Positions 1-64,000 are shown, numbered from the stretch's first letter. The stretch: 64,000 bases of DNA from Lepidodermella squamata (GCA_047495785.1 JBLDXI010000009.1:2046001-2110000), one strand, 5' to 3'. Numbers and translations: made by a program. Notes: a model not told the origin generated them from the sequence alone.

Positions 1-1393
1 GCGACGGATACCCAGGATCAAGCTGATATCTCGAGTCAAAAGCCAGTGCATACCGAGGAGCCCGTTGTGCCTCTAACAACGGAAGCCCAAAACACATTTC
101 CGCAAATTAACGGTAGCCGTCATGTAATTGTCGAGAATATTCTGGCGAGCGACGAGCACCCTGTTAACTCGGGACCTGTTGAGGCGATAATCGAGACCGC
201 TAAAGCAATGCCCGCCGTTCAAGTTCGTAAGGTCGAGGACTGGCGAGAAAAAGCACGCGCGATCGCTACCCGCATCAACCAACAAATCGATCATGAAAAA
301 CCAACAGCCGAGGAAGCGAAGCCACAACTCGTGGAAGACACGATTCGCAACCGAATCAAACGAACCGTTGTCCAGAAGCCTATTGAAGAATCTTCGGTGC
401 CTGACTTTGTTCGCAAAGCTAGAGCGATGTCTCAAACTGCTGCTTCGAAAATTGCTCAAAATGGCAACTTGATTGAATCACACCCGCCTAAGTAAGATAT
501 TGTCATTATAGTTGAAATTTACAATTTTGTTATTTTAAATCAGGGTTGTCGACAGGCCCGTTGAAAATGTTGCCCACGAGGTCATCGAATTCCCTAGCTT
601 TGCCACAAACGGGCATGTTAACGAAAACCTTGTTCAAGGAAGCGCGGAAGCTGCAATCGAACCTGCCATTACAGTTGCTGCAGGTGTTACGGTTTCTGCT
701 GCGCCTTCTATTCCTCCTCAAGCAATAGAGGAGCGGCCAAAGTCGACATCAACGGAGTCGTCTGAATTGAGCAGCCATCAAGATTCGGCTGTTGAAAACC
801 ATCCAGAAGACGAGGAAAATTCTGGTAGCGAAAAGTTGAAGCACGAATGGATGATGCGTGCCGCCAAGATTAAGGCAGCTATTCCGAGCATGCTGGACGA
901 GAAAACTGAATTGAAGCGCGAAGCTATGGCGCTGATTCGAGAGCAACACAAGCAAAGCCGTAGCTTGGTTTCTCAACTGGCGAAGACACCAACTCAAAAA
1001 ACGGTCCAAGCTTCCATCCAACAAAAACGAAACGCTTACAAGCAATTCGCCGCTGCACCCTCACAAGTTCGCGATACCTGGTTGCCTAAGCCTGAACCAA
1101 TTGGTAAGATATTTAATTAATTTTGGTCGACCCCATCTAAAGTTTTCCCGTACAGAGAGCGGTTTTGACGTTGTTCCGAAGAATCGCAGTGGTTCCTCTG
1201 CATCTTCATCCCCTGATGGTTCTCAGGTCTTCCGTTCAAAATGTAAGACATGACAAAACATTGATCGCTCATGCTTATTTTTTTCTTGATAGCAAATGTG
1301 TCTCAGCAAGAAAACGGCTACGACAAGGCTCGTTCCGGACTTTTGGATGAGCACCGAAACCAAAACGTCTTAAACGGAGCCGAGAACCACTGA
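1..1393 (+). CDS. 3' part of an unidentified multi-exon gene (low-complexity, partly coiled-coil); 5' end lies outside the window
   Basis: Open exons 1-~490, ~544-1102, ~1156-1241, ~1293-1393 joined by ~50-nt GT-AG introns; frame ends ...NVLNGAENH* (TGA 1391-1393). No family motif recognised. Confidence 0.6.
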
Positions 1394-3848
1394 TTCCATT
1401 CGAGGTTACCGGGATTCAAAGCTAAATCCGATTTATGTTAGGCTCTACATCTATTGTGACAACATTATTTCGGATTTGAGAATGAAGCCCGATTCTAATA
1501 ATATCTTTGTTGTGATTTATGTTATTTTAACATGCTTATTTTAAACAATATTCGTCCGTTCACTGCGCTGCTTGCTCTTAATTTTCACTTTTGGGCTGCT
1601 CATTAGCCAGCTTTTTCTTTGTTAAACCGACGCGGAATAAAAATGTCAAATTTGACTTGTTGTCAATTGGATTGTTGGTATCTTTTTCAGTAAACCTAAA
1701 GGCTGGCTCCATTTCCCGCCTTGAAAATTGACATTGGTTAATCAATCATGCGAATCAATTTTTGCCCTGATCAAATTTGAGCATTTTTATCTCGAAATTC
1801 TCCACAGCCTTACCCAAACATATGCACATTAGCCCTTTAAGCGAACTGGAATAGTATGACAAAAATTTCTTCTTGCAGGCTATTCAAATGTAGCTCACTC
1901 ACATAGCCCAGATCACCCCACTTGGGCATGTCAAAGCAACCCCATTTTACTGTTCGCAAATGCTCACTATAAAGCTTGGGCGTGGCACGCCACAGAGCGA
2001 TATATCATCGCCCTAGTTTTGCATCGTTCCGTGGTTAACCGACTCTCATACACGCCCGAGGTTTTTATCGCTATTGTAGAATCTGTTAGTGACGGGAATA
2101 GGCGCAAATTGTAGGGAAACCTCGATTTTCATTGTGTATTTTCAACCTGAGAATAAAAGCGGTCAAGATCGTCACAGGACACTGACTTGAAAAGAAATCA
2201 TTTTTTAGGCTACGGCGCCCGCGTCAGCGGGAAATTATTGGGAAATTTGAAGAATTTGAAGACCATTTCCGGAAAAAAGGAAATAAACCTGTTAGCTAAA
2301 GCTTGCTTCCCTTGTGCTTGGCTAATTTATGGTATAATTTGATAGAATTTGGTGATATTTGTGGAGGTAGGCATAGAAACGTAGTGATCACTTGTCTACG
2401 TTGAATATGTTGAACGGGAACTTTCAACTTTGCTCCCGAAAGGTGCGCGAAAATAGCTATTCACCCGCATCTGGGTGCGACAATTTTGCTACGTACACCC
2501 AATAAATTTGATAGGATTGTCATGAAAACACGAGTGCAGAGAGAAAAATCGATGTAGCCCAGTTTCTCGCTCCAACTGCGCCCATGATAAAAGAAACCAA
2601 AGAAAGCGAAACCGCCAATCGCCTTCAAGGCCGTTACCTTCAAGGTCAGCAATTCTACTTCTGTGCGCCCTACTCAAGTATGCTGCTTGGTTCCAACTGG
2701 GGTCACTTTGATATACCAAAATGGGGTGATTTTGGCATACCAAAGAACAAAAATGGGAAGGTATAGACCCTGTGAATGGGGTACCGCGTTGGATAGCCTG
2801 TAGGAAGGGCAATCTAAAAATGGCTTCGATTAGGCGGCTTCGGTTGAACCGCCACCGAAGTTTCAATTAATAAGGAAATTAAAAAACATTGCTGCAACGT
2901 TACCTATATTACTTCATGTACCAGAATGAGTTTTGTTGATGTGCATTGTAAGTATCCAGTCTGTTGTTTCCTTGGGCTATCCAACGATACCCCGTCTTGA
3001 CCATACGTACAATCTTCGATTTTTAGAATAGGTCTGACTCAACAATCGTGTCCGGCAGGGTCTCACTGACTACTTATTTCGTTTTTATGACTTTTCATGA
3101 AAAACTGACAGAATGGTAACTTGGATGACGAATCCTATGAATTCATCCGGATGAATCTATATTAAACAAAACTAGCGCGATTGAAATTTTCAGTGAAATC
3201 AGGACATGTTGATGCGCCCAAGTGCCTAGTTTGGCATGCGATTGTCGATTTTCCGAATAGTTCCTTGTTCCTTCATTTGCCTGAAAATTCAAAAATTCGA
3301 TTTGTTGGCTTTGCTGAAAAAATATTCGGCTGTGAAACGATTAAATAGGATTCCCCTGATTTTGAAATCTTATGCGCCACGTGTCTCCAACTTATAACTT
3401 ACCATGTTCGAAAGTGACTGTGGTTTTATGCTGTAATCAGTAATCAGCATTACTTCTGTATTCTGTTCAAATATTACGAACTTGAGATTTTTCTCTAATT
3501 TCATCACCAGTGGATGAAAAGCATGCTAATAAGGAGTCACCGTTTTAATAAAAGACCGCATTTGAAAACTCATGCTTTTTATTTGAAAGTTTTGGCATAC
3601 CGGTATCAATGGTTCCAAGACAACAACTCTTGATTAAAATGGTGAACTTATTCGGTTCAAAAATTCAGCCTCAAACATCAGGTCCAACCAGCGTAGAATA
3701 TTAAAATGACCAGTCTCAGACTAACGGCAAAGTGAATAATAAGCAGCGTAATACAGTATATTTAATAAAAAACATGCAAACGACACGAAAAAGTTGTGGG
3801 TATTGTCGTGCATAAAAAATGCAAGCAATTAGCTAGATGAAAGATGGA

Positions 3849-6800
3849 TTAATTGTTACTATTGGAATTTTCGTCTTCGATTTCGGCGAGGGACGACGCC
3901 CCGATGCCGCCGTCATACGCTCCGTGAGTGTGGTGATGCGGGGTCTGGCAAAGAATAGCCGACGTTGACATCGTCTTCGTCGACTTGTGGTTTTCCTTCG
4001 AGCTAATGATGAAGGACTCGTCATTCAGGCTCATCTTACTAGGAGAGCAGCATAAATCACTCGCTGAAGCCATGGCGGAGCTCGAAGTGAATTGTCGAAC
4101 GGCGGGGGACAAGATTGAACTCATCCCCCGTGTGAGTCTACCAGGCGTTTGAGTAACAATACGCGACATTCTTCGCACGAAATCACCACCACGTTTCTTC
4201 ATCGACGGCGTTTTCGTGACACCGGGCGTCGCGGAGGCCGAGGCGCAATTCAACGGGCCGTTCATTCCAAGTTCATAACTGGTCGAATACCCTATTACAT
4301 CCTGCAGCGGGCGGCATTTGCTCATTTGATTGGCGATTGTTTGAAGAATCGTCTTTTTGGCGGCAGCGTCGCTAGCTTCAAAAGTGTATAGAGCGTGAAC
4401 GCTTCGATGGTTGTTACCACTGTCGACACTGACCAAGCCGAAAACCTCGCCAGGCGCATCCGTGATATCAACAACGCGTTGAATAAGATCCAACGGAATG
4501 AATTCAATGTGCTTCAACTCATAACTTCCGCTTCGATTCGCTGAGGCGGTTCCTTGCTGGTGATGGAAGACACCCGTGCTTTTAGCCGGCGATTCCGGTA
4601 CGACCATCCCACTGCCCATGGTAACCGTCGTAGTTCGCGGCCGTTTGCTGACCAGTGGCGATAATAAGCTACCCGATTTTTTCTTTTTGCAGATCTCAAT
4701 GCAATCGGTCATCAAATATATTTGAACCGGCACTTTGTGCTTGATTTCGAGCCAGCATAAATTAGGCACAGCGAAGAGATTTTCGAAGGTAGCAATAAGT
4801 TCACGGTTCGCGTTCAACAAAATCGGTGGGCAGTTTTCGATCTGGTGCAACAACTTGAAAATCACAATACAACCATCCGCTTTCCGCTTTCGGGTGTTGA
4901 TATTTGCCAAGACATCAGCGATCGCCTTGTGCGCCGCATTCAGGGAGGCATGGTCCGGGTTTGTTTCCGGAGTCGACTTCGCTAGCTCTACAGCAAAAAA
5001 CGAATCATCTCAACTTGTGTAAAACGCGCATACCAACTTACGTGATAGCAACAGGAGAGTCGAGGGTAGTCTCTGAACGGGCACTACCATGAGATCGGTC
5101 AACTTTTGACGCCGACATTGTTCAAGGGATATTCCCATTTTCAACAGGGCTTCAAAACGGGGGCATTCGCGCTCGAATTTATCGATTGAAGCCTTCACTT
5201 CATCGAGAAAACTGACGTAAGGTGGGTAACATTTTGCTAGCTGTTCAGCGTGAGACAGCCAAATATTTCCGATAGACGCATCTTCCGACCAGTTACGGCC
5301 AATCAGTTGATCAATTTCCTGAAGAATGGTCTCGTGAACGGCGAGAATAGGTTCCAATGGACCGAAAATATTCCGCACATCCTGCTGCGGAATAATCGGG
5401 TCGGTCTTATTCGAAGTTATGCGATCACGAAAATCAGTCAATATTGTCCGAAGAATTCCAACGTAGTGAGCTTCAGTGCATAGCAATTCGTTCGCAACGT
5501 GCCATCTTTTAGAAAATTGTTTTCCTGTCATAGACCGGCGTAGTCCGGCTCCAGAAATCCGTTTACCTCCAGAGGTACTGAGACGGCGATTGCCCTCACG
5601 ACTTCTACGGCCTGATTGAACCTGCGGCTGAATTTCACTAGACTCTTGAACGGCCTTTCTCGGGCTATTCAAGTGAACCTCCTCCGCCATCGATTCCAGC
5701 CGGGAGGGTAAAGGCAGGCCTGATTGGCCGCCATGAGCCAGCGATTCAAGCGAACAACGAAGGCGCCTATGCCGACTAGCAATACTGTCTCCTGTTCCAG
5801 GGTTGCTGGATGCAGCTGAATTCGGAGCCATATTTGCCGCTGACCCAGGCGTGTGATTAATAGAGTTCGAAGTTAGCGGGGAATTAGGTGTTAATCGAAC
5901 AGATCGTGATAATCTTGGAGCGGCGCCGCCCTTGCCAATCATAAATTCGTCTGAGCAGTCGAAATAACCCCGGGAAATGCAGGACCAAACCCAGGCGGGC
6001 CGCATGATTTTTCCTCTGGTTCGGTTCCACCACGGTGTAGGTGAATTGGCGAGATCGGTTGTGGTTCCTTCGCACTGAACAACATAAGCAGCCCCAGATG
6101 CATCATCAAGAACAGTGCCACCTAAAATAACTCTAATTGACCAAAATTTTGCTCGAGGAAAACCTGTTACCATTTGAAATCACGGCTTTCTTCATTTCTT
6201 CTGCTTTTGACCTCTCCTCTTCGCTCGAACCCACGTCGCAAAACGCGATTCTCAAGCCAGAAAAAGGTAACAGGCGATATCGACCTAGAACTTCACTACT
6301 GAGCGGGTTGAAGTTAGTGACGTCTTCGCGATGATCCCAAGCAGCCCAGACCCATTCTAGAGCTTGTATAGGGGTCCCGCAATCATAATGAGGCTGTCAA
6401 TGAGAACATTGGATGAAAGGATTTCTAAAATAATCCTTATATTTCCTTACGATGCATGACATGTGATCAGAACGCGCTGATACAATGTGAGTGAAGGTGT
6501 CTGCAATTTTGCTGTCATAAATCCGGCCTCCAAGTGAGAGCAAACAATGAGCAAATCGCTCTCCCTGTTCTCTGGTGAGCCCGTAATAAATAAGAACCGC
6601 TCGAGCTAAAGAGAAGCCGTAAAGATGTCGGACAGGAGCGAGGAGCTTCTATGTAATTCAAAAACAAGCGGTTTTGTGAGAAACTTGTGTAGAAACGTAG
6701 GAAACGTTTGCTCACCCCAACTTTTTCCAGCATCCATAGAACGACCGACGAAGACGCAATATATTCGTAACGTTTCCAGAGATCGTGAATTCTCGCTTGG

Positions 6801-7106
6801 TCAAACTGATCTGTGATCAATAATGCAGAATTGTTGCGTCCCGAAATGCAGTCACTGTCATTGTAGTCGGAAATAGTGAGATCCTACAGACAATAGCTTG
6901 AATTTATAAAAAAAATGTCATTAGGCTTAAGCTTTACCGGGAGCTTTCTCAACGCCGACATGCATTGAGAACTGATGTGACCATAGATGACGACATGGTT
7001 TATTTCAGCTTCATAAAGGTATTAATAATGCATCAATTTACCAGACAGCGCCAATTTACTTACCTTTCTCCTTAAATAGGTGCTTGAATTCGGGGGGAAT
7101 ACTCAT
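3849..7106 (-). CDS. ECT2: ECT2/Pebble RhoGEF (BRCT repeats, DH, PH)
   Basis: DH motifs KRWHVANELLCTEAHYVGIL, YPPYVSF, CRRQKLTDLMVVPVQRLPS; then INTRKRK and IENCPPILLNANRELI; BRCT-type 'IMRPAWVWSCI'. Start (MSIPPEF, ATG 7106) is tentative. Confidence 0.88.
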
Positions 7107-9277
7107 TAGAAAAATACCTATCTGAACAACGTAATTTGAATCGATTCAGTCGAAAATACAACAAGTTCATTGGGCATTTGAGCCTTTGAAAATTGCTAAG
7201 GAATGTGTGTCGAGTTGACAGAATAGAGAATTACAAAAGAGTAAAGGTCGGGGCTGCACTAACGATATTCTCGCGGTATTCGGTATTCGCCTGCTTTTCT
7301 AGTTTCAATCAACAATTAAACGCTTAACTCATTCCTTTCAACGAAATATCATACAATTTTACGATCCACAGATTAACTCATATTTTGCTGCTAAAACTTT
7401 TGGGACACAGGACAAAGCTCTTTCAACAACATTTTGACGATCTGTTTTTCGTGTTTGCTTCGCTGAAAATTCAATATTTCGAATTCACTAAAGAAGAACT
7501 TAAAAAACATGCCATGCTGAAAATTGCAAATGCTCATAGAAGTTAAAATCGTCAGCTGACAAAACAAACAGTTTAAGAGAAGAATCTCACGCTTAAACAA
7601 AGGTTACACATGGTGGACGGTGGACGTGACCTCACACATTTGACATTTCCCTCTACCTAAAGCCGGGTTTTTAATATTTTCAATTCAATCAATCAAATTC
7701 AAATTTTGCGCGTACAATAAATAATCATTGAATAAAATAATGCTATTAACTCCACAGTTTAAATAATTTTAAAGTTTTTAATTGCAAATGAACACTTTGA
7801 GCCGCATGCATTTATGCAACCTTGAAGTCCAGTGTTCAGCCTCTGTGTGCGCGGTTGGTCATGTTGGTGCCCGGAGACCAGAGACCAGGAGGTTCCAGTT
7901 CCCAGGTTACATGTTTGTCGCTTGATTTGAGCGTCTGGAATCTGGGAGATATACCGGCTGAATGAGCCAATTTTGTCAAATAACCGTCGGAGTTATGTAG
8001 AAATACCGTGCTGACCACTGACATCTTTCATCTTTAACGATGAATGTGGTCTCCTGGACATCTCCGAACAGAAATTCTGGAATACACTGCGCAAAGACGA
8101 CCGCCCCATGATCCTCGGTTCACTCGGAATGATACATGAAATTCTACACATTCCTGAAGACAGCTTGAACATTTTGATGAATTGTTTCCACGGATTCACC
8201 GTAATTATTCATGTTGACCATTTTAATTTAAGACGGACCGGATATTTTTGTATTTATGTCGTACCGTTTTAGGCGATCCTCCCAAAAGGCAATTGGGATA
8301 ACCCATTAAGCAATATGCCCAAGATGGAGATATCAGATATCGCTAAGGACAATAAATGACAGTATCTAGAAACTCCGAATATTTCCTCCTGTAGCCTAAA
8401 AAGGTTGCTCACTGATTAAATTCCTAACTAAGTGGGTTGATAGAGATATAATAAAGCTTTCCCGAAGTTCAACCAAAACCCGACTGATAGATCATAGTTG
8501 GCAGCTGAAACTTTTGCTGAACCTTCCAGGGTCAACATAATGATCTTACTTCCGACAAATTAATTTCGTCATCTGAAGCAATTGATCAGTCTAAAAAGTA
8601 AACTCAACCCCCTAGTTCACAGAAATCGGCAGATTTCATGGAGGTTGGAAGAGTCTCTAGCATCAACTTCTGTGGAGTAAAGGCATCCGAAAATCCAAGC
8701 AAGGTGAACCACATACTAGAACTGGGGAACCAGAAATGAAACTGCTAGGGTTGACATCCTTAGAAAATTTAAATTTGGGCATTATTTGAAATTTCCAGCC
8801 ATTAATGCCGAAAAATGATAACAAGTAGAGAATAAATTGAAAATACCACGATTATCGGTCATCGATGTATCGTTTTGGGAAATAATTACTTTGGGAATTA
8901 TTAATTTGCTTAAAAAGTGGATTTTTAGAGCAATTTCTCTTCAGAGTAACCCAATTGCCAATTGGGGCGGATTGCTCATAACGGTACGACATTTACATTC
9001 GCGAGGTATTGATGAGTACCATGGTCAACATAGCAGATAAAGTTGGATTTGCTCAATTAGCGAGGGGTCTCTATCACATCGTCTAGGTAATAGGTGAAGT
9101 ATTTGCTACTCCAGGATGGCGGACAGCTTTATCATTTATTTCATAGAAGTTAAGGATTCGTCATCTGATAGATGACCAGGGACACCACCAAGGTTCCTGG
9201 TTAAGTCAGCCTACACTTTACAGTAGCAGTGGCCAGGCGAAGCTAATAAGTGTAGTGTAAGCATGTTGAAAGTCCGC

Positions 9278-9871
9278 TAGCGTTTCGGTATAACTCTCCA
9301 TTTGACGGTAATTATTTTACCGCAGCGCAAACAAGGTCACCTCAATGTATGTGCGGTAAAACGAACGCCGCCACTTTGTAAATTTTACCGCACGCGGCGT
9401 TAGTTTTACCGTAGAAGCACTTGTGGCAGTTACTATTTAACGCAAGCTTTTGTCTTTACACTTACTGTAAGACTGACACAGCGAGCGCAAGAAGCATGGA
9501 TGAATCCCCCGCGCACACCATGGCAACGCGTCATTTTATAACACCCTAAACCAACAGGCAACTTTTCTGTTATACTCATGCTCTACAGTGGTTGCGTAAC
9601 ACGCTCTATTGTAAGAACGCGAGCCAAGACGCGAGCGGCTGGCGGCTGCGCGCGTGCACTACCTTTGTCGCAGCGCGCAGTTCCGACTCCATTATTTCTA
9701 TTTCTCCACAATATGAGCTGAATTTACCGCAGAAAAATTAATTTTACCGCGCCAGAGTATTTGTATGCTTCAGAGTCGAGGTAGCGCCGTTAACGGTAAA
9801 TGGTTTACCGCAACTAGAGAACAATGGCGAGATGGCGTTACCGTCAAATGGAGAGTTATACCGAAACGCTA
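9278..9871. mobile_element. MITE, ~590 bp, with 34-bp perfect terminal inverted repeats including terminal TA
   Basis: tagcgtttcggtataactctccatttgacggtaa (9278-9311) is the exact reverse complement of 9838-9871; TA at both ends fits a TA target duplication; interior has repeated tttaccg motifs and no ORF. Confidence 0.88.
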
Positions 9872-10383
9872 ACGAGTCGAAAATTATTTCCTCTCATGGT
9901 AATATTATGACTGTATTCTGGTGGATGCTATCCAGTTAGCCGAAAATATATTGGGCATGCAGTGTCAAACTTCTCAAAACATGAAACAAGGCTTCGATAA
10001 TTATTTTACTTCGTCAACGTCTCATAAAAAGTGAAAATCGATTCGAAGTGGCGCGTAGCGTGATAGAAATGTTAAGCGCATCTTCGTTCGTAAATAGCAT
10101 CCTGCTCGCATTGCGACATGTAATGAAAGAACAAAATCATTCAAATTGCCTTGGCCAATCGTACCGTGATCAAGCCTCGCTCTATGATCAGCGAGAACAC
10201 CAATATGTTCCGACGAGACGAAAGAATATATCGAGTTATTATGGCGTACAAAAAACAATCGACACTCGAAAATAGCCTCAAAGAAATAATCGTCTTTTAG
10301 AAAATCATTGGAAGCAGTATATTAGATAACATCGGTTTTACAATATAGAATACGCGAAAAATTACTATTACATCAGGAGCTGT

Positions 10384-10942
10384 TCACACGCCGAACGGAA
10401 CAACAATGTCATTGGGATTAACGTGGACCTTGGATTGACGAGAATATGCTTCTTGAATGCGACGTGAATGCTGGAGAACTCTGACTAATAAATCATGAGA
10501 GGGTAACGGCTCGGCCAGGATCTGAACAGATGCGAGCGGAGCTTGTTGAGTGAGTGTCACCGTCGAGCTTGGCAGTTTCGCACCCGACTGAAATAGACGC
10601 TGTTGGAGCATCTGATTGTAGGATTTTACCCTTTCAACTGTTTCTACGTTCTCGGGGCCAGTTTGAACGTCGTCAACGGCTGTTACGCTTATTACGCTGT
10701 CTTGAGCTTCGCGCAAGATTCGGTCCGTAGCCATGTCTGTTGAATTGGTTGAACCGTAGGCGCTACCCGATTTGCCAACGGGCTGAGCTGTGGGCAATCT
10801 TGAACCCGAAGTGGAAGGTTCTTGAGCTTGTGGCGTGATAATAGGTTGAACATCCTGGAAAGGAAATCAAAATGAATGATAATATAAAATACGGATTTGG
10901 ACAAACCTCTTTGTCTTCGCCTTTACAACACGATGCTCCCAT
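10384..10942 (-). CDS. LAMTOR1: Ragulator subunit LAMTOR1 (p18)
   Basis: Exon 1 MGASCCKGEDKE (myristoyl-Gly plus palmitoyl Cys-Cys), one ~50-nt intron, core DRILREAQDSVISV, C-terminus VHVNPNDIVVPFGV*. Confidence 0.85.
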
Positions 10943-11613
10943 TTTATAACTTTAAATTGTCTAAAATTAAAAGAAACGAACTTTGATTAATATCTTCATA
11001 AGCGGGGAATATAAACCGCAGAAGTAACAAAGAATACTGGAAGTATTGTGGCACCATAGCAAAATGTATACACTGCCTTCAGGAATTACAAGAAACCACA
11101 GTATAACATCACCGTATAAACCCATGGTATATTAGAAACCGACAGCCATGCTAGTTTTCAATCATTTGATGCTTGAATGGCAAGATTTTGCAAACGGTAA
11201 TTCCTATTTGAAAGCGCAATATTGCTCAAGCCAGATCATGACACATGAAGAAAGTTTTAATTTTTAGTTGATCTCACACCAGTACTTTCAACGAATCAGC
11301 ATACTTGAAGAGTATAAGAATTGATGTAACAACTTCGTTTATGAATAGCTAATGAATACGCGGATACATTCTTCGACCAAAAGCCAAAATAAGCATATGT
11401 ATTATGTATTCAACTCGAGGTAATCTTTCAGCCGATGATCAACGCTGGACAGAAGTAATAAGAAAGATTATGACAGTAAATTGAGTTTACTCACTCAAGT
11501 TCTTAATAGAAAAATAGCTGAGATTATACAAAACTATCACATGGTATTTAGTCATGTGAAATCGTATTATACAGACGTATCGGCAAGAGTTAGGCTTTTG
11601 CGAGCAAATGCTT

Positions 11614-13687
11614 TCAGCGTCCGCTCATGGAGAGTCCACGGCCACGTCCGACTCCAGCAGCACCCGACGAGGTAGTACGGGCATAGGGATTGGACGCTGC
11701 AGCAGCGGCTGGCTCGTTGCGGTATGTCTGGGGTCGATTTCGAGCGGTCGAGCTAGCGTAAGATGCACCTTCCCATTCGTCATCGACATCGTTTGCTCCA
11801 TTGTAGGCAACTGAGCTTCCGGTGTAAGACGGCGCAGCAGGCTGATTAGCATAAGCGCGTTGTGCAGGCCTCTGATCGTTGGTTTCCCATAGATCGTCAT
11901 CCCAAGTTCCAGTATTCTGAGCTGGGGCAACGTAACCGGCAGTTCCAGTTCGAGCTGCAGCTGTGTTCGACGCCTGCCCGCGATGAGCGGCCGATTTTGA
12001 CTTGGAGGTAGACTAGAAATTAACAATAAGGAGGAATTATTAAGTTAGAATCGGTGATAAACCTCGCCGAAAACCGAATCTTTGAACGCTTACTACTACT
12101 ACGAATAAACTGGCCCGAGAATCCCCAATGGTGTAAAGTCTGAATTGACACATTATTTGACATGGGAAAATTATCTATCTTTGACTTATGATTTTTCATT
12201 CCTATTACTCAATCGCGTTGCAAAGACTTACAGCAACAGTCCATCCATCATCATCATCGTCGTCGTTAGACTTCGCAGTGTCCGCGTAAGTCTGAGTTGC
12301 GCCACGAGGATTCGCATAGCTTGGCTGCTGGGGGTAGCTTTGTTGGCCGCGGCCGACACCTCCACCGATGGACATGGATGAAAAATTGTTGTTGAGGCCA
12401 GTGGTTGTGCTGTTGCTATAGCCTGAAACAACCGAGTCCCCATCGGCACCGCCACCGCGAGCCCTCTGAGATCCACCGTAATTATCGCCGCCCCAGCCGC
12501 CGTTTCGAGAACTTCCGCTTGAAACAGTGCTTCCCACAGCACTCGATGCACTCGCTAGAAAGAATTAGTTTAGGTTATTTTAATAATAGGAACTTCATAA
12601 AAAGAATATTACATTTCCATCCCTTATTTCTCGGGCCCCGAGCGTCAAAAGAACCAAAACCGGTGCTGGAGGGATCCCAGGAAGAGGGCAGAGCTGAGAC
12701 GGTTGGCAAGTGATTTCCAGTCAGAGTCAGGTTCAAATACGTTTTCAATGCATCGCACAAGTTGAATCCGAGTTTTCGAGCGGTAGCCAGAGCACACTTA
12801 ACGCACTCTTGCTCGAAATGCCAATCACACGCAACGCCTTTCTCATGGTCGAAAGCGGTCGAATTGAAAATTTCGAGGGCTTTCGACTCGCCGCATTTTT
12901 CAGGGCCGCCGAAAAGTTCGATGAGCAACAGCGAGGCTGATGCTACAATCTTGATTTCCTCGCTCGCATTTCGCTGAGCGCGATCGAATAAAACATCCAA
13001 GCAGTCCCGATTCATTTCAACATCGTCGGGGAAACAGAAAATCGGAGGGTAGTTAGCGTCAGGGTCAAAATCTTTAGAGTTTGTATTGAGCAATACATCT
13101 CGCATGTGAGCAAAAACAGAAGAGTAGCCATCCGTTGCTTTGTCAAATCCAAGGTAAGGGATTTTGTGGGTCTCTTCAGAATGTTTCTTGGCCGCAGCCT
13201 TTGTTCCGAGTGGGTATTCTCCCGGCTTCAGAAAGTAGTGAACGTATTTCTCAATGCCATTTCGCAGGGTGTATTTTACGAGTCCCACTTCGCAAGGGTA
13301 GTATTTGCCATAATCATCCATGAGCGCGAACTCGAAGGAAATGAAAAACAGGGGGAGATCTAGCTTGTTCGGTGCATCTCGAACATAGCTGATAGCTTCT
13401 TGACGAACGTATTCTTCGAATTCTTCTTTCTGCTTCTGTTTATCGAATTCTTGCTGAATGTTGTTTCCGTTGCAATCCTTTCGGTACTTGTCACCAGCTG
13501 GGCCACGCATGTAGGTCTTCCAAGCTTGCTCTTTAGCCTTGTATTTCGCTTTTTCTTCATCGGTCAGGTTTTTCCATTGAACGCGACCAACACTCAATGC
13601 CTCCATGAATGACCGATAGCCATATTTGGGCATGATGTAGTCGACAACAAAGTAATACTGAGCGTTTCGCGCCGGACCTTTAACCAT
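11614..13687 (-). CDS. MAEL: Maelstrom (HMG box, MAEL RNase H-like domain, long G/S-rich tail)
   Basis: HMG-like N-terminus (WKNLTDEEKAKYK); MAEL motifs YYPCEVGLVKYTL, KHSEETHKIP, CDWH...KCALA (ECHC zinc site). Exons 13687-12613, 12554-12232, 12012-11614. Confidence 0.9.
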
Positions 13688-14542
13688 CTCTCCTTCCAAA
13701 ACAAACAGATATTAACCCTAATTATAATGCAAATCAATAATTAATTCAGTTGCGTTTTTTTACTGTAACGACAAATAAAATGTGGGCTTCTGTCTCTGAC
13801 AATAACGATAGTATTTTCATATATGTACTCTCATCATAAAAAGCATGCCAGAGGCGTAGCAAATTATAATATAATAAATTCACGCTTAAATCCAGGTTTC
13901 GGATGAACAAATAATAAATAAACATTGGATTGCACAATAAATAAAAAATTCACAAGAAAAGCTTCAGAATGACTGATTACACATCGAGTTCGAAACGGCA
14001 CAGTATTAATGATTAGGAAAATGTAGTAAATTCAAGCACATCACGTCTAGGACAAGAATGATGATGATAACTTTCTCTTTCAAGAAGTAAGAAATATAGC
14101 GAGAATAAAGATGTTTGGTTGAGACAATGATTTGAGTCTACTTGTGCGAATTCAGTTAATGAAAGTATTTCTCAAAATTAAACATATCAAAAAGAAGGAT
14201 ACACCGTGAAGTATTGATGTATCTTATCTGAAACACATCGCTAAACATGTGATATTCTATTCAACTAGAGGTGAGAATGAGCCTGTCATGTTTAACAGAA
14301 CTCAATGAAGTACCACAGCCTTTCAACAATAGTATATTTTCACGGATAAAATCACGCAGGCTTCAAGTATTCAGGACATGAAATTAATTGACAACGCGGA
14401 TAGAACTGAAGTTAACGAACTGTCCAGCCTGAACATTACATGCATGTTCCATAAAATATTCGGTATAAAAACTATCGGACGAGTGACACGCATTGTTTTT
14501 GGAAAGTTAATATCTGCTAATTTGTTTGCATTTATGTTACTT

Positions 14543-16562
14543 TTATTTCCGAGCCTGGTTGCTGCTATTGTTTCCACCCGCTGTGCTCGATGAAGCTGAA
14601 GAATTTCCGCTGAATAAAGTTGAGATCCGCTGAGATATCGCTGCGGTAGCGATCTGGGCAGTCGATTGAATGCGGGCAGCGGCTGCGTTCAAAGTTGCAG
14701 CTGTAGAAGCAGCTCCGCCACTAGCAGCTGGCGATGAAGAAGCTTGAGGGGTAACAGCGACGGGTTGGAACGAAGAGGGAAGCGGTGCTGGGGTAGGCTG
14801 AAGTATTGGGGCGGAACTAACTGGCGAAGGCGGTTGCAAAAAAGGATTATTTGGGTTGAGAACAACGGGGGTGGTGCCAGAAACCGGGATCAAAGGAGTT
14901 GTCGTTCTGCTATAACCAACGCTATTCGCTCCACTAGCATGACTAGTCGGGGTCGGGGAAGTTGAATTAATCTGATGACTATTCAGCATAAGCGGCAAAG
15001 TGCTAGGGTGTGGAATTGTCGGTATCGAACTAGGTATGGTAACGGGTTGGTCAAAGAAACTAGAACCTTGACCATCTTGTTCACTCATTTTAGCCAGTAA
15101 TGGTTGAATCCACCGGCGTATATCGAAAGGGTCCTCCTTCGCCCTCATAGCCATTTCGTATGATGAATAAAATGGGAAAGTCATTAGCTGCGTATATTTA
15201 GGTCTCTCGTCTTGTTTTTTGGCCAAACAAGCCGAGACGAATTGTTTGAAATCTGAAGAGAAGTTGCCATGTAACGTTGGGGCGTCATAATCAACAATTC
15301 GCGCCATCAATTCAAAAGCAACTTGATAGTCTTTGTAAGGGTGGTCACCGGTAGCCAGCTCAATTAAAGATATTCCTAAGCTCCACACATCCGCTCTAAT
15401 ATCATAAGCCGAGACGCTCGTGTCGACACGTTCAGGAGATAAATAAGCATAACAGCCAGCACTGCGAGTTTTCGCTTGCGAATCAACCAATTCGCCACTA
15501 AGAGAAAAGTCGCAAAGTTTAATTTTGCCACTATCCGAGACTAGAATATTGGATGGCTTCACGTCGCGATGAATTATGTTGTGCTTTTCCTTCAAGTAAT
15601 TGAGAGCCCTGTCGTATAAAAATGAAACAATATAAAAATTTATTAGTATGGCAAATTTTTTCTTACTTGACAGTAGAGACACTTAGGACACCTAAGACAT
15701 GCTCAGGAATACAGGGAATGGCTTTCCGAATCAACTTGTCAAAGCAAGTGGCCATAAGTTCCATGCAAATCCATAGATCTGACGTTGTCATGAAAAATCC
15801 GTAGAATCGAACGATTTCAGGGCAACTACATTTTCGAACAATATCTAAATCGGTGTATGTCCTCTTGTTTTCTTCATCTCTGGAGGTTCGTCGGAGTTGC
15901 TTGACGGCCATTTCGTGGCCAGTTCGTTTGAGCCGCATGCGAACTACAGTTCCGTAAGTTCCTTGACCGATTGATTGAACCACTTCCATTTCTTCCTGTA
16001 AACATTCACCATCAAAAGATGGTCATCTAATTCGCAACTTGCAAACCTGAAAGACGTGTATAGGGGGCCGATCATCCCAGAACTGAAGCGAACCGGAAGA
16101 CTGTTCCATTTCGCGATAACGTTGATCTAATACACCATGAGCACGACTTGCAAGAGGGCTACCGCACCGACCAGGGGAGACAGAAATCCCGTTGGTAAAA
16201 CTCGAACTACTGGTAGATCCAATTAAAGTATTTTGATGGCGTGGAATGCATGGACTATTTAATATGCTAGGCCGTCGAGGACTGGAACTTCGAGCATGCC
16301 AATCCGGAGAATCTACAGAAATGGCTTGTTTGCCTCGTTGAGCAAATAATTGTTGACGATTCAATTGCGAAGGATTAGCACGAGGTGGCTGCTGATGAAG
16401 ACCTCTGAGTGTTATGTCATCATTGGCGTCATTCTCCATAATACTGTCATTGTTGAATACCAGAGCTGGCTTCTGAGCAGTAAATGGGTTATATGAAGTA
16501 TCTCCAGTACAATCGATAGTCTGCCCCTTCACAAGTCGAGCACGACCCGTGGGAGCAGTCAT
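14543..16562 (-). CDS. MAP2K7: MAP kinase kinase 7 (hemipterous-like)
   Basis: IGQGTYGTV, MAVKQLRR, HRDVKPSN, LVDSQAKTRSAGC (MKK7-type activation loop), YDIRADVWSLG; three exons with ~50-60-nt introns. Confidence 0.9.
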
Positions 16563-18322
16563 CTTCAATCTAGAAATTATATTATTAAATTAAAATTTTC
16601 AGGCAAGCGCCGAGAATATCGCATCTATTCAATCAGTCAAAATGGCATTGAAGGCTGAAGATTGAAGATAAGTATGAATTGGCACTCCAAAGCAAGGATC
16701 GTGGCAACAAGTTTTTGGTGGTGTTATTGCCTCAGTTCAGTTCGGTATTTAATAATACTTTTCCCTTAATAATACTTTAAGCAATCAAGCCAAGTGAGTA
16801 TTTCCCATTCACTGACTCTTACTTGCAATTGCCAACGGCAGATATCAGTACCAAGCTTAGACATTGCAACCGTCAGATTAAGGGGACCTTTATTAGATTG
16901 AAGATTTTTCAATTTCGTATCACCAAATCTATCGAATCCTTCAAGTTGTCTAGTAAGTTAATTACTAAACTGCCGCGACTTCGTCCATAGGGAGGGTAGT
17001 GATTTGTCAAAACTCACAGAACAAACTAGAAGGAAAAACCGAATCATGAATACAAAAATCCTCAAAGCCATATAACACTGACATGCTACATAATAGTTAG
17101 GTATAGCAACTCATCCTTAACTATAGAATGGCTTTGCACATGACGGGAGCCGCATTACTTGGTTTTCACAGAGTTTTAGTCAAAGTCTGATGACAGATGA
17201 ATATGCATTTCAAGCATGAATAACGATTTTGACCACCACATCAGAACTTGTAGAATTTTCGTAGCGAGAATTGCAAATTCTAAGAAGAAGGCATTCAAGA
17301 GAATTTAACAATGAAAATACGAGAATGGCGTAAGATCAATCTTGATTTTGACACCTGTGAATCGTGCTGCAAATCTGTAACAGATCTGGTATCCATTACC
17401 ATCAATAAAATCTGTAACCGCTAAAAAGGTTAGCTAAAAAGGTTTAGCGGTCTAGTGGATTTGGACTAGGGACTTAACGACGAAAAATTCAAATGAACTT
17501 GACAAAAATAATTTTTGTAGTCGAATTATTTACAAAATAAATTTAAAATGCGTCGATAAAAAAATAAGTTTGTAGTTTAGGACGCTTGTTAATTTGCAGC
17601 CCTTCAGGTTCGGTTTGAAGAAGCTCTGAAGTGCAATTGACTGGCACTGCTCTTGGATGCTTTTAGCTTCAGGTTCTTGATTGATGTGGTGCGACTTTCG
17701 ATTTCGAGCTTCTTAAACTGCAGCCACCCGCAGCCACCGCTTAAGTCGTCGTCTTGTCAGAGCTACTTACAGTCGTCTAGAAGAGCCAGTACAGTTCTCT
17801 CGGATGCTTGTCGGACTAGCCACTACTCTGATGATGATGAATGCGTTTTATTATTAAAGCCCCAGACTTTAACATATTTCTTAAACGTTATTGAAAATAC
17901 ATGAGTTAGTTAAGAGGATATGATACTAAGTCTTACAAAAATGTCACACAATTTACAAAAATGTCACACAATCTAAGGATCAAATCCCCTATCTCAGAAA
18001 ATTTAATATTCAATCGATTCAATCGCCACTACTCTGACCTTGTGATCTTGCTGTTGAGTCGTTAGCAGCGCCGTCTACTGATTCAATCAGTACTAGTCAG
18101 TACCCAACCCCCTACCCTACCCTACCTTGTCGGTTTTCTTTCTGAAACTTTGCTGTTTGCCTTTTTCACTGCTAGGTATGCTTTTAAATTCATTAAATAA
18201 ACCAGCAATAAAATGAATATATGATGTTAAGGGATTTTATATAATGTTAATACCGCAAAATCCGGAAAAATCCCATGTATTGTTCGCTAGATTTTGTTAA
18301 TATTCAGAAATTTTGATACGAC

Positions 18323-20567
18323 ATGCAGGCTGGCTCATATTATCGAACCTCGGACCACATTAACAACTTCAAAATTAGGTATTTGAATTCCATCGTCTGA
18401 AATTTGTCATTTTATATCACTTTCATGCAGAGTAAAATTATGGCGCGCCTCATCAAATGTTCCTGGGCTAAGTTCCTTTGACACTTCATCGGAAGCATCA
18501 GTGACCAGTCCATCAAAATCAACTGACGTTGAGGAATATACCTTCTCATGGCAGGAGAAAATATTTTCTCAGGTACCAATAAGCCACTTAAATTTCTCTC
18601 TTTCATATACAATCTCCGGTTACAGCGAGAGATCGACTACTACCGAGTCACAAGGGAATATACCGTACCTATCGAAATGAAATATCATGACGACGTCCTG
18701 AAGCTTACGTATGTTTTTTTTTATTTTTTTTAATGCTAATTTAATTGATTAATCGTTAATTACAATCAGGAAGAACCTATCTTCATACCCGAAGTTTTTA
18801 TTCACCTACGTCGAAGCCGATGTCAATCGTCCCAATCCATCAGTAAATATGATTTATTAAAGTCTGAATATTCGTGACCGCTCCATTTTTAGTTAACCAA
18901 ACCGACAACTACTGACTTTATTCATCCTGCATTGGCTCAGCGTGAGGCTCTATCATCCCAGATTAAGAGTCATCCTGGATTTCACAGCTCCGCTGCTAGT
19001 CGTATTCGGCCCTTTGGGGACGGAGAATTTGGTGGAACTATACGACACAGAGGACGGGTCGTTGAATTCGAGCCATCACCCGAATTCAAAAGCAAGCGTT
19101 CACATGTATTGGGTACATTCCAAACAATGTACATCATGGCTGATGTCACCCGGTCCAAATCTACCGAAACGAAAACGGAAAATTCAACAGCTGATGCCGA
19201 GGAGAACAAAGAGAATGAAAATAAATCCCCACACTCGCCAAAAGCCAAGCCAGCAGAATCGGAAAAGTCTGATTCTTCAGAAGTGCTTCTGTGTATGATT
19301 CGTTACGATTCAACTTCTGGTTTGCTCATAATGAAGCCTGATTTTAACGGAAATCGAGAGCCATACGACATATCAGCCACCAGTCATTCGGATTCGTTTC
19401 AATACCGAATTATTCACAGCTCGAATCAAATGACGGCTCAAGATCGTGAGCGGGATAGACAAACTTTGTCCTTGGTTGATGCTCAAAGGGCAAACCTCTT
19501 ACGTGCATCTGTCGGTCCCGATTTCGAAATAGTAAGTTCACTCTCTTAATGCATATGATTTCGGTTTTATCCTAATTTTATTATTAGCCTTATCGAGACG
19601 TGTTTCGACTCGTGGCGTTCGGAGAAATCCTAACGGCTACAGACTTTGAATACGATAGCGTCTACGTGCAACATTCATGGGACTTACCGTCAATGTGGAG
19701 CTTGGCTCCTCGATGCCCATCAGGTGGTGTTACTCAACGTTGCGCAAGAACGTTGATAGGTACCTTGACATTTCTTTTTCTTGATATCATTTATTGCTTC
19801 TTTTTATAGACGATCACTACGTTGCGTTTTTCTCTTCTCCCATTGAGCTCGATGCTTTCTATAACTGCACAGCAGACTTCGACAAATCTGTCATTCGATT
19901 TCCATCATTATTAGTTCACGTTGCTTCGATGGATTCTTGGAACCGAGTCAGAACTGAAGGTTATGGCTACGTTGACGTCCCTTTCGAATGTGGCGTCCAC
20001 GAGTTGGAAATTAACTGTTGGCGTCCCGTTGGTCGGTCTATGTTTGATGAAATGCGCCGTTTCTTTATCGGCGCCACACCCGAAGTAGAGGACATGACAT
20101 ACGCACGGGTCCCTTCCTCGTTTCAAGGAAACCGATTATCTCGTTTGGGATTTCGAGTTCAATCGACAGGTAAAGTGAAGGTTCGATTGCATGTAATGCA
20201 ACAGGCGGGTGAATCTGGGGGCGCGGCTGCTGAATTTATGCATCAAATTACGGGCAGGCCTCAAATGGGCTTCATTCCAGATAGTCAAATGGCTGCACGA
20301 ATGACTCAACGTGGTCTAACAGGCCTCAGTGCTCTTTCACAAGCAGTGCAAGCCGTTCTTGAAGGCTATCAAAAAGCCAAGGAAAAGCTCGCCGCTGCCA
20401 GAGAGGGTCTTCCAGGCCATTTACGGGCCTTATTAATGCTGTCTGCAACTGAGGGACCTCAGCAGTCCCAACTTGCCTCGGCGGCGTCAGCAGTAATTTC
20501 GAGTCGAATGGCTGCAACCAATCGATTTATTGCCGAGCGAGTCCGAGCTCAAGCCAAAAAAGAATGA
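18323..20567 (+). CDS. MKS1: MKS1 transition-zone B9/C2 protein
   Basis: N-terminal YYRTSDHINNFKI, FSWQEKIFSQ, FQTMYIMAD; B9 domain GEILTATDFEYD...SMDSWNRVRTEGYGY...CWRP...RRFFIG. Confidence 0.9.
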
Positions 20568-20699
20568 CGAACTTGTTACTCACTGTTTATGTTATAATCA
20601 ATCACCATGTTGCAGTTATTTGTTACAGTTCATATCACTCGTATTCGATGCTCAAAGCAATAAAACATCAGTTTACAGAAAGGATTTTTGTTGAACATC

Positions 20700-21309
20700 A
20701 TGAGACCTAACAACATAATAGCCGTATTAGTTATATTTATTTCTCGGGTGGCAGGTAATATAATATTATGCAAGGTTTAGTATTTCAGATTTTTCATGTT
20801 GAAGGCTTCCAAATCAACTTCGAGAAAGGTCGATGGTGCTACGGGTGCCTTGGCACAGTTGAAGCTTGTCAAATTTCTCAGCCTGGAATTTGCCCCGTCA
20901 ACAAGCCGTATTGTCTGGTGGGGGTTTTAATCGGGCAGTAATTTTTAACATTTTTAATTTATTATGTCCTCAGTTTTCCTTCAATCGCTTTACTGGCATG
21001 GTAATTCAACATTGCGCCGATCTGGACACCTGTGGTTTGCCTCGTATGAAACGAAGCATCAATACGTATTTCGATCCTCGCAAAGCGGTCATGAATTGCT
21101 GCAATTACGATCACTGTGAGAAATTTCACAAGATAGGTATCTGTGTAATTTATTGCCAATTTTGCAATCTAATAGGTAACTGTATTGGGGTTCAATGCAA
21201 GCCTCTTCCCGGTGCCTGGGCGTCAACGTTAAGGAACAAGAAGTACCATTACATTTATGTTTGCTCATTTTTGGCTTATGTTTTACGTTTGTTGATGACA
21301 CATTTTTAA
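20700..21309 (+). CDS. Ly6/uPAR three-finger protein, paralogue 1, probably GPI-anchored
   Basis: Four exons: signal peptide MRPNNIIAVLVIFISRVA; WCYGCLGTVEACQISQPGICPVNKPYCL; FSFNRFTGMVIQHCADLDTCGLPRMKRSINTYFDPRKAVMNCCNYDH; CNCIGVQCKP plus hydrophobic tail. LU cysteine spacing and CCxxxxCN present. Confidence 0.82.
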
Positions 21310-21481
21310 AATGAACCTGCAATAAATTGACCGACTTGGAGGCCAATCACGAGTTTTATTCGACACGTGCGGCTCTGAACAGTCGCGTGTCTCAGGATTC
21401 CAAGGTCTACGGACGAGTAGCTGTAAACATTTTTTGCGAACTTACACAAACTCACCTTAACTTCAAAATATCAAAAATACC

Positions 21482-22145
21482 ATGCTAATGCACGCTACGA
21501 ACAATCAGATCTTTTCCTTGTTCCTAATTTTATCTTTTTGGCATCTCTCAGGTAAGTTGGCGAAAAATTAAGGAAGAAATACAGATTTGATTTTTTTATT
21601 GATAAGACGCGATTTCCTGTTACGATTGCCACGGAGCAATAACTTTATGCTCGGAAAAGCGGCCAACCAGGATGTGTCCTGAAGACAAGCCGTACTGCAT
21701 GGTATGCTTTGATTAGTATTTAATTTCTCCTTCGTGTCACATCAAAATATTCAAGTTCTCTTGGAATCGCCGTTCTGGAATGGCTGCCCAAGGTTGCGGC
21801 GACTCTAATTTATGTGGCAATCCTCGAAACAAACGAGGCCTTTACTACCCCTACCCTCAGGAACAGTACGAAAGCATCCCGAACACTGACGAGGTGACTG
21901 ATTTTTTTCAGCTTTGTTTGACTGCTTCATTTTTTACTCCATTCGTTCTTAGATGATAAACTGCTGTAATTACGATTTTTGCAACTGCCTCGGTAAGCTT
22001 CTACTGTTTTGGGTCTAGTGGACATCTGACCGCAATTGATATATTTACAGGGAGCCAATGCAAACCCATCACAGGAACGACAACAAAACCAATGGCGACC
22101 TCCTTCATTTTCATCACTGTACTTGTTTGCTTCCTTATGAACTGA
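21482..22145 (+). CDS. Ly6/uPAR three-finger protein, paralogue 2, probably GPI-anchored
   Basis: Five exons: signal MLMHATNNQIFSLFLILSFWHLS; AISCYDCHGAITLCSEKRPTRMCPEDKPYCM; FSWNRRSGMAAQGCGDSNLCGNPRNKRGLYYPYPQEQYESIPNTDE; MINCCNYDFCNCL; GSQCKPITGTTTKPMATSFIFITVLVCFLMN*. Absent from the ORF track because the exons are short. Confidence 0.85.
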
Positions 22146-22296
22146 CCGATATTCAATTTTTCTACCATTGATCTTATTTCCAACACATTTTATACATTGA
22201 CAAAATAAAAGAATGCTGAGCAATGTTCTATTTTATTCGAAAATTCACAGTGGTTCATCATAAAAAACGCCAGGAACCAAAACAACAACAAATTTT

Positions 22297-25200
22297 CTAG
22301 AGATAGAGACTGGCGGCGAAAACAATATCTCGCTTAAGCAGCCGAATCGCCTCGGAAAACTTGTCCTCCAAGTCGACGGAGCCGATCGCACGGGCAGCTA
22401 GACACATCTCGCGTAGAGTTTCCTCAAGTTGTCGCATGCATCTCACAATTCCACCTTCGAAAAAGTCGGACATTTTGCACAGCTGGGAGAAAGACGCGCC
22501 TTGACACCAAGCGTGGACCAGTGCCATAGTATAAGGCCGATATTGCTCGACGTACTCGTCTTCGTCACAATCTTCCAAGGCTTTACATTCCTTCATTAGC
22601 TTGGCGACTTTACGGGCAGTTTCTTGAAGATGACGTAAACTGGTCGAAAGGGCGTCGCTCAATTTCGGCATTTCATTGCCTTTCTCTTCGGAGACAAGAC
22701 AGCTTAACAGAGCCGCACATTCAGCCGGCGTCAATTTATTGAATTCACCACCAAGTAGAAGTTCGGTCATCATCAACTCATCGGCACAGCTCACTTCACA
22801 AGCAACCCGGCCTTTTGTTTCGATGATATCTGTCGCACTGATGTAACCCAGTCGACGCAGGACTCGCTTCATAGCTTTAAGCTGAGTCAAATGAAGTAGG
22901 GAACAGCGACGCTTCAATTCAGCCTTGCAATTTCTCAACTCCGCAGCGAGTTGCTGCTTCTTTTCGTAAGACGTGAGAAGAGTTGGTAAATTATTCGACC
23001 CGCTGAGAGGGTGTTTCGGCAACAAAGTGTCGACTACCTTCAGCTGTTGCATCAGGTCCTTAAACTTCTGATCTTTGATTTGCATATCTTCCTCCGGGTC
23101 GATCATAGGAAGACCGGCCGGGAAACGCTGTTCGACCTCCAGAACAAGCTTATTGACAGCTTCGCGCGCTTCCAATTGCCTAACATCTCGAGGTAGGTAC
23201 AAGCGAATCGCACTGACCTCGCTGATGAGGTCATGAGTAACCGGAACCACGACAGTTTCGCCATCCGAAGACGTTGTCGCACAAGGCGTGATTAGCTTGA
23301 TATCCCGCATTTGAACGCTGGCTTTCGAAATTCGAAGCAAAACTTCGATTACATAGGTTGGGCTATCTTCACGCGCCCCTTTCGGCTTTCTCGTATTTTC
23401 ATCGATTTGACGCTTTGTGAAGTTGACAACAGGTCCCCACCCGAAGTCCTGGCCGTCACGAACAACGTGAAGCAGACGACCCGGTTGGAGGAATGGCAAC
23501 AAATATTGCGGTTTGTGGATGAAATTTTTAATCTCTGCTCTCAGTTTCGAAGACTGCTGTTTAAGATCCCAATATGAGGCAACGTCAACCTCGTTCGCAA
23601 CCTCGAGAGATTTGTATCTCTGCTCCAACTCCGCAAGTTTCGCATATGCCTCGGGTAAAGTCGAGTAGTTCTGGAACTGGAAAAACGATTTTTCCATCAT
23701 ATACTCCGGGTTGATCTCTTCGACTCGAAGCAAGTTCAATATCATGTTGTAGGTCAAACGGAAAGCAGAATTTAGAGGGTCCGGTTGGCCTTTGATGATC
23801 TGCTTGCAAGCGGCAGGGCTGATGTTGTCCTCTATCATCATAATTACAATACCACGCTCGTCAATGCCACGGCGACCGGCTCTGAAATTCATCAATTAAT
23901 CAATCGCCGATACTTATTCACGTGTAAAACGAACCTTCCAGACATTTGAATGTATTCTCCCGATGTAATATAGCGGAAATTTTTGCCGTCAAATTTACGA
24001 TTGCTGGTGTAAAGTACAGTTCTGGCGGGCATGTTCAGACCCTGAAAATAGCATTTTGAAATTATCGAACTTGATAAAATACCCGATGGCTTACCATAGC
24101 AAAGGTTTCAGTAGCGAAAAGTACTTTGATCAAGCCTTCTTGGAACAAAATCTCAATGGTCTCTTTCAGTAAAGGTAGAAGACCCGAGTGATGGATGCCA
24201 ACACCACGCCGCAGGAAAGGCAGAACACTTTCGATTTGAGGCAGCTTTTTATCTTCATCGCTCAGGGTTCCAACGGCGTTTTCGAAAATCTAAATGGCAT
24301 ATTATTAAAAATTATTAGGAAGAAAACTGGGAAATTACCTCAGTAACCAATGCCTTCTCTTCGTCGGAATTAAAATCCATCTTTGCCGCTTCAATACCAT
24401 AAGCTTCACAATCTTTTCGGCTGAAGCTGAAAACGATGACCGGGGTCAAATCTCGCTCAGAAACCATTTTAACCAGTCGATAGCATCCACTTCCGCTACC
24501 TCCATGGCCAGCAGTCGCCTTCATACCACCCCGACGGCCAAAAGTATTAGGCCCAGCAGCACCCGCCAACTTTTGAAGTTCATTCATCGCTTGATTGAAA
24601 TTATCATCCAAGAATTCACCGCTCTCATTTACAACCAAAAAGGTTCCCTCAGCGCCGCTAGGATAGATGTAGTGCTGGAGGGGAGTGGGCCGGTACTCGG
24701 TATAGACGACGTGGCAAGGCTGGTGGTGGGTGTGAGCAATCCATTCAGCAAACTGAATCGCATTAGGAATAGTGGCACTCAAGAAGACGTAGCGAACACT
24801 ATCAGGCAGCAAAATGATGGTCTCCTCCCAGACAACACCTCGCTCCTTATCACGCATGTAGTGAATTTCGTCGAAAACGACCCAGGCGACTTCGCGCATA
24901 ATCTCAGAACCGCGATACAACATCGACCGCAAGATTTCGGTAGTCATCACAATGCAAGAAGCGTTCGGGTTGATCGTCACGTCGCCGGTCATCAGGCCGA
25001 CGTCTTGGAATTCTTCGTACAACTCTCGATATTTTTGATTGGACAAAGCCTTGATAGGCGATGTGTAAATTACTCGCTGTTTAGCACGAAGGGACATAGC
25101 TATGGCGTAAGTAGCAACCACGGTTTTACCGGCTGAGGTATGAGCAGATACTAGAACAGATTGCAAATTTTCCAGACATAAAATAGCTTCTTTCTGAAAC

Positions 25201-25676
25201 GGATCGAGAATAAATGGGTACTCCTTAGCTGGTTTTTCTGGTGCCGGATTGAGTGGGACGTATTGCGCCTCAGGTGGGACAGCGACTTCGTGTAAGCAAG
25301 CCTCGACGGTCTGAACCCTGTGAATTTTGATTCGAGGCATACGTTCGAGGGCGGAAACATCTTCAACCAAAGTTTCCATTAATTTCGATCGCTTTTTCTC
25401 AGTCTCAGGGTCTTCAACCTCATCAGCATCTTCATCATCATTATTTTTCTTCGCATCGTCTTCGCTATCGTCAATTACTATTGCGTCATTGCCCTTTAAA
25501 TCACGCTTTCGCTCAGCTTTTTTGCCTGGTTTTGGCTTCAATTCTTCTTCCAAATTAGCCAGTTCGTCATCTACATTAATTACGTCAGCCTTTTGCTGGC
25601 TGGATTCAGCCTTGCCTTTGACCTCTGTAGTTTTCTCTGACTCGTCAAATACATCGAATAGAGCGTCTGGGTCCAT
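22297..25676 (-). CDS. MTREX: Exosome RNA helicase MTR4/SKIV2L2
   Basis: [33 protein letters not shown], arch/KOW region, terminal [11 protein letters not shown]. Confidence 0.97.
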
Positions 25677-25855
25677 AATAATTGTCCAGTAAAATAAACC
25701 TAGTGTAAAATAGAACAATAAAATAACAATTGAGCGATGAAGAGACTTGATTTTTCATTGCAGCAATGCAAAACAAAAGATAAATTCAATCATTCAAATC
25801 ACATAGTATTTTGTCACACATGTAGAAATTCCGAGTCAAACACTTGAAGATCTCA

Positions 25856-28800
25856 TCAATATCGACCGCCGCGATATCCGCCTCGATAGATTTGAGGTTG
25901 CTGTTGGGACTGAGCAGACGTTGGTGCAGCCTGGCCGCGGCCAGTTGTAGGAGCAGGTTCCATGCCCGCATCTTCCCGCTCTTGACGATATTGATGCGAC
26001 AAGATCATTTTCTTCAGCTGAGCTTTTTCGGCATCTTCAGCCTCACGGTGCTTTAAATAGCCGGAAACAAGGGGTGAATTTCGTGGTACAGCAATCGGCG
26101 CTAAATGAGGTTTCGCCCCCTTTCGAGCCATCAAAACGAACGGCACAACCTCCGGCACATCTGATTCAGATGAAGACTCCACTTCGCCCGTCGCCCTGCT
26201 TTGTTGGACCTGTTGAACTGCTTTAGCTTTAGCTGTTCTTAACGCGGCCGTTGGCAAATCAGAAAAAGCCGAGGAAAGGGTGTTTGAGCTGGGCGCAGTG
26301 CTTTGAGCAGATTTCATCGCGACCTCGAGCTCATGAAGAAATTCGTCGTCCTCTGGGCAGTGAATTTCTTTAGGACCCCGGGCTGGGGTCGGTTTTTCCT
26401 CGCCGTTTTCAACTTCTTCCGGATGAGCCTCTTCAGCTTCCTCTTCGTCCTCGCCTTCATCGTCGTCGTTATCATCCCCAACGTCATCGTCATCATCATC
26501 CTCCCCTTCATCGTCGTGCTCACCTAAATTAAGCCGGAAAACTCATTCAAATTCGCTGAATAATAAATGCTAGATTAATTACCTTCATCCTTATCCTCAT
26601 CGCCTTCTTTTTCATCGTCATTTTCTTCGTCGTCTTCATCCTCGTCATAGTCGCCGTATTGCGCCCCTGTCGCAGACATTTCGCCAGGTTTCGGCACCAT
26701 TTTCGCCATTTCTTGCTCTTTCTCGAAAACGACTTTCTCAGCATCCGCCAAACTTTTAAAGAGCTTAGCACCAGGTCGTAGCAGCTCCATCGTATCGAAA
26801 AACTGGTGATCGACCGACATCGGAAAACCAGGTCCGCTCGTCGCCCAGAACGGGTCGGCTTTTTTCTGCCAGTAGTACAGTTGGAGGTACATCAAGTATG
26901 TATCCAATTTCCGCTTGTGCGCGCCGCGGTCGAAATACGGCCCGCATGTGTCTAAAATGACGCAAGCCATTCGTACGCGGAACAAATTATCTGGCGGGTC
27001 AATATCTGGCAGACCAGCTCCGAGTGTGATGAGCAGATACAGTGTGCGCAGAATTACAGGAGAATCGCAGAGTCGATAATTGTAACACTCCCCTAGCAAA
27101 AATTGGCATGGATGAAAGTCTGAAAAACCAAACGAGTTCAGAACTTACCTAGCAAACGCGCTTCAGCTAGACGAATTTGCTGGTAAGTTTGGTTAGGGAA
27201 TTCGATAGATAGCCGAATATGTTCGAGGAGGATATCGACAATGCGTATCCCAATTACGCCGTAACCGTAGTCGCCAAGCGCCGAAATGAGCGATGCGAGT
27301 AATGGGAGGCGTGAAAACGGCAATTTCGTCCCAACAACTGACACAATCAAATTAGGCAGCCAGTCGTATACAGCTGGGTCTTCCCAATCCAGCATTCGAA
27401 GCCGCCGCATGACAATATTAGCATTTGCCTTATTCAACTCTCTAGCGAGCTGGTTTATAACATAGAGTTGAACCGGATCTCCGATTTCACGAGTAAAGCT
27501 CGAAGCACCAATCGCCTCTTCTTTTTTCACACTGACTAGAGCATTGTCTAACAACAATTGATAACGCGAGTCAAGCACCTGTGACGCCCTTTTTCGAACA
27601 ATCGCATCGACTATCAGCTTCATTTTTAGCTGGGTGTCCGGCCATCTCATAAGCTGGCGACCGCATGATTCCAACAGCGCTGCTAACATTTCCAAGCTGT
27701 GAAACGTGAAATCCCGAGTCAGAGTAGATATAAACCTCAGAACATCGGGCTTTCCGTATAAGTTGAATTTAACCAACTCGCCCATGAACCGGACAGTTTT
27801 CAGTTTCGACTCGATTTTCACTTGATCTTTCTTATGCAAATGATAACCCAATTCTTTCGACAGAGCATTTGAAACCTTTTCAGGTAGATCTGGCATCAGC
27901 GGCTTGAGCGAAGCAATAAGACGGGCATAAAATGGCAAGATAAATCCTCGGGTCCTTGGAGCGGCTAAAAGCGCTCGAGCTAATCGCAAGCTAGTTCCTC
28001 GGCCAGTGAAACCGTTTGACGCAAATTCTTGGGCAAGTTTGTCAATCAATTCGCGATTAGCACAGTTGGGTAATGATTCAATCAAGCCGATTAGCTTCTT
28101 CCGCCGCGCCAGTCTTTGCTCATCAGCCGACCCAGCAGGAGCCGCGCCATCTTTTTTCGCATCCTCTGCTGGCTTTTCGTCAGTCTTCTTCTCAACTTTC
28201 GGGGCTTCTTTCGCAGCTGATTCTTTCAACGTTGACGAATCTGAAGTAGCACCATCGTCATCGTCTTTTTCAACCGAAATTTCCACTTCGCCATCGCCTT
28301 CATCGTCATCGTCATCTTTGGGTAAATCCTTAGCCGTTTGAAGTTCTGGCAACTTCCGATAAAACGAAGTTTCATTGTCATCGGCAAAGAGATCAGGTGG
28401 TTCAGGGGCATTGCCCTCCAACACGGCAGCGGCGGCAGCTAACAATTGCTGGCGTTCGAGCTGCTTCTGCTGCTGGGAAGATAAGTTTTCGTTTCCTTCG
28501 TCTTTCTCGGTTATTTCTTCCAACTGCGGCGTGTCTTCGTCGACTAGATCAGCCAAAGTAGAAACAGTCGTCTTGAGACGGTCAAGGTCAAGCTTGCCGG
28601 ATTCCCACTTAGCTCTTTCTTCAGCGGGCAATTCACCGCGGTGTTGCAATACCTTCAAACACTGAGATTCTATTTGATGAAACTCTTTTTGTTCAGCAGT
28701 AAGCTTTTTGAAAACGGTATTAAGGTATTCTTTCAACAGGCGCTGACATCCGTCTTGAAACTGTTCGGGAATGAGCTTGCATTCTGGAATTTGAACATCC

Positions 28801-29510
28801 GCCCTCTTCGCTAAACTCACGAAACGACGTGGTACCAACTTTGCGAATTCTGGGCCACAGGATTTTAGAAAATTTATTATCACGGGAGAAAACATAGTTG
28901 CATCAGCGTGATTGGTTAGAGCTTTCAGCTGACCAGCCAGAAGGGCAAGTCCATCTCGCTCTGCCGGCCAAACTCCGACGATAACGAGCTCGGAAAGTAA
29001 TCGAATATCAATTCGCAGTTTATTAACATTTGCACTAGATATCGTAGCAGTGGCCGTCTCCCCAGGTTTGCTCACTGGCAATAAACAATTTTTGTGCCAC
29101 GCTTCAGCCAGCAGCTTAGGGAATTCGTCATAAGTTTGGTAGAGATGGCAGCAAAACTTAACGACAAAAGGTATATCGCTGAGTTTGAGCTTGCATTCAT
29201 GAGTTAGAGCTTGAACGATTTCGGCCAGGTAGCGAGTCAAATCTAGACCTGTTGCCTCATTTAGGAGTGCAGCATGCTGATTTTCAGCGACAGTTTTCAG
29301 CTTTTTAACAAACGCAGAATTTTTCTTTACATTAGCTTCTCGCTTCTTTGATGATCCCTCTCCATCGCCTTTTGAGCTGTTGATTTTCCGGAGGTTCACC
29401 TTCTCAGCAAAGCGATTCGAAAGATCTTTAACAAAATCGTCCAATAGCTTCTTTTCTTCATCAGATAGAACCGCCGATTCGCTGGGTTTTTCTGGATCGA
29501 CAATTTCCAT
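25856..29510 (-). CDS. UPF2: NMD factor UPF2 (MIF4G domains, acidic region, UPF1-binding tail)
   Basis: NVKKNSAFVKKLK, LPNCANRELID, IESKLKTVRFMGELVKF, LGECYNYRL, PPDNLFRVR...LDTCG, FVLMARKG. Confidence 0.95.
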
Positions 29511-29879
29511 TTTTAACAACTAAGGGAATAAAATAATGTGATGAGTATATTGATAAGGTTAAGGCTGAATGCAAGTTCACAAAGGTTACACATAAGTTGC
29601 TTCTAATTTAGTTCTTCTTGCGGTCAGCAATTGTCGGGATTGCAAAAATTTGTGAGATGGGCTATTAGGGCAGCGCGTAAGTTTTTATACCATAACAACT
29701 ACACATAAATTTGGAATGCAATAATTTACTGATTACTGGCGAGCACGGTTGCTTGTGTCTGACATCCTGCTGAGAGATGAAGTAAGATTTACCGTGGCAT
29801 GCGGACACGGCGCGCGCACTAGCGATGGCTATAGGCTAACTTCGACCGTATTGATCAGAAATTCTGCAGATTTGGTGCG

Positions 29880-30349
29880 ATCCAAAGAAATTGGTGAAGT
29901 GGTAACAAGGGCCCAAACAGCGGTCCGAGAGCTGTACAGCGTTAGCTGCAAAGGCTCGTCCTTGAGCATAGCCATAAAATTCTAATATACGTCACTACGA
30001 TCCGCTCTATCCTGGAATACGGATGTATGTGCTTCATAAACACCAATGAGAACCAGCTCAAAATATCGTAGATTATCAAGCACGACACGCTTAGATGGGC
30101 CGAAGTCGTCGCGAACAATTCGAAGAAAATTGAGATAAACGCACAACGCACTCTTTATTCAGAAGGGGTTGGACTTAGTCCCCTTGCGACTGAGATTTCG
30201 GCAACTAACATCAAAACTTCCGCGACGAGACAAGCTGGTCGTCCTGGCTGTGACGAAGTTGATCAAAGAGCACCGAGCAAGTCCGCTCGGCAGACCTCCT
30301 TGTGTCGGCACTCTTGCACTATTGGTACGGGTTTGTGGTGTGGTCAACT
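29880..30349 (+). mobile_element. Decayed 3' fragment of a non-LTR retrotransposon (RT thumb region, Jockey/I-like)
   Basis: Frameshifted translation EVVTRAQTAVRELYSVSCKGSSLS / KILIYVTTIRSILEYGCMCF...QLKIS*IIKHDTLR ... GLDLVPLRLR matches the LINE thumb pattern Y.t.IR..LEY...w...l..iQ..alR; contains a stop and frameshifts. Confidence 0.65.
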
Positions 30350-30374
30350 GGTTAGGGTTAGGGTTAGGGTTAGG
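30350..30374 (+). repeat. Interstitial telomere-type repeat (TTAGGG)3 TTAGG
   Basis: ggttagggttagggttagggttagg read directly. Confidence 0.9.
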
Positions 30375-31235
30375 TAAGCTTTAATAAATAAGCAATACAC
30401 GTCGGAGGTTGAAGTCACAAGCACCATTACACTGCGAGCGGAGCGAGCATGTGCGCCTGGTTATGGTTAAGTTTGGAGTTTCCCAAAATTGGACCCGTAC
30501 CAATAGTCAATGGAGTCAATGGACCGTAGTCAATGGAGAGTCCATAGTCCTGGTTTCATCAAAATTGTCCAAAAACAGACCGGATTTCCCCAGGTCCGTC
30601 TCTGCCTACCTACTTACTTATTTTTGCTTCCTTTTTGCTGTGTTCTTCTGCTTCGCAGCCCAGGTATCCGTAACCGGTAAAAACTCAAAACGTAGAACCG
30701 CTAGACCAGAGAACACGTGAGTGCTCAAATGATTTTATACTGAAATAAAAAGAAAACTAAAAATATGATATTATTTTATATAGTTACAAGAAAATGACAA
30801 GTAAATTATATTATTCAATCCTAGTCCAAGGAATCAGGGGTAAGAAAAGAGTCTCCTGGGGCAAAAATTTTTGCAAAGCGCCGGCGACCGCGTCCGCCCA
30901 ACGGCTCTGATGTCCAAGGCTGACTGAAATACTGGAACGCACCCCCTACATCCTTGTCCCGAAGTAGGCAGTTGACAGTTGACAGTTGAATGACAAATTG
31001 TCCATTGTCTTCAAGTTTTGAGTTTCATGTGGCCGCGATAAAACCTTATGCTTCATTGTCTCTGAGCTGATCAGATCTCTATAACTTACCGTTAATTATA
31101 TACTCAATATAGATTAGACTGCGGCATGTGTGTCAGATGCCTTCTCCTTCCCCCTTTCTCTATCTGTTGGAAGAATGCTCTCATAAAATTAAGCTAAACA
31201 TTCAAGTATTTTGTAGACTTATTGTAGAGCTCATC

Positions 31236-32695
31236 ATGCTCCCGCGAGGAATTTTCATTGTTGGTGCCAAGCGAACTGCTTTTGGCACCTACGGAGGAAA
31301 GCTGCGAGATTTTACTGCTACTGATTTGCAAGAGATTGCTGCCCGTGGAGCCCTGGAACAATCAAAAGTTGATCCAAAGCTAATTGATACCGTAATCATG
31401 GGCAATGTCATGCAGAGCTCGTCAGATGCGGCTTACATATCGCGGTAATCAAATGCTTTGTAGTTTTTAGTTGATAATATAGCGCTTTTATGAAGCATGA
31501 AGCATATTGTGTAATATTGATTGCATTGTCTTTATATTAATGTTGTCTTCAACAGGCATGTTGGCCTGCGCGTTGGAGTACCAATTCCTGTGCCGGCCCT
31601 AACCATTAACCGCTTGTGTGGCACTGGATTTCAAGCAATTATCAGTGGTGCCCACGAAATGATTGTAGATGGAAAGCAGCTTGCTCTTGTTGGAGGAACG
31701 GAGTCGATGTCTCAGGCACCGTACGCACTCAGAAACGTTAGATTTGGCACAAAGTTTGGAGTTGATCAAAAGCTTGAAGATACCTTGTGGGCTGGTTTGA
31801 CCGATCAGCATATAAAAACTCCCATGGGTATCACTGCCGAAAATTTGGCCGAGGAATATAAAATTTCCCGTACTGAGTGCGACACATATGCGTTGCAAAG
31901 CCAAAAGCGGTGGAAAGCAGCTCATGATGCCGGAAAGTTCAACGATGAAATAGTCGCCGTCAAGATTAAAGGCAGAAAAGGTGTCGAAGTAAGATTGCCT
32001 TGTTACGCTAGTTTTAAATTACTATGTGCATCCCATAGGAATTCAAAGTAGATGAGCATCCACGCCCTGATACTACTCTCGAAAGTCTGGCTAAACTTCC
32101 TTTGGTATTCAAGAAGAACGGTACCGTTAATGCTGGCAATGCTTCAGGCGTCTCCGATGGCGCTGCCGCATTGGTATTTTTTCGCAGCTGTTTTTGCCAA
32201 TCAGCTGGTTTATTATTTCTTTCAAGGTTTTGGCCACCGAAGAGGCTGTGAAGGCTCATAAATTGCAGCCCTTAGCGCGGTATTTCTTTAATAGGTCAAT
32301 AATTTTCTGTTTCAAGTAATTTGGTTATTTTATAAAGTGTTGTTGCATGGAGCTTTGTTGGTTGCGCACCTGATAAAATGGGCATTGGACCCGTCTCTGC
32401 AATTCAACAAGTCCTTAAGAAGACTGGTAAAAATCTTGCTGACATTGACTTGGTTGATGTCAATGAGGCTTTCGCTCCCCAATTTCTGGCTGTCCACAAG
32501 GCTCTGGGCCTTGACTTGGCTAAAACTAACGTTAACGGCGGAGCCATTGCTCTGGGCCATCCGTTGGGCGCATCAGGTGCTCGCATTAGTGCCAACTTGA
32601 TCTACGAACTTAGACGTCGTGGTGCCAAGACTGCTATCGGCAGCGCGTGTATCGGAGGTGGCCAGGGAATTGCTGTCATGTTTGAACGCTGCTAA
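31236..32695 (+). CDS. ACAA2: Mitochondrial 3-ketoacyl-CoA thiolase
   Basis: [57 protein letters not shown]. Confidence 0.95.
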
Positions 32696-32930
32696 AGCAG
32701 TGGCTGTAAATGACATGTCTTGCAAAGACATCGAAAGCACAACATTTTAAACTATTCGAACCTGTTACGTTGAAATTAATTGCACAGAATTAGAAAACCC
32801 TATGACATATTTTCATTGCTTTGAATGCATCATAGGGTTTATTTTGATTGTTTATTGCTGATTTGCTGCCCAGTATCAGCGGACAGAAGACGTGCTCTAG
32901 ATTTACGGCACCTACGAAAATTTCGTAAAA

Positions 32931-35900
32931 ATGGATGGCGGATCATCTCATGGCGGCAAGGGACCGAAGCCGCGCCAAAATACGTTGAGGTAGGCTTTTA
33001 CCATTTCTTCATTTGAAATAATATAGGCTAACATTATGTAATTCTAGGAAACAAAATTCAGGTGGAGGCGGTGGCGGTGGTGGTTATTCGCGGAATTCGG
33101 CGCCATATAATCAACCACGACGCGGACCGATTGGAAGCGGGAATTACGATTTCAAATCATCTTTCAGAGTAATTTGCGCAGTTTTATGTTGAGAATTTGT
33201 TAACACGGTTTAATATCAGAACGACGACCGGGGAGGATTGTCTGTTTTGCCCGAAGGTCTTTGGGCCAATTACCAACTTACCAGTCTCATCTCAAATTTA
33301 ATTGTAAGTTTTCACCGTCTATTATACAGTGTTGATATGGAATTTTAAATTAGGGATGCGAAGTCCGTTTCCGTCTTAAAGACGGCAGGGAGTACGAAGG
33401 AGTTTTCGAAGCCTTCAGCCCTAAAGGAGAATTCGCGTTTTCCCTATGCTGCCAGCTAAAAAATGGCTGTGTGCCCGATACTACTAAAGTCGACCTGCAT
33501 ACGACGGTCGAATTTAAAGACGTTGCTTCCTTTTCTGCCAAAGCTGTGAACATTGTCAACATGCGTACCGATTTCGATACCGACATCGGCATCAGCCAAC
33601 GAATTAGTCATGGCCAAGACGATAAAACGCGCCAGCTGGAGGCGTGGGAGCCTGACGCTGATGACGGCGGTATGCTTGAACTCGAGGATGATGGTGATAC
33701 TTCGAATAACGGCGGTTGGTCGGCGGATGACATGTTCAGAAAGAACCGCCCACTTCAAGACAAGGAAACTAAAGCAGGCATTTTAAAGGGTCCGCGCCAC
33801 GGTGATTACGACGGGAAAAGCGTTGACCCGTTTTCGAATGTTACCGCTGATGAAAGCGAGGTTACGGATGAGATTCGTGAGATTGCTGCAACTATTGAAC
33901 GCTCGGCAGCTTCGACAGCTGAGCGTGTTCGCATGGAAAAGGAAGATACTGAGGAAAATTTTTCCGCTGTGCTCGGAAATCGCGCCACATGGCAGCCCGG
34001 ACAGCAAGGCGGGCGCGGCGGCGGTGCCCAGCGTGGAGGACCTGGTCGGGGTCGAGGTGGCCCAGGAGGATCAGGCCGTGGTATTCAACCATACGCGACC
34101 CGAAAGGGCGAGCCGAGTCGTTTGCCCGGTTTGGCGCCTCAAATTCAGTCGCAGCAGTACCAATCTCAACCGGCACCTCAGGCCGGTCCGACTGGCAACT
34201 ACGCCAGCCGCATGCAGCAGCAACCTCAATCGACTCCGCCACCAGGAGCGATGGCTCAGCGAGGTTTTTCTCCAAAACCCTCCCCTCCGCCTCTTGTTGC
34301 CCAAAATTACGCAGCTGCAACAAATCCGCCGCAAAGTTACGCATCGGCGGCCGACCCTCATGACTCGACCTCATCACCCCAGACGACCACAGCTACAACG
34401 AACGGCGGGACTAGTTATAGCAACGCAGCTCAGTCACATTACTCCCAGCAGCCAAAAGGCTCATGGCGTCCTCCCACCAACCCGCAAGCGGTCGAGCAGC
34501 AGAAACGGGACATCGTCCACCACCACCAAGCGCAGATCGACACAATGGACCGGGCGGCCCTAGTCCAGGATCTGAAGCAAACGACAGCTTCAATCACCGT
34601 GCCGCCAGTCGAAAGCGAGAACACTGCTCCTCAACCTGCCCCTGCCCAACAGCAGCCTGTTCGCCAAACTGTTACAGTTAAAGCCGGCGGTGGCCATCAT
34701 TCAGTCCACCACCAGGAACCAGTATCTTCGGGACGCGAGTCCTTAGATTCGCTGAATGTTACCGACACATCTCACGGAGGTGATTCGGAAGCTCGAAGCA
34801 CTTCAGCGATTTCTTCATCTACTCCTCACCCGCCTGACAGCCATTCAACCACACCGGCTACTCCGACTATTTCATCCTCAGCCTCAGCCATGTCGAACTA
34901 CTTGAAACGGCTGAATCCGTTGGCCGAGGAGTTCGTGCCTCGTGGTCCAGCTTCGGTTGCATCGCCAGCACCTTCGACTTCGGTTTCGGCTGTTCAGTCA
35001 CCAACGGCTGCTCCGATGGCGGCTACTATCGTATCGCCGCCGATGGCCGCTGTCGTTCCTCCGGTGCCGTTGTTAGCAGCGGCTGCGGCTGCTCTTCCCC
35101 CGCCCTCGTTGCTACCACCTACGGTCGGTGTCGTTCCTCAGCCACCTGCCGTTGTTTCAGTGATAAATCAGGCGCCAGTGCCTCCGCCGATGGCTGCTGT
35201 TCCAGCTCAGGTCATACCAGGGCAGCACATCCAAGCCCCGGCTCAACCGACTCAACAACCGCATCATCAACAGCAGCATCATCAAGGTGCTCAAGGAGGC
35301 GGACATCGAGGCGTAAGTTCAAACATAGCTAATTTTTCTATTTTTACCAAACATTTGTACAATTTAATGCTGATAAAATGAACTTCGAGAGCCCATGTTA
35401 GAGATTCGAAAAGCGATTTTAGGCTTTTTCCTGTAAATCAAATTGGGTAGTTGCGTAATAATGGTTATGCGTCATCTGTAGTCTTTTCAACACAAAGACG
35501 GAACTGATTATCGGATCTCATTTATTCGAGGGCATGCGTTCAAATTAATATCCAGCTTATCGCTCTAACAAATATTCTATTACCTGGATATTGATTTGTA
35601 CCGAAATTTCGTAAGTAGTCTTACTGGTTCCGGCTTATGACGTCCTTCCGGTGTGAAATCCAATCAGTTCCGATCATGGCCTCGATGCTAAATTGCTCAT
35701 TTTATGATGTCGTTATTGCAATAGTTGAATAAAATATATGCATAGTTATACGAAAACGTTTCAGATTTGGCAGCGTTTTTTTCATATCTAGCTCGTGATG
35801 TCAGTTTGATAGCTTATGACGATAGGCCCTTAATTCGCAAAATCTCATTTTCTATCGTGTTTTCAGAAATTTATTGTATTGATTTTATATATAGGGACGT

Positions 35901-37877
35901 AACAATCAGCAATACAATCAACAACAGCAACATCAGCAACGCCCCGCTTCCGAATACGTACCTGCGACTGCTGCGTCTCACGAATCCCCCGCCGCTACAG
36001 CTGCCTTTGCTTTAGCGCACCAAGCCGCCGGTGTGGTCACGGCTCCTCAAATGCCGGTAAGTTACTCCCGAGTCGACAAGAATCTCTAAATTATAATTTG
36101 ATGTTACTAGCAGGCCTGGACTGTGATGCCTCAAGGCGCCCCTCAAGCTCCTGGTGCTCCTCAACTCGCAACGCCATATACTTACCAAGTCGCAGCGCAC
36201 AACCAAGCAGCTGCTGTTAACGCAGCCCGGTTCGCGACGCCTCAAGCGGGCTCGAACCCTCACCAGGTCACGGTGACGGCTCAGTTCACTCGCCCTCCAG
36301 CTGTCGTCGGCGGCCAGCCGACCACTGTTGGCGCCCCAACCGGCACCCAGATCATGTACACAACCGCCGGGGCTCCACAGGGCCAAGTGGTCGGAAAGCC
36401 TGGTGCTCCCGAGTTCACACCTACCCAATTCATCGTCGCGGTAAGCGTCTCTAACTTTCGTCATTTTCTTATTGATTTTAATTTTTGCGATCAATAGCAA
36501 CCTGGCCAGCCTTATACTGTTCTTCAGTCTGCTGCTCAAAACCCTGCTCAAGTTGCTGGGCATCCGACAGCTAACGTCGCGTTCTACCAGCAAGCACAAG
36601 CGCAACAAGGCCAAGTGATGTCGCTGCATCAAGCTAATCAAGCGATGCAACAACAGCAACAGCAACACGCCTCGCAGCAAGCTCAACAAGCCGGCCAAGC
36701 GCAGGCCGTTGCTCAGCAGATCCATCACCAGCAGCAACTGCAGGTCCAGCACCAGCAGCAGCAGCAACAGCAACAGCAACAACAGCTCGCACAGCAGCTG
36801 CAACAAGCCAGTCTGAACGGCCCGGCCACTGCTCAGTTGGTTCATCAGGCGCTCGCCCAGCAGTACCAGCAACAGCAGGCTGCTGTCGTGGCCGCGCAGC
36901 AGCAAGCGGCGCAACAGGCCCATCAGAACCAGCAGCAGCAGTTATTGAATGCCCAGCAACAGGGCCAGCAACAAGCGGCGTCGATGGCCCAGGCGCACAA
37001 TCAGGCGCAATTCGCACCAGTTCTGTACTATACATACCCGTCAGGCCAGGGCGGTACGCATCCGGCTCTTCTCCAACAGGCAGGCCAGCCGGGACAGGCT
37101 CCTCAGATGATTCAGGCGCAGTTCTACGATCCTCGTGGCTACGTTGTTACACAGCAAGGCGCGCAGCAAGGCGTTCAACAAGGCACCGGGCATAGCAATG
37201 TTGCCACTCCGGCTCAAACCCCGACTGGCAGTGGTCCTCCGTTCCTGTTTATGACCACTGCTGGAGGGCATGGAATGAGTAAGTTGGCCTATTTCTAACT
37301 ACCATACTTCCAATTTACTTGATTTACGTAATTTGTAACAGAGCTAAAAATTTCCCTTTGAAACTACCCTCTTCTCTTAAATTTAATAGGATTTGGGCGT
37401 TGAGAAACTGAATTGAGAATCTTCGAATGAGCCGAAATGTTGTTTGGCATAGGTAATTTATAGAACTAACTATCGTGAACTTAAGCTTTTGGCAGTCACA
37501 GCGAAATTTAAATCACTAAAATATAATTTTAGCTGCATTAGAACTTTAAATCGGACTCAAATTTACCGAAGATAAGCGTAGCGACCGAAAAATTGCAGCA
37601 TTTTTTAACATCACAAAACATTGCTAGACAAATTGGTTGCATAATAGAATACCTCCAGGTAAAAGTTAGTTTGATGTCGAATACAGACAATTCTCCCAAG
37701 TATTCTGACATGGCTTAACCAATTTGGCGTAAATATTAAAATGATTCTTTGATAAGCTGTATTTTAATGCCATCTTTCTTTTTATCAGCCTACTACACTA
37801 CTCCGCATATTCAACTGGTCGCGCAAGCTGCACAGGTGCAACCTGGACAAGCTGCCTCTCAAACTTCTGGTCCTTGA
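32931..37877 (+). CDS. ATXN2: Ataxin-2 (LSm, LSmAD, PAM2, Q-rich C-terminal region)
   Basis: YEGVFEAFSP (LSm), FDTDIGIS, LEAWEP, NGGWSADDMFRKN (LSmAD), PAM2 KRLNPLAEEFVP; last exon ends QTSGP* at 37877. Confidence 0.92.
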
Positions 37878-39163
37878 AAATTTGTGTACAGTGACTTTGC
37901 TCTTGAAGATGCTATACATAATATAGTAAATCGACTGACATCAGCTGTTTTCTCGTCTTCAAAAGCGCGAATGAAATGGTGGAATTGATGATTCGATACG
38001 TCCTCATGTATCGATGCATAGATCTATATTCTTATTTGTTGAGAAGTCAAATCGATTAGCTAGCCACGCTTCGATCGCTGCGTCCGGTCCTTGAAAAAGT
38101 TCACGCCATACATTTTTCTATGATAACGTTGCATTCGCGAAACGAAAAAAATCGGATGAGGAGGACGTGAGCGTTGTTTTAATGGTCACCACGAGAGTGA
38201 GATCGAGCGTACAACACTTCAGGCGAATTTCAGTTATAATTTCGATTGTAACCATCATACTACCATCTGCAAGGCTTTATTTTGTCGTCTCGGACTGAAG
38301 AGAACTCTTTTGTTTCTGTTATACAACTTCTGCGTCGTTGTTATAATGACTGTACTCGACTTCGTTCTCACTGAAAAGAACCTTCGACAGATACTTGTCA
38401 CGAAAGAAACCATCTCGCGATTTTCTTGCTCTCGTTCTCTCTTCTCTTTTCTCTCCGATTTATTTCATATTACTCATGGCTGGCGCAGTCATTGTCAACT
38501 CCGTGAATAAAGCCTGATGTCACTGAACACTTGCGGGGGTCTTTTTGAAACAAATTAATTACCTGCAGGTTTCCAGTTGAGAAAATCGCCCATCCCTGTT
38601 TCGTGGAAAGAGCTTATATTGAAAATGTTTAGACGAGTTTGCCGTCTCGAAGCAATTGGTGACCTAGTAATTTGAAGCAGTTTACCGGCAGTTTTCATAT
38701 TCATGTCAATCATATCATCAATCGGCATCAGTGGTTTGTTCCAGAATATGAAAAGAATTCGGTGCAGTTTGATTTCTAGAGTATCGGCATCAATTAAAGC
38801 CGCGCTTTCCTGGTGAACTGATATTATGATGTTCTAACCTACTCGCTGTGGACGCTCGAATTTCCTGCTGCGCAAAAAAAGTTAAATGCGCCACATTTCT
38901 ATTAGTTGGGAAACGGTACAGGATAAACGACACTTTTGTGTCTTTTCAGTCGACAAAATTAGCGTTGTTTGAAACTTGGCGCACACCTCCTAATGATGCC
39001 ACCCTGCCCCTTTCATTGCTCAAAATAGCTTGGGCAGGGTCTCAAATATTAATTAATCAGAAAATAATAGGCAAAGCGCACAAAGAAATTACGCACAATC
39101 ATATAGGTACATGTAAGAATTGAAACAAGTAATTAGTTCGAAGTCTTTCATTGAATATTTGTG

Positions 39164-39507
39164 TCAAATATATTCGTCCACTATGTCAAGCAGAGACTGC
39201 TTCTGGAGTCGCACTTCTTTGGCTGTTTTTCTCACCAGATACCATTTATACAACAAAATACCAGCAACTATAGCCTTTAAAAATAAAAAAATACTTATTT
39301 TCTATGATTCATGAGTATTGCTTCTTACCATAAATAATGCAACTACTGAAACGGGTGCGATGTGCCAAAATAGATTGGTGTACTTCTGAGCAACAACTTC
39401 CAAATTCCTCGTCGCATGTCTTGGCAGAATAATAAATATTAAAATAAAAGAAAAATGAGAAATCTTAACGCTCACATTTGCTGGGCGTATTCTGTGTTCT
39501 CTGACAT
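39164..39507 (-). CDS. Small single-pass membrane protein (~78 aa), unidentified
   Basis: Acceptor then aaaATG; 56- and 54-nt GT-AG introns give MSENTEYAQQIHATRNLEVVAQKYTNLFWHIAPVSVVALFMAIVAGILLYKWYLVRKTAKEVRLQKQSLLDIVDEYI*. The C-terminal exon is uncertain. Confidence 0.5.
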
Positions 39508-40053
39508 TTTACTCGGAAATTTCTGGAAATAGGCGTAATAATTTGAAATTTGTAATTAGCAACAGTATCAATGAATCGCAATGATGCGTTCATTTTCTGA
39601 AAAATATTTGCTAGCGTATTTGTTTTTCAGATGTTCAGGCGTCAGTGCCTAGATTGCACTCCAACACCACTGTAAATTATTTTGCGTTCACGTATTTGTC
39701 GCACTTGTCACAGCTTATGCGTTCAAATCAGCGACATATACCGTCTTTTCACCATATATTATTTACCTAATCATTTTCACGTGCAAATAAAAACGCAAGT
39801 CATGGCAACGTGTTTCTTTATTACATCCGTCTTTCAAACTTTATAAAATAGGTTAAAACCTTCGCTCATGCGACTAGAGTTGGGCAGGCAATACTCATGA
39901 GTTGTTAAAATCGTGAAAGTTCAAACATTTCGATTTCACACGATCAACGCGACTAACTTCGATAGAAAAGGGTCTCAAAAATCGAGAAATAAAAGAAAGT
40001 TGTGAGAAAATATGGAAAGCTACTGGTTTGGACACTTTGATTTAACGCCGTCT

Positions 40054-41309
40054 TTAATGAGAACTCGGTAATCTTTTCGGCCGAACTTTTTCAAAATGAA
40101 ATTGAGATGGAAGCGGCGTAACTCTAGCAGGTGATGCCGATGACATGGAACCAAATACTTGAGTATAAGCATGCACAAAATTCCTTTGAGCAAATTCGTA
40201 AAAATCGTTTTCCATTCGCCAAATATGGCCAGCCATTTTCTTAAATTTCTCGATCGTCGCATTTGTCGGAGGCACTTTAGTCGTTGTTTTCCGCAGATGG
40301 TCACTGCCCATTTGGCCAGATTCCAGCAACTGAATCGCCCCAACAAAAAATCTAGGCAACAATGTTTCCATCAACCGGACGAAATGGCGAAGGTGTTCCA
40401 CCGAGCCAACTGCCAAATAGCGGCTGGCAAGATTCGCCTTGGCACGTTCCAAAGCCCATGGATTTCCTGGCTCCCAACATTCCATCGAATGACCACAGAA
40501 GAATGGTATCTACAAAATGCATTTTGAATTTTCTTGACAAATCTTGAGCTAGAAACGAACTAACCTGCTTCCATAAAAGCCTCGGTTCGCAATCTTTACC
40601 TTCCGCCGCGACGCACTCGTCAAAAGTGTCATTTTTGCCGGCCTTACGACGGCGAAGTCCTGGCCTAAAATCATCTCCATGGCGCAAGAAGTAGAAATAG
40701 CTGACCAATCTTTCGATGGGATCACGGACAACGTTGATGTAAACTGGGTGAATGTGAGAAAACTTGGCCAGTGTTCCTAATTGTTCGAAATCGATGTAAG
40801 CGAAATGTCCATGAAAAATGGCCGGATGCCGCTCTGTCCAGGTAGTCACATTTTGACAGAATTGGAGTTGATCATTCAGTGATAAAATGTGACTATTATG
40901 GGTGACGTTGACATGCACGACACTATACCGGTTTCTCGCCGCCAATGAATATGCGATGTTGGCAAACGTGGTACTCCCCGTCTTCGGGATGCGATTATAT
41001 ATAACAACCAAAGGCCCATCAGCCAGCTTATTCGGCTGTTGAAAAGAGGGAAATTTCGGGTTATTAATTTTTTGCTAAAATGTTTGCTTACTTTTCCTTT
41101 ATTCGTATCAACAGGGAAATTTATTGTTGAGCGGAACGTTGCCAGCTCAATATAACCGTCTGTTGGATAGATATAAAGTTTGCTTCAACACAAAACGTTG
41201 GCTACTTACTGCGAGCAGCCGAAAGCAGGAAGGCAAAGCTGACTAGTGAAATTCCAATGCAGCAAAAAAGACCCGCTTTTAGATAGGAACGCAAGAAACG
41301 TAGAGCCAT
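40054..41309 (-). CDS. HS2ST1: Heparan sulfate 2-O-sulfotransferase
   Basis: Type II anchor MALRFLRSYLKAGLFCCIGISLV; VIYNRIPKTGST, RDPIERLVSYFYFLRHGDDFRP, HLRKTT, WRMENDFYEFA, FHFEKVRP. Confidence 0.93.
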
Positions 41310-43528
41310 CAGTTAAATCATTGTAATAACCGCATCTCTAGGAAAAGTCAATATATAAAACGTTTTGAGTGATATGCGACGAAAAGCCCGGGTCTAGGAG
41401 CCAATGCCACCCTTTAAAAGCAGCTTTACTCATAAATTTACGGGTAAAAATGTGAAAACTTGAAAAAAATTATCATAATTTCATCCAGATGTTTCCCATC
41501 TGATTGACATTTAACTCATGGGCATAGAATGATAACCAGTAGCTGCGACCGGCGTTTCAGATGCAGCAAAAACAGATAATTCAACTCATACAAGTATCAA
41601 TTTTGACACGATCAGCATTTCAACTACTGACAGCTTCAGCTAAACGTTCTGGCTAGCCAGCTAAGGGTCTGGAAGGACAAATATTCAATACCCAATGTCT
41701 GATGTCAACCAGCAACAAGCCAGGTCAGGCCCGCCTTTCAGGAGCGCCTAAATATAGCGCTAAGCATTGGAATAGATAAAATCGTCCTTATCGTCATAAT
41801 ATTGCAATAAAAATGTCTAGGGCAACAGCTAAACGGTCTGGTTACATAGCTAAGGTTCTGGATGGATGAATTTTCAGTAACGAAAGCTGGTGGGTTTTCG
41901 GGTAGCGCCGGTGTATTCTAGCAAGCTGAAATCATGAAAAAGTGGGCAAATAAATAAAAAATATGGGTGCATAATGCTCCTTAGGTGTTTAGACCTTCAG
42001 ATAAAAGGTCTGGTTGACCACCAGACGGTCTGGCTTGAAGCCAAACGACGCCAGGGTATAGCTGGTAACATAGTAAAAGCTAAACTTTCCACATAACCAG
42101 GCGAAGCGCAAGTAAAAAAAGCGCAAGTTAGAAGACCTGATATCTTGTTTATCTACGAGAAAAGTCAGCAAAATGTAAGATTCAAGAAACTTCTAGCAGT
42201 GGGGACTGAAAGCTAACTTTGGCGTTGACCTGGGACAGTGAAAGTTCTAAACGTTGCTGTAGCAATGCAATTCGAGCAGAAAAACGACGAAAAACGCCAC
42301 CCGAGCTAATTAAATATATTATAGCTCAAAAAATTCGTCTCGCCGAGTTATATTTAAATAAATATGTATTTTTTCATGTACTGCCTCTAACTCGAGAAAA
42401 ACTCGTCTAAAGTGCTCGTCGCGTGCCGGGTACCCTGTCTCCCACTTTAACGCGGCATATCATTTGTTTGGAAACGACTTTTTGAGTAATTCTTTTCATT
42501 AGCCAACTTAGTTCGATCAGATATCTTTAGCTAAATCGACTTTGAGACCATAGCTCACCGGCTTCCCATTCTGGCTAAGTTCAGAGCTACCCGTTCTGGC
42601 TAACTTCAACGACCGGCGCGGTCGAGCCAAAAAATCGAACACACAAAAATCGAAAATGAATCCTGAATCCGTAGATTACCGGTCAATCGTCTTCAAACAT
42701 ATTAAACAAAATTTCAACCTATACTTTTAAACATTCTGAAAATGTTGTTTTTAATTGCGTATTTTTAGAATTTTACTTATCGAAAAGTTTTGAGGCAGCC
42801 GCGGTGTGGGGCTGTCACTCGCGCAGGATGCTGGATGCTGGTTTTTTTCTAAGGTTTCTCGGCTGTGACCCCCTGACTATGATCAGCTGAAGCCTGAAGC
42901 GGTGTTTAATCAAGACGCAGTAGGCTAACCGAGTTACCTTTTACGCGATTAATCTGTTGTCAAATACTGTTATACTGTAATATTTAATCCAGATAAAGAG
43001 TTCCGACCGGAAGTCCACTTACTGAATTTTCAGCTGATCTGATTTTTTTTTCGTTGGTGGTTGAAGGGAACTTTGCACTATTGGCTCTTATATTCCTCTT
43101 ATATTCCTTTTGCATTTATATGTATTTCACCGTCCCGCAGTCTTCGGTCGACCAGTGTGCAATGTGACCTGCGAATTAGGTTGCCATAGTAGAGTTTCAG
43201 GTTTCAGTCGATAGGATTCTCAATGTTTTGGTCTCATAAATTGTATCTGGTACTATCGCTTATCAACCTATCGGCAATCATCTTCGATGTTCTATCTTCT
43301 CCCGTCTCCCGTAGAAATAATCAGCCCTCACCGTTCGTGGTGATTAACCCCGCCCATCTTTAGCATGCAATTACGATGGTGATTGATTCTTAGCTGGAAA
43401 CTATGACAAACTTGGATCCAATATGTAATGCTCTTGACAAGAAATAATTTCCAAAAATACTGTTTGCTATAAATCAGTAACTTCATCTAACTGTCTTCCC
43501 GTTGCTAGACCTTTTAAGTTACTTTAAA

Positions 43529-44078
43529 ATGTCGTCTGCTCTGTTGTGGGAAATCCTTCGCAACCGCTCCTCTTTCCTAATGAGGGCGAAGGGAGCTTCG
43601 TGCACATTCTCTCGCGTACGTTCAACATACTCTAGCATCGAATCAGCCTAAGTTTTTAAATTTCATTTATAAGGAACCGTGCAACTTGAAGAACAAGAAC
43701 ACTTATCAATACAGCGGTCTTGTTCACTCCAAGGCTGTTGGCGTCGAAGTCACCAAGGACAAGAAGGGTGCTCGCAAGGGCGTTGTCATTGTCACTCGCC
43801 GTCGTGGAGGTTTGTTTAGCATCAACATTAATGTTCATTGTAATCGCTCATTTTTATCAGCTGCTCGCAAGCCCATCAGGTCTGTCAACCGCGTTGAATT
43901 TACCCGCAACTCTCGTCGCACCATGAAGGCCATCAAGTCTCTCACCAAGAAGAACCATTACCGTTCTGACTTGACCTCAGCCGCTCTCCGCCGCGCTAGT
44001 GCCCTCCTCCGCAGCCAGAAGGCCTCAGTGTCGAAGAAGGCGACCAAGGGCAAGACGACTGCTGCCAAGTCGAAGTAA
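43529..44078 (+). CDS. RPL28: 60S ribosomal protein L28 (eL28)
   Basis: MSSALLWEILRNRSSFLM...FSREPCNLKNKNTYQYSGL...YRSDLTSAALRRASALLRSQK; two short introns. Confidence 0.95.
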
Positions 44079-44266
44079 ATTCATGCCTACAGCCGAGGTG
44101 AAATAGAAGGCGCTATTCTTGAGTTATTAATAAAAAGGAGAGAGCAATGATCGATACGCAAACATTCGGCCAAACTTGATTCTATTCCACACTTTCTTAT
44201 CTATTCTAGATATTTGTTGATAAGTGACTTGTCTGGTTATTATTTATATTTGTCTTCATCGTTTCA

Positions 44267-46322
44267 ATGGATTTCAAAAAGTTCGCCTCGAACGCCGCTC
44301 ACAAGTTGAGTCGCGTGGTCCAAATGACGGAGGAGAAACTCGGCCACGGCGAGCGGACAGAGTACGACCCGGAATTTATGGCTTTATGTAGCGCGGCTGA
44401 TCGTACTCGCGAATGGACTGAAAGATTAATCGCTCATACCGAAGCTGTTTTACAACCCAACCCCGGTACCCGCCTTCAGGTCCTCATTCAAGAAAAGCTA
44501 GACCGGCCCGTTGAGAACTTGATTGAGGTCGAGCGGCTAGCTGATGTGATGGCAGCTGCCGGTGCTGAGTACGGCTCACAGACCCCTTACGGTTAGCTTT
44601 ATTATTGGCGATTTAGTTCATTAACGCGCGAGACGATTTTCGGTCCAGTTTTATGAGGGATATTCGTCATTATATTTAGGCTCGCCGCCTCTCACTCAAT
44701 TATTATTGCGAATCCTATTTTTTGAGAAATCGTTATGATTTGCAATATACGTAGTTAGTATAAGCGCCACACTTGCCGGTCTCGCGATCGGAGAGTTATT
44801 TGTTTCGGCCGAATTTTCATCATCGCATCGACGGTGCGTTCTTTTATGCTAAAGCGCTATGTTCTCCTGCCTTCGCGCGTTTCCGCCTCGTGCGTAGAAC
44901 AAACACAACCAAATGTTGTGCAAATTGAACATTCCTTTTCATCGTCGAAATTTTTCATCGAATCGAAATAACTACATTCGCATTATTGCAACACTATTAT
45001 TACTACTACTGCTTTTCACGGCTAGTATGTGATGTATGTCCGCACACTTTATATGGATATGTAGAGTGGCCGACGCACAGAGACAAATTGCCATGTATAA
45101 AATTTGCGCGCGTAATTTTTATTCGAAGTATTGATCTAAACTGAATGCGCCCCTTTTGAAGCCGGCAATGATGATGACGATGATGATGATGATGATGATG
45201 AAAGCATGTGCTCTGTAATTTTAAAAGCTCTTGCTAATAATGCCGTCCCTTACGCGAGCGCGATGGTAATTTTTTGTATACACAAGCTGACATTGATTCG
45301 TCGTCAAATGCCGATGATTTTTACGATGCGAAATTCACAATGAGCTACGCACTCTCAATATAAAAGTCGAAAGACTATATTTATTTACGAGGGGAAGAGG
45401 AAAAGCACTCTTGGGATAGATTACTTGACATAATCGTGAAATATGAGGCCGATTATCGGCCTGAAGTACACCTATATTTTTGTTTACTCAACGATTTTCT
45501 TTTTACCCCAGGCGCTGCGCTTGGACGTGTAGCGAATGCCGAGCGGGAACTCGGACGAGTGCATCGTAATTACATGTCGGCTACAAATACCAGCTTTTTG
45601 GTTCCGTTGAAGGCGTTTCTAGATGGAGACATGAAAAACATTGAGAAAGAACGCAAAACTCTAGAAGAACGTCGTCTTGATTTGGACGCGTGTAAAAATC
45701 GTCTACGCAAAGCTCGTATTCAGTCGCAGCAGTCTAATGTTGTCTCGGAGGTGCTGGGTCAGACCGAAAATGAGGTGCGGATCGCCCAGGCGGAGTTTGA
45801 TAAGCAGTTGGAGTTGACTAAACTTCTCATGGAAAGTCTCTCCACCGCACATACCTACCATTTGCGGTGTCTTCATGACTTCATCGAAAGTCAATATCAG
45901 TATTTCTCAGAGTCGACACGCGTTATGGGTGAACTACAGCGACAAATGACAAGGTAATGAGACAAAAACTTTTTTTTTAGCTCTCAAGCTACGAAAGAGA
46001 TCACTTGTCGTTAGTCACCTTAATGCCATCCGGAGGGTAGAAAAACGATGTTTTACCGGAATTAATTTAGCAGACATTTCTATCTAAAAGAAAGAGTGTA
46101 CCTGATACTTGTTAAATTTGGGAAATTTGATATTTACATTTTTAAGTATATCTCATATTTCGGCTTAATTATTGATCAAAACCCTGATAATCAAATATTA
46201 GCTTTTTGTGGTCATGTGTTCTTAATATTCATTTTTATTCCAATTATTTTTCTAGTCTCGGTCTCAGCGCCGGCAACAGTCTAGCGCCGCCACCGAACGC
46301 AATGGGCGGCGGGATGTTCTAG
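44267..46322 (+). CDS. SH3GLB1: Endophilin B N-BAR protein, apparently without SH3 domain
   Basis: MDFKKFASNAAHKLSRVVQMTEEKLGHGERTEYD, VLQPNP, RRLDLDACKNRL, AQAEFDKQLELTKLL; exons 44267-44591, 45512-45953, 46256-46322. Confidence 0.85.
45168..45200. repeat. (GAT)n microsatellite in endophilin B intron 1
   Basis: atgatgatgacgatgatgatgatgatgatgatg. Confidence 0.85.
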
Positions 46323-47369
46323 TCAAACAACTTGATAAATCGGTGTCCTAGCTTAAAATCTCTAGAAAAATTATTTCTCGTTGACATTTCGTTCGTGGCG
46401 TACGGACAATAATTTTCGATATGTAAAACACGGCTATCGACCAACTTTACAACCGTCAGAAAGTATTAAACTTGTATCCGCCCGCGCCGCCGATCATTTG
46501 AGTATGCCGCTGTATAAATAATTTATTACTGAGCGAGCAAAAAACTATTCTCACCTTGTTTGCCAATTGCTTGTTGCGTGATATTATGTCGATCTGTTTT
46601 AATCACTCCAGTAGCGCTGATCTCGAGCGATTTCCGGCCCAGTCATAATGCACCCGTTTACTTACTCACAAATCAATTTAGTTATATCGAAAACCAATAG
46701 CGCGAATCTGGTCACAGAGGGTGGCAAGTGAAATGGTGAATAGCTCTTCTTATTTTGTTATTTATTTATTTACATCGATGTTTTACTGTGTACAAAGCAA
46801 CTAACGAAGTATGAGCGATTATTTTTGTCGTCAAATTAGAAGGTGGTGCAATTGTTAGATGGTATTGTGCAATTTTATCTGTCGATGTGATTATCAATTT
46901 TAATGAGAAATGGTGAAAAGGTTGTCTCGGCCCTCGCGCATCTCACTCCATTGCCGTTGTCATTTTCCAATTTGTGATAGTCGTCTTCTCTTGGTATCAA
47001 ACTAGTCGAAACATACTGCCTGCTTTTTTTGTTCAAGACGTATTGCGACGGTCTGATTTGTTTTATTTGTGTCAAAATGTTGAGAAAATTGAAAAACGAG
47101 AGAAAAGTAATGAAATTGAAGCTAAAATTATAGTTATACAAATCGCTGGTGGTTTGCTTCTGGAGATGGTTGACAACGTTTCCACTTATTTACAAAGAAA
47201 TCTCATAGCCTGTTTTTCTTTTCTCTGGTCTCGATGTTTGTTATTTATTAAATTGTCGGCTGATATATAATGCATTTAAATAAAATAAGATGCTCTCTTG
47301 ATCAGCATTGTCTTTTGTCGAAACGTGAAAAATTAACGGAATTTAACACTTTTCTTAGTAATTATCAAA

Positions 47370-47915
47370 ATGTCGGTCACTTTGCACACGGATTTGGGGG
47401 ATATCAAGATCGAGTTATTCGTTTCGTTTTGCCCGCGGACTTGCGAAAATTTCCTGGCATTATGCGCATCTGACTACTACAACAACTGCCTTTTCCATCG
47501 CAATATCAAAGGTTTCATGGTGCAAACCGGCGACCCGACAGGAACTGGAAAGGGCGGGCAAAGTATCTGGGGTAGCGATTTTCCAGACGAAATTATGGAA
47601 CACGTGAAACATAGCGATCGAGGTTGCGTGTCAATGGCCAACCGCGGCAAAGATACAAATCGGTCTCAATTTTTCATTACTTACGCAGCAGCGCCTCATT
47701 TGGATGGGTAAGAGCGCTTCATAATTTCGAAATTTTCGTTAATTGATGATCTTTTCTCCAGAAAATACACCACATTTGGTCATGTGATAGATGGATTCGA
47801 TACTCTCGACGCTTTGGAACGGCTTGAGGTCGATGCAAAGCATCGTCCGAAAATGGATACCAGAATTCAAGAAGTTACTATTCATGCCAACCCGGTTGCA
47901 ATGTTGTCTGGTTGA
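47370..47915 (+). CDS. PPIL3: Cyclophilin-type PPIase-like 3
   Basis: MSVTLHTDLGDIKIE, ENFLALCASDYY, FHRNIKGFMVQTGDP, C-terminal VTIHANP; one intron. Confidence 0.95.
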
Positions 47916-48036
47916 AAAATGTACCAGCTCAATCCTTATCTGCCTTTCTTTTTTTACATCTGCTGAATTTCGACAATGATAACAGAACTTTGTTTGACTG
48001 TTCATTTTCTGATATTTTAGACCTTTTCAAGTTGAG

Positions 48037-48743
48037 ATGACTGCAGGAAATGTGTCTCATGGCACTTTGCGGCCATTGGAGCTGCTGTACGTTCTGTATC
48101 CGGATGGTGACTTGGTTGGATATGTTCTGGCTTGGGCTTCAATTTTGCCAATATTTGCCTTCGTCTCCTGCGTCGTTTTGACAATTTTCGCTCGCAGCAA
48201 ATCTGCGGCACACTTGGGTATGAAAATCCGCTATTAATTAAACTACTAGTTCACTTTTTTCGCGATATTTCAGTCGCCGGACAGTTGGTTTCTGAAGTCA
48301 TGAATCAAATTCTGAAGAAAATAATCCGCCAACCAAGACCAAGTCCGTTTCAATCATTGACCGAAGCCCAATCATGCATGTGGCGCAGTGATTCAAAAAC
48401 CGGAGGTAAATTGCTATTATTAAGGTGGATTTTATGAAAATCGAAATTGTTCTCAGGAATGCCGAGCGATCACTGTCAATATATGGCCTTCCTTGCCGCT
48501 TATTGCTTCTTCCGATTTCCTAAGAAAAGTCTCGCCCTAACGATTTTGTTCCCAATGGCATTTATCACTGCTGTAAGCCGGGTCTACCTGTCCTATCACA
48601 CGGTCCCACAAGTGCTAGCCGGTCTCCTCGTCGGCGCTATTCTCGGTTTCATCTGGACTGTTGTGCGCCGCTGGACCTACCCAATTACTTCCTGGTGCTT
48701 GCAGATTGCCTGCATATTTCTGCCTGAATTCAAGCTCAATTGA
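48037..48743 (+). CDS. DOLPP1: Dolichyldiphosphatase 1 (PAP2 family)
   Basis: YVLYPDGDLVG...SILP, LKKIIRQPRP, GMPSDH, SRVYLSYHTVPQV; two introns. Confidence 0.9.
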
Positions 48744-48900
48744 ATCTCATTTCTGCTGAGACTCGGAACTAATATTATTATAATATATTGCCAAAATTTT
48801 GTTGTTCTACCTGCTGAAAACAACTGAAAATTACTATGGTATTAATCGAAGCTGCAGTGATTAGAAATTTTAATTTATGGTTTTTGAATTAGAGTTTTAA

Positions 48901-49418
48901 ATGAGTGAATCAGCAGGATCTTCCGAGCCCCCTAAACGTGACTCCTCAAGTTCAGGTGCTTCGAAATCGGACACAACTCATGGCGAAGATTTCAATGCCT
49001 CAGCTGTTTTCGGCCGCGGTCTCGTCTCATGCATTGTTCCTATGGTGAATGCTATCGATTCTTCGGTTAACGGTGTTCGCAGTGCTCAAGTCGAGTTGTC
49101 CCGTCAGTTGCAAACACTGTCGGAAAACCTTCGCCGAACTCAGGATTCCGAGGCTCGCGGCCCAGATCTGGACGTGTATGCTCGCCGTCTTCAAAATTGC
49201 CGTCGCAGGTTTGGCGAACATTTATTAAAATCGCCTGATTTTTAGTTGGATTTATTTTCAGGTTGATGGTGACTGGAACGCTGTTGAATAACATTCAATC
49301 GAGAATGAGCCGTTTACAGACTCAGGGCCGCAAGTTGAATGAATTGTCGCAACAGCAGCAGAGATCTCGATCTCCGTCGCAGTCAGCAGCTAGTGGTGGC
49401 TTGTTAGCCGGCACCTGA
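48901..49418 (+). CDS. SNAPIN: SNAPIN / BLOC-1 subunit 7
   Basis: GLVSCIVPMVNAIDSSVNGVRSAQVELSRQL, PDLDVYARRLQNCRRRL...LNNIQSRMSRL. Confidence 0.85.
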
Positions 49419-49689
49419 TTAATTAACCCGACTGATTAAAAATTCACCGATTTTCTCCGTGTCTAATTTATATGTGCAATCAAACGTGTTGATCAAATGT
49501 CCGTTTTTTTAATGGTCGATAGAAAATTTGTAACGCAAAAAAATAAATACAACGGAGCTTTCCTAGCGAAATGTCACACGATCCAGTCAAAGGTATTGAA
49601 ACATGGCTTGCCGCTTGCAGAATGAAGCTTGCGAACAGACGCAGTTTTAACTGAGCTGAAATTTCATTGCAGAAAAAGGGTTGTTGAAA

Positions 49690-51806
49690 ATGTTTGGGAA
49701 AGTGCTCGGGGGCAAGCCGAAGCAAAGCGCGGCGAAACCGGCCGATTTAACGCTAAATCTCACACAGCCTGTGAATCAAAGTGTAAATCAAACACCACTA
49801 CAACCTTCAGCGTTACAGCCGAATATACCCATGGCCCGGGCAGCGGCTCCTCAGACGTTCATTCCACCTCAACAAGTCCCCCAGCAACAAAAGGCCATCA
49901 CTATCACTCAGCCTAGGGTTCAATTCATTCTGCGACTGATACTTTCACAACCTCATTCACCGCTTGTGATTCGACGTGACTTGGTTCTTGATTACCCGTT
50001 GGAGCCGCGAGCATATGATCAGGTCATGTACATGGCCGACACAATAGTTCAAAATTGCACCTCGGTCCGGGTGAGTCTAAATGACACCCTGGGAGCACCC
50101 GCGCCCCGAATGCCGCCGGTTGAGATCGTGGTCAATCTCGGCGGTCGCATTCTTCCGATTCGATCGCAGGTGGATTTAAAGAAGGCCGTCGACTTGTTCT
50201 TCCTGCGGCGGTCAGCCGATCCGCAAACGCAGATTACCGAACTTCGCGTTCGAATAGCCTGTCCGCCGTCATCTCTTGACATAGTTCAGCCTCGACTTGC
50301 GATCGAGGGTGTCCAGGTGATAGAACTCGCGAGCACCGCACCGCAAGAGCGCGATTTTGCAGCGATGACTCCGGCTGTCATTCCGAATCGCAATTCAGCC
50401 ATGACCCCGGCCTCGCCTATGACCCCTGACAGCGTTACAGCACGCTTTGTTGCAGAACCAAGTCGTTCCAGGGGGCATTCGGGAGAGGACGATCTAGCTT
50501 CAGAAATATATGGCCAACGTACCTCATGGAATATAGGTAGAACCACTGGCACAGCCTCCTTAAAAAGGCAAGGATTTCGATAAAAAATCCTCTGGATTAA
50601 AACATCTCTCTTGAACAGTGTTGCAAGCTCCTTAGGAGGGCGCGCGCAGTCGTCGTGTTGCTCAGGACGCGGCGAGTCAATCAGCTCTTCAACATCATGT
50701 AACACTTTTTTGTAGTAAACGGCACATTTCTTACTTTTCATCTGTAGCCACTCCTGACGGCCGCTCCCAAATGGCAAGGTCGATAGTGTCGCGATTAAGC
50801 CGCTACGAACCGCCTATTGGCCGTGGGGCGTTCGGAACTGTCTACCGCTGTGTCGATCGCGACACTGGCTGTCAATATGCGTTGAAAATTGTCGCTATGA
50901 ACACCGAAGATACTTCATGCTTAACCCGACTGCTCACCATGTTTGACGAGGAAGGTAAAAACAATACCCCAACAGCAATAGCAGAACCCTTATTTTTTCG
51001 AATTTTCAGTCCAAGTAATGTCTGGTCTACGTCATCATCACATCATAAAATATTTCGGATCGGTTGTCAGTAACGAAAACCTATACATAGTGATGGAATT
51101 TATGCCATCAGGATCTATTCGGGATTTTATAAGCCAAATAGGTCGTCTTGGAGAGGTGATGACGCGCAGATTTGCCCGCCAAGCCCTATCAGGTTTGGAA
51201 TATTTACATCGGCACAGGGTCGCCCACCTTGATTTGAGATGCTCAAATTTGCTTTACGATCAAAATGGGAAGCTTAAAATTACCGACTTTGGATGCTCTC
51301 GAATGCTCTCCGACATTGTTACAGCAGGGGGCACTAAAACAACTGCCCCAGTTCAACATGCGTTAGTTTTTCATGCAAGCTGAACAACTTAGATTAATTA
51401 TCTGTTACCTAGACCAATGTCGCCGGGTGAAGTAGCTATGGCTCCAGCGTATTGGCTCAGCCCTGAAGTAGCAATAGGTGCTACTTCACTAGTCAGCGCT
51501 CGGGTTATGCCCGAAAATTTCTGGCAACTTACAGCAGCCGATATTTGGTCATTTGGTTGCGTCATCGTTGAAATGATCACCGAATGGCCGCCGTTTTTCG
51601 ACCCCGCTAATCCGAATCGCGACGAGCTAGAGGTGCTGATTGCTGTGGGCTGCGCGACCTATCCGAAGTTCACGCTGCCTGAAAATAGTTCACCTGAACT
51701 GGTCAATTTGTTGCAGCGAATCTTCGTCCGCGATCTAGGCATCAGGCCCCCTGCTAAGGATTTGAAGGATCACCCGTTCTTCCGCCACCACGTCACAGAT
51801 CCATGA
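49690..51806 (+). CDS. MEKK2/3-like MAP3K (PB1-like domain plus divergent STE kinase)
   Basis: PB1-like ILPIRSQVDLKKAVDLF; kinase IGRGAFGTVYRCVDRDTG, ALK, MEFMPSGSIRD, HLDLRCSN, DFGCS, YWLSPE, ADIWSFGC; four ~50-nt introns, one GC-AG. Confidence 0.8.
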
Positions 51807-51970
51807 AAACTACAGGATAGGATAAATGTTTGATTTGTAGCTTTTATATATTAATTTTATTGATGGCTGATATTCTGAGGTCTGCGCGCATACTCGTATG
51901 AAAAAATGTGTATGTGATTTGTAATAAGTTTTTTGCCGGGGTCGTATGTGTTGGCGAAAAAAAATCGCAT

Positions 51971-52446
51971 ACAGACCCGTTCACAAACTGATTTCCTTTC
52001 TCCTTGTATGTGATTTTTTTCTGATCGAAGATGCCACTGAAAAAAATGGCCATCTTCAATGGGGCTCGAACCCCGTCCGCCTATTAAACAGGCCGGTATA
52101 ATAGCAACTGCACTATGTTGCCATCATATTTATCTGTCGCTATAAATAGGCTAATTATTGGTTGGTAGTATCTATGAAAGCCATCCGTTTTTTCTGGGTC
52201 AAATGCGGGCATGAGTAACCGACTTGTTTGTTGACGCTTTCATCAATAATGCATTTTTTGCCTTAAAGCCTAATTTATAGGTCACACATTAAGCTTGACG
52301 GCTTAGCCATGTCGATATAATTATCGATGTGTGCGAAGTCAACAAGGGTTCGATTCGACGTGCCGCCATCCCTTTATTCAGTGGCCTCTTTGGCCAGAAA
52401 AAATGACATACAAGGGGAAAAGAAATCAGTTTGTGAACGTGTCTGT
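51971..52446. mobile_element. Palindromic element: ~70-bp inverted repeats enclosing two divergent tRNA-like (Pol III) units
   Basis: 51971-52041 is an imperfect reverse complement of 52377-52446; B boxes GGTTCGAGCCC (minus, ~52063-52073) and GGTTCGATTC (plus, ~52347-52356). Confidence 0.65.
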
Positions 52447-53156
52447 TGTTTTTTGCACTGGCGTGAAGTTACAAGCCAAATTTGGCTGCTGTGAAAACCA
52501 CCGCTGTTATAGACTTGCCGCTTTGTGGGGAAGTTGTTATAGCTCATTGGAGTCGATTGACACCAATTTTGTCAATACCCGGTGCACCTGTCGCGGAAAT
52601 TGAAATAAATAATTGGAATCGATGTTTCGTAATTAATAATTATCAGGTTCAATAAATTAGACGCTGTCACACAAAGTTTTATTGTTAACGACTGGTATTT
52701 ATTGGCGCTGAAATATATCCTGGTCTTATACGACGAATCTTGCTGCAGCTGATCAAAAATTGTGCATAATAGGCAATAATTAACAGCCCTCATACAGCCA
52801 TTACAGAAATAAAATTGAGGCAGACAATAAAAGCACGGCTTATGTACTAGTTTTCCAACCCGAAACGGTCGTACGCACTTTTTTGACTCGGATATTGATT
52901 TCAGATAATCAGTCGTTTGCGATCACCGGCGGCGAGGTGTAATATTAGGTGCCTTTTACGCTTACAGGGATAGAGCTGAAATGAGGGAGCCCGTTGCTCG
53001 TCGGCCAGTGGGCCGCCGCGCCCTATATATAACCGGTGCGGTAATTATATTAATTAATGGTGATACTATAAAATACCGTCAATTACGGTGATTCGGTGTG
53101 CGGCGCGCAGGGAAGAGGGGAGACTCCATTGCTGAAACAACGGCAAAAGCGGTAAC

Positions 53157-54635
53157 ATGAAATATGGAACATATGAGGAAATGCAGGCCATCTCAAAGGT
53201 CTTCAACGACTACTCTCTCAAAAGGCTTCTGAACTTGCTTTTCGAATGTCTCAACGGCGGTGACGAGGTTGAAACCATTCCAGCAGGACTCGTTCTGGTC
53301 ATTTTATGCTCGTCTCGTCTGCAGAAAGCTCTTTCCAACATGTTGGCTAGCCGAGGTCCTACTGCTGTCAAAAACTCCACGAAAAATGCCTTTCTAACGT
53401 CGCTTGCAACTATGCAATATTGCGTCAAGATGAGTGACGCTCGAGATATTTTCAGGCTCATGGTTATTGTTTTTTGCTCAACATTCCGAACATCCCTTTG
53501 CTCCGGAGGCCGTCAAATCGCTCAAGTCGAAACAGGAGGCTATGAGCGTTGCGCCTGTTGGACCTGCCGAAATTCCTGGTGAAGCAGAGCCACCAGAAAA
53601 TGTGGAGAACTGCGAAATGAACTGGTCTGATCCTGACAGTGTGGCCAACAAAGACGAATTGAGGCTAAAAAGGAAACACGACCTATAACGATCAAAGCGG
53701 ATTCTACAAAATGTTTCGAGCTTTATACTGGTGCGAAATCGAAATGGCGGAGGCTGATCTCAACGAGGACGTCGCAGAGCGAAATGAAGACTACGTCGAA
53801 TTCGCCATCTCATCACTGTCGGCTGTATTTGTTCGGCTGTATTTGTTCGCGGACTAGCGGTTAAACGCTTGTAAGTTATTTTGGGTGTGACCACGAAATT
53901 CCTTTCATCTCTGGCGAAAAATGTGAAATGGCCTCAGCTCACTCAAAATAAATCCGGCATATAAGGCTGTGTGATTTTCTAGATCCCCTTGATCAGTACT
54001 TTCCATCGATACAATTGTTGTGGGAATTGGTGCTATCGATTTTGATGATCGATGATCGATAATTGGCGATATTGCAATTTTCTCCGATTTTAGCGATAAT
54101 ACATGATAATGTATGATTGTTTTTATGCGATATGGCATCTTCTATACGCAGGTGGGTTTGCGCCCTCTCTACGTCATGCTTGGCCACACCCTCTTCGAAA
54201 ATCAACAAATTTCTGAAATTACATGACGTTTTAGGAATGAAGAATTGAAAGCCCTTGATTTCATTTTTTCCATTATTCTTCAAATTTTCCAATATTTTCA
54301 AAAAATGATTTGTTTTTTTCAGCAATGCTCCGGAAGCTCCAGGTCACTATACCAAGGGTTTAGTGGAGTGGAACATGAACGATGTCAAGAATAGCGATCT
54401 CAGCGGTCGCAAAAATGACACGGCTTGCCAAGTCGTTCGCAAGTTGCGTCGAGAAGTTGAAGGCCGCCTCCTTGAGGTAGATTTGCCTGAAGCGGTGGCA
54501 ACCACAGCTACTACGAATAAAGAACGCGACTTGGATGAAGTCGAGGAAGAATTCGAAAAAGGACTTCGAAAGCCACGGAAGGCTACTCAAATTATCAAAA
54601 CCATCAAGCGCAATCGGGCTGCTCGTTCCAGGTAA
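53157..54635 (+). pseudogene. Frameshifted MULE/NOF-like transposase fragment
   Basis: AISKVFNDYSLKRLLNLLFECLNG...LCSSRLQKA (CxxH position reads R), later HYTKGLVEWNMNDVKN (T..vE....K, third catalytic residue region); several frameshifts. Confidence 0.55.
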
Positions 54636-55977
54636 TCAAAGTTGGCTGCGCGGTTTTCCAGTTACAGGGCGTCTATGTATATGTGTGGAGAGTAGAAGAT
54701 GAAGTCATTGGGAATTCGAAAGCCGATCGATTCATCATCGCTTCGAAACCAGATGATCAGCTACTAGTGGAACCGTTGGATTTGAGCTGATCCGCAGCGG
54801 TTCCGGATGGGACTTCGAATTCGCTTCGATTGGCTGAATTCGCTTCGGCATCACTCGAAGAAGCTGCAACTACACCTGGAACTCTGAATCCCTCTCGCTC
54901 GAATGCTCCTGCTAATGATGAATTCGAAGAATGGAAAATAGCTTCCGAAACTTCGGATTAAAACAGTTCCTCCACTAGCTGAAAGGCTTGCTGCTCATCT
55001 TAAAAGGAAAGTTGGACGGCGGAATTTATGTTCGGCAAAACGGAGGCTCGTATTCTGAGGTGCCCGTAGCACCTAGTTCCGTTTCGAGTAATAAGTTTTA
55101 TTGATTCGACAGCATCGTCAATTGTCTCGCTCATATTGATCCGGATAATTTCTGCGGATCAGAATTACAGCCCTTTGAACCTCCATGTAATCAATGGTTT
55201 CGAACCTCCATTTGCTGATCTCATCAACAATGCTCCTCCAAAGTTGGAGCATATGCGATGGCTTCGAGTTGGTTTTCAGCTTCAATAGATAACGCGATCA
55301 GTCTCAAACGTATTTATTTTTAGGTACTCGCTTCATGCTTGCGTTCTATTTAGTAGTGCTTCGAAGCATTACGTCTCGCTGAGAATTATGGAAGGCGCGC
55401 CTTACGATCTTTATCTCCTCGACGACCTTCGTCACGACACGGAAAATCAGCCTAATTGGGTTAGGGTTCCCAGAGGAACGGGTGTCCTCAAGGGATACGA
55501 GGGCTATTTCGCAAAATTGCTGTTGCCCAAAATCAAAAGTTGTTGAAACAGCAGCTTTCTCGGCGCAGTTGATTTCGCAAAATTCCTATGCGGCACGGTA
55601 TGGAGAAATAAATTTGGATTTTCTCGATAAAGACTCTGACTCCGATTCGAAAATCGATTCGGGGAATCCGACTACTTCAGGTTTGTTCAAGCTACTATTT
55701 TCCCGGTGCCACTCACTAGCCTAATAAAAATTATTTGAAATCTGACATTCGAAATCTGAAATTCTCTTACATTTTTGTCAATTGTATTTTTACTACTTGC
55801 TGCAATCGTCATCTCAACGCTCAAGTCCTCTTCCAAATATTTATTTTCAGCTGGTCTAGTTTCCTCCGTTCAAAGTCCGGAAGTGAGCGCTGATGTGGCT
55901 ACTGGCACCTGTGCTGTACGAATCGCACCTCACGCCAGTCGATCATTCAAGATTATCGTGAAATCCAACCTGAGAAG

Positions 55978-57094
55978 TTGTCGTGTCAGACCTGCGGGAA
56001 GATTTACAAAAAGAAAGCCTGGCTTGCGAAACACGAGGCCAAACACGCTGCCCTGAACAAAAATTTGATTGCGAGATTAGCGGACGAATCTGACAATGAA
56101 GTCGATAAAAGTTTTCGAGAAAGACTGCAGCAAATGATGTTTGAGACGAAAAATCCACCTCCTGTTGAGCCAAATGATATTTTGACCTGGGCTACAACAG
56201 AGCCTCGTTTCATCGATCCAAGTGACAGTGCTGGAGCCTTCATTTGGCCGGATAATGGCGGTCGCGATAGCCTCCAAGTTGTTACCAAAGCAACTGTTGC
56301 TTTAGATAGCATCGCGTTGGCTTTATTCGACACCAAAGATTTCCTATACGACGGCCCTTTGAAGAACTATCTGCGAGCTCATCGCGGTTCTCGTCTGCAG
56401 GACATACACAAGAACAGGGCCGAATTTGTGAAGCATACTTTCCCTGAAGTTGCTCATATTCGAGGAGGCGACTGTGTTGTTTACGACCTGGGAATGTTAT
56501 CTTTGATCGACGTTTGCCGAACCATCTTTCAGCGCCAAAACTGCGGATTGCTCCATGGAATCACACGTTTCTACAATCCAGTGTTGGTAGTCGAAAGCGC
56601 GGAAAACGACCCGTTTGTTGATATAACATTCTGGAAAATTTTATCGCGCTTGAATTTCACCGATTATTTTAGATTTCGAGAAGACGCCGAACAGTCCCTT
56701 CACTCTTCCTTCTTACCCTTACTCTTCTTACTCTTCCCGTGCCGGTTATAGCAATTGGCATAGTGCCGCCGATCGCAATCCCCGACGTATTCCGAGGCGA
56801 ACGATGATGCTCCAGTTCCAAGCAACTCGGTATAGCTCCTAAATGCTAATTGGTCGCAATTTCATGAGACTTTTTTCAATTATTAATCAGGTACCGCCTA
56901 TATCGTCTGTCATCGCCAAAGAAGTGGATAGCTCACGTTTGGCAGTCATAAAACCCGGCGAGAGGGGCCTCGATGTCTGCGTGCCCAATGAAAAGAGAAA
57001 AATCCTCGTCAGAGAAGACCGCGTCGAAGTCTGCGACATCCGATTTGATCTTTGGCATCCAAAGATGCTCATTTTCGCCTTAGTCGTCGACTAG
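55978..57094 (+). CDS. Transposon-borne ORF: C2H2 zinc finger followed by a globular domain; spliced, start uncertain
   Basis: CQTCGKIYKKKAWLAKHEAKH is a canonical C2H2; long open frame to ~56620 and further exon-like segments to 57094, all inside the TIRs. Confidence 0.5.
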
Positions 57095-57735
57095 AAATTG
57101 ATCACCAAATTTGCTTCCAAATGCGAGACAAAATTAGTCAAATTATAATTGTCTTATTTGTGTGCTCAACTTTTTAATCAAACATGTTTTCGAAGTCGAG
57201 GTACTTCAGCAATCATGTCTCTCATGTGGAAATGAAAAATAAATTTCGATTTTAAGGTTTGATTTGGTACGAAAACTTTTTTGATGACGGAGATACAGGT
57301 GTGTGGATTATTAATTATGCCGTTTTTCAGCCCAACTTTTTGATGAATAAGAAGCATCGAATCGCTAAATGAATACTATAACAAGATTCAGCATAGTCGA
57401 ATTAATTACTCCTGAAAGACTGGCACTCATAACAGTTGTACCAAGCACAGAAGCTTTAAACAATGTCTCGAAACACCCTATTTTAATGAAAAGTGTCCCG
57501 AACTGGGCCATAACGTTTCCAATCTAAAATTTGACGCTGCCACGAGAATCAGCAGGGTCGAAATAAACCCTCATAACAGTCAACTGAGCACGAAAAGCCA
57601 CATAATAACCGCAAAAGCTATAAGAAAATTGTGTTGTGGACACCCTAAAACTTCAAGCCACAAGCCAAATTTGACTTCTGAGCGACAGGTGCACCAGGTA
57701 TTGACAAAATTGGTGTCAATCGACCAGTGACTTTG

Positions 57736-57754
57736 ATTTGATTTGATTTGATTT
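57736..57754. repeat. (GATTT)4 microsatellite next to the right TIR
   Basis: gatttgatttgatttgattt. Confidence 0.7.
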
Positions 57755-58586
57755 CTTCAATTGGAACAGTGAATGAGAAAACATGGAAGAAGAGGAAGAA
57801 ATGCCGGTGTTTTTGTGACTGCAGTTACTTTTTTAGACGTATGCTTACATGAATTGCTTTGTCTTTTGGTTTACTTGTTATACTTCTGTTTTGCAAGCAT
57901 GGTGAGAAAATATGTTTTCGTCATTTGTACGTGATTGTTACCTGATGGCTTTGAAGAGAGACCGAGTTAATAAACAAAAGTTATGGGCACCATCAGTTTT
58001 TTCGACATCCACATTTTTTTCCTACAGTCGCTGCGCGCAGGAACATGGATTATATTAGTGCGCCAAATACTTGCCGCGCGTATGTATATAATTTATTATC
58101 ACTAATAATAGCCGCAGTGCTCGTCTACACGCGCGTACTATCAATTGTAGTTTGACCCCTGAACGACCGCACAGCATCTGGGTACTACGTTGAAGGCGAA
58201 GTAATGAGCCAGGCATTTACAACCACAAGGCTTTGTACACACCCAGCTTTGCCTTTTTCTTATGATAAAATGGCAACAGACATTGTGGTATTGATCGTCT
58301 ATACACTGCTTGAATGAGCAGTACACTACAGGCGCTTGTTGTACGCAATGAATTGTTATACAAACTAAATCGCGGCTGATATTTTTCATTCATAAAATAT
58401 TGATTGTACAGACATTTCTGCCAATCACGCTGCATATTTTAAGCTGGTGTTTTTTCATTTTTGAATTTTAATTAATTCTTTTAGGCCAGTATTATACAAG
58501 CCAATCCCGGAAAGGTCATGAGGTCTGCATTTCCTGAATGCTAATGTGTTCTCGTTCAACTTTTGACTCACGACTCGAAAGTTAAA

Positions 58587-61500
58587 ATGGCAGCTTTTAA
58601 TGTCAAACTGCTGATTTTTCTGGGGTTGAGCTCGCACGCAACAAGGGCTGATTCGAATCGAAGTGAACCCGTGTCGAACTGTGGCAATGTGGACTGCTTG
58701 ATGTTAAATCAGGCAATTGTCGAAGGACATGATTTTTTTCTCGCAAAATTCGCATCGAAAGACAAAGCCTCTCTACGTGATGCAGGTTACTGGATTCGGC
58801 TCAAAACCTGCCATGTCGAAGTTCCGTGCAGTAATTGCACTTATTACAACATCACTGAGTCTTTGCATTGTAAGTTATATACCGAGAAAAATTGTCGGAT
58901 AACTGTAAAGTTTTTTACGCATAGGCTCTTCAAATGCGCGTTTACCATGCGACAAACTGGCTGGGAATGAAGGCGAAGAATTCGTGTTCTTCACAAAAGG
59001 CAGCACTAGCTTAGCATCGCCAGGAATGGCTGGTCCATGTTCTTTCGAAAATTGGTTGCAATTGCTACAGAAATGCAACATCGATTGCAATAAAGCGAAT
59101 AGTGAGAGATGAAAAATCAGAACTTGGATAATAATTTCTCGTGAAATTTTTTCAGCTTGTTGCGTGACAACTACATCGAAAACCACATCGACCACAACGA
59201 CGGAGAGAATCAGGCCTTATCCAACCCCGACACCTCCTGCTCCTATAGTACCACCGGACGCAAAATGTGGTCATGTTTGTAACAGTGATTGCTTCTCGGC
59301 TCGTTTCAAAGCCGCGAGTGAAGGTAGAATTTTCCATTTTAACGAGTTTTCCCAGTGATAGTTTGCTATCAATAGTATTTTTGGGAATTTTACCTGGGCC
59401 TACAACCTCGATTCAAGTTGAATGCATTCTAAAAACGTCCCAATCATACGCATCGTGGCAATATTCTGTTATTGGTAAAACATTTTCATTTTCTCTGATT
59501 AATTTTGTTAGTGGATTAATTGTTTTTAGGACCGTTATCTTGCAGCAACACATCGATTCCTCGTGAAAAAATTACTCACGTCTTTTTTGCCAGCGCATCC
59601 GCTTTCTTGTATAAACCCGGGTTTATTAAGCTTACTTCTGATCCGATTCCAATACAAACTGCCGATGCTTGGCTAACCGCCACCAGTTATTGCGGTTTAC
59701 CTGCCCAGCCCCAATTTCCATCAAAGTACACCACAGTATCGCGTAAGGAGTCCTAAACTACACAAAACGGCTGTTTAGGTGAATTTTTGAATGTCTAGCG
59801 TTCTGTTGCCTCAAGAAGCCGAGCGCTTGTAGCAATGAAGTTTCGGTTGAAGAAATCAAAGACAAAAACTTGCGTTATTCAACGCCTGTTCCGCCATCCA
59901 CTCCAGCTACGATTTCCCAACAGTGCTCCGAAAATTCTTGCCCTTTCGAACTTTGCGATAGCGACTGCTTCAAAACCAGATTTGATGCTTCGAGTGAAGG
60001 TAGCTAAGCGAAAAGCTTGCAATACAATTGATATATTTAGTTTTACTTTTTTACAGTCTTTCTCGCCGAAAATTTGCTTCATGGCCAAAATTCAGTGACC
60101 ATTTATTGCTGGCTTAGACGTTCGTTAGAGCTCAATCATACCGTCTCTTTCAGCGGTAAGGTTTTATTGCAATTATTTTCTAGGTCAATCGATCGATTTT
60201 TCTTAGGATCTTCTCATGTCGATTCACGATGTTTCTCTGCTATGTCTATATCTAACCTGGGACAAGGACCTTACATGTTTTTCGCAAACAGAAGTTCGAT
60301 AGCGAACCAAACCGTCGTTTTGATGACTGCGAAACCTATTGCTGTTTCATCTTACATGGCTTGGCGAGAAGTAACGAGTTTAGCTGGAATTAACCCTGAA
60401 CCAACCTCGGAATTCATGCCATGTTAGTATTGAAATTGATTGAAATTTTTCATGTGTTTTATGAACCCATTTTTTCAGTTGGTTCGTGCTCCAAAAACCC
60501 AGTGAAACATTTGGATGACGTCAGTGTTGCTAAACTGGGAGAGCTGAATAACGTGCCATGCACTGGAAATTCGAATAGTCTAAACGAAAGGTTCAGCGGA
60601 GTCGCGTCTCAGACGAAACGAGCAGTAGTTTGGGCTAAAATCTCAAATACAGGAAATTCTACGAATTTATCACCTGAATGCGCGTTGAACTTGCAGTCGA
60701 TTGATCCTAACTTCAATCTTTCCCTAAGTGCCGGCAGTTGCTTCTGGGTAAACGAAAATATCACCGGATTTTCTGTTGTTGCTGTGGATTTCGATTCTTC
60801 GAAAAATGCGATTCTATCTAGTGAACCTCTAGAGATTAAAGCAGCAGACGCATGGCTTGCGATATCTCAACTTTGCTCGCTGCGGAATGTTAAGCAAACC
60901 GGCAAAAGCTGTCCGTTGATTCCGGATGAACGTGGTTGTTTTTTCGATCTAAATGCCCACGAAACCACCCAGCCTGATTTCAGCCTCGCTCGAAAAAGTG
61001 ATTGAGAAACAGTTTCATTCACAATTTTACTAATTTTGCCAATTTAGGGGTGAAATGCAAGAGCTTGGCTGTTGATTCATATCGTGAGCGGGTTCTAATG
61101 TCTGATATCATCTTCTACGGCCACGTAAAATCGTTGAACTATTCGGATCGCTCGTTGAAATTTACGCCAGAATGCTCACTTCAAACTAGCCCTGGTTCAA
61201 AGTTTTCTGCGGAAACAATCAGAATTGCTGGTAAGTAGGACAAACAATATTTGGCGTTAGAAAAGTTTGCAATATTTGAAGTTCCTCCTGAATTCGACGG
61301 CTGTTTCGATTTCGACGACAGCGCTGTTCTTCAGAATAAATCCTTCATTATGTTCACGGATAAGAATTTCCGGTTATCAGCGCGAGAAATCGAAATTACT
61401 GACCAAAAGCAGATCCAGATCTTCGCTAGTACGTGCGGTACTTCCATTGACGGATGCAAGGCCTTGATCGATCCACACGAGGGTTGCTTTCAAGACCTGA

Positions 61501-63277
61501 ACATCTCTTCAGTTTTCACCTCGCCAGTCGCACTCCCGGCAATTATAAAACCGTCTTGCTGTCAAAACATGACGAACAATTTTTCGAAGGAAATATTCGA
61601 CATCGCGGATCAAATTGTTTGGGCAACGATAAATTCTATCGAAATTCTGACGTTGCCTAACGCCAAAGCGAAAAGTGACCGCCTCATTGGTCTAGGGTTT
61701 ACGGGGCGCTGTTATATGAAACATGTAGCCGAAGCAGACAATGCTTTAACCGCGATAAGTAAGAATTTTATTGTCAAGATGAAAGTCTAGTGATTTTGCG
61801 TTTTTTTCAGTCAATCAAGGGTCATTATCAGGGCCTATTCATGCAGGCGTCGATTACATTTTTGTGCTGCAGCGATTGAAAAATTCACCCTGGAAAAGTA
61901 TGACTTATGAAGTAATCGCTACGCCAATTACCGCGTCGAAGTTGATTTGGCAACAATTTTGCTCGATATGCGGAATTTCCCCTACAAATCGATACAATCA
62001 ACAAAATTCTCCTGGCAGCGAGAGATGCGGAGGCCCTTGGAGTTGTCAGTTGATTTCGAGCCAAGTTCAGAAAAACTGTTTACCCAATGTCGATTTATCA
62101 AATACGAGTAATTCATGCATAGCAAAATCTGACAACTTCACGTTGAGAATGGAGGCGGTTCCCAACGACCCTGCTGTGATTTTTGGCGAAGTCATTTCGT
62201 CAAAAACAGTCGAAGAGAATAGCGACTCCGATAAAGTTGGGGCGAATTTATTGGCAATTTTCCCTCTGAAGAATGAAAATCACGAGGCTCAAAGCATCAT
62301 TTTCAAGCCAATTTGTCAAATCTCCGGTGAATCTAAGCCATCGACGTCTTTAATCCACATTTCATGTAAAACAAATCTAAATTTTTAAATTTATATTAAA
62401 AAATAATTTTTGTTAAGATTTCGAATGCGACTGTTTCTACAACAACTCGTTTGATTTTTCATCTGGACAGCGTTATCTGATTTTCATGAATTCTCATATC
62501 GGAGCGATGACTGCGATGCCAATACCAATAGATGACCAGGGTATCAGATTGGTCGGCAATAGCTGCTCTATACGCCCGCCCGCCTTCGCAATCTCCCCGG
62601 AATATGCCGAAAAATACGAATCTATTTGCCCAACGTACGCACCTCCTCCCAGTCGATGCAATTATTCGCTACTCGTTGAAGATGTTATCAAAATGCCTCC
62701 GAGATCTCAGTCTTTCACATCACTCCCGTGGTGGTTCATCGGAATCATTGTTTTAGGGTCTAGCCTGGCGTTACTTCTCGCGTTTGGGACTTATCGATTC
62801 GTCATTTACAGAGCTAGAAAACGGGCACAGCAAGCAGTTTTCACGGCCGAGCCCTCTGAAAGACGAGTCAATAGTGACCGCAGCCCTTTGTTTATGAGCG
62901 AAGTTGAGGAAGAAGACATTCCTTCACTTTCAAGGCAACTTCACTCGAGCGCCGATGCGATTAATACCGCCGCTCCTTCAGCTGGTCGGTTTGGAGGTAG
63001 CGGCGAGGTTGGCCTTGTTTCAGTCCGGCGGATTAGGGCTGCTAGTGATACTGACTTCGACGATTTTTTCGGAATCGCTGATAGTCAAAGTCGTTTGATC
63101 GCTGAAAGCGAGACTATATCGCCGAGTCAAAATCCTGTTATTTTCAGGCCTGTTCAGAGCCAGAAATTGAGCCGAAGATCAAGCGGGCGAAAATTGCAGA
63201 TATCAATGCCTGAATCGAATGATAATCAGGTAGCTGGAACCTCCGAAGTCTTGCCTGATCAAAATGATCAAACTTGA
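58587..63277 (+). CDS. Type I membrane protein with about seven tandem cysteine-rich NtA/TIMP(NTR)-like domains
   Basis: Signal peptide MAAFNVKLLIFLGLSSHATRA; ~13 exons; repeated unit C...R....IF.G.V...C.L...C...Y/FIF...PI....W...C; TM WWFIGIIVLGSSLALLLAFGTY then RARKR; ~150-aa Ser-rich tail. Confidence 0.8.
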
Positions 63278-64000
63278 TAGAGCTTCAACTTTTTGTGCAC
63301 ACAATTTTTACTATCGTTTGTTACCCCTGCGAATAAATCGGAATTTTAACTCATGCCTGTACGTAAAGCTTTTGCCTACTGAAATTCAACTCGAACTAGA
63401 TAAAGTCAACTCAAAATATGTAAGTACAAGCTAGAAGTCAGCTTCGAATAATTCTACAATTTTCTATCATTCATTCCCTATGTCTAGGTGTTGAAATAAC
63501 GCATAATATTCGCAATGGAAACTTTATTTTAAAATGGCTTTTGCACTTCATTGACTGTTGAACGCGGTAAACATCGTTCTTCTAAGTTTTATGAACGGCA
63601 CATGAGTATAAAAATTGCGGTCCAACAACAAATTGAGGTTGTTTGAAAAAAGGATTTCCCAAACTGAAGGCACACGTTCAAATAGCGATGCAGTTCTTCC
63701 TTTTTCCTGCAAAAATAGGTAGGTTATATAAACCGCTAAGGATTGCTCCAAGACATCACAGGCGTCGCAGCAGCATTATGATCATTTGTTCGAAGTTTTC
63801 GCTCTTTCGGAATTCGTTGACTCGTTATGCGAGTGTTTAGCCGAATTCATCGGCTTGTGGCTATCACCAGATTCAGCCAAAATATCGCGATCGACTTCCC
63901 ATAACGCGATTTCTTTTTCTTTCACTGCTTTCTGAAAATTGACATGATTCAATTACTGAATTTTTCAGGATGAGATCAACTCACCATGACGCATTCTTGA

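Follow-up and report, generated by a model that had tools for sequence, protein, structure and literature searches.

Positions 20700-22145 of the window (the whole 64,000-nt stretch of Lepidodermella squamata DNA that was analysed) contain two tandem spliced genes on the + strand, gene A followed by gene B. Their features are as follows.

20700-21309, + strand: gene A, LU-type, 147 aa, with exons 20700-20754, 20805-20917, 20974-21115 and 21176-21309.
20700-20754, + strand: exon 1 of gene A, a signal-peptide-like N-terminus with a phase-1 intron at its end; Kyte-Doolittle maximum over 9 residues 3.87.
21043-21054, + strand: R-M-K-R of gene A, residues 80-83, in finger III and in the K-R column of the subfamily described below; predicted cut after R83, before S-I-N.
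21181-21198, + strand: extra cysteine pair of gene A, C106-I-G-V-Q-C111, directly after CC-x4-CN; a subfamily hallmark.
21199-21306, + strand: C-terminal tail of gene A, a small-residue stretch P-G-A-W-A-S and then a moderately hydrophobic end; candidate GPI signal.
21482-22145, + strand: gene B, LU-type, 145 aa, with exons 21482-21551, 21607-21701, 21756-21893, 21953-21992 and 22051-22145.
21482-21551, + strand: exon 1 of gene B, a signal-peptide-like N-terminus with a phase-1 intron at its end; hydropathy maximum 2.71; splice confirmed by RNA.
21825-21836, + strand: R-N-K-R of gene B, residues 79-82, in finger III; predicted cut after R82, before G-L-Y.
21986-22061, + strand: extra cysteine pair of gene B, C113-L-G-S-Q-C118, interrupted by intron B4 (21993-22050).
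22062-22142, + strand: C-terminal tail of gene B, T-G-T-T-T-K-P-M-A-T-S and then a 12-residue hydrophobic end; candidate GPI signal.

Each of the seven introns in the two gene models has GT-AG ends, measures 50-60 nt and preserves the frame (50, 56 and 60 nt in gene A; 55, 54, 59 and 58 nt in gene B), and an AATAAA lies downstream of each gene, at 21321 for gene A and at 22204 for gene B. A and B are tandem duplicates, and the two adjacent paralogues translate as a preliminary description of this DNA had stated, with a hydrophobic N-terminus, ten cysteines of the Ly6/uPAR (LU) type and a hydrophobic C-terminus. The tail of gene B reaches a maximum hydropathy of 3.18 and has the layout found in other LU genes of the same genome; that of gene A is weaker (maximum 2.33) and contains Arg and His. 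Judged from their translations, the two genes would encode small secreted, probably GPI-anchored Ly6/uPAR three-finger proteins, the anchor signals being candidates.

The upstream neighbour is a gene for a B9-domain ciliary protein (19794-20564, + strand) and the downstream neighbour is the C-terminal part of an MTR4 helicase (22300-23895, - strand); with such a gene content the window must derive from a eukaryote that has cilia. The start codon of gene A lies only about 40 nt past the AATAAA (20659) of the B9-domain gene, an operon-like spacing (20567-20700); despite this spacing, RNA covers the B9-domain gene and not gene A. Intron A3 (21116-21175) is open in frame, and its retention would add 20 residues including three cysteines. 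A likeness to scorpion alpha-KTx toxins in a PDB sequence profile search (E = 0.07) aligned to residues derived from this intron in a read-through of gene A, and was therefore rejected as a coincidence.

The cysteine spacing is 2, 6, 7, 6, 14, 5, 21, 0, 4 and then N in gene A, and 2, 6, 8, 6, 14, 5, 29, 0, 4 and then N in gene B, and the order of the cysteines is that of the Pfam-recognised LU genes in the same genome. Both proteins have the CC-x4-CN end, followed by C-x-G-x-Q-C, a short small-residue stretch and the hydrophobic end. When an alignment of A and B was compared by hhalign with seven UPAR_LY6-type domains from the same genome, the score was 36.6 (probability 85%, E = 7e-7) with the cysteines in register, against a mean of 4.0 (sd 2.8, maximum 12.9) for 200 column shuffles of the A/B alignment; local mode gave the same picture. 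A half-domain HMM made from LU exons of the same genome gave a marginal result (3.6-4.3 bits, equalled by 9-10 of 500 shuffles), and Pfam returned no LU hit on single exons of A and B, pieces of 30-47 aa that are too short to expect one. The named Atlas neighbours of A and B are all LU families, at scores of only 0.81-0.85, so that they serve as a lead only. By sequence, we accept A and B as members of the LU family.

Six-frame searches of the genome gave 46 matches to QVR and 37 to UPAR_LY6. None of the 46 QVR (Sleepless-type, PF17064) matches is at the A/B locus, and the UPAR_LY6 six-frame search likewise misses it; the end motif is C-x-C-x3-LCN in the QVR-type genes and CC-x4-CN in A and B. 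The LYPD6-type model UPAR_LY6_2 (PF16975) matched the genome only once, weakly (C17, E = 0.02), and not at the A/B locus, and the Atlas resemblance of A and B to the LYPD6 type is only 0.81-0.83.

Transcription was assessed from run X1, which behaves as a transcriptome in that its contigs skip introns in both neighbouring genes. A check of the exons by RNA, proposed in the preliminary description, comes out for gene B, where transcript contigs skip exactly the four predicted introns (4/4), but not for gene A, which has zero X1 coverage (20708-21427). Gene A is silent or rare in the X1 sample. Its exon model is based on the parallel with its paralogue, on intact splice sites and on haplotype indels, since all three indels of gene A lie in predicted intron A1 and thereby support the model of its first intron. 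These come from a second haplotype, present in both runs, in which all five indels fall within predicted introns (A1, B2 and B3). All ten exonic haplotype differences in gene B are synonymous third-position changes, and its RNKR codons are identical in the second haplotype while the flanking codons carry synonymous changes. In gene A, two exonic differences are covered: a synonymous one and an A18T replacement in the signal peptide. For gene B the data show transcription, splicing at the predicted introns and purifying selection. At synonymous sites and within introns the two haplotypes differ by about 5% (21764-21896), and the same pair is present in two runs, one RNA-like and dated 2015, the other dated 2024 and assigned to a different organism code; the pattern looks like fixed heterozygosity, as expected of a clonal or parthenogenetic lineage.

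Weak exon-level matches inside the genome led to a subfamily that includes A and B; its members are recognised by the spacing C6-x5-C7, by a finger III that is long and hydrophilic, and by a tail of the form CC-x4-CN-C-x-G-x-Q-C. The second-half exons open with a block L-E-W-x3-T-x4-Q-x-C-A that is recognisable in A and B. At the DNA level the CC-x4-C-N-C pattern has 86 matches in the genome, against 22 for the reversed control; about 45-50 of the 86 were judged to be LU genes, an estimate made by eye with TGC-repeat noise discounted, and the CC-N-Y-D signature of A and B is common to about 15 of the CC-x4-C-N-C genes. LU genes with CC-x4-CN-C form tandem clusters on contigs C11, C13, C24, C29, C32 and C54. 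The subfamily counts given below rest on 14 members that were read, A and B included; further cluster members, for example at C32:2809-2816 kb and on C24, C29 and C54, stand outside these counts. The C-x-G-x-Q-C pair, which had been described as an addition in the two genes, is indeed present in both but is not peculiar to them, being a hallmark of the larger group. From these translations the subfamily is a lineage-specific, twelve-cysteine LU group with a putative sixth cysteine pair between CC-x4-CN and the candidate anchor signal.

Some members and relatives show features of their own. In L036 (G000:C13, locus 262-786, minus strand), a subfamily member with no dibasic site in finger III, both internal introns are open in frame, giving a 175-aa uninterrupted frame across the gene. 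Two stretches, G000:C11:1883844-1894070 and G000:C29:2710168-2717339, hold six LU genes each, ending CC-x4-CN-C-P, with nearly the same motif DNA in the same order; by their sequence these clusters look like duplicated or homeologous arrays. The one cysteine that the CC-x4-CN-C-P genes add after CN must have its partner elsewhere in the domain.

The loop between Cys7 and Cys8 contains G-L-P-R-M-K-R/S-I-N in gene A and G-N-P-R-N-K-R/G-L-Y in gene B, the slash marking the predicted cut. In both, the motif starts four residues after Cys7 and the P1 Arg stands seven residues after it. The two proteins are only about 41-43% identical, yet C-G-x-P-R-x-K-R is kept, with a synonymous change in the P4 Arg codon, and the claim that both paralogues carry R-x-K-R between Cys7 and Cys8 in spite of their divergence is borne out. 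What does not stand is the impression that a dibasic site in finger III belongs to these two genes: it is real in A and B, but it is common across the subfamily. A [KR]R pair is found in finger III of 9 of the 14 members, against 1 of 23 other LU second halves from the same genome (Fisher p = 1.4e-4), and in 8 of the 14 the P1 Arg lies 7-10 residues after Cys7, a number reached by none of 20,000 composition-preserving shuffles of the loops (mean 0.37, maximum 5); paralogues share ancestry, and these counts therefore measure conservation, not independent origins.

The sites at the shared offset are PRMKR/S, PRNKR/G, PTKR/E, ISKR/D, LSKR/Q, LKKR/Q, KKKR/S and ARKR/S, and a ninth site, LTKR/S, occurs later in the loop; beyond A and B, seven further members thus have K-R, KKR, KKKR or RKR. 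The P4 Arg that completes the full furin motif R-x-[KR]-R is present only in A and B, most members having a plain K-R. When homologues were examined for R-x-K-R, as had been suggested, the K/R-R pair was found to recur at the same offset across the subfamily and in one relative outside this genome (see below), but the full furin motif was restricted to A and B. Five of the 14 members have no basic pair in finger III, so that the fold can do without the feature, as can some functions at least. Finger III is 21-41 residues long in the subfamily and the remainder of the loop is barely alignable; with the K/R-R offset recurrent, this argues for selection acting on the site. Directly after the predicted cut stands a small or polar residue (S, G, E, D or Q at P1'), and the one that follows is often aliphatic (I, L, S or A at P2'); in A and B these two are a small and an aliphatic residue. 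[quoted passage not shown] The plain K-R would fit kexin/PC-type dibasic processing better than furin specifically.

Basic motifs in finger III were also seen in two LU genes outside the subfamily. L016 (G000:C60:350775-350882, minus strand) is an ordinary C6-x3-C7 gene whose finger III starts K-R-R-D-S-R-R; none of the other genes among the 23 non-subfamily LU genes read has a basic cluster. The R-V-K-R of L029 (G000:C13:1485475-1485753, minus strand), which is an LU gene of another type, stands in an extended finger III with extra cysteines and is possibly a second, independent furin-type motif in an LU finger.

Searches beyond this genome gave a word-indexed protein search with the contiguous 111-aa stretch of gene A that returned nothing, a HMMER profile search of 1.84 billion representatives with 0 hits at E <= 0.001 for A and B, scans of metagenome contigs, by the exon-2 profile and by the stretch from gene A, that also returned nothing, and PDB sequence profile searches with chance matches only. 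A and B themselves have no detectable orthologue in the collections searched by word search, by HMMER and among metagenome contigs. A profile of the second-half exons found one outside protein, P0001 (113 aa, E = 7e-15), encoded on the 626-nt locus L070 (ENA ERZ27282943, metagenome contig k141_1658587). The DNA of L070 has no near-identical match in this genome, and it therefore derives from another organism. Over its second half P0001 is 67% identical to L065+, and it keeps L-K-K-R-Q-A while the loop downstream differs. L070 has an intron after C-N-C-I-G as in gene B, the position of intron B4 being found also in L039 and L064, and lacks two upstream introns. P0001 matches the Pfam model UPAR_LY6 (PF00021) over positions 1-80 of 82 (E = 5e-5, 23.9-24.3 bits, cut-off 24.8), and its next-best Pfam matches are Toxin_TOLIP and CD59. 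An AlphaFold2 model of P0001:15-104 from an 11-row alignment (mean pLDDT 43.8, pTM 0.29, finger III 32-40) was of too low confidence for use. L070 indicates that relatives of this animal occur in environmental data.

The preliminary description had proposed that the site is cleaved by a furin-type protease. A and B match the furin-type substrate motif, and convertase genes are encoded in the genome, where the convertase P domain (P_proprotein, PF01483) has at least 10 matches, the best of 101 bits and all over the cut-off. Because an optimal furin-type motif stands in a proline-flanked long loop, and K-R recurs at the same offset across the subfamily, we consider convertase processing the best explanation, one that would yield a two-chain, disulfide-linked LU protein with an opened finger III; our confidence in it is about evenly balanced. 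A and B would enter the secretory pathway, and a kexin/furin-type convertase would cut after the second basic residue of the finger III site. The canonical LU disulfide map is 1-5, 2-3, 4-6, 7-8 and 9-10. Given the canonical Cys7-Cys8 pairing the two chains would stay joined, with the anchor carried by the C-terminal chain. Finger III would thus be opened into a free, flexible N-terminal arm, with a probable change in the binding of the finger. More tentatively, and with considerable doubt, we suggest that finger III could be a convertase-gated loop in which the cut switches partner binding on or off, A and B being tuned to furin-type constitutive convertases and the plain K-R members to neuroendocrine-type ones.

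Two further elements of the proposal as first made were not retained. Only in A and B would the cut expose an aromatic-rich N-terminus, the chains of other members starting ESLGR, DALGR, QIGR, SLG and so on, and nothing in the analysis points to a role as tethered ligand, channel modulator or gamete factor. Several observations also weigh against cleavage itself. Since the motif is near the finger III base, it could be hidden by a strand that packs on finger II, and most members, having K-R without the P4 Arg, are poor furin substrates. For gene A there are in addition the lack of RNA, the weakly hydrophobic tail and the one non-synonymous haplotype difference in the signal peptide.

The main rival explanation is that the basic pair remains uncut and acts as a conserved binding or structural determinant, for instance for an acidic partner or a membrane lipid, in an ordinary single-chain GPI-anchored LU modulator. 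We regard this as a real possibility, although not a probable one. Basic residues on finger loops are classic three-finger binding determinants, and the K+R content of the subfamily loops is raised (0.116 versus 0.068); moreover, the site is close to Cys7 and possibly in a strand, and the P4 Arg for efficient furin cleavage is absent from most members. However, what is kept is [KR]-R with a small or polar residue after it and, in many cases, an aliphatic residue next; this is the pattern of a convertase site and not that of a general basic patch, and it is kept in a loop that is otherwise free to vary. Prolines usually precede the site, which disfavours a regular strand. Should the site be uncut, the finding reduces to a new lineage-specific twelve-cysteine LU subfamily.

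Cleavage could instead serve removal or inactivation, finger III being trimmed or destabilised with turnover or shedding of function and no new binding surface. For gene A such a scheme is suggested by the R-K that follows R-M-K-R after 8 residues, so that a second cut could excise an octapeptide; for uPAR, it is established that a cut between the LU domains changes function. Gene B and most subfamily members, however, lack the second dibasic pair, and one fixed, conserved offset is more typical of constitutive maturation; we consider inactivation improbable. Least probable of all, and in our judgement very unlikely, is that R-x-K-R is a functionless neutral leftover in two recent duplicates, gene A perhaps being a silent, decaying copy, for although A and B are tandem duplicates, gene A is without RNA in X1 and no orthologues were found for comparison, this reading has to contend with a C-G-x-P-R-x-K-R kept at about 41-43% identity with a synonymous change of the P4 Arg codon, with the recurrence of K-R at this offset both in a second organism and in distant paralogues from other contigs, with clear purifying selection on gene B, and with a gene A whose frame, splice sites and cysteines are all intact.

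Convertase processing, if it occurs, would bear on how LU proteins are understood. Among the small modulators of receptors and channels in animals, LU and three-finger proteins are some of the most widespread, and the common view of them is of rigid single-chain domains, locked by disulfides, that bind partners directly through their fingers. That a convertase site in a finger has been kept through many duplications, and is present in at least two organisms, suggests a layer of regulation, namely proteolytic maturation of the binding finger. If true, this would be the first class of protease-matured three-finger proteins with the cut inside the fold, and it would offer a first way into the function of the LU repertoire, large and so far unstudied, of a neglected group of animals.

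Among known systems, A and B resemble CD59, Lynx1, Drosophila Sleepless/Quiver and other insect Ly6 proteins in having a putative signal peptide, a single ten-cysteine LU domain, CC-x4-CN and a candidate hydrophobic C-terminal signal, and they share with the CD59/Lynx1/Sleepless type the phase-1 intron after the signal-peptide segment, the mid-domain intron and the occurrence in large tandem families. Unlike these, the A/B subfamily has a sixth cysteine pair, C-x-G-x-Q-C, after CN, and a finger III of 21-41 residues with a conserved dibasic site inside it; its C6-x5-C7 gap also sets it apart from the ordinary LU genes of this genome, which have C6-x3-C7. In uPAR, which has three LU domains, the linker between D1 and D2 is cut by uPA and other proteases. 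It resembles the design proposed for A and B in being an LU-family protein with a GPI anchor, in which limited proteolysis at basic residues alters the function. However, uPAR is cut between domains by an extracellular protease and D1 is released, whereas in A and B a secretory-pathway convertase is proposed to cut within the disulfide-closed finger of one domain, with no fragment predicted to leave.

The preliminary description had not recognised the design among described LU proteins. This holds in so far as we found no description in the literature of a convertase cut inside an LU finger, a 2026 survey of invertebrate LU proteins being silent on cleavage, but there are precedents in the colubrid three-finger toxins and in glypican-3. 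Colubrid toxins have dibasic or tetrabasic propeptide sites attributed to furin/PACE-type processing (PMC12390062); these sites remove an N-terminal propeptide outside the fold of a secreted protein with no anchor, whereas the site of A and B is inside finger III. Glypican-3 and glypican-4 are GPI-anchored and are cut by convertases into two disulfide-linked subunits, and for glypican-3 this processing is required for function (PMC2173654). The glypicans are heparan-sulphate proteoglycans of unrelated fold and size, and their resemblance to the design proposed for A and B is one of mechanism only.
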